Below are positions 1 through 32,000 of a stretch of 32,000 nucleotides of DNA, piece by piece (position 1 is the first letter of the stretch; each line of letters starts with the position of its first letter). The stretch is taken from assembly GCA_965234525.1 (NCBI GenBank), contig OZ248515.1, positions 1,124,032 to 1,156,031 of the forward strand. Reading direction: 5' to 3'. A program made the translations under genes and the position numbers. This DNA comes from Caulobacteraceae bacterium. Lineage in GTDB: Bacteria; Pseudomonadota; Alphaproteobacteria; Caulobacterales; Aquidulcibacteraceae. The notes under the pieces are model-generated. The model worked only from the letters and a program-made list of their open reading frames with translations. It did no database searches and was not told where the DNA came from.

Positions 1-2
1 GG

Positions 3-158
3 GCCCCAACCTATTCACCACCCGGCACAGATGTGATGAATCAAACTTCGTCATCGGGAGGCTCGGCCGATCCAAAGCCGCCGCCATCATCCCAAAACGT
101 TCAGCAAGCGGCTCAGGCGATTCCGACGGCCGTTAAAGTATATCGGGGAGGGCAGTGA
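3..158 (+). CDS. cpaB: C-terminal end of Flp pilus assembly protein CpaB/RcpC (5' truncated by window edge)
   Basis: Open frame from position 3 ending ...QNVQQAAQAIPTAVKVYRGGQ* with TGA at 156-158, overlapping the cpaC start. The VxVYRGG-type tail and the position immediately before cpaC fit CpaB. Confidence 0.6.
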   Translation, partial: APTYSPPGTDVMNQTSSSGGSADPKPPPSSQNVQQAAQAIPTAVKVYRGGQ

Positions 159-1780
159 TGCAGCCAACCCAAAGCGTGAAATTTGTTCTAGCCGCGGTTT
201 CATGCCTAGCGCTAAGCGCTTTAGTGTCCCCGAGTGTCTTATTCGCTCAATCTGGGCAAGGTGCCGCGATCAAGGCCACACCCGAGCAGCCTATGCCTCA
301 ACGGCTTACCTTGGCGCTTGGCAAATCGGCAATCGTCGATCTGCCGGTTGAAGCCCGTGACGTTGTGGTTTCCGATCCCTCGATAGCAGACGCGGTGATG
401 CGCACCAGCCGACGTGGCTTTGTGCTCGGCACGAAGGTCGGTGAAACAAATGTCTTCTTTTTGGATGCACAAGGTCGTCAGATTCTGGCACTTGAGATCC
501 GGGTTGCCCGCGACACCTCGGAACTAAGCGCGTTGATTCAACGTCTGGTACCCGAAGCCCGTGTGGTGGTCGATAGTGTTGCTGATTCGATCATTCTGAC
601 CGGGGACGTCCCAAATGGCTTGGTCGCCGATCAGGTTTTGCGGATTTCGAGCCAATATGCCGGGAACGCCGATAAAGTTCTAAACATGATGAGCGTCCTT
701 TCAGGCGATCAAGTCATGCTACGGGTGCGGATTGTTGAAATGCAGCGGTCTGTCATCAAGCAACTAGGGATGAATCTGTCTTCGTCCAATATCCTAAATC
801 AATTGTTGCCCGAAGATTGGGGCATCAAGTTTGCAACGGCCAATGGTTTCTCGGTTAATGGTGCCTTTTTGGGCGGAACCACGCTCGACTCGACCTGGGC
901 CCAGAACTTCATTCGGCCGGTCTCAAATTCGTTCCTAAGTGGCACTTCGGAACTTCTTGACCCCACAGTAGGCGCAGGCGCTGGCGGCTTTAGCTCGAAG
1001 TTTAACCCAGAGACGGGCCGCACTGAAGTCACCTATGGTCCAGGTGAATTGGTAACCGGGCAACGCGCTGACAGTAATATACAAGCCTTGGAACGCGTTG
1101 GCTTGGCCCGAACCTTGGCCGAGCCAAACCTGACTGCTACCTCGGGAGAGCCTGCGAAATTCCTGGCCGGTGGCGAATTTCCAGTACCGACAGCCCAAGA
1201 AGGCAACCGTGTTTCTGTGGAATTCAAGCCATTTGGTGTTGGTTTGGGCTTTACACCGATCATCCTCAGCGCCGACCGAATTTCACTTAAGGTTTCGACC
1301 GAAGTGTCTGAGATTTCGACGGCGGCTTCTTTCCGCCAAGCAGATACGCTGATCCGCGACGCCGCCGGCAACGTGACTGACACCATTCGCGGCTTGTCGA
1401 TCCCCGGCGTTTCAGTTCGCCGCGCCGAGAACACGATGGAACTGCCTTCCGGTCGCTCGATGGTGATGGCTGGTCTGATCCAGCAATCGACGCGCCAATC
1501 TATTGAGGGTTTGCCCGGCTTAAAAGACTTGCCAGTCTTGGGAAATTTGTTCCGTTCGCGCGATTTCCAAAGCAATGAGACAGAACTCGTCATCATCGTC
1601 ACGCCTTATATCGTGAAATCGGCCTCGATGGATGAGCTTCAGACCCCAGGCGATGGCTATGCCCCGGCCAGTGACACGGCAGCTTTGCTGCTGGGTCGCA
1701 TGAATAGAATGGTGAAGCCCGGTTCCAAAGGGCTGCCAAAAGGACGTTACCGAGCCCCTATCGGACATATTGTGAATTAG
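155..1780 (+). CDS. cpaC: CpaC/RcpA-family Tad pilus secretin (GTG at 155 or ATG at 158)
   Basis: 541 aa ORF with signal peptide, N-terminal pilus assembly/BON-like region (GKSAIVDLPVEARDVVVSDPSIADAV) and secretin core (LAEPNLTATSGEPAKFLAGGEFPVP). Confidence 0.95.
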   Translation: MMQPTQSVKFVLAAVSCLALSALVSPSVLFAQSGQGAAIKATPEQPMPQRLTLALGKSAIVDLPVEARDVVVSDPSIADAVMRTSRRGFVLGTKVGETNVFFLDAQGRQILALEIRVARDTSELSALIQRLVPEARVVVDSVADSIILTGDVPNGLVADQVLRISSQYAGNADKVLNMMSVLSGDQVMLRVRIVEMQRSVIKQLGMNLSSSNILNQLLPEDWGIKFATANGFSVNGAFLGGTTLDSTWAQNFIRPVSNSFLSGTSELLDPTVGAGAGGFSSKFNPETGRTEVTYGPGELVTGQRADSNIQALERVGLARTLAEPNLTATSGEPAKFLAGGEFPVPTAQEGNRVSVEFKPFGVGLGFTPIILSADRISLKVSTEVSEISTAASFRQADTLIRDAAGNVTDTIRGLSIPGVSVRRAENTMELPSGRSMVMAGLIQQSTRQSIEGLPGLKDLPVLGNLFRSRDFQSNETELVIIVTPYIVKSASMDELQTPGDGYAPASDTAALLLGRMNRMVKPGSKGLPKGRYRAPIGHIVN

Positions 1781-1796
1781 AGTCAGGAAGAAGCCG

Positions 1797-2540
1797 ATGA
1801 CAAGAGAAGTCGCGAAATATGCTTCACTCGCTCAGCTGAGCAAACCCGCCCTTACAGCGGTCGCTCTCACTGCGTTGATGGCGTTAGGCGCCTGTGGAGG
1901 CGCAAGCGCCGCCAAAGAGGAGCCAGCGGTAGATCGGGTTGAGAAAGCGCATCTTGAGCGCACCGTTCTGGATGCCTTTAAGCCTGAAGCCATCCCCGTG
2001 GAAGCACGCATCGCCATTTCCGCGCCCAGCGGCGCGATTGGCACAACTGTTCAAGACGCGGCTGAGCTAAAGTCGTTCGCACAAGAATATGTGCGCCTCG
2101 GCCGTGGCAACGTTGTTGTCTCGGTGCCGACAAACGCGAGCAATAGCCAAAGCGCCGCCCAAGTCGCCCAAGACGTGCAACGGGCCCTGTTTCTCGGTGG
2201 CGTGGATTTTTCAAAAATCTCTGTCGGCCCCTACCAAGCCCAAGGTCAAACAGATGCGCCAATTTTGATTTCCTTTGGGCGGTATGAGACCAAGCCGATC
2301 GTTTGTGAGCCGTGGACATCCTTTGATCCACGAAAGACTGCTGAGAACATTCCGCCTGACCGTTTCGGCTGCGCGCAAAATGCCAATTTGGCAGCGATGG
2401 TTGCGGACCCCGGCGACTTATTAGGCGATCGCAAAGAAGGCCCGCGCGACGCAGCTCGACTCCAAAACGGTATCGATTTGCATCGCAAAGGCGGCGTCCC
2501 GACCGTTAGTGGAGCCGTTGCAGCCGGGGGTGGCAAATGA
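1797..2540 (+). CDS. cpaD: CpaD-family pilus assembly lipoprotein
   Basis: Lipobox-like LMALGACGG, CpaD-like core, and position between cpaC and cpaE. Confidence 0.9.
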   Translation: MTREVAKYASLAQLSKPALTAVALTALMALGACGGASAAKEEPAVDRVEKAHLERTVLDAFKPEAIPVEARIAISAPSGAIGTTVQDAAELKSFAQEYVRLGRGNVVVSVPTNASNSQSAAQVAQDVQRALFLGGVDFSKISVGPYQAQGQTDAPILISFGRYETKPIVCEPWTSFDPRKTAENIPPDRFGCAQNANLAAMVADPGDLLGDRKEGPRDAARLQNGIDLHRKGGVPTVSGAVAAGGGK

Positions 2541-3931
2541 TTGGGAATGCAAAACGCAAGCCCATGTGGGAAGAGTTGGCATCGGCTGACGAGCCTTTCG
2601 AGCTTGACGCCGATCTGGATTTCTTGGAGCCAACCCACGCTCAAAACGTTCCAGCACCTGCTTCTCCGGGTGACTTTGATGCGGCTGCCTTTGAAGAAAC
2701 CTATGTGGGTGAGCTAGCCCGTGGTGGCGACCAACCGGTACCGCGGATCTCGGTCCAAGTATTTTGTGAGCGGCCAGATACGGCCCAGCTCTTGCAATCG
2801 GCCTCAACGGATCGTCGCATCGCGAAAGCGCATGTGACTGTTTCAATGGGCGGCTTGGCGGGTGCCATTGAATTCTTCCAGTCCCAACCCTCGCCCAACT
2901 TAATCATCGTTGAGAGTTTAGCGCCCCCAGCAACCTTGATCCAGCAATTGGATGAATTGGCCTCCTATTGCGAGCCAGGCGTTAAGGTGATCCTGATTGG
3001 AGAATCGAACGATATCGGTCTGTATCGGGAGCTGATCCGCCGTGGCGTTTCAGAATACCTAGTGCCACCGCTGCAACCGCTGCAGCTGATCCGCACCATT
3101 TCTGGCCTTTATGTGGATCCAAGCAAGCCCTTCTTGGGTCGCACCATTGCCTTCGTAGGTGCCAAAGGTGGAGCTGGATCTTCTACCATCGCTCACAATG
3201 TGGCGTGGTGTATGGCAGAGCATGCGCGAGTAAACACAACCTTGGTTGACCTCGACCTTTCGTGGGGAACAACCGGGCTTGATTTCAACACGGATCCGGC
3301 GACCGGCATTGCCGATGCGTTGGAACAGCCCGAACGGGTCGACGATGTGTTGCTGGACCGCTTGCTGACCCGTCACACGGATCATTTGACCTTGTTCACC
3401 GCACCCGCCTCCCTCGAGCGCGAGTTTGAGATTTCGCCAGAAGCTTATGAAACTGTGATTGAAGGTGTGCGCCGGGGTGTGCCTTATGTTGTGCTCGATC
3501 TGCCGCACACTTGGTCAAAATGGATGCGTCAAACATTGTTGTCTGCCGATGAAGTTGTTGTAGTCGCACAGCCAGATTTGGCTGGCCTGCGCAACGCAAA
3601 GAACATTTTTGACATGGTCCGGGTAGGTCGCCCGAACGATACTCCGCCAAAAGTAATTCTAAATATGGTTGGTGTGGCAAAGCGGCCTGAAATCCCCGTC
3701 AAAGACTTTGCCGACGCCTTGGGCGTACAGCCAACGCTTGTCCTACCTTATGATCCCCAACTGTTTGGTACGGCGAGCAATAATGGGCAAATGCTGGCCA
3801 ACGTGAACCCAAACAGCAAATGTGCGGAGGGCATGGACTTTTTGGCTCAGCTCTTCACCGGTCGGGTGCCGCAACCAAAGGCTAAGACCACCTTCCTCTC
3901 AAAACTAATCCCCGCAAAAGCGGCTAAGTGA
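2537..3931 (+). CDS. cpaE: CpaE/TadZ-like ATPase (receiver-like N-terminus plus ParA/MinD-like ATPase)
   Basis: Walker A variant GAKGGAGSSTIAHNVAW, ILIGESNDIGLYRELIRRGVSEYLVPPLQP; overlaps the cpaD stop. Confidence 0.93.
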   Translation: MIGNAKRKPMWEELASADEPFELDADLDFLEPTHAQNVPAPASPGDFDAAAFEETYVGELARGGDQPVPRISVQVFCERPDTAQLLQSASTDRRIAKAHVTVSMGGLAGAIEFFQSQPSPNLIIVESLAPPATLIQQLDELASYCEPGVKVILIGESNDIGLYRELIRRGVSEYLVPPLQPLQLIRTISGLYVDPSKPFLGRTIAFVGAKGGAGSSTIAHNVAWCMAEHARVNTTLVDLDLSWGTTGLDFNTDPATGIADALEQPERVDDVLLDRLLTRHTDHLTLFTAPASLEREFEISPEAYETVIEGVRRGVPYVVLDLPHTWSKWMRQTLLSADEVVVVAQPDLAGLRNAKNIFDMVRVGRPNDTPPKVILNMVGVAKRPEIPVKDFADALGVQPTLVLPYDPQLFGTASNNGQMLANVNPNSKCAEGMDFLAQLFTGRVPQPKAKTTFLSKLIPAKAAK

Positions 3932-3938
3932 GGATAGG

Positions 3939-5429
3939 ATGTTTGGTAAACGCGCAGACGGGGCGGCAAAGGCAACAGCACCCCCCAAGTTTGCCCCCCT
4001 TGAGGCCCAAAAGCCAGTAGCAGCACCCGTATCGCCGCCGTCAACCCCCGCCGCGGCAACGGCCGCTGGAACAGTGGACCCTGCGCGGGTCGCAAAGGCT
4101 GTGCGCGCGCCGACGCAATCGGCCCCGCCTCCAAGCCCTGAAAATGATGGGCGAACTGATGAATATTATCGCACGAAAGCGTCGATTTATAACGCCTTAA
4201 TCGAGACGATCGATCTGGGCCAATTGGCGGCATTAGACCAACGCACGGCCCGCGATGAAATCCGCGATATTGTCAACGAGATCATTGCAATCAAGCAGGT
4301 GATTATATCGGTTGCTGAGCAAGAGCAATTGCTCGGCGATATTGTCAACGACGTGCTGGGCTACGGGCCGTTGGAACCCCTGTTGGCACGCGACGACATT
4401 GCCGACATCATGGTCAATGGTGCCAACAGCGTGTTTATCGAAGTCAGCGGGAAGGTAACCAAGACACCAATCCGGTTCCGTGACAATCAACAATTGATGA
4501 ACATCTGTCAGCGCATTGTAAGCCAAGTTGGTCGCCGCGTAGATGAAAGCTCACCCATATGCGACGCGCGGCTACCCGACGGCTCTCGTGTCAACGTGAT
4601 TGTGCCGCCCTTGGCACTCGATGGACCTACCCTCACGATTCGTAAGTTCAAAAAAGACAAATTGCGAATGAAGGACCTGGTCGGATTCGGCGCGATTTCC
4701 GAGCCGGCAGGCAAGGTTCTAGGTATTATTGGGGCGGCACGATGTAATGTGCTGATTTCTGGGGGTACCGGGTCGGGTAAGACCACCCTGCTCAACTGTT
4801 TGACCGGTTACATCGCGCCAGACGAACGCGTCATCACCTGCGAAGACGCGGCAGAACTGCAACTACAGCAGCCCCATGTTGTCCGCCTTGAAACCCGCCC
4901 TCCAAACCTAGAAGGCCAAGGTGCTGTGCACATGCGCGACTTGGTCAAAAACTGTCTGCGGATGCGTCCCGAGCGCATCATCGTCGGCGAAGTGCGCGGT
5001 CCTGAAGCGTTTGACTTGTTACAAGCGATGAATACGGGCCACGACGGTTCGATGGGCACTTTGCACGCCAACAGCCCGCGCGAAGGCCTTTCGCGAATGG
5101 AAAGCATGATCACCATGGGCGGCTTCTCGCTGCCCACCAAGACAATCCGTGAGATGATCGTTGGTTCGATCGACGTTGTTATTCAGGCGGCCCGTCTTCG
5201 CGACGGTTCCCGCAAGATCACACACATCACAGAAGTCTTGGGCCTAGAAGGTGATGTGATTGTTACGCAAGACCTCATTGTATTCGAGATGGAAGGTGAG
5301 GACGCGAACGGTAAGATTATTGGCAAGCATCGGTCCACAGGCATCGCGCGCCCGAAATTCTGGGATCGCGCCCGCTATTACGGACTCGAGAAAGAGCTCG
5401 CCGAAGCCCTTGATGCAGCAGACGTCTAA
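3939..5429 (+). CDS. cpaF: CpaF/TadA-family secretion ATPase
   Basis: GGTGSGKTTLLNCL, ERVITCEDAAELQLQQPHVVRLETRPPN, RMRPERIIVGEVRGPEAFDLLQAMNTGHDGSMGTLHANSPR. Confidence 0.97.
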   Translation: MFGKRADGAAKATAPPKFAPLEAQKPVAAPVSPPSTPAAATAAGTVDPARVAKAVRAPTQSAPPPSPENDGRTDEYYRTKASIYNALIETIDLGQLAALDQRTARDEIRDIVNEIIAIKQVIISVAEQEQLLGDIVNDVLGYGPLEPLLARDDIADIMVNGANSVFIEVSGKVTKTPIRFRDNQQLMNICQRIVSQVGRRVDESSPICDARLPDGSRVNVIVPPLALDGPTLTIRKFKKDKLRMKDLVGFGAISEPAGKVLGIIGAARCNVLISGGTGSGKTTLLNCLTGYIAPDERVITCEDAAELQLQQPHVVRLETRPPNLEGQGAVHMRDLVKNCLRMRPERIIVGEVRGPEAFDLLQAMNTGHDGSMGTLHANSPREGLSRMESMITMGGFSLPTKTIREMIVGSIDVVIQAARLRDGSRKITHITEVLGLEGDVIVTQDLIVFEMEGEDANGKIIGKHRSTGIARPKFWDRARYYGLEKELAEALDAADV

Positions 5430-5434
5430 CGAAC

Positions 5435-6409
5435 ATGGATCTTGGAACTATCATTCCTATTTTGGTTGCAGCCGGGGTGCTGCTCCTCGGCATTGCGCTT
5501 GCTGGCGATGACAATAAGGAATCGCAAAAGCGACTTAAGTCGGTTGCACAGTCGCGGGAATCCGCAGTTAAGCGCCGGGTTGCAGACCCTGACGAGACCC
5601 GCCGCAAGCGCTTGTTGGGCAGTATCAAAGACATCGAGATGCGTGAACGCCAATTGCGGCGCGCGCGTCTGTCAGTTGGTGCACGAATTGAGCAGGCTGG
5701 CCTGACCATCGAGGAAAAGACCTTCTGGATCGCATCGGGCGGCCTCGGCATCTTGGTGGGCCTTGGGATCCTCATCAGCGGCAATGCTTGGTACTTTGCT
5801 TTGGCCGGGGCTGGGGTTGCGGGTCTTGGCTTGCCGCGCTGGATTGTGGGCTTTTTGGTTGGCCGCAGACAAAAGAAATTCATTGCCGAATTTGCAAACG
5901 CAATCGATGTTATTGTGCGAGGCGTTAAATCCGGCCTGCCTTTGGCGGAGTGTCTGAAGATCATCGCTCGCGAGGCACCAGAACCGCTATGCACCGAGTT
6001 TCGCCGGATTTGCGACAGCCAATCCATGGGCGTACCAATGGATCAATGCTTGGCAAAGTTGTTCGAACGTATGCCACTGCCCGAAGTGAGCTTTTTCTCT
6101 ATCGTGCTATCGATCCAATTGAAGGCCGGCGGTAACTTGTCAGAAGCGCTTGGCAATTTGTCAATGATCTTGCGATCACGAAAACTGATGCGGGAGAAGA
6201 TCAACGCGTTGTCCTCAGAGGCCAAGGCGTCTGCGATGATCATCGGTGCTTTGCCGATCTGTGTCTGTGTGATGGTCTATATCACCAGCCCTGCCTACAT
6301 GGGCCTGCTCTTCACTGACCCAACAGGAAATATGGGTCTGGGCGTGGGTATCTTGATGATGGCAACTGGAATTTTCGTCATGCGCAACATGATTAACTTC
6401 GACATTTAG
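5435..6409 (+). CDS. tadB: TadB-like type II secretion F-family membrane protein
   Basis: Multi-TM protein with GLPLAECLKIIAREAPEPLCTEF and GGNLSEALGNLSMILRSRKLMREK motifs; gene order cpaF-tadB-tadC. Confidence 0.92.
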   Translation: MDLGTIIPILVAAGVLLLGIALAGDDNKESQKRLKSVAQSRESAVKRRVADPDETRRKRLLGSIKDIEMRERQLRRARLSVGARIEQAGLTIEEKTFWIASGGLGILVGLGILISGNAWYFALAGAGVAGLGLPRWIVGFLVGRRQKKFIAEFANAIDVIVRGVKSGLPLAECLKIIAREAPEPLCTEFRRICDSQSMGVPMDQCLAKLFERMPLPEVSFFSIVLSIQLKAGGNLSEALGNLSMILRSRKLMREKINALSSEAKASAMIIGALPICVCVMVYITSPAYMGLLFTDPTGNMGLGVGILMMATGIFVMRNMINFDI

Positions 6410-6419
6410 GGAACGAACG

Positions 6420-7448
6420 ATGTTCGTAGAAGTTAGAGAATTTGCTCGAATGGTCACAGATCCAGAGTTTCTGGCATCTGTAATCATGGCTGTTGCGCTC
6501 TTAGTAACCGCGATAACGGTTGCTCAACCCCTGTGGAAGACCGACCAGCTTGCGGCGCGCATGAGGGGCGTAGCGACGGATCGTGAATCTATGCGCCGCA
6601 AGAACCGGGCAACGATCGCCAGTGAGCAGGCCGAAAAAAACTCACTTAGACAACGCGCCAAGGGTCCTTGGAAGTCCATCGTCGACAAGCTGAATCTACA
6701 GAAGCTTCTTGAAGATCCAAATGTGACGCAGAATCTTTTGGAAGCGGGTCTACGTGGGCCAGGTCCCGTAGCCATGTTTTACTTTGCGCGCTTTGCAACA
6801 CCCATTTTGTTCTTCATCGGTGCCCTAGCTTACGTGACGGTATTCGGTAAAGACATGACCAGCAACAACCGGCTTATTACAGCCGTAAGTGCTTGTGTGG
6901 CAGGTTTTTACTTGCCCAATTTTATTGTCAAAAACATATCAACAAAGCGACGCAAATCAATTATGCGCGCATTCCCCGATGCTTTGGATTTGCTGCTTAT
7001 CTGCGTTGAATCAGGCATGTCCATCGAACTTGCATTCTTGCGCGTCGGGCAAGAAATTGGGTCATCGTCGATTGAGCTCGCTGAAGAGTTAAGCCTAACC
7101 AATGCCGAGCTCGCCTACTTACAAGATCGCCGGGTCGCATACGAGAATTTGGCAAAACGCACCAACCACCCGGGCGTAAAGGGAGTCGCCACAGCCCTGA
7201 TCCAAGCGGAGCGATACGGTACACCCCTGGGCTCAGCTTTACGTGTTATGGCGAAAGAAAACCGCGAACTTCGCATGACGGAGGCAGAGAAAAAAGCAGC
7301 CGCATTGCCGGCACAGCTAACTGTGCCAATGATCGTATTTTTCCTGCCGGTTTTGTTTATTGTTATCCTGACCCCGGCCTACATCCAATATCAGAATATG
7401 AATAGCGGTACTGGTCCGAAGAATGTCTCAGGCGGCGCGTCGCGCTAA
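6420..7448 (+). CDS. tadC: TadC-like type II secretion F-family membrane protein
   Basis: FPDALDLLLICVESGMSIELAFLRV and LRVMAKENRELRMTEAEKKAAALPAQLTVPMIVFFLPVLFIVILTPAYI; last gene of the tad block. Confidence 0.92.
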   Translation: MFVEVREFARMVTDPEFLASVIMAVALLVTAITVAQPLWKTDQLAARMRGVATDRESMRRKNRATIASEQAEKNSLRQRAKGPWKSIVDKLNLQKLLEDPNVTQNLLEAGLRGPGPVAMFYFARFATPILFFIGALAYVTVFGKDMTSNNRLITAVSACVAGFYLPNFIVKNISTKRRKSIMRAFPDALDLLLICVESGMSIELAFLRVGQEIGSSSIELAEELSLTNAELAYLQDRRVAYENLAKRTNHPGVKGVATALIQAERYGTPLGSALRVMAKENRELRMTEAEKKAAALPAQLTVPMIVFFLPVLFIVILTPAYIQYQNMNSGTGPKNVSGGASR

Positions 7449-7472
7449 CACAGACGCGAAAGCCTCTGTGTT
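7447..7472. terminator. Candidate bidirectional terminator/hairpin between convergent genes
   Basis: AACACAGA-cgcgaaagcc-TCTGTGTT: perfect 8-bp stem with 10-nt loop, overlapping the tadC stop and 12 bp from the end of the convergent zinc-finger gene. No clear U-tract. Confidence 0.5.
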
Positions 7473-7483
7473 GTTAAGCGATG

Positions 7484-7681
7484 CTAGTGTGCATCTGCTC
7501 CATCCTTGCTGATGTAAACGCGGCCACAATACAGGCACTCAACTTTGCCTTCGTCACCCATCTCGTACCAGACTTTAGGGTGACCCAATGAACCGCCGCC
7601 GCCATCACAAGCAACGCGATGATTGTCCACATAAATGGTTTCAACTGGCTGGGCTGAATTTGGCGAACCGTTGACGGACAT
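7484..7681 (-). CDS. Small zinc-finger (zf-CHCC, NDUFS6-like) domain protein
   Basis: 65 aa with VACDGGGGSLGHPKVWYEMGDEGKVECLYCGRVY, a C...H...CxxC arrangement. Confidence 0.85.
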   Translation of the reverse strand: MSVNGSPNSAQPVETIYVDNHRVACDGGGGSLGHPKVWYEMGDEGKVECLYCGRVYISKDGADAH

Positions 7682-7783
7682 AAATCTGTTTCTCTCACAG
7701 CAGCGTGATTGCTACGGACTGCGTAGGGGCTTAATTAGAACCTTACGGCCCTATTCGTCAACGTGTGTGCCAAGCGAGAATCC

Positions 7784-8734
7784 ATGACCCAGTCATCTTT
7801 TGCCATTGAAGCCCACAGGCTCCAGAAAACCTATGCGGCTAGCGGGAAATCGCCAGAAAAGCAGGCACTCAAAGGGTTGGATCTGGCTATCCCAAAGGGA
7901 TCGATCTTTGGACTCCTAGGCCCAAACGGCGCCGGAAAATCAACATTTATCAATATCCTTGCAGGCCTTGTCATCAAAACTGCTGGGGAAGTTCGTATTT
8001 GGGACATTGATATCGACAAAGATCACCGCGCTGCAAAGGCTGCAATCGGGATTGTCCCGCAAGAAATCAGTTTCGACGCCTTTTTTACCCCCTTTGAGAC
8101 ATTAGAGCTGCAAGCAGGATTCTACGGCGTACCCCCGAAGGAAAGACGTTCCATGGAATTGCTTGACGCTGTTGGACTCGCCGACAAGCGCGACACCTAT
8201 TCGCGACAATTGTCTGGCGGCATGAAGCGGCGCCTTTTGATTGCTAAGGCCCTGGTTCACACCCCGCCTGTGGTAATTCTGGACGAGCCGACCGCTGGCG
8301 TCGATGTGGAGCTTCGTCGATCATTGTGGGAATATATCACCATGCTCAATAAAGAGCGTGGCGTGACGGTCGTTTTGACAACGCACTATCTCGAAGAGGC
8401 GCAAGAACTGTGCGACAACATCGCGATCATCGACCAAGGTCGCCTGATTGCTTGTGAACCTACGCCCACTATTCTCAGGCGGCTGGACAAAAAGGCTGTA
8501 GTGATTTCGCCACTTGAGCCTTTGACCCAGATTCCCGCAGGCATGGCCAATCTGGAATGCGTATTGCGGCCAGACGGCGCTTTGGCCATTCACTATCGTC
8601 CCAACGAACATAGTGTGGAAGCACTCTTGTCCCAAGCGATGGGTTCTGGCGTTCGGATCAAGGATTTACGGATCGAAGAGCCCAATCTTGAAGACGTCTT
8701 CGTCGCGCTTACGACGCCTGCTGGCGGGCGGTAA
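7784..8734 (+). CDS. ABC transporter ATP-binding protein (ABC-2/CcmA-type)
   Basis: Walker A GLLGPNGAGKST, signature SGGMKRR, Walker B VVILDEPTAGVD; start chosen at internal ATG 7784 (MTQSSFAIEAHRLQKTY). Confidence 0.92.
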   Translation: MTQSSFAIEAHRLQKTYAASGKSPEKQALKGLDLAIPKGSIFGLLGPNGAGKSTFINILAGLVIKTAGEVRIWDIDIDKDHRAAKAAIGIVPQEISFDAFFTPFETLELQAGFYGVPPKERRSMELLDAVGLADKRDTYSRQLSGGMKRRLLIAKALVHTPPVVILDEPTAGVDVELRRSLWEYITMLNKERGVTVVLTTHYLEEAQELCDNIAIIDQGRLIACEPTPTILRRLDKKAVVISPLEPLTQIPAGMANLECVLRPDGALAIHYRPNEHSVEALLSQAMGSGVRIKDLRIEEPNLEDVFVALTTPAGGR

Positions 8735-9425
8735 AGCTCAGGAAGATCGGCTGGCAATCGCCGAGCTTCTTGGTCTCGTAACGCGTCGTGATGTGGTCTT
8801 CAGGCGGGGTCCGCCAGTCGCTTGCTGCCTCGGCCAGCCAGTCAAATCCGCCATGCTGGGTAACTCTCTCAAGCGTCCAAGCAGCATAATTTGCCCAGTC
8901 AGTAGCAAACCGAAGCTCTCCGCCGGGCTTCAATGCCCGTTGAGCATCATCCAAAAACGAGTGCTGAATCAAGCGGCGCTTATTGTGCTTGGCTTTGTGC
9001 CACGGGTCCGGGAACAAGATTACAAGCTTATCGAGACTGCCAAGCTTTAGCGCTTTCAACACCGGCCTTGCATCGGAGGCCAAGAGACGCACGTTGGTTA
9101 GGCCGCGATCCTCTATCCCTACTAAGGCCTTCGCAACGCCTTCTTGGAAAGGTTCCGCGCCCAGGAATAAATGGTTTGGATGACGCTGAGCTTGCCCAAT
9201 CAAATGTTCGCCCCCGCCAAAACCAATTTCAAAGATCACCGCCTCTGCGGCAGGCATCCAGTGAAGCGGATCTAGCGTTTCAGAAGGTTCTGCGGGGATC
9301 GATAAGCTTGGAAACAACGTTTCAAACAACTGCTCTTGGCGATCAGACAGCGCGCGCCCGCGCACTCGGCCAAAGGATCGAAGCGGCCCAAAAGGCTTAG
9401 GAGCGGAAAAATCAGGATTAGACAT
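8709..9425 (-). CDS. trmB: tRNA (guanine(46)-N7)-methyltransferase
   Basis: EIGFGGGEHLIGQAQRHPNHLFLGAEPF, ILFPDPWHKAKHNKRRLIQ; start chosen at MSNPDF. The ORF extends to 9506. Confidence 0.93.
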   Translation of the reverse strand: MSNPDFSAPKPFGPLRSFGRVRGRALSDRQEQLFETLFPSLSIPAEPSETLDPLHWMPAAEAVIFEIGFGGGEHLIGQAQRHPNHLFLGAEPFQEGVAKALVGIEDRGLTNVRLLASDARPVLKALKLGSLDKLVILFPDPWHKAKHNKRRLIQHSFLDDAQRALKPGGELRFATDWANYAAWTLERVTQHGGFDWLAEAASDWRTPPEDHITTRYETKKLGDCQPIFLSFTARQQAS

Positions 9426-9568
9426 CGGTTGATTATGCCTGTTTGCCTGCCCTGGGACCAGACCGCCGCCCACAGCCGAGGCAGCGAAGTCGATGACGCT
9501 GAACAAACGCGAACTCTATGTCCGTTTCTTAAGCGTCATTTCACATTTGCTGATTAGCCTATGGTGCA

Positions 9569-10102
9569 ATGAAACTGGGGAGTAATCGCGTGTCTAACCC
9601 TTGCTTGAAATGCCCAACGGACCAAAGCTGTTGTCGCGAACTTCATGGCCTGAAGATCAACGAAGCAGAATACACGCAGCTTTTTGCTGGAAAGAGTGAA
9701 CACCTTACCGTCACGCGGAAAGGAAAATTGTACGAGCTTTCCTCCCTTGGGAACGGTCCGTGCCCTAATTGGAACCAGCAATGCCAAGTCTATGGCAACC
9801 GGCCAATGGACTGTGACCTTTACCCCTACACGATGGGCAATGTGTTTGAGGGGGATGGGGAGGTTTATGCAACCTACCACAGCCGCACCGAATGCCCACT
9901 GACGGCTGAGCTCTTAGGCCCCCGCGAAAATGCGGAAGCCATGATACGGAAGTTTCTGACAGACACCTATGGCGAGCATTGCAAGGTCACGGTTCGCTAT
10001 GATGAAGGGGCGGCAAGACTTTACCACCTAGCGCGCCGGGCAGCCGCGAAGGCGAAGAGGCTACTCGCCGGCGAAAAAGCCTATGAGAGATTTCTAGATT
10101 GA
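9569..10102 (+). CDS. YkgJ-family cysteine-cluster protein
   Basis: NPCLKCPTDQSCC...GPCPNWNQQCQVYGNRPMDCDLYPY cysteine cluster typical of YkgJ/zinc-iron chelating domain proteins. Confidence 0.8.
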   Translation: MKLGSNRVSNPCLKCPTDQSCCRELHGLKINEAEYTQLFAGKSEHLTVTRKGKLYELSSLGNGPCPNWNQQCQVYGNRPMDCDLYPYTMGNVFEGDGEVYATYHSRTECPLTAELLGPRENAEAMIRKFLTDTYGEHCKVTVRYDEGAARLYHLARRAAAKAKRLLAGEKAYERFLD

Positions 10103-10222
10103 GACTTGCGACCCGGTGTGACGCTATCTGGACCAGTGGCTTTTTGGCAGGGCATGGTGGGAAGATGATTGATAAGTCTTGCGTCGGCCAGCATTCTCTG
10201 ATGCCGGAACCATGATGCGGAC

Positions 10223-11590
10223 TTACTGCCCTGAAGGGATTAGCGTGATGTCTGTTTGGCGACCATCGATGTAGCGCACGTGAGTCCCATCAAAGAATGC
10301 GTTCTCTTCAGCCCGAAAATCGACGCGCTGACCGTCCCATTCGGGCACTGCGGCGAAAGTTGTCAGCTCAATTGACCAAGCCGTATTCGCGGCAATCAAG
10401 CCGCTGCCGCGTGGATCAGCATTCTGATTATCCCAAAATCCGATTGAGGGGCCTGCGCCGTGACCATGCAAGCCAATTGGATGCGAGTAAATTGATGCAT
10501 CAAGACCGGCCGCCGCCGCTTCTGCCCGTGTAAGCGCCAGCACCTCGTTGCCACTGCGCCCAGTTGCGAAATTGCGGGTGAGCATATCTTGGACACGGTT
10601 GCTGTTTGCTAGCCCCTGCCTGAGGCCCGCGGGCGCTTTGCTCTCGCCCGGCTTCAAGACATAAGCGAGATGCTGCATGTCGGTATTCAGCCGCAGGTAT
10701 GTGATGCCAAAATCTGTCCATAACAAATCGCCGGGCTGGATCACTTCCTCGCCTTCGAGCATGCCTTTGGCACCCTTGCGCTGGATCCCGACGGACGGAT
10801 GAAACCACGGATCCAGGCCGAGTTGGAGCAGCCGGTCGCGATACCACCACTGCACCTGCTCTGCCGTCGTCACGCCCGGGGTGATGACCGACCGCGAAAA
10901 CGCTTCGCCAATCACCTTATGAGCCATTCGCATGAGTGTCGGGTAGATCTCCATTTCTGCGGGCGTGCGCGTTTCAAGCCAACGGATGGCGAGCGCTTCG
11001 CCACTGACGATCCGCGCCTGCAAAGGAGCAGGCAAAGCGGCAACAAACTTCTGATACTGACTGAGCGTCATACCATCGGCGAACTGATAAAGATCGGAGG
11101 TGTTGATCGCAATTTTTCCGGGATTACGCTGCGCGATTATGTCTGCGACCGCCTTCCACTGATCCGGCTGCTTACTCGGATCCCAAGCTGGCGCGAACAA
11201 GCCGCCAAGCCCATAGCGGCTGACGGTTAGGCGCTCGATCGGCTTCCCATTACCTGGGTCGTAGAAGATCAAAATTGTACGCCGGCGTGCATGCATGTTT
11301 TCCGCATCCAGCATCGATGCAACCACCGGCTCTTCAAAATATTCACGGGCCACCAGCAGCCATAAATCGATGCGCTGTTCGCGCATGATCGCGGGGATGA
11401 TGGTGTCAAGCCGCTCCGCCAAAATGCGGTTCTCCGTTTTCGCTCGCTCGCGCGCGCTTTGGATCGGGGGCAGCGCGGGTGAGTGTTCGCCAGCCTGGCT
11501 TATCGTTACGGGCGCTGGTGCAGCGGCGACAGGAAGCGCAATAAGTGCCGCAAACAGCGCCACCCCAAAAACCCTATTTGTTGCCATCAT
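10223..11590 (-). CDS. Exported M24-family metallopeptidase (Xaa-Pro peptidase-like)
   Basis: Signal peptide MMATNRVFGVALFAALIALPVAAA, ITPGVTTAEQVQWWYRDRLLQLGLDPWFHPSVGIQRKG, GDLLWTDFGITYLRLNTDMQHLAYVL, HPIGLHGHGAGPSIGFWD. Confidence 0.85.
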   Translation of the reverse strand: MMATNRVFGVALFAALIALPVAAAPAPVTISQAGEHSPALPPIQSARERAKTENRILAERLDTIIPAIMREQRIDLWLLVAREYFEEPVVASMLDAENMHARRRTILIFYDPGNGKPIERLTVSRYGLGGLFAPAWDPSKQPDQWKAVADIIAQRNPGKIAINTSDLYQFADGMTLSQYQKFVAALPAPLQARIVSGEALAIRWLETRTPAEMEIYPTLMRMAHKVIGEAFSRSVITPGVTTAEQVQWWYRDRLLQLGLDPWFHPSVGIQRKGAKGMLEGEEVIQPGDLLWTDFGITYLRLNTDMQHLAYVLKPGESKAPAGLRQGLANSNRVQDMLTRNFATGRSGNEVLALTRAEAAAAGLDASIYSHPIGLHGHGAGPSIGFWDNQNADPRGSGLIAANTAWSIELTTFAAVPEWDGQRVDFRAEENAFFDGTHVRYIDGRQTDITLIPSGQ

Positions 11591-11732
11591 GCCCTCCCGA
11601 ACCAAGTGTGTCGACGCTACCCGATCGCGGCGCAAGCATCAAATCCCAGCCTTAACGAACATCGGCCAACGCTAACACCCTAAGCAAACCGGAGGACATT
11701 GCTTTGAGGCTTTGGTTTCTTCTCGATCGAGC

Positions 11733-11765
11733 CGGTCATTGAGTGAGCACGTGCGGGAATGACCG
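11733..11765. repeat. Inverted repeat with nested 8-bp palindrome in an intergenic region
   Basis: CGGTCATT-gagtgaGCACGTGCggg-AATGACCG: perfect 8-bp arms at 11733-11740 and 11758-11765, palindrome GCACGTGC at 11747-11754. Confidence 0.6.
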
Positions 11766-11850
11766 AAACACGTCGGAACAGCCTTTGAACAATTACCTTA
11801 CCGTCAGCCAGTCTGCGATTTAAACGCCACAGAGTTAGACGCTGAAGACG

Positions 11851-12258
11851 CTAATCATTATCGGCCAAGATTTTGATGAGTTCGATCACTTTTTTGCGTT
11901 GGGCGCTGGATTTTAAGCGGGCGTAATCGGCCAAAAGCTCTAACGCGCCGGGGGCCGACAATAGACTTGCGGTTGAAAGAGTTTCAGTTTCGTTTTGCGT
12001 TTCGGAAACACCTGGCCCTAGGGCCACGTTCAGACCATCAAAAAAAAACGATGGATCAACGCTTAAGAGGCCACATAATTGGAACAAGCGACTGGCTCCG
12101 ACACGGTTCAGCCCGCGCTCGTACTTTTGAACTTGTTGAAATGATAAGCCCAGCAATTCGGCTAAGCGTTCTTGGCTGATGCCCAAATCTTCGCGCCGCT
12201 GTTTCAAGCGACAGCCAACATAAGCATCAACAGAAGTAGATCGACGGTGATTGATCAT
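11851..12258 (-). CDS. XRE-family helix-turn-helix transcriptional regulator
   Basis: VGCRLKQRREDLGISQERLAELLGLSFQQVQKYERGLNRVGASRLFQLCGLLSV; start chosen at MINHRRSTS. Confidence 0.88.
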   Translation of the reverse strand: MINHRRSTSVDAYVGCRLKQRREDLGISQERLAELLGLSFQQVQKYERGLNRVGASRLFQLCGLLSVDPSFFFDGLNVALGPGVSETQNETETLSTASLLSAPGALELLADYARLKSSAQRKKVIELIKILADND

Positions 12259-12306
12259 AAAACCTAGCCTTGGTATTGCCACTATTTCAATGAAGAGTTG
12301 ATTGTG

Positions 12307-13920
12307 TCAATGCCGCTTGTGTCGCCAAACCGCCATTAAGCTAAAGCCAAGTATCAAAAACCCAAACTTAAGCTCCCCAAACCGAGCATAAAGTGTCGGG
12401 CCAGCCGTAGACGGCAAACGAGCAGTTGCATAGCCGGCACCTGCGCGATGCTCTGAGACGGGGCGACCAAGCCGGTCTACGATAGCCGACCACCCCCCGC
12501 TGGCCGAGCGCACGAGAGGCAAGCCAGTCTCGATAGCCCGATAGCGCGCTTGTGCATAATGCTGGTCTGGACCCAATAGGTCGCCATACCAGGCGTCAAT
12601 CGACACATTTAAAATCCATGCGGCTTTGCCAGTCGCCTGCTTATTAAAGCTTGGGAACACAATCTCATAGCAGATACGGGCATCAGCCAAAGGCGCTTTG
12701 GGAAGGCTTAAGGTCGTGGGCTCAGGGCCCGGCGACATCTCGCCATCATAGGAAACCAAACTAGCAATGCCGAGGGCCTTGAAGAGCGGACGCAGCGGCA
12801 GATACTCGCCAAATGGCACCAGATGATGCTTGTCATAGACCGAACGGGTAGTCAGACCACCCTGCTCGACGTCAAAAACCAAAAGGCTATTGGTATAGAC
12901 TGGCTGCCCGGCCAGAAGGTCCCGTCGGATTGAACCGACCGCCAATGTACGCGCGCCCAGACGGGCTTGGATCTGATCTAGGACAAAGGACTCTTCCAGA
13001 AGAAGGAATGGAAATGCCCCCTCGGGCCAAACAACAATATCGGCCTTTTGCGCCTCTGGCGTTTCCAATAGGCCCAGATAGGTTTCCACGATCTCGATGG
13101 TGTTGGCCGGGTCCCATACATCTTTTTGGCTAAAGCCTGCTTGCCCCGCCGCGATGATAGGGCCGTTCCCGGCCATCTGGCTAATTGGCCCGGCTGCACG
13201 TAACTGGAAAAAGCCATAAGCAAAGCTAGCACATGCGAGAATACCCGCCGCAATCAGGGTCATTGGTGGTTTACGCGGCTCGCCCTTTACCAAAAGAACC
13301 ACTGGGGTGGCCAAGACCCATAGGGTCAAAAATGATAGGCCGTATGGGCCGATCAAACCTGCAACCTGACTAATCGCCTCACCCGGCTTCCAGATATAGG
13401 CGGGCAAGTTCCACGGCAGCCCCGTAAACAAATGGCTGCGGACAAACTCACTGACGCCAAAGCAAACCGCAAACGTCATGAGACGCGCAGCGCCTGCGCC
13501 CCAAATGAACATCGCGGCTAAGCCTGCTAAGCCCCAATAAACCCCCATCGCCGCGGGCAGGGCTGTAACCGCAAACGGCATTAGAATGGCGAACTTCTCT
13601 GCATCCACCAAAAACGCATTGCCGACCCAAAACATCCCAGCCAGAAAATAGCCAAACCCCCAAGACCAGCTACGCCAGAAGGCGGAGCGTAAGCGGTTTT
13701 TGTTCTGATACGCCCCATCCAATAAGATGACGAGACCGCAGATCGAAACCGCAAAAGCTGGCCAAAAATGGAACGGCGCATGACCCAGTACGGCGAGCGC
13801 GCCCAACAACATCGCGCACAAGCCCGACAACCAAGCAGGCTTATTTGGCCCCAAGATGGCTATGGGATGACGGATCTCGGGTTCAGCCGCTTGGGGCAGA
13901 GTTCCTGCGGCCTCTGTCAC
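12307..13920 (-). CDS. lnt: Apolipoprotein N-acyltransferase
   Basis: Multi-TM N-terminus, nitrilase-like domain VVWPEGAFPF, YDKHHLVPFGEYLPLR, DARICYEIVFP. Confidence 0.95.
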   Translation of the reverse strand: MTEAAGTLPQAAEPEIRHPIAILGPNKPAWLSGLCAMLLGALAVLGHAPFHFWPAFAVSICGLVILLDGAYQNKNRLRSAFWRSWSWGFGYFLAGMFWVGNAFLVDAEKFAILMPFAVTALPAAMGVYWGLAGLAAMFIWGAGAARLMTFAVCFGVSEFVRSHLFTGLPWNLPAYIWKPGEAISQVAGLIGPYGLSFLTLWVLATPVVLLVKGEPRKPPMTLIAAGILACASFAYGFFQLRAAGPISQMAGNGPIIAAGQAGFSQKDVWDPANTIEIVETYLGLLETPEAQKADIVVWPEGAFPFLLLEESFVLDQIQARLGARTLAVGSIRRDLLAGQPVYTNSLLVFDVEQGGLTTRSVYDKHHLVPFGEYLPLRPLFKALGIASLVSYDGEMSPGPEPTTLSLPKAPLADARICYEIVFPSFNKQATGKAAWILNVSIDAWYGDLLGPDQHYAQARYRAIETGLPLVRSASGGWSAIVDRLGRPVSEHRAGAGYATARLPSTAGPTLYARFGELKFGFLILGFSLMAVWRHKRH

Positions 13921-14849
13921 GCAGAGGGTACCTGCAAACTATCGGTATTAGCCTTTTCGACTGCCTTCGCAGAACGGATACGCACCCGCTTGATCCGCCG
14001 CGGGTCTGCGTCAATCACTTCAAAATCATAGCCGGTTGGGTGATGAAGAATTTCGCCCCGCGGAGGCACCCGACCTGCGAGCGCGAAGACCAAACCGCCA
14101 AGCGTGTCGATATCATCTTCCATATCTTCCAGCGTCAGATCGACCCCAGCGCGCTCTGAAAAATCATCCAATTCCACCCGTGCATCGGCTTCCCAAACGC
14201 CATTGCCGGTATCGACGATTAAATCTTGGTCGAGATCGTCATGCTCATCATCAATATCGCCGATGATTTCTTCAACGAGATCTTCAATGGTCACAAGTCC
14301 ATCTGTGCCGCCATATTCGTCTATCACCAATGCCATGTGACACCGCTTCGCGCGCATTTGAAGCAACAAGTTCGGAAGCTTCATAGAGATGGGCACATAG
14401 AGCAAATCGCGCTTAAGCCGACCCAACACAAGATCATCCAATTTAGCTTTGGTCTCGCCTTGCTCATCCGGGATCAACAGCGACAGAATGTCTTTAACAT
14501 GGACAAACCCCAAAGGTGTATCGAGGTTTTCGGCGTAAACTGGCATGCGTGAATGCTGATGCTCTTCAAACATGCGGGCGACTTCACCCAGCGGCATTTC
14601 GATGTCGACGGCCGTAATGTCCGCGCGAGGCACCATCACATCGCGCACAGACAAGCGGTCAAAGCTGGCTGCTTTGACGATCATGTCCTTTTGATTGCGC
14701 TCAATGGTTTCGCCCGATTGCTCGCGCTCACGCAGAAGCTCTGCGGGGTCTAGGCCGGCATAATCATTCTGGCGACGCAATTTCTGCGTCCATCGCTTCC
14801 AAAAGCTAGGTTTCTTGGCTGAGTTACTACTGGATGGGTCGTCAGTCAT
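13917..14849 (-). CDS. CorC/HlyC/TlyC-family CBS-pair protein
   Basis: [60 protein letters not shown] plus CorC_HlyC tail; start chosen at MTDDPSSS. The ORF extends to 14870. Confidence 0.93.
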
Positions 14850-16338
14850 GGGTGTGATAAGGATCAGCAATGCCGAGGCTTGCCAATATCTCTCTCTCTA
14901 AGCCTTCCATCTCCGCCGCGTCATCTTCGGCTTCATGATCATATCCTAAAAGATGTAATAGCCCATGCACAAGTAGATGGGTAGCGTGATCTTTAAGATT
15001 CTTGCCTTGCTCTTGAGCCTCACGGGCACAGGTTTCATAGGCGAGGGCAACATCACCCAATGTCTTCTCCAACGCATGCACTGTCTCAGGTGCCGGAAAA
15101 GACAGGACATTTGTCGGCTGATCCTTATGCCGCCACTGGGCATTCAAACCTTGAACCACCGCGTCGCTGGTCATGAGCAACGCAAAGCTGTCTCCCGCTG
15201 GATCAAAATAACGTGAGACGACTTTCACAATCTTGCCGACTTCCGCTTCGGAATCAGGGCCAAACACCCCATGCCATCCTTCGATTTCAATTTGGACATC
15301 AACGTCAAAAGAAGCAGATTCCTCAGCCATCACGGGCTCTGGCGTTACCGGTGGCGAAGTCGGTGCGGGTGTCACATCTGCCACTTCGCGCTCATAGGCC
15401 GAAACAATCCGCCCGACGAGTGGGTGGCGAACCACGTCTTCGGCTGTGAAATGGACGATCTTCATCCCTTCTACACGTCGCAAAATGCGCAAGGCGTGGG
15501 GCAGACCGGAATCGCTGGAGCGCGGCAAATCAATCTGACTTGGGTCGCCATTGACGGCCATGCGCGAGCCCTCACCTAGGCGAGTCAGCAGCATTTTCAT
15601 CTGCATGCGCGTGGTATTTTGCGCTTCGTCCACGATGACAAAAGCATCAGACAAGGTGCGCCCGCGCATGAACGCTAAGGGTGCGACTTCAATTTCACCG
15701 GCTGCTTTTCGGCGCTCTAATTGGGCGGCACCCAGTAAAGTTTTGAAAGCATCCCAAATTGGTTGCAGATAGGGATCGACCTTTTCTTCAAGGTCGCCAG
15801 GCAGAAAGCCCAATCGTTCGCCGGCTTCCACCGCGGGGCGGGTGACGACGACGCGCGAAACGCGGCCCTCCAGCAACATCGAGACGGCGACGGCCACTGC
15901 TAGAAAAGTCTTGCCGGTCCCGGCAGGTCCAACGCCAAAAACCAAATCAAACTCACCACCCATCAGCGCATCTAGATAGACAGACTGGGTTGGGGTTCTA
16001 GGTTTGATGTCAGCGCGACGACCCGGTAAAGCCAACGCCCCGCTACGCGCACGCGACCCGGCGCGCACAAATGTAATGGCAGAGCGAACCTCAGGCAGCC
16101 CTAACGCCATCCCCGCTGCCGCCTTTTCAATCAAAGACTGCAAGGCCTCGCGTGCCTGATTAACAGACACGGGATCATCGCCATGGACAAGAATATCACC
16201 ACCTTGAGCCGTGACATCAACGCCAAATGCATCTTCGACCAAGGTCAGATTGCGATGGGCGGGCCCGGCCACCACAGGCACTAAGCTTGGGTTGGAGAGC
16301 GCGACGCGGCCCTCTTCAGACTTGCGACGACGCGTCAC
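14842..16338 (-). CDS. Fused PhoH-like NTPase and YbeY endoribonuclease in one reading frame (about 498 aa, GTG start)
   Basis: N-terminal PhoH core ([73 protein letters not shown]) continues without a stop into YbeY ([46 protein letters not shown]). The GTG at 16338 overlaps the miaB stop (GTGA). Confidence 0.9.
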
Positions 16339-17762
16339 GAAGCTGACACCAATTCCCCAGTGAGGGAATTCGGCATAGTGCCAATGATGCGTACGCTGTG
16401 AAGCTGGCCAATCAATTGCTCTGGCCCCGCAACATGGACGGACTGCAACCACGGCGACCGGCCGAGGATCTGGCCTTCATTGCGGCCTTTTCCCGTAAAG
16501 AGCACGTCAAACGTCTCCCCGACTTTGGCGGCATTGAAGGCGCGCTGCTGCTCAAGGATCAAAGCCTGCAAGCGTTGCAAACGATCATCGGCCACGTCGG
16601 AGGCGACTTGGCCATACATTTCCGAGGCAGGTGTGCCGGGGCGTTTAGAATATTTGAAGCTATAGGCACCCGCATAACCAACAGCGCGAACCAACTCCAT
16701 CGTATCTTCAAAGTCTTGCTCGGTCTCACCTGGGAAACCCACAATGAAATCAGAGGCCAAAGCAATATCGGGACGGGCTTTACGCACCTTCGCGATACTA
16801 TCGAGATAGCTCTCCACGCTGTGCTTCCGGTTCATAGCTTTCAGGATTTTGTTGGAGCCAGACTGCACGGGCAAATGCAGATAGGGCATCAATTCTTTCA
16901 CCTCGCCATGGGCCTCGATCAAGTCATCATCCATGTCACAGGGGTGAGATGTCGTATAACGGATCCGTTCGATCCCGCCGATTTTGGCTAAATGGCGAAC
17001 CAATTGTGCCAAGGACCATGTTTCAGAGCCTGCCAGCGCTGGACCTTGGCCGTGATAGGCGTTGACGTTCTGGCCCAAAAGCGTGATTTCGCGCACACCC
17101 TGTTGGGCAAGGCCGCGTGCTTCTTGAATAATGGGGTCCACTGGCCGCGAATATTCCGCCCCGCGCGTATAGGGCACCACACAGAACGTGCAGAACTTAT
17201 CGCACCCTTCTTGCACAGACAAAAAGGCCGATGGCCCGTCGGGTGTACGCAGGGTAGGCAGCGCATCAAATTTTTCTACCGCCTCAAAGCTCGTCTCAAG
17301 GCGCTCGCCAGTGGCGCGGGCTGCCCGCGCAATGAGCTCAGGTAGTTTGTGGTAGGCTTGCGGGCCAACCACCAAATCGACAGCCGGTGCACGACGCATG
17401 ATTTCTTCGCCTTCGGCTTGGGCAACACAGCCTGCAATAGCGATTGTCATTTTGTTGCCATTCAGCGCCATCTCATCCTTGTGCGCTTTCAAGCGTCCGA
17501 TTTCGGAATAGACTTTTTCAGTCGCCTTCTCGCGAATGTGGCAGGTATTGAGCACAACAAGGTTCGCATGATCGGGCTTATCAACCGAGCTATAACCCAG
17601 AGGCCGCAAGACATCGGCCATGCGTTCACTGTCATAGACATTCATCTGACAGCCATAAGTCTGAATAAACAGGGTTTTGCCGGCTACGGCATCGCCCGTT
17701 TGCACAGGTGTCAGTCGATCCATCAGATCGTCTTTGTGGGATGTTGCGGCGTCTTCATGCAT
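16335..17762 (-). CDS. miaB: tRNA-2-methylthio-N6-dimethylallyladenosine synthase
   Basis: [37 protein letters not shown] radical-SAM cluster, [18 protein letters not shown]. Confidence 0.96.
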
Positions 17763-17840
17763 GAAGCCAGCCTAAAACGCCAAACGCGGCGAATACGCAA
17801 GAGCATTCAAGCAACACTTTGCCTGAGAATCCAGATGATA

Positions 17841-18347
17841 TCAGGCGATGAAGGCCACAGCATCGCCCGGCTTGGCCTGCTTCAAAAGTTCGCGCAAGTC
17901 TGCTTCAGCCAAGGCCACACAGCCTTCCGTCGGCCGGTAGTCTTCTGACGCACAGTGCATGAAGATGGCGGATCCCATGGCGGGAACGACCGGATCATCA
18001 TTATGACCAAGGACCACGACAATATTGTAGAGCCCATCCTCGCGCCACAAATGTTCAGCGCTGGCCGGATAGGGGTGCGTGATCGGACGGTTATAATTGG
18101 GATCTTCGGCCGCATCACACCATCCATCGTGGGGTTGAATGGCCGTTGCCTCAAACCCAGACGCCGGCTTGGGCCCGCGATCTTCACGCCAGAGAATTGC
18201 GCGGATCGGCCACACCCCCAAAGGACTGGCCCCATCGCCTTCACGCTTCTCTTGGGCGGATTTAGCACCGCCCTTACCAATGGAACACCGCACTTTCGTC
18301 TGACCATAGGTCAACCAACCTGATGTTGATGCTGCAAAAACCTGCAT
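17841..18347 (-). CDS. L,D-transpeptidase (YkuD) family protein
   Basis: KVRCSIGKGG, GDGASPLGVWP, GHNDDPVVPAMGSAIFMHCASEDYRPTEGCVAL (HxxxxxxxxxxGCV-type active site). Confidence 0.85.
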   Translation of the reverse strand: MQVFAASTSGWLTYGQTKVRCSIGKGGAKSAQEKREGDGASPLGVWPIRAILWREDRGPKPASGFEATAIQPHDGWCDAAEDPNYNRPITHPYPASAEHLWREDGLYNIVVVLGHNDDPVVPAMGSAIFMHCASEDYRPTEGCVALAEADLRELLKQAKPGDAVAFIA

Positions 18348-18422
18348 AAAATCCCCCAGATCAAGACTCTGTGATGCAGCGCCCTCTTGTATCAGGCAAT
18401 AGGGTACAACCATGTAGAGCCC

Positions 18423-19109
18423 ATGTCACGCAAGCGCACCCTTCTTCTGGTTGATGACGACCATGATCTCCGCACCACCTTGGCCGAGCAATTCGAGCTA
18501 ACGGGGGAATTTGATACCGTTATGGCGCAAGATGCGGCCAGCGGCGTCGCCGCAGCCCGCACCAAGGGTCCTGACCTGATCCTGCTGGATATCGATTTGC
18601 CTGATCTGGACGGTCGCGAAGCCTGCAAAGCGATCCGCACCGGCGGGTTTGCTGGCCCAATCATCATGCTAACCGGCCAGTCCACTGATTCCGATACGGT
18701 TTTGGGCTTAGATGCTGGCGCTAATGACTATGTCACCAAACCGTTCCGTTTTGCTGTACTTTTGGCCCGTGTCCGTGCCCACTTGCGCAGCCATGATCAA
18801 ACCGATGTCGCAACGCTGAAAATTGGCCCCTACGACTTTAAGCCAGCGAACCGGACCTTGACCGATGCAAGTGGTAAGCGAATTCGATTGACGGACAAGG
18901 AAGCGGCCATTTTGCGCTATCTCTACCGATCTGGCGCTAAGGCTGTGCCGCGCGATGAATTGTTGCGTGAAGTCTGGGGCTATAATGCAGCAGTTACGAC
19001 CCACACGCTAGAAACCCACATCTACCGACTACGCCAAAAAATCGAGCCGGTTTCCAGCCGCAATGGCCTGTTGATCACCGAAGGCGGCGGCTATCGCTTA
19101 GAGCCCTAG
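18423..19109 (+). CDS. OmpR-family two-component response regulator
   Basis: Receiver domain LLVDDDHDLRTTL...DLILLDIDLPDLDG...KPFRFAVLLARV and winged-helix DNA-binding domain; start chosen at MSRKRT. Confidence 0.93.
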   Translation: MSRKRTLLLVDDDHDLRTTLAEQFELTGEFDTVMAQDAASGVAAARTKGPDLILLDIDLPDLDGREACKAIRTGGFAGPIIMLTGQSTDSDTVLGLDAGANDYVTKPFRFAVLLARVRAHLRSHDQTDVATLKIGPYDFKPANRTLTDASGKRIRLTDKEAAILRYLYRSGAKAVPRDELLREVWGYNAAVTTHTLETHIYRLRQKIEPVSSRNGLLITEGGGYRLEP

Positions 19110-19915
19110 CGCCATTCGTCGCGGCCGCCCTTTCGCTGCCGCGTCAGATTCATGTGATATTGAAAGCGTTCGGGGCGATAAAAGCCCTGAACGACTTCGA
19201 TTGGCGCGGACTCAGAATCCTTCATCACGCGCACGATTTTGAGCAGCGGCGATCCGGTTACGATCTTTAGAGCTTGCGCGGTTGCCGGCTCTGCACTGCA
19301 AGCCGTGATCCATTGTTCCGCTGAAACGGCCACAAAGCCCGCCCGCTCCAGCAAGTCCAACATCGGTGTGTGACCAAGTGAATTAGGGTCAAAGGTCGCA
19401 GCAATATCGATCGGCAAGTGGGTAACAATGTAAGAGAAGGGCTCTCCTTCCAGTTTACGGACGCGCTCTGCCCGCTGTACAGGAACACCACTGGGCAGGC
19501 CCAGCAATTCTGCGATCTCAGCGGTCGCCGCTACTTGCGCAACATTGATCAGCTCAACCTCTGTTGAAAGGCCCATCACTTTGAGCGCCTCCATCAGATT
19601 ATCAAAACTGCCCTTCACCACCGGCACGGTCGCATTATAAGTGACCACAGTCCCGCGGCCACGATGACGCGACACCATGCCAGCAGAAGCCAATTCGTTG
19701 AGCGCACGCTTTACCGTGATGCGGGAAACATTAAAGACATGCGTCAGATCTTGTTCGCCCGGCAGGACGGCTCCCAATGGAAACGCTCCTGAGCGTATGC
19801 GTTCACGTAAAACCAAGAACAACTGGTGATACAAAGGCGTTGGCAGCCTTGGATCCACCATGGTGGCCTTTAACTCTGAACTTGGTTTATGGGATGTAGG
19901 CAAGGTTGCGTCCAT
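19106..19915 (-). CDS. GntR-family (UTRA domain, HutC-like) transcriptional regulator
   Basis: PLYHQLFLVLRERIRSGAFPLGAVLPGEQDLTHVFNVSRITVKRALNELASAGMVSRHRGRGTVV plus C-terminal UTRA-like domain. Confidence 0.93.
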   Translation of the reverse strand: MDATLPTSHKPSSELKATMVDPRLPTPLYHQLFLVLRERIRSGAFPLGAVLPGEQDLTHVFNVSRITVKRALNELASAGMVSRHRGRGTVVTYNATVPVVKGSFDNLMEALKVMGLSTEVELINVAQVAATAEIAELLGLPSGVPVQRAERVRKLEGEPFSYIVTHLPIDIAATFDPNSLGHTPMLDLLERAGFVAVSAEQWITACSAEPATAQALKIVTGSPLLKIVRVMKDSESAPIEVVQGFYRPERFQYHMNLTRQRKGGRDEWR

Positions 19916-19986
19916 ACAGAAAAATTAGTGTGCCAATCGAAGACTAAAGAGCCTCACTCCGACAGTCTATCGAAGTAAACTTAATC

Positions 19987-20364
19987 TCAACCACCGTTGG
20001 CACGCTCTCGAACAGAGTCAAGACTTCCCCAAATCTTGCCTCCTGGATAAAGCCCAATAGACATGGTCATGTCGTGTACTTCCACCGAAGCAAACATATC
20101 GCAAGTAAAGTAGGGATCGCCGCGCATAATGGCCCAAGCCGCCTCTACATCGTCGGCACACACAATCAAGCAAGACCCGTGAATTTTCGAACTACCCGGT
20201 TCTTTTAGAGGCCCAGCTGTTACGTAAGATGTCCAATGGGCTTCGACATGGGCGAGATGACCTTCCAAATGTTCCAGCCTCTTTTCAGGAGCGCTTGGAC
20301 CGTCTTTGCACACAAATAGGAACGTCGGTTGACTTTGACGGGGTATCGTTGGTGGATTGGACAT
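19987..20364 (-). CDS. YciI-family protein
   Basis: FLFVCKDGPSAPEKRLEHLEGHLAHVEAHWTSYVTAGPLKEPGSSKIHGSCLIV...AWAIMRGDPYF; start chosen at MSNPPT. Confidence 0.8.
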   Translation of the reverse strand: MSNPPTIPRQSQPTFLFVCKDGPSAPEKRLEHLEGHLAHVEAHWTSYVTAGPLKEPGSSKIHGSCLIVCADDVEAAWAIMRGDPYFTCDMFASVEVHDMTMSIGLYPGGKIWGSLDSVRERANGG

Positions 20365-20482
20365 ATGGGACTCCCTGATCCTTGGTTTATCCACTCTAGG
20401 GGTGAGTCATTGCCTTGCCAATGTTGAAACGTTATTTGATATAAAGATAGATCATTTCTCGAAGTTGGATGCACGGCCCAGC

Positions 20483-21799
20483 ATGGCAGAAGCCACCAAA
20501 CCTCAAAAGGTGTTTTCGGGCCAAACCTTAGCCCAAAAGCTACTGGCGCGGGCATCAGGTCGCGACGATGTGGCCCCAGGTGATATCGTCATCGTCAACG
20601 TCGACCTTGCTATGGCCCATGATTCAAGCGGACCCCGGCGGTGGAAGCCACACCTAGACGCCCTTGGCGCAACCTTGTGGGATCCTTCCCGCGTGGTGAT
20701 TGTGTCAGACCATTATGTGCCTGCGGTCGATGCGGAGAGTGCGGCGATTCTGAAGCTGACGCGCACGTTTGCCAAGGAGCAGAATGTTGGTCATTTCTTT
20801 GATATGGAAGGGATTTGCCACGCCCTTCTTCCACAGAAGGGCCTTTTGAGACCGGGCATTTTTGTCGCCGGTGGCGACAGTCACACCCCCCATGCCGGTG
20901 CCTTTGGATGCTATGCCGCAGGCTTCGGCGCTACCGACATGCTGGGCATTGTGGTTACCGGAAAAACCTGGACAATCGTTCCTGAAACAATTCGAGTTGA
21001 ATTAACGGGCAGCTTTAAGCACCATGTTTCGGCTAAAGACGTCATGTTGCTTCTCTGTCGCGAGCTTGGAATGGATAATGCGTTCAAGGCCATCGAATAT
21101 GGTGGTCCAGGTGTGGCTGGGATGTCGATGGAAGAACGCATGGTTTTGTCCAATATGGCCGCAGAACTCGGTGGCGAAGTTGGTCTGATCGCGGCGGACA
21201 GTGTGACGCTAGATCATATTCGCGCCCATGGCGGAGAAACGTCGGAAGGTGATTTGGCCTGGCAACCCGATCCAGATGCAAATTACGAGCGGATTGTTAC
21301 GATCAACCTTAGCGATCTTGAGCCGCAAATTGCCGCACCCCATTCACCCGCCAACAGCTTTCCGATTAGCCACGCGGCCGGCGTGCCAATCGATCAGGCC
21401 TATATCGGTGCTTGTGTTGGCGCAAAGTTAGAAGATTTGCACATGGCAGCCCAAATCCTAAAGGGCCAGCGCATTGCCGAAGGTGTGCGCCTTTTGGTTG
21501 CGCCAGCAAGTTCGCAAGTCACAGCCGATGCGGCTGCCGACGGGACCTTGTCGATCTTACTGGCTGCTGGGGCGACTCTCTTGCCATCGGGTTGTGGCGC
21601 GTGCGCAGGTATGGGGGCAGGCTTATTGGCAGCAGGTGAAACGTGCATCTCCACGACCAATCGCAATTTCAAAGGCCGGATGGGACATTCGGAGGCCTTG
21701 GTCTTTTTAGGGTCACCCTACACGGTTGCGGCCAGCGCAATCGCTGGCTGCGTTAGTGATCCCCGCTTGCATGCGGCGGATCTAGCGGGGGCGGCATGA
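20483..21799 (+). CDS. Aconitase/3-isopropylmalate dehydratase large-subunit family hydro-lyase (substrate unknown)
   Basis: VNVDLAMAHDSSG, GIFVAGGDSHTPHAGAFGCYAAGFGATDM, LPSGCGACAGMGAGLLAAGETCISTTNRNFKGRMG. First ATG consistent with homology at 20483; the ORF extends upstream to 20357. Confidence 0.9.
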   Translation: MAEATKPQKVFSGQTLAQKLLARASGRDDVAPGDIVIVNVDLAMAHDSSGPRRWKPHLDALGATLWDPSRVVIVSDHYVPAVDAESAAILKLTRTFAKEQNVGHFFDMEGICHALLPQKGLLRPGIFVAGGDSHTPHAGAFGCYAAGFGATDMLGIVVTGKTWTIVPETIRVELTGSFKHHVSAKDVMLLLCRELGMDNAFKAIEYGGPGVAGMSMEERMVLSNMAAELGGEVGLIAADSVTLDHIRAHGGETSEGDLAWQPDPDANYERIVTINLSDLEPQIAAPHSPANSFPISHAAGVPIDQAYIGACVGAKLEDLHMAAQILKGQRIAEGVRLLVAPASSQVTADAAADGTLSILLAAGATLLPSGCGACAGMGAGLLAAGETCISTTNRNFKGRMGHSEALVFLGSPYTVAASAIAGCVSDPRLHAADLAGAA

Positions 21800-22305
21800 C
21801 GGGAACAGCTCAGATTGGCCGCGCCTTCGTTTTTGGCGACAATATCGATACTGACCTTCTGGCACCAGGTCATCTTATGAAGCTGTCGGCGGAGGATTTG
21901 GCACAGCACTGCCTTGAAGCCATCGCGCCGGATTTCGCGAAGTCTGTTCAACTCGGTGATTTTGTTGTGGCCGGCAAGAATTTCGGCTTAGGCTCCTCAC
22001 GCGAGCAAGCCGCTGTAAGTCTGCGACTATTGGGAGTTGGCGGCGTAATTGCACCCAGCTTTGCGCGAATTTTCTACCGAAATGCCCTAAACTTGGGCCT
22101 TCCGGCTTTGTTCTGTGAGCGTGCCGATCAGATTGTCCAGGGTGACCTGTTGATGGTCGACCCGGTCTTGGGCAAGATCACGAATAAGACGCGTGGTGAG
22201 ACTTTAGTGTGTAAGCCTATACCAGACCATTTAATGGCCATGGTTCGGGCCGGGGGCCTGATCGCAAACCTAAAGACAAACGCGGCACATAGGGATCGAG
22301 CATGA
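21796..22305 (+). CDS. LeuD-like small subunit of aconitase-family hydro-lyase
   Basis: GRAFVFGDNIDTDLLAPG, VVAGKNFGLGSSREQAAVSLRLLGVGGVIAPSFARIFYRNALNLGLP; start overlaps the large-subunit stop (ATGA). Confidence 0.9.
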   Translation: MTGTAQIGRAFVFGDNIDTDLLAPGHLMKLSAEDLAQHCLEAIAPDFAKSVQLGDFVVAGKNFGLGSSREQAAVSLRLLGVGGVIAPSFARIFYRNALNLGLPALFCERADQIVQGDLLMVDPVLGKITNKTRGETLVCKPIPDHLMAMVRAGGLIANLKTNAAHRDRA

Positions 22306-23186
22306 CACAGTTTTCTCTGCACGAGCGGCTCGGCCAAAAAAAAGCCCTGTTGGCACCTGGGGCCTATGATGCGTTGAGTGCACTTTTGGTCGAACAAGCA
22401 GGCTTTGAAGCCATTTATATGTCCGGCGCATCGATCTCGTACACGCAATTGGGTCGGCCCGACATTGGATTGGTATCGTCCACGCAAGTCGCAGACATTA
22501 TTGGGCGCGTGCGGGACCGTGTGAAAATTCCCCTTATCGTGGATGCGGATACTGGGTTTGGCAACGCCTTGAACGTTCAGCACACCATACGTTTATTCGA
22601 ACGGATGGGTGCCAATGCTTTGCAATTGGAAGATCAAACGGCACCCAAGCGCTGTGGTCATTTGGCTGGAAAGGAATTGGTTTCAACCAGCGAAATGGTC
22701 GGGAAAATCAAGGCCGCGGTGGATGCCCGCTCGACCGAACAAACCCTGATCATCGCCCGCACGGATGCCATCGCTGTGGAAGGGTTCGAGCCTGCGCTAG
22801 AGCGGGCAGAACACTATCGACAGGCCGGAGCGGACATCCTTTTTGTTGAAGCGCCGCAGGCGATTGATCAAATGCAGGCCATTTGCCAAGCGTTCCCAGA
22901 TACGCCACTTTTGGCCAATATGGTTGAAGGGGGAAGAACACCGCTTCTTACCGCGGATCAATTATCCGACATGGGGTATCGCTTGGTGATTGCGCCAGGC
23001 TCTATGGTGCGAGTCCACGCCTTTATCGCACAGCAGTTTCTCCAATCCTTGAAAGCCAATGGCACAACCGCTCTATTCCGTGATCGGATGTTGGACTTCA
23101 AACAAATCAACGAATTACTAGGATTGCCGGACTTAATGGATCAGGGCGCGCATTATGAAATGCGCGGGCAAGAAGCGGCGGAATAA
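22302..23186 (+). CDS. Isocitrate lyase/PEP mutase family protein (2-methylisocitrate / 2,3-dimethylmalate lyase-like)
   Basis: PGAYDALSALLVEQAGFEAIYMSG, LIVDADTGFGNALNVQHTIRLFE, EDQTAPKRCGHLAGKELV, IIARTDAIAVEG; start overlaps the small-subunit stop (ATGA). Confidence 0.9.
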   Translation: MTQFSLHERLGQKKALLAPGAYDALSALLVEQAGFEAIYMSGASISYTQLGRPDIGLVSSTQVADIIGRVRDRVKIPLIVDADTGFGNALNVQHTIRLFERMGANALQLEDQTAPKRCGHLAGKELVSTSEMVGKIKAAVDARSTEQTLIIARTDAIAVEGFEPALERAEHYRQAGADILFVEAPQAIDQMQAICQAFPDTPLLANMVEGGRTPLLTADQLSDMGYRLVIAPGSMVRVHAFIAQQFLQSLKANGTTALFRDRMLDFKQINELLGLPDLMDQGAHYEMRGQEAAE

Positions 23187-23255
23187 AACCCAGATCTGTA
23201 AGGCTTTCTTCACTGCGCTTCATTACACTTTTGTCTCTATGTTGCCAGATTCTGG

Positions 23256-24083
23256 GTGCATGTGGATTGCATGGTGATTAAGCGCGGCCACGTCAGTGAA
23301 AAGCATCTGGGAACAGATGTCTGGGCTCAACCGTGGTTGAGTCGGCTTTCCTGCGTCTTCATAGCCTTTGGATTGTTGCTTGGCGGAATGGCAACCGCGC
23401 AAACGCAAAAGCGCGCCAGCGACCTTACCCTGAATGATATGTTCACCAGCCCCAATGCCGCGGCCTCGCAGGCGGTCTCCTTCAGTGCCGGGCCGAACAA
23501 CATCCGCTTTGTGCTGGACCGTTCCCAGCCACGCGTCGTTTTATTGCGATTTGACGGCGATCCAGAGGTCTGGGCACTGACCTCGCAATGGGGCCCCCGA
23601 GGCGATGAATTTCTACGCAATGATATCGGCGAAGTCATTGTTCGGATCACGACATTAGGCGGCGTGACCATTTATGGCCCGCTCGGGACCAATGGAGGCC
23701 TTGCTGCAAGCGAAGGCAAAGCTAAAACCCTATCAGCACCTGCGCGAAGCGAAGCTACCTTACAGGCGACCCTAGAAAAGGCACTGCGATGGTTTGATAA
23801 ATTTTCTAACCGTAGCATTCGGGTGGAAGCAGCCGGTGCTTTGCCTCCTGCTTTAGTCTACGAGGCCCTTGAGCGCGCCGCACAAGGCATGTCGCGCGCG
23901 CCTCGTGGCTATTTTGGTCGTCCCGAGCGCCGTGTTAAACTTATTCGTGTCCAGCGCAGCTTTGATCGGCCCAGTGTGCGTTGGCAATCGGGCGTTTTGA
24001 CCATTGGTGTTGTGCCTGGTGCTGGCTATGCCGGAAGACCGTCCAGTGCCGCTGTCCTATTGGCGCTTACGAAGAGCAGTTAG
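23256..24083 (+). CDS. Exported hypothetical protein (possibly DUF4908-like)
   Basis: N-terminal hydrophobic export signal ending ...MATAQTQ. Intact 275 aa ORF; family assignment from memory only. Confidence 0.6.
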   Translation: MHVDCMVIKRGHVSEKHLGTDVWAQPWLSRLSCVFIAFGLLLGGMATAQTQKRASDLTLNDMFTSPNAAASQAVSFSAGPNNIRFVLDRSQPRVVLLRFDGDPEVWALTSQWGPRGDEFLRNDIGEVIVRITTLGGVTIYGPLGTNGGLAASEGKAKTLSAPARSEATLQATLEKALRWFDKFSNRSIRVEAAGALPPALVYEALERAAQGMSRAPRGYFGRPERRVKLIRVQRSFDRPSVRWQSGVLTIGVVPGAGYAGRPSSAAVLLALTKSS

Positions 24084-24199
24084 AGCAGCTTCGCTCATGC
24101 TCTAACGAGGTCTTGGCGCGCAACTTTGATCCATTCGGATCAAAACGCACTTAACTTGCGCGACAGTGTGTCGCGATTGCCGGAACACTGCGTCCGGCA
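24079..24199. repeat. Cluster of at least four perfect inverted repeats filling a short intergenic region
   Basis: GTTAGAGCA/TGCTCTAAC (24079-24106); CGCGCAA/TTGCGCG (24117-24162) enclosing TTTGATCC-ATTC-GGATCAAA (24125-24144); CGACA-gtg-TGTCG (24161-24173); TGCCGGA/TCCGGCA (24178-24199). Confidence 0.7.
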
Positions 24200-24211
24200 T
24201 ATATCAGGTCC

Positions 24212-24418
24212 ATGACCTTAGAACCCCTTAATATTGCAATTTTCGTCGCCATGGCCGCGGTCTTAACTGTCCTCGTTGCAGGTATCGCAAATTTGGCCAT
24301 CACGGGCGACAAGGCACGGTCGCGATCTAACCAGTTGATGCGTTTGCGGGTTCTGGTCCAGTTTATTGCGGTTATCCTGTTGATGATTGGCTTTTGGCTT
24401 AAAACGCGCGCGGGATGA
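24212..24418 (+). CDS. Small twin-transmembrane (HIG1-like) protein
   Basis: 68 aa with two hydrophobic helices and a conserved-looking NQLMRLRVLVQFIAVILL stretch. Confidence 0.75.
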   Translation: MTLEPLNIAIFVAMAAVLTVLVAGIANLAITGDKARSRSNQLMRLRVLVQFIAVILLMIGFWLKTRAG

Positions 24419-25083
24419 CGAAGAGAAGCTTTGCAAACAAAATTGCCTTAGTTACCGGCGGTGGGGGGCAGTTTGGCCGCGTGATGTGCCAAGCCCTCGC
24501 CAAACGTGGATGCAAGTTGATCGTGGGAGATTGTGATCTTACCGCCGCGCGCGATACTGCAGCCAAGACAGAAGGCTTAGCTTTGGGCTTAGATGTTACG
24601 GATGCAGCCATGTGGACCAACGCGGCATCCTCCGCAAGGGATCTTTTTGGCCCACTCGACTATGTGTTCCACTGCGCCCAGCACCGCGCTGAGGGCACCG
24701 ATGCCGAAAGTATGGCACGATTATGGGCGACCCAAGTCTCGTCTTTAGAAATCGCTTATCGGAATTGCCGGTCCGATCTAGGATCAACAGGCGGAGTGCA
24801 TGTTATCTTCGTATCAGGGGCGGCTTGGCAGCCAGATCCGGCCCGACCTCTCTGGTCGGCTGCAGAGGCTGCCAAACGGCAGTGGCATAAGGCCCATCAG
24901 CTTGGATCGCGCTCAGGGCAAAGCGCGCTGATTGCCTATGACGTTCCCCCCCGGGCCTCACGCAAGACCGCGGATGATGAGATTGCCGCTGCGACACTTT
25001 GGGCTTTATCTCGCGACGAGAAGCAGGCGTTTGTTCCTGGCGGCTTTGGAGTCGCCGGCTTTTGCCGGAAATCAGCTCAATAA
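24415..25083 (+). CDS. SDR-fold protein with apparently degenerate catalytic residues
   Basis: N-terminal Rossmann motif ALVTGGGGQFGRVMC. The YxxxK position reads W147xxxE151 (PLWSAAEAAK). Start overlaps the preceding stop (ATGA). Confidence 0.8.
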   Translation: MTKRSFANKIALVTGGGGQFGRVMCQALAKRGCKLIVGDCDLTAARDTAAKTEGLALGLDVTDAAMWTNAASSARDLFGPLDYVFHCAQHRAEGTDAESMARLWATQVSSLEIAYRNCRSDLGSTGGVHVIFVSGAAWQPDPARPLWSAAEAAKRQWHKAHQLGSRSGQSALIAYDVPPRASRKTADDEIAAATLWALSRDEKQAFVPGGFGVAGFCRKSAQ

Positions 25084-25093
25084 AGGCTGAGCC

Positions 25094-25537
25094 TTACGCT
25101 GGCATGCCTTCGCAGCGCAGATATTTTTCGGGCATTGCACCATCCCAGGAGATACTGGCGGTATCGTCACCGGTTTGTTCAATTATCAAGCTGAATGTAA
25201 CGCCAACGCCATTTTTGCCTTTAACCTCGTAGCCTTTTTCAATTGGCTCTACAGTCAAAACCTTATGTCGCTCGATCCCCGACGGCCGAATGCTGTCCAG
25301 CCAATAGCCCGTCTCTTCGTCCATCAGGACATAGCCTTGGTTCATCCGCTGTGGATTACAAGCAAGTGGTCCGGGATCACCGGGCTGGCCCAAGAAGGCA
25401 GCATTGGTATCCTTACCGGCAAATAAAAATTCACGGTCATCCGCCGAAATTTTGCCAAGCGGATCAGCTGGTGCGCAGGCTATTGCGAACACGCCCGCCG
25501 CCAGAACACTTAGAATCAGAGTATAGCGCATCGCCAA
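25094..25537 (-). CDS. Hypothetical lipoprotein
   Basis: Signal peptide with lipobox-like AGVFAIACAP, 147 aa ORF. Confidence 0.6.
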   Translation of the reverse strand: MAMRYTLILSVLAAGVFAIACAPADPLGKISADDREFLFAGKDTNAAFLGQPGDPGPLACNPQRMNQGYVLMDEETGYWLDSIRPSGIERHKVLTVEPIEKGYEVKGKNGVGVTFSLIIEQTGDDTASISWDGAMPEKYLRCEGMPA

Positions 25538-25603
25538 AACCCCTTTGAGAACGCGGCTGGCACGATCCAGCTGCGTCCAAAGTCGATCACACAGCGGTTA
25601 ATC

Positions 25604-26899
25604 TTATGTGTTCATACTCTGGAAAAAGTCATCATTATTTTTAGTTTGTTTGAGCTTATCGAGCAAGAATTCCATCGCATCCATGGTGCCCATGGGGTTT
25701 AGGATCCGCCGCAGCATGTACATTTTGGGCAGATGCTCTTTGGGCACCAATAGCTCTTCTTTGCGGGTACCCGATTTAATGATGTCGATGGCTGGGAAGA
25801 CACGCTTATCTGAGACCTTACGGTCCAGAATGATTTCAGAGTTACCCGTGCCTTTGAACTCTTCGAAGATGACTTCATCCATGCGCGAGCCGGTTTCAAT
25901 CAGAGCGGTCGCGATAATCGTCAAAGAGCCGCCCTCTTCCAGATTACGGGCGGCACCAAAGAAGCGCTTGGGACGTTGCAACGCGTTAGCATCCACACCA
26001 CCGGTTAGAACCTTACCAGAAGAAGGCACAACGGTATTGTATGCGCGGCCCAGACGTGTGATCGAATCGAGCAGGATGACAACATCGCGACCATGTTCGG
26101 CCAAGCGCTTTGCCTTTTCGATAACCATTTCAGCCACTTGCACGTGGCGCGTGGCTGGCTCGTCGAAGGTTGACGATACCACTTCGCCCTTTACCGATCG
26201 CTTCATGTCGGTGACTTCTTCAGGGCGTTCGTCGATCAACAATACGATCAGATAGACTTCTGGGTGATTGATCTCGATCGATTTGGCGACGTTTTGTAGA
26301 ATAACCGTTTTACCGGTGCGTGGCGGTGCCACGATCAAGGCCCGTTGGCCTTTACCGATTGGTGCCACGATATCAATCACGCGCCCGGTGCGATCTTTTC
26401 GCGTTGGATCTTGGATTTCAAGATGCAAGCGCTCATCGGGGTAGAGCGGGGTCAAGTTATCGAAATTGACCTTATGGCGGGCTTGCTCAGGATCGGTAAA
26501 GTTGATTGTGTCAACTTTCGATAAAGCGAAATAGCGCTCGCCATCTTTTGGCGCTTTTACTGGCCCTTCGACGGTGTCGCCTGTACGTAGGCCGTGACGA
26601 CGAATTTGCTGCGGTGAGACATAAATGTCGTCTGGTCCAGGCAGATAGTTCGATTCAGGTGAGCGCAGGAAGCCAAAACCATCTGGCAATACTTCTAACA
26701 CGCCGCCGCCGCCGATTTCGGAGCCGCGCTCTGCTTGTGCCTTCAAAATAGCAAACAAAAGATCTTGGGTGCGCAGATTGGAAGCGCCGTCAATTTCTAG
26801 GGATTCCGCCAGGACCACCAATTCTGTAGGGGTACGGGTCTTTAATTCTTGTAGCGTGGACCGGCGTGGTGGCGCGTCGATCGACAATTCCTCTGACAT
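25604..26899 (-). CDS. rho: Transcription termination factor Rho
   Basis: [10 protein letters not shown]-type RNA-binding domain, [59 protein letters not shown]. Confidence 0.98.
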
Positions 26900-27037
26900 G
26901 TCAGGGCCTCAAAATATCTTTGGTGAAAGCCGTCTTTGCAAGGACTGCAGCGGCTATAAGGAGGTGCCAAACCGAGTGAAGGCTTTGGCAACGAGCGATC
27001 ACATGACGATTAACGCTGGCGCGGTCAAGGTGTGTTG

Positions 27038-27493
27038 TCAAGAAAAAGGCTCTAAGACAACCATAAACACAGCGACAATCATCAAAACAAACGGCAATTC
27101 GTTTAGAAAGCGGAAGGCCACGTGGTTCAACGGACGCTCACCCCGCTCAAACGCTTTGCGCCAGCGCAGATAGAGATGATCTACCGCCGTAATAAGGATG
27201 ACCATGGCCAATTTAATCTGCATCCAAGGCTGGGCCAGTAAATCCAAACCACCTCGTCCGAGCAGCAAACTTAGGCCTAAGATCCACACCACAATCATGG
27301 CAGGGACCATAATGCCGCGATGTAGACGCCGCTCCATGATGATCAATTGTTGGTCCAGCTCACCCCCAAGGGGAGCCAAAGAATGATAGACAAACAAGCG
27401 TGGCAGATACATCAGACCAGCCATCCATGCGATCACCGCAATTAAATGAAGGGCTCTAAAGACTTCATAATGGCTGGCGATCCACCCACTCAT
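27038..27493 (-). CDS. hemJ: Protoporphyrinogen oxidase HemJ
   Basis: HLIAVIAWMAGLMYLPRLFVYH, MIVVWILGLSLLL, QLAMVILITAVDHLYLRWRKAF. ATG at 27493 overlaps the hemH stop (ATGA); the ORF extends to 27535. Confidence 0.9.
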   Translation of the reverse strand: MSGWIASHYEVFRALHLIAVIAWMAGLMYLPRLFVYHSLAPLGGELDQQLIIMERRLHRGIMVPAMIVVWILGLSLLLGRGGLDLLAQPWMQIKLAMVILITAVDHLYLRWRKAFERGERPLNHVAFRFLNELPFVLMIVAVFMVVLEPFS

Positions 27494-28536
27494 GCAGCGC
27501 ATCCACCAAATTCTGCCCGCGGGCAAGAAGGACAAGCGACGACGCAGCCTGTCGTGCGTGCCGCGAGTATTGGGTCAGTGCCTTCCAACAAATCGGTCGC
27601 TAGGCGGGCAAGCTCGTCGATGAACCTCGCGCGCGTACCAAGAGCGGGGGCGCGCAAATAAAGTGGCACACCGACTTCGTGCGCAACTTCATAATATTCT
27701 TCATCCAATTCAACCAAGGTCTCAATATGTTCGGAGACAAAAGCGATCGGAACTACGATTACAGGTATATTGTCCGCGCCAGCGCGTTCAATCTCGGTTT
27801 CCGTGGCTGGGCCAATCCATTTTACGGGACCAACGCGAGATTGATAACAGATCGCATGCTCAAAATGATCAGGAAGCAGAGGCCGTAATGCTGCAACCGT
27901 CTCTTCTACTTGCTTTTGGTATGGATCGCCGTCGAGGATAATTTTTTCAGGCAGTCCATGTGCAGACCACAAAACCCGAACGCGCTCAGGCGAACCACCG
28001 GCTTGCCATGTTTCCATTACTGCTTCGGCATGGGCCTCAATAAAGCCTGGCGCATCAGGATAGCAGCAAATCAGCTTTGCAGGGCCACCGCCTGCCTTCT
28101 TCCAAGCCTGCAACGAGGAATCAGTCGTGGTGGTCGAAAACTGCGGATAGAGCGGCAGAAGCACCGTTTCATCAGGCTTAAATGCACGAACTTGGGCAAT
28201 TGCATCTTTTACAAATGGCTTCCAATAGCGCATGGCAAGGAAGGTTTTAACTTCGGCATTCTCATAGCCAGGACGAGCTTTAACCGCCCGCTCTAAGGCT
28301 TCCGCTTGAGCTAATGTTTCTGGAACCAGTGGCGAGCCACCACCCATCTTCGCATAGTTAGCCCGAGCTGATTTTGCGCGCAGCGTTGAAATCAATCTGG
28401 CCAATATCCAACGCACCGGTGTCGGGACGCGGATGATTGCCGGATCAGAAAACAAATTCTTCAAAAAAGGGCGCACGGAATCTGGCCCGTCCGGACCCCC
28501 AAGATTGAACAGCACAATCGCTATTTTCTGTCCCAT
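27490..28536 (-). CDS. hemH: Ferrochelatase
   Basis: IAIVLFNLGGPDGPDSVRPFLKNLFSDP, LLPLYPQFSTTTTDSS, FSAHGLPEKII-like and ESVETLxE-like segments (LWSAHGLPEKII, FVSEHIETLVELDEEY). Confidence 0.96.
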   Translation of the reverse strand: MGQKIAIVLFNLGGPDGPDSVRPFLKNLFSDPAIIRVPTPVRWILARLISTLRAKSARANYAKMGGGSPLVPETLAQAEALERAVKARPGYENAEVKTFLAMRYWKPFVKDAIAQVRAFKPDETVLLPLYPQFSTTTTDSSLQAWKKAGGGPAKLICCYPDAPGFIEAHAEAVMETWQAGGSPERVRVLWSAHGLPEKIILDGDPYQKQVEETVAALRPLLPDHFEHAICYQSRVGPVKWIGPATETEIERAGADNIPVIVVPIAFVSEHIETLVELDEEYYEVAHEVGVPLYLRAPALGTRARFIDELARLATDLLEGTDPILAARTTGCVVACPSCPRAEFGGCAA

Positions 28537-28577
28537 CGAGATTCCAATAACCTTTTTCTTGATTTGCAGACGTTTAT

Positions 28578-29624
28578 CTAGGTCAAACCCTTCACACGCC
28601 GCATCACATATTCGACATTGGCGATCGGCGTTGCTGGCACCACACCATGTCCAAGGTTGAAGATATGTGGTCCCGTGGCCGCTACGGCAAGAATAGCATC
28701 GACAGCTTGCTCAAGCGCGGGTCCACCTGCCATCAAAGCCATGGGATCAAGATTGCCTTGTAAACAAACCTTTGGGCCCAACGCAGTCCGCGCTGCGCCT
28801 AAATCTGCAGCAATATCGAGGCCGACTCCTTGGACAGTCGTTTCAGCAAAGAATTGACCAACCCGATGACCTGCCCCTCGCGGAAAACCAATAATAGGAA
28901 CATTGGGATAGACCGCGCGTACCACATCTACGACCTGCTTGATTGGCTTGGTTACGAGACGCGCGAACAGGTGACCGGGAATATCTTCAGCCCAAGATTC
29001 AAAAATCTGTAGCGCATTTGCACCCGCTTTAACCTGAGCAATTAGATGTTGGCCAATCGCCTCAGCCAGAATTTCTAAGAGATCGTCGACTAATTCTGGG
29101 TTCTGATACGCAAAAGCACGAGCAAGATCACGCTCACCGCCGCGGCCCTGAATCATATAGGTCGCCAAGGTCCAAGGAGCACCAGCGAAGCCTATTAGAG
29201 CACGGTCCTCGTCCATGGCGGCCCGAACCCGCTCTAGAGCCTCATAGACCGGCGCTAAACGTGTTTCGAGACGGGACATATCTAGTTTTGCGATATCTGC
29301 CGCGCCCTCCAACGGGGTCAATAGCGGGCCTTCGCCTTCGGCAAAGCGCACATCTCGGCCCAATGCATGGGGCACCACCAGAATATCGGAGAAGATAATC
29401 GCGGCATCGACCGGATATCTGCGGACTGGTTGCAACGTTGCTTCGGCCGCAGCTGCTGGCGCATAGCAAAAATCAAGGAAGCTCTTATTCTTCGCGCGAA
29501 GTTCACGATATTCCGGCAAATGGCGGCCCGCTTGGCGCATCAGCCAGATCGGTGGATGTGCTTGTTGTTCACCTAGGAGGGTGCGAACCAATGCGCTGTT
29601 GTGACCCTTTGCTCCCTCACCCAT
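28578..29624 (-). CDS. hemE: Uroporphyrinogen decarboxylase
   Basis: PPIWLMRQAGRHLPEYRELR, GFAGAPWTLATYMIQG, VKAGANALQIFESWAEDI, HIFNLGHGVVPATP. Confidence 0.98.
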   Translation of the reverse strand: MGEGAKGHNSALVRTLLGEQQAHPPIWLMRQAGRHLPEYRELRAKNKSFLDFCYAPAAAAEATLQPVRRYPVDAAIIFSDILVVPHALGRDVRFAEGEGPLLTPLEGAADIAKLDMSRLETRLAPVYEALERVRAAMDEDRALIGFAGAPWTLATYMIQGRGGERDLARAFAYQNPELVDDLLEILAEAIGQHLIAQVKAGANALQIFESWAEDIPGHLFARLVTKPIKQVVDVVRAVYPNVPIIGFPRGAGHRVGQFFAETTVQGVGLDIAADLGAARTALGPKVCLQGNLDPMALMAGGPALEQAVDAILAVAATGPHIFNLGHGVVPATPIANVEYVMRRVKGLT

Positions 29625-29680
29625 GGCGGGCTCCCCTTCCCTTATATATTTTAGATTCTTGAATCAGTAGATAGTAGTAC

Positions 29681-29689
29681 GGTGGATAG
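29681..29689 (-). promoter_or_regulatory. DnaA-box-like site, 2 mismatches
   Basis: GGTGGATAG on the + strand = CTATCCACC, core TATCCAC intact. Confidence 0.4.
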
Positions 29690-29760
29690 ACTGATCCTTG
29701 GAAGTCACCTGCATGACCTAACGGGATTTCTCAAGCTGTTTATCAGCTTTTGCCCCTGTT

Positions 29761-29769
29761 TTTTCCACA
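29761..29769 (+). promoter_or_regulatory. DnaA box
   Basis: TTTTCCACA, exact match to TTWTNCACA. Confidence 0.7.
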
Positions 29770-29828
29770 GCGCATCCGATATGAAAAGTACCGAAAATCA
29801 TGCGATTGCTCTAGATAGCATTAAAGAT

Positions 29829-29837
29829 TTACCCACA
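29829..29837 (+). promoter_or_regulatory. DnaA-box-like site, 1 mismatch
   Basis: TTACCCACA versus TTATCCACA. Confidence 0.5.
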
Positions 29838-29850
29838 TTGGGGATGCTTG

Positions 29851-29863
29851 TATCAATAGCTTA
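29851..29863 (+). promoter_or_regulatory. IHF binding site
   Basis: TATCAATAGCTTA, exact match to WATCAANNNNTTR. Confidence 0.6.
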
Positions 29864-29870
29864 CCAGCCT

Positions 29871-29879
29871 TGTGGATGT
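29871..29879 (-). promoter_or_regulatory. DnaA-box-like site, 2 mismatches
   Basis: TGTGGATGT on the + strand = ACATCCACA. Confidence 0.4.
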
Positions 29880-29986
29880 TCGAGAAAAGTTCCAGAGGCT
29901 TTATCCCTTTGTACTTCCCACGCAGCAATTTGTTTCGCTAATTCATACAAAATTAACCGTGTTTTTTAGAGATTCATTAAGCTTTT

Positions 29987-30001
29987 TTAACAAGTTGTTA
30001 A
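29987..30001. promoter_or_regulatory. CtrA-type binding site (TTAA-N7-TTAA)
   Basis: TTAACAAGTTGTTAA: exact TTAA-N7-TTAA and a perfect 7+1+7 palindrome. Additional TTAA at 29953-29956 (TTAACCGT) and 29977-29980. Confidence 0.65.
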
Positions 30002-30048
30002 CAGCCCTACCGGGGTAAACTGGTCCACCTATCGGTACCTTTTGGTCA

Positions 30049-30067
30049 GACCTAAAGAAGTTAGGTC
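30049..30067. repeat. Short perfect inverted repeat upstream of the PpsR-like gene
   Basis: GACCTAA-agaag-TTAGGTC. Confidence 0.6.
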
Positions 30068-30120
30068 AGAAAATGTATGAAGACCTTGATCCGAAATGGT
30101 TCGTCGGTCACAGCTTTTCT

Positions 30121-30942
30121 ATGCGCATTTCCACTTTTCTAAACGTTCATTTGGTGTCTGACTCCACAGGCGAAACGCTCAACGCAGTTTTGCGGGCCGT
30201 TGCGCCCTTATTTGAAGGCGTGACGCCTTTAGAGCATTCCTATTATTTGGTGCGCTCTCGCCGCCAACTTGACCGGGTTTTGGCTGAGATTGAGTCCTTC
30301 CCCGGCGTGGTACTGTTCACGATTGCCGCGCATGATCTCCGCGATGTTTTGGTTGATCATTGCAAGCATTTGGGCATTCCAGCACTACCGCTCTTAGATC
30401 AAGTTCTCACCATGTGGGAACATCATCTGAAAATGCGCGCCGGTGAAAAGACAGGCTCTAAGCAAGCATTGGACGAAAATTACTTTCGTCGGATTGACGC
30501 TCTTAACTACACCATGGCCCATGATGACGGCCAAATGGTACATGAGTTCAATCAAGCGGATGTGGTGCTTGTGGGCGTCAGTCGGACCTCAAAAACGCCA
30601 ACGTCAATTTATCTTGCCAACCGCGGTATTCGAACAGGGAATTTCCCGCTGGTGCCAAAAGCCCCAATCCCTCAAGCGCTGTTAGAACTCAATAAGCCAT
30701 TGGTTGTTGGGTTGCGGGTTTCTCCTGATCGGTTGATTGCCATTCGCCGTAACCGGCTTTTGTCGCTTAATGCCGATGCGACCAGTGAATATGTTGATGA
30801 AGATGCGGTGCGCGAAGAGATTACGGACGCTAACCGTTTGTTTGAACGTCAGAATTGGCCCGTAATCGATGTAACCCGACGATCAATTGAAGAAACCTCG
30901 GCCGCCATTTTGAATCTGCTTACAGACCGGAATGCAAAATAG
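30121..30942 (+). CDS. Pyruvate, phosphate/water dikinase regulatory protein (PpsR/DUF299, RP001-like)
   Basis: FLNVHLVSDSTGETLNAVLRA, DVVLVGVSRTSKTPTSIYLANRGIRTGNFPLVP. Start at ATG 30121 preferred over 30073. Confidence 0.93.
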   Translation: MRISTFLNVHLVSDSTGETLNAVLRAVAPLFEGVTPLEHSYYLVRSRRQLDRVLAEIESFPGVVLFTIAAHDLRDVLVDHCKHLGIPALPLLDQVLTMWEHHLKMRAGEKTGSKQALDENYFRRIDALNYTMAHDDGQMVHEFNQADVVLVGVSRTSKTPTSIYLANRGIRTGNFPLVPKAPIPQALLELNKPLVVGLRVSPDRLIAIRRNRLLSLNADATSEYVDEDAVREEITDANRLFERQNWPVIDVTRRSIEETSAAILNLLTDRNAK

Positions 30943-30944
30943 TC

Positions 30945-31532
30945 ATGCTAACGCTCGCTTCTACCAGCACCATTCGTCGTCATCTCCTCACGCAAGCCGG
31001 CATTCGTTTTGAGGCTATCGGATCTGGTGTAGACGAAGATGCCGTAAAAGAGGCGATGCGGGCTGAAGGGGCTAGTCCGCGCAATCAAGCGGATAAGCTC
31101 GCTGAACTTAAGGCGTTGAAGGTTTCACAAAGACGGCCGGGCTTTGTCCTCGGCTGTGACCAAATCCTGTCGTTTGAAGGCCATTCGTTTGACAAGGCCG
31201 AAACACTGGACGAGGCTTTTGAACGCCTCAGCCAATTGCGCGGCAAGACACACACCCTTGAATGCGCAGCGGTTATCGCAAAAGAGGGTCAACCTGTCTG
31301 GCGCTTAGTAACGAGCCCAAAACTAACCATGCGGGCCTTTTCGGATGATTTCTTGCGCTCATACCTGACGTCGTATGGTCAAGAGGCGCTTGCAAGTGTC
31401 GGCTGTTATCAGTTTGAGGGCCCTGGTGCGCAATTGTTTGAGAAGGTTGAGGGGGACTTTTTTTCAATCCTTGGCCTGCCGTTATTAGAGGTCCTAGCCT
31501 TCTTGCGTCTGCATGGGGAGGTCCCAACTTGA
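30945..31532 (+). CDS. maf: Maf-family nucleotide pyrophosphatase
   Basis: LASTSTIRRHLLTQAGIRFEAIGSGVDEDAVKEAMRAEGASPRNQADKLAELKA, FVLGCDQILSFEG. Confidence 0.9.
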   Translation: MLTLASTSTIRRHLLTQAGIRFEAIGSGVDEDAVKEAMRAEGASPRNQADKLAELKALKVSQRRPGFVLGCDQILSFEGHSFDKAETLDEAFERLSQLRGKTHTLECAAVIAKEGQPVWRLVTSPKLTMRAFSDDFLRSYLTSYGQEALASVGCYQFEGPGAQLFEKVEGDFFSILGLPLLEVLAFLRLHGEVPT

Positions 31533-32000
31533 AGATTAGCGGATCGACCGAGCTTTATGCGGTTTTGGGCAATCCGGTGCGGCATTCCATGTCACCGGTT
31601 TTGCAAAACGCGTGGATACAAGCACACGGATTTAACGCGCTTTATGTCGCACTTCCTATTGAGCTGGAAGACTTTGAGGCGGCCCTTCAAGGCTTGGCCG
31701 CTAGCGATGTGTGTGGGCTAAACATCACAACACCGTTCAAGGAACGCGCGGCGCAGGCGGCCTTGCGTCAATCTGACCGGGTGAAATTGGTTGGCGCTGC
31801 TAATTGCCTAAGTTTGGACCGAGCTGGTCGCGGGTACGATGCCAACAACACGGACGGCGACGGTCTGGTTGTTGATCTGGACGCGCGGGCATCTGACTGG
31901 CGCGATTCTGCCGGACATATAGTGGTTCTGGGCGCCGGCGGGGCGGCCCGCTCCATTCTTGCGGCTCTATCCGCGCATAGCCAAACTGCCATTTGCGTCA
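31529..32000 (+). CDS. aroE: Shikimate dehydrogenase (3' truncated by window edge, TTG start)
   Basis: Translation from TTG 31529: KISGSTELYAVLGNPVRHSMSPVLQNAWIQAHG...NITTPFKERAA...VGAANCLSL...NTDGDG...VVLGAGGAARSILAAL. Confidence 0.93.
   Translation, partial: MKISGSTELYAVLGNPVRHSMSPVLQNAWIQAHGFNALYVALPIELEDFEAALQGLAASDVCGLNITTPFKERAAQAALRQSDRVKLVGAANCLSLDRAGRGYDANNTDGDGLVVDLDARASDWRDSAGHIVVLGAGGAARSILAALSAHSQTAICV

Follow-up and report, generated by a model that had tools for sequence, protein, structure and literature searches.

In Caulobacter, the experimentally mapped chromosomal origin Cori adjoins hemE and overlaps the duf299 ORF (PMC6393856; PMC1914354); over this origin five CtrA sites are spread, two of them within the hemE-proximal A+T-rich element (PMC6393856). 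Origins linked to hemE have also been predicted in Rickettsia prowazekii, Wolbachia, Ehrlichia and Anaplasma (Brassinga 2002, Ioannidis 2007; PMC1914354). The location between hemE and a DUF299 gene, together with the make-up of DnaA, CtrA and GANTC elements, has been known from Cori and related origins for over twenty years, and our results leave this picture unchanged. We investigated the corresponding gap in a contiguous stretch of 32,000 nucleotides (the window) from a freshwater bacterium, which we placed in the Aquidulcibacter / 'Hyphomonadaceae UKL13-1' clade of the Caulobacterales; this clade has been proposed as the family Aquidulcibacteraceae (PMC12700997). We put the probability that the gap (29625–30072, 448 bp) is the chromosomal replication origin of this bacterium, and the positional orthologue of C. 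vibrioides Cori, at roughly 85%, because its position is that of the tested Caulobacter origin and the types of site found there are retained. An origin at this place and with these sites is what one would expect rather than a surprise. Three independent lines of evidence carry the case, namely motif conservation, duplex stability and a strand signature, while motif counts taken alone are weak.

On the left the gap is bounded by hemE (uroporphyrinogen decarboxylase; 28578–29624, minus strand; TIGR01464, 377 bits vs a cut-off of 303 bits), whose Shine-Dalgarno sequence GGGGAG (29631–29636) is found 7 bp from the A+T-rich element described below. The right boundary is the divergent gene of a PpsR-like regulator (DUF299/COG1806/RP001-type; 30073–30942, plus strand; NF003742, 311 bits vs a cut-off of 225 bits), followed on the plus strand by maf (30945–31532), identified by its family match, and by aroE, which was confirmed as well and of which the window includes the first part (31529–32000). 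An earlier note on this DNA had described the same divergent pair followed by maf-aroE, and all family matches agree with it. The note had let the gap run from 29625 to 30120; the ppsR-like gene may start at ATG 30073 or, alternatively, at ATG 30121. Since the ORF opens at ATG 30073, and since the 14-sequence alignment displays a conserved MxExLDPxxxVGH peptide-like pattern with third-position variation between the two ATG codons, a gap of 29625–30072 is more likely than one of 29625–30120. No other gap of the 32 kb is as long or as A+T-rich as this one (41.5% G+C vs 54.1% for the window). Just 5' of ATG 30073 we found an inverted repeat, TCAGACCTAA-agaag-TTAGGTCAGA (30046–30070, plus strand), which is partly kept in the close clade; it likely belongs to the ppsR leader or acts as an operator, and we did not count it among the origin elements.

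The gene order rho-hemJ-hemH-hemE / gap / ppsR(DUF299)-maf-aroE-coaE-dnaQ comprises nine genes and is collinear across the clade and four Caulobacter loci (C. vibrioides, L016–L019), placing the gap, like Cori, between hemE and the DUF299/CCNA_00001 gene of one and the same block. In the relatives, aroE is followed by coaE, dnaQ, secB (minus strand), a Tim44-like gene and mltA; in the complete chromosome of one of them, CP012156.1, the orthologous gap spans about 3,271,348–3,271,796. The sizes are similar as well (448–496 bp vs ~520 bp for Cori), although the sequence of this gap and that of Cori are unalignable outside the motifs. As in the predicted hemE-linked origins, judged by the in-silico criteria applied to them (PMC1914354), we find hemE/COG1806 boundaries, DnaA and CtrA sites in a gap of >300 bp, an A+T content above genome level and conserved motifs; unlike those origins, the gap comes from a lineage of free-living Caulobacterales in which the two boundary genes have stayed together, and its IHF match is not conserved.

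Motifs and duplex stability were compared over 18 related gaps or loci (the window and 17 relatives), and conservation was expressed as percentile ranks within the gap, taken from a 14-sequence alignment of related gaps with a mean identity of 0.68. The most conserved islands of this alignment are three DnaA boxes (at 29681, 29761 and 29871), a pair of GANTC sites and an exact CtrA site. All motifs listed in the earlier note could be read from the sequence where it had placed them, but they differ widely in conservation. The first box, CTATCCACC (29681–29689, minus strand; GGTGGATAG on the plus strand), has 2 mismatches, ranks at the 97th percentile and keeps a GTGGA core that is invariant in the 14 sequences. 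The second, TTTTCCACA (29761–29769, plus strand; 94th percentile), has 1 mismatch to TTATCCACA and matches the relaxed consensus TTWTNCACA exactly. The third, ACATCCACA (29871–29879, minus strand; TGTGGATGT on the plus strand; 2 mismatches), reaches the 100th percentile and continues up to 29893 into a conserved extension, TCGAGAAAAGTTCC (94th percentile). Between the second and third boxes lies a head-to-head pair composed of TTACCCACA (29829–29837, plus strand, 1 mismatch) and GCATCCCCA (29839–29847, minus strand, 3 mismatches), the latter absent from the earlier note. By identity the 29829 box ranks only at the 53rd percentile, i.e. about the median, yet a box-like core is kept, the relatives reading ACCCCCA or ATCCACA; the 29839 site is similar to TCATCCCCA, a box found in the C. 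vibrioides gap (two copies in L018), and the relatives read TGGGGA or TGTGGA. The fifth box of the earlier note, TGGTCCACC (30021–30029, plus strand), has 3 mismatches to TTATCCACA and lacks conservation (12th percentile); we dropped it as probably not a genuine site.

The gap contains four boxes with ≤2 mismatches, which amounts to 8.1 per kb vs 1.9 per kb outside (P = 0.06–0.28 for the cluster alone). Over the 18 related gaps the density of DnaA-box-like sequences is 8–17 per kb inside vs 1.2–2.9 per kb outside, the gap of the window having the fewest boxes of all (4 vs 5–8 elsewhere). The earlier note had called the layout sparser and more divergent than that of Caulobacter. The first description fits, as the number of boxes is low and a single exact CtrA site faces four exact and one near site in Caulobacter; the second does not: the boxes here have TCCACA cores, two of them at 1 mismatch to TTATCCACA, whereas Cori uses weak G and W boxes of the TCCCCA type, which are farther from the E. 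coli consensus.

Predicted CtrA operators form a cluster at 29942–30001, consisting of TTCATACAAAATTAA (29942, 1 mismatch), TTAGAGATTCATTAA (29966, 1 mismatch; it contains the GANTC site at 29971) and the exact TTAACAAGTTGTTAA (29987–30001). These 60 bp harbor 3 of the 6 CtrA matches of the window, including the only exact match in 32 kb, which is the exact CtrA motif of the earlier note. The exact site ranks at the 98th percentile, with TGAAC instead of TTAAC as its second half in 4 of the 14 relatives, and exact CtrA sites are located inside the gap in 14 of the 18 loci and never outside it in any of them. TTAA-N7-TTAA CtrA sites combined with GANTC sites are a feature shared with Cori; unlike in Cori, one exact and two degenerate CtrA sites are confined to 60 bp on the ppsR side, and conserved CtrA sites and conserved DnaA boxes do not overlap. 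In its small number of CtrA sites the gap resembles the predicted Anaplasma origin, which has one (PMC1914354).

An IHF-consensus match, TATCAATAGCTTA (29851–29863, plus strand), is present as the earlier note had reported, but with 2 matches in the window vs 1.19 expected it does not exceed chance; it ranks at the 34th percentile of conservation and is absent from all 17 related gaps. It is probably due to chance and was rejected as origin evidence; the consensus used also finds nothing in the Caulobacter gaps and is thus a poor test of origin membership. A reading of TTTAGATTCTTGAATCA as an Irr/ICE-box was discarded as well, since its right half, compared by eye with the consensus, does not match.

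The counts themselves were compared with chance expectation. DnaA-box-like 9-mers show no enrichment window-wide (63 found vs 65 expected), and 28% of simulated 32-kb sequences contain at least four boxes within some stretch of 200 bp; we therefore rejected DnaA-box enrichment as stand-alone evidence. Under a null model with the gap's own composition we obtained P = 0.06 for the boxes, P = 0.035 for the exact CtrA site, P = 0.036 for CtrA sites with ≤1 mismatch and P = 0.15 for GANTC, and P ~5e-5 for the four motif counts jointly. None of the other gaps of the window has >2 boxes, >1 CtrA-like site or >1 GANTC. Taken together, the motif features are real; singly they are marginal, whereas jointly and with their conservation they exceed chance.

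The second line of evidence is duplex stability. The least stable 40-mer of the 32 kb (29641–29680; nearest-neighbour dG -41.0 kcal/mol vs a window mean of -57.5, sd 3.8) begins 16 bp upstream of the start codon of hemE and is our candidate DNA unwinding element; the second least stable one (29962–30001) is also inside the gap. In 16 of the 18 loci the least stable 40-mer falls in the hemE-ppsR gap, and a hemE-proximal low-stability element is found in 17 of 18, at an offset of 12–52 bp from the hemE ATG (12–26 bp in this clade vs 43–52 bp in Caulobacter). In Cori, too, a hemE-proximal A+T-rich element of ~40 bp has the lowest stability at the locus, and the first DnaA-type box past it has the same orientation. 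The second A+T-rich element, on the ppsR side, in which the CtrA cluster sits, is unlike anything in Cori and occurs only in this clade among the 18 loci compared. A further low-stability gap at 20395–20518, which holds the third least stable 40-mer, has TTATCCACT at 20387 and shows a local minimum of the skew, was considered as a rival origin and rejected: it is 124 bp long, contains no box with ≤2 mismatches and no CtrA site, and is without origin-type synteny.

Within the candidate unwinding element lies the palindrome GATTC-TT-GAATC (29654–29665; 5-bp arms), formed by two GANTC (CcrM-type) sites, a position not seen in Cori. The pair ranks at the 99th percentile, and with 29971 it makes up the three GANTC sites of the gap (29654, 29661, 29971) that the earlier note had seen. 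GANTC is depleted window-wide (66 found vs 121 expected), and it is denser in the gap than in the flanks in 18 of 18 loci, usually 2–5 fold. The box at 29681 adjoins the element in R1-type orientation, the plus strand reading [A+T-rich]-GGTGGATAG. In E. coli oriC, A+T-rich 13-mers are found 5' of box R1, TGTGGATAA, on the same strand, and here, likewise, the unstable A+T-rich element is directly 5' of the box GGTGGATAG. The last nine nucleotides of the element, TAG TAG TAC (29672–29680, plus strand), are three NAN triplets directly abutting this box. They recall the basal unwinding system of Bacillus subtilis (DnaA box, spacer, DnaA-trios) and match only the minimal DnaA-trio search pattern, which asks for three or more NAN triplets (3'-GAT-5' preferred) in the correct orientation, no farther than 16 bp from a DnaA box that itself has ≤2 mismatches (PMC8287927). 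Unlike the B. subtilis system, there is no G+C-rich spacer and only the minimum number of triplets, which are kept in close relatives and degraded or lost in the distant L011, L012 and L015; as the pattern is permissive and fairly often expected by chance, we regard the stretch as a weak candidate for a DnaA-trio, read from the sequence.

Several of these elements could also serve transcription. Both hemE and ppsR must be transcribed from this gap, and the conserved islands could be their promoter or operator elements. We therefore weighed the possibility that the gap is nothing but a divergent hemE/ppsR regulatory region, e.g. with a ppsR promoter activated by CtrA and a hemE promoter sensitive to methylation, and that the real origin lies elsewhere on the chromosome. 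The exact CtrA box ~70 bp upstream of ATG 30073 is at a normal distance for a CtrA-dependent promoter, the hemE Shine-Dalgarno sequence is near the A+T-rich element, the DnaA-box cluster alone is not significant, and intergenic DNA of CcrM-bearing alphaproteobacteria generally favours GANTC sites. A regulatory role alone would nevertheless have to be reconciled with the fact that the mapped Caulobacter origin is the same gap in the same nine-gene block, that the most conserved elements include three inverted DnaA-type boxes, that the gap holds the two 40-mers of lowest stability in the 32 kb, and that the skew signature described below switches here. A scan for sigma-70 promoters and terminators found nothing, although Caulobacter promoters differ from the sigma-70 consensus. 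We consider an exclusively regulatory gap unlikely; since promoters and origin overlap in this gap in Caulobacter, the promoter and origin readings are not mutually exclusive.

The third line is strand composition. To the left of the gap, minus-strand genes carry a leading-strand signature at third codon positions (GC3 skew +0.032, AT3 skew -0.196), from which the plus-strand genes on the same side differ (GC3 -0.052, AT3 -0.095; p = 0.01 and 0.013), whereas to the right it is the plus-strand genes that show it (GC3 +0.023, AT3 -0.217; p = 0.03 and 0.0125 vs the left plus-strand genes). The leading-strand signature appears to change strand across the gap, as judged by per-gene statistics on 13, 15 and 7 genes over only ~36 kb, the right-hand genes being taken from the relative L001 (96.8% identical). 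The plain cumulative GC skew of the window tracks gene orientation, has equally deep minima at ~20–21 kb and ~30.5 kb, and is uninformative. The Cori-like origin predicted by the earlier note is supported by nine-gene collinearity, conservation footprints, the two least stable 40-mers, exact CtrA sites restricted to the gap and the skew switch.

The same observations bear on the idea that the gap is a relic of an ancestral origin with partly decayed motifs, initiation having moved, e.g. to a dnaA-linked site. Such decay would account for the lowest box number of the 18 related gaps and for the single exact CtrA site; neither dnaA nor parAB was found within 30 kb leftward or, in relatives, ~6 kb rightward, and in some alphaproteobacteria, e.g. 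Wolbachia, hemE and COG1806 have parted from the origin (PMC1914354). A decaying locus is hard to bring together with the strong purifying conservation of the boxes, the GANTC pair and the CtrA site in relatives whose flanking DNA is only 78–90% identical, with the conserved low-stability elements and with the local strand-bias switch, which makes this scenario very unlikely.

A third explanation attributes the conservation to RNA rather than to origin function. In C. crescentus the gene of a 182-nt ncRNA, CcnA, lies within Cori between two CtrA boxes (PMC8959179), and in our gap a 60-bp block (29700–29760) without an assigned motif is conserved in the close clade, where a CcnA-like small regulatory RNA might be encoded. 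We did not find a discrete structured RNA flanked by CtrA boxes: an Rfam search gave no match at E ≤ 1, RNAalifold on the plus strand of the 14-sequence alignment yielded -9.29 kcal/mol (covariation term -0.01) and, as a single long 'helix', the pairing of the 29871 box with the complementary 29763 box core, i.e. of inverted DnaA boxes, and there is no CtrA box ~200 bp upstream of the 29942–30001 cluster to match the CcnA layout. That an RNA is the cause of the conservation is therefore highly implausible. A possible hairpin, AGCTG-TTTAT-CAGCT (~29736–29752), was also discarded, its pairing being broken in several relatives.

Returning to the gap as a Cori-type origin, its location and synteny, the motifs and their conservation, the duplex instability and the local strand-bias switch are observations, while protein binding, the unwinding site and origin firing are what we infer, as follows. 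DnaA would bind the conserved boxes at 29681 (minus strand), 29761 (plus), the head-to-head pair 29829 (plus)/29839 (minus) and 29871 (minus), and would then open the least stable stretch (29641–29680), which adjoins the 29681 box, arranged relative to it as the unwinding element of E. coli is to box R1, and carries the palindromic CcrM-type GANTC pair. CtrA would bind the one exact and two degenerate TTAA-N7-TTAA sites (29942–30001) in the second A+T-rich element on the ppsR side, where it may repress initiation and/or drive the ppsR promoter; the hemE and ppsR promoters must lie within the same gap, as in Cori.

Whether the differences from Cori amount to a rewired origin is a more speculative matter. 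In the Aquidulcibacteraceae, a Cori-type origin might combine near-consensus DnaA boxes, in place of the weak Caulobacter G/W boxes, with a methylatable GANTC palindrome in the unwinding element and a single CtrA cluster that overlaps no conserved DnaA box and lies within a second A+T-rich element peculiar to the clade, ~300 bp away from the hemE-proximal one; we find this conceivable but rather doubtful. Shaheen, Ouimet and Marczynski reportedly described in 2009 origins of marine Caulobacter with CtrA sites laid out unlike those of freshwater Caulobacter. To our knowledge, the Aquidulcibacteraceae clade was not part of that study. As a predicted Caulobacterales origin with a CtrA layout unlike that of freshwater Caulobacter, the gap described here resembles the marine origins, in which the use of CtrA has probably evolved independently (reviewed in PMC4468827). 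If the rewiring is true, CtrA would control initiation by a different geometry, e.g. by blocking a second site at which DNA is unwound or helicase loaded; as another possibility, CtrA would largely have given up origin control and would now regulate only ppsR.

Our analysis places the likely origin for an uncultured or little-studied freshwater Caulobacterales lineage. Its position may be used for setting genome coordinates and for deriving growth rates from metagenome coverage (peak-to-trough ratio), and it may help to follow the evolution of CtrA/DnaA control of initiation outside Caulobacter.

The central claim of the earlier note, a Cori-like chromosomal replication origin between hemE and ppsR, stands as very probable, supported by synteny, conserved DnaA boxes, CtrA and GANTC sites, unstable DNA and, in a small sample, a switch in strand skew. 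Family matches agree with the gene arrangement it described: hemE (28578-29624, minus strand; TIGR01464, 377 bits) and ppsR, encoding a PpsR-like DUF299 regulator (30073-30942, plus strand; NF003742, 311 bits), diverge around the gap, maf (30945-31532) directly follows the ppsR ORF, and aroE begins at 31529 after maf. The genes hemH, hemJ and rho lie upstream of hemE and share its strand. The start codon of ppsR is ambiguous, as the ORF opens with the ATG at 30073 and the family match starts just past the ATG at 30121. Because a conserved peptide-like pattern, MxExLDPxxxVGH, with variation of the third-position, synonymous type covers the 16 codons of 30073-30120 in the alignment with relatives, the true gap is more likely 29625-30072 (448 bp); thus, for the region 29625-30120 proposed earlier, the sequence and motifs are as described and the right boundary more likely lies at 30072. 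The first codon of this stretch is CTG in one relative (L007), and the frame is apparently broken in another (L012). An inverted repeat, TCAGACCTAA-agaag-TTAGGTCAGA (30046-30070), abuts the ppsR ATG on its upstream side; it is partially conserved in close relatives and could form a hairpin in the leader or act as an operator.

Scanning representative genomes with the PpsR-like protein yielded 19 loci, the nearest from Aquidulcibacter, 'Hyphomonadaceae bacterium UKL13-1' (complete genome CP012156.1) and Candidatus Phycosocius, the remotest from four Caulobacter including C. vibrioides DSM 9893. DNA identity to the window is 96.8% for the closest locus (L001) and 78-90% for the remaining close relatives; a recent phylogenomic study assigned Aquidulcibacter to Aquidulcibacteraceae, a proposed family that is sister to Hyphomonadaceae (PMC12700997). 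The gene order rho-hemJ-hemH-hemE, gap, ppsR-maf-aroE-coaE-dnaQ is retained in all loci with enough sequence, Caulobacter included. Cori of C. crescentus has been mapped experimentally adjoining hemE and overlapping the duf299 ORF, and contains DnaA boxes of moderate (two, G) and weak (five, W) strength together with five CtrA sites, five GANTC sites, an IHF site and an A+T-rich region (PMC6393856, PMC4468827, PMC1914354). Given the retained order, the gap is therefore positionally orthologous to an origin that has been tested. That it is purely the promoter region of hemE and ppsR seems improbable to us, and promoter activity is compatible with an origin, because the promoters of hemE and duf299 lie within Cori itself. 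Contig breaks occur near the locus in three draft assemblies, by chance or maybe through an origin-proximal assembly effect: L010 (NZ_BPFZ01000004.1) begins inside the gap, 75 bp upstream of ppsR, L001 begins within hemE and L013 lies at a contig end.

All motifs reported earlier were recovered in place, namely five DnaA-box-like 9-mers at 29681 (-), 29761 (+), 29829 (+), 29871 (-) and 30021 (+), three GANTC sites, an exact TTAA-N7-TTAA CtrA motif (29987-30001) and an exact IHF consensus, WATCAANNNNTTR. In the whole window, 9-mers with up to two mismatches from TTATCCACA number 63 (65 expected); the four boxes in 29681-29879 form its sole cluster of at least four per 200 bp, and such a cluster arises in 28% of simulated 32-kb sequences. 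In simulations with the gap's own composition, single motifs barely exceed chance (DnaA boxes, P=0.06; exact CtrA, P=0.035; CtrA with up to one mismatch, P=0.036; GANTC, P=0.15); the four counts were reached jointly in 1 of 20,000 simulations. Window-wide, GANTC is strongly depleted (66 sites versus 120.6 expected; at least 66 in 100 of 100 shuffles), which fits CcrM-type methylation in a CcrM-bearing alphaproteobacterium. The heptamer TCCACAG (e.g. at 29764 and 30163), a pattern picked post hoc, occurs nine times when both strands are counted, where 3.3 are expected, a count reached in 1 of 100 shuffles.

When 14 related gaps are aligned (mean identity 0.68 to the window), sharp islands of conservation stand out. 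Ranked among same-length windows of the gap, box 29871 reaches the 100th percentile, the GANTC pair 29654/29661 the 99th, the exact CtrA site the 98th, box 29681 the 97th, and box 29761 and the extension 29880-29893 beyond box 29871 the 94th. In 4 of the 14 relatives the CtrA site has TGAAC as its second half, so it is well conserved yet not invariant. Box 29829 ranks at the 53rd percentile; its box-like core persists among relatives as ACCCACA, ACCCCCA or ATCCACA, and opposite it lies a second box-like element absent from the earlier list, GCATCCCCA (29839-29847, minus strand), which is similar to the TCATCCCCA boxes found in the gap of C. vibrioides. Box 30021, at the 12th percentile, is not upheld as a DnaA site. 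The IHF match is likewise not upheld and probably reflects chance: it ranks at the 34th percentile, the window holds a chance-level two matches (1.19 expected), and among 18 related gaps the E. coli consensus occurs in the window alone. Across 18 related loci, DnaA-box-like density is 8-17 per kb within the gap versus 1.2-2.9 per kb in flanking DNA, 14 gaps but no flanks have exact CtrA sites, and GANTC is denser in the gap in all 18, mostly 2-5 fold. The window's gap has the lowest box count of the 18 (4 versus 5-8). A CcnA-like ncRNA in the gap finds no support, as an Rfam search returned no match and RNAalifold, run on the plus strand of the 14-gap alignment, gave a fold of -9.29 kcal/mol whose covariation term was -0.01, the sole long helix being the inverted DnaA-box pair. 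The CtrA sites of related gaps repeatedly feature sequences of the TTAACCAC type (L013:5124, L015:5932, L018:5928), which combine a CtrA half-site (TTAAC) with the core of a DnaA box (CCAC) and hint at overlapping CtrA/DnaA recognition; the window's counterpart, TTAACCGTG (29953-29961), is weaker. A 60-bp block, AAGTCACCTGCATGACCTAACGGGATTTCTCAAGCTGTTTATCAGCTTTTGCCCCTG (29700-29760), includes GTCA-N6-TGAC, is ~80% conserved across the close clade and matches no origin motif.

The gap is also the longest and most A+T-rich of the 32 kb (G+C 41.5% versus 54.1% for the window). A nearest-neighbour scan of 40-mers (window mean dG -57.5 kcal/mol, sd 3.8) placed the two least stable 40-mers of the whole 32 kb within it, at 29641-29680 (-41.0 kcal/mol) and 29962-30001 (-43.3 kcal/mol). 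The least stable 40-mer falls in the hemE-ppsR gap in 16 of 18 loci, and in the 12.8-kb C. vibrioides locus it is the hemE-proximal A+T-rich element of Cori. A hemE-proximal unstable element, at an offset of 12-52 bp from the hemE start codon, is common to the window's clade and Caulobacter; among the 18 loci the ppsR-proximal one (offset ~315-337 bp) is restricted to the window's clade.

Plain GC skew in the window tracks gene orientation and is uninformative on the origin; third-codon-position skews separate gene orientation from replication strand, here in a small sample (~36 kb, right-hand genes taken from L001). Left of the gap, minus-strand genes (n=15) have a GC3 skew of +0.032 and an AT3 skew of -0.196, plus-strand genes (n=13) -0.052 and -0.095 (p=0.01 and p=0.013). 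Plus-strand genes to the right (n=7; +0.023 and -0.217) resemble the left minus-strand class and differ from the left plus-strand genes (p=0.03 and 0.0125). The signature of a leading strand, rich in G and T, is therefore on the minus strand left of the gap and on the plus strand right of it, a switch that, in this small sample, is as predicted by an origin at or near the gap; a terminus predicts the reverse. This switch and the purifying conservation of the gap elements also make a relic origin unlikely.

As a rival origin we considered the gap 20395-20518, which is A+T-rich with a local skew minimum, and rejected it, since neither DnaA boxes nor a CtrA site lie within it and its gene neighbourhood lacks origin synteny. 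The short stretch 20380-20520 is flanked by two divergent genes, YciI-like (-) and leuC/hacA-like (+). The 40-mer ranking third in instability within the window (20420-20459) is located here, along with TTATCCACT at 20387, GANTC at 20369 and 20404 and a local minimum of the cumulative GC skew; the stretch is probably the operator/promoter region of the adjacent GntR-regulated operon. Elsewhere, a single 536-aa ORF (14842-16452, minus strand) in the usual miaB-phoH-ybeY-corC-lnt run joins a PhoH-like ATPase region (residues 146-353) to a YbeY RNase region (residues 404-529), and might reflect a genuine fusion, the loss of a stop codon or a frameshift introduced in sequencing. Four sizeable ORFs had no NCBIfam match at E<=0.001: 10223-11635 (-, 470 aa), 17841-18413 (-, 190 aa), 23256-24083 (+, 275 aa) and 25094-25537 (-, 147 aa).

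Judged from sequence, the hemE-ppsR gap has the boundary genes, DnaA and CtrA sites, raised A+T content and binding-site conservation of the published in-silico criteria for alphaproteobacterial origins; of the further sites named there (PMC1914354), IHF has one consensus match in the gap, which is not conserved. It differs from Cori in its second A+T-rich element and in its fewer CtrA sites, clustered on the ppsR side (one exact site; Caulobacter has four and one near-exact), and its DnaA boxes, earlier called more divergent, are in fact closer to consensus than those of Cori. In E. coli oriC, the 13-mer unwinding element is followed by box R1, TGTGGATAA. The plus strand of the gap reads, in the same relative orientation, an A+T-rich stretch (29641-29677), TAC and GGTGGATAG (box 29681), and at the Caulobacter locus the first box past the A+T-rich element is oriented alike. 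DnaA would load on the conserved boxes 29681, 29761, 29829/29839 and 29871 and, once loaded, would open 29641-29680. Three triplets, TAG TAG TAC, abut box 29681 and satisfy the published minimal DnaA box-spacer-trio pattern (PMC8287927); we give them little weight, since the pattern is a permissive one and distant relatives have the triplets in decayed form. Within the candidate unwinding element lies the palindromic GANTC pair; in Caulobacter, Cori methylation by CcrM is dispensable for replication (PMC6393856). The CtrA cluster (29942-30001), located within the second unstable element, is separated by ~110 bp from the closest conserved DnaA box and precedes the ppsR ATG by ~70 bp; if bound by CtrA, it could repress initiation, drive ppsR, or both.
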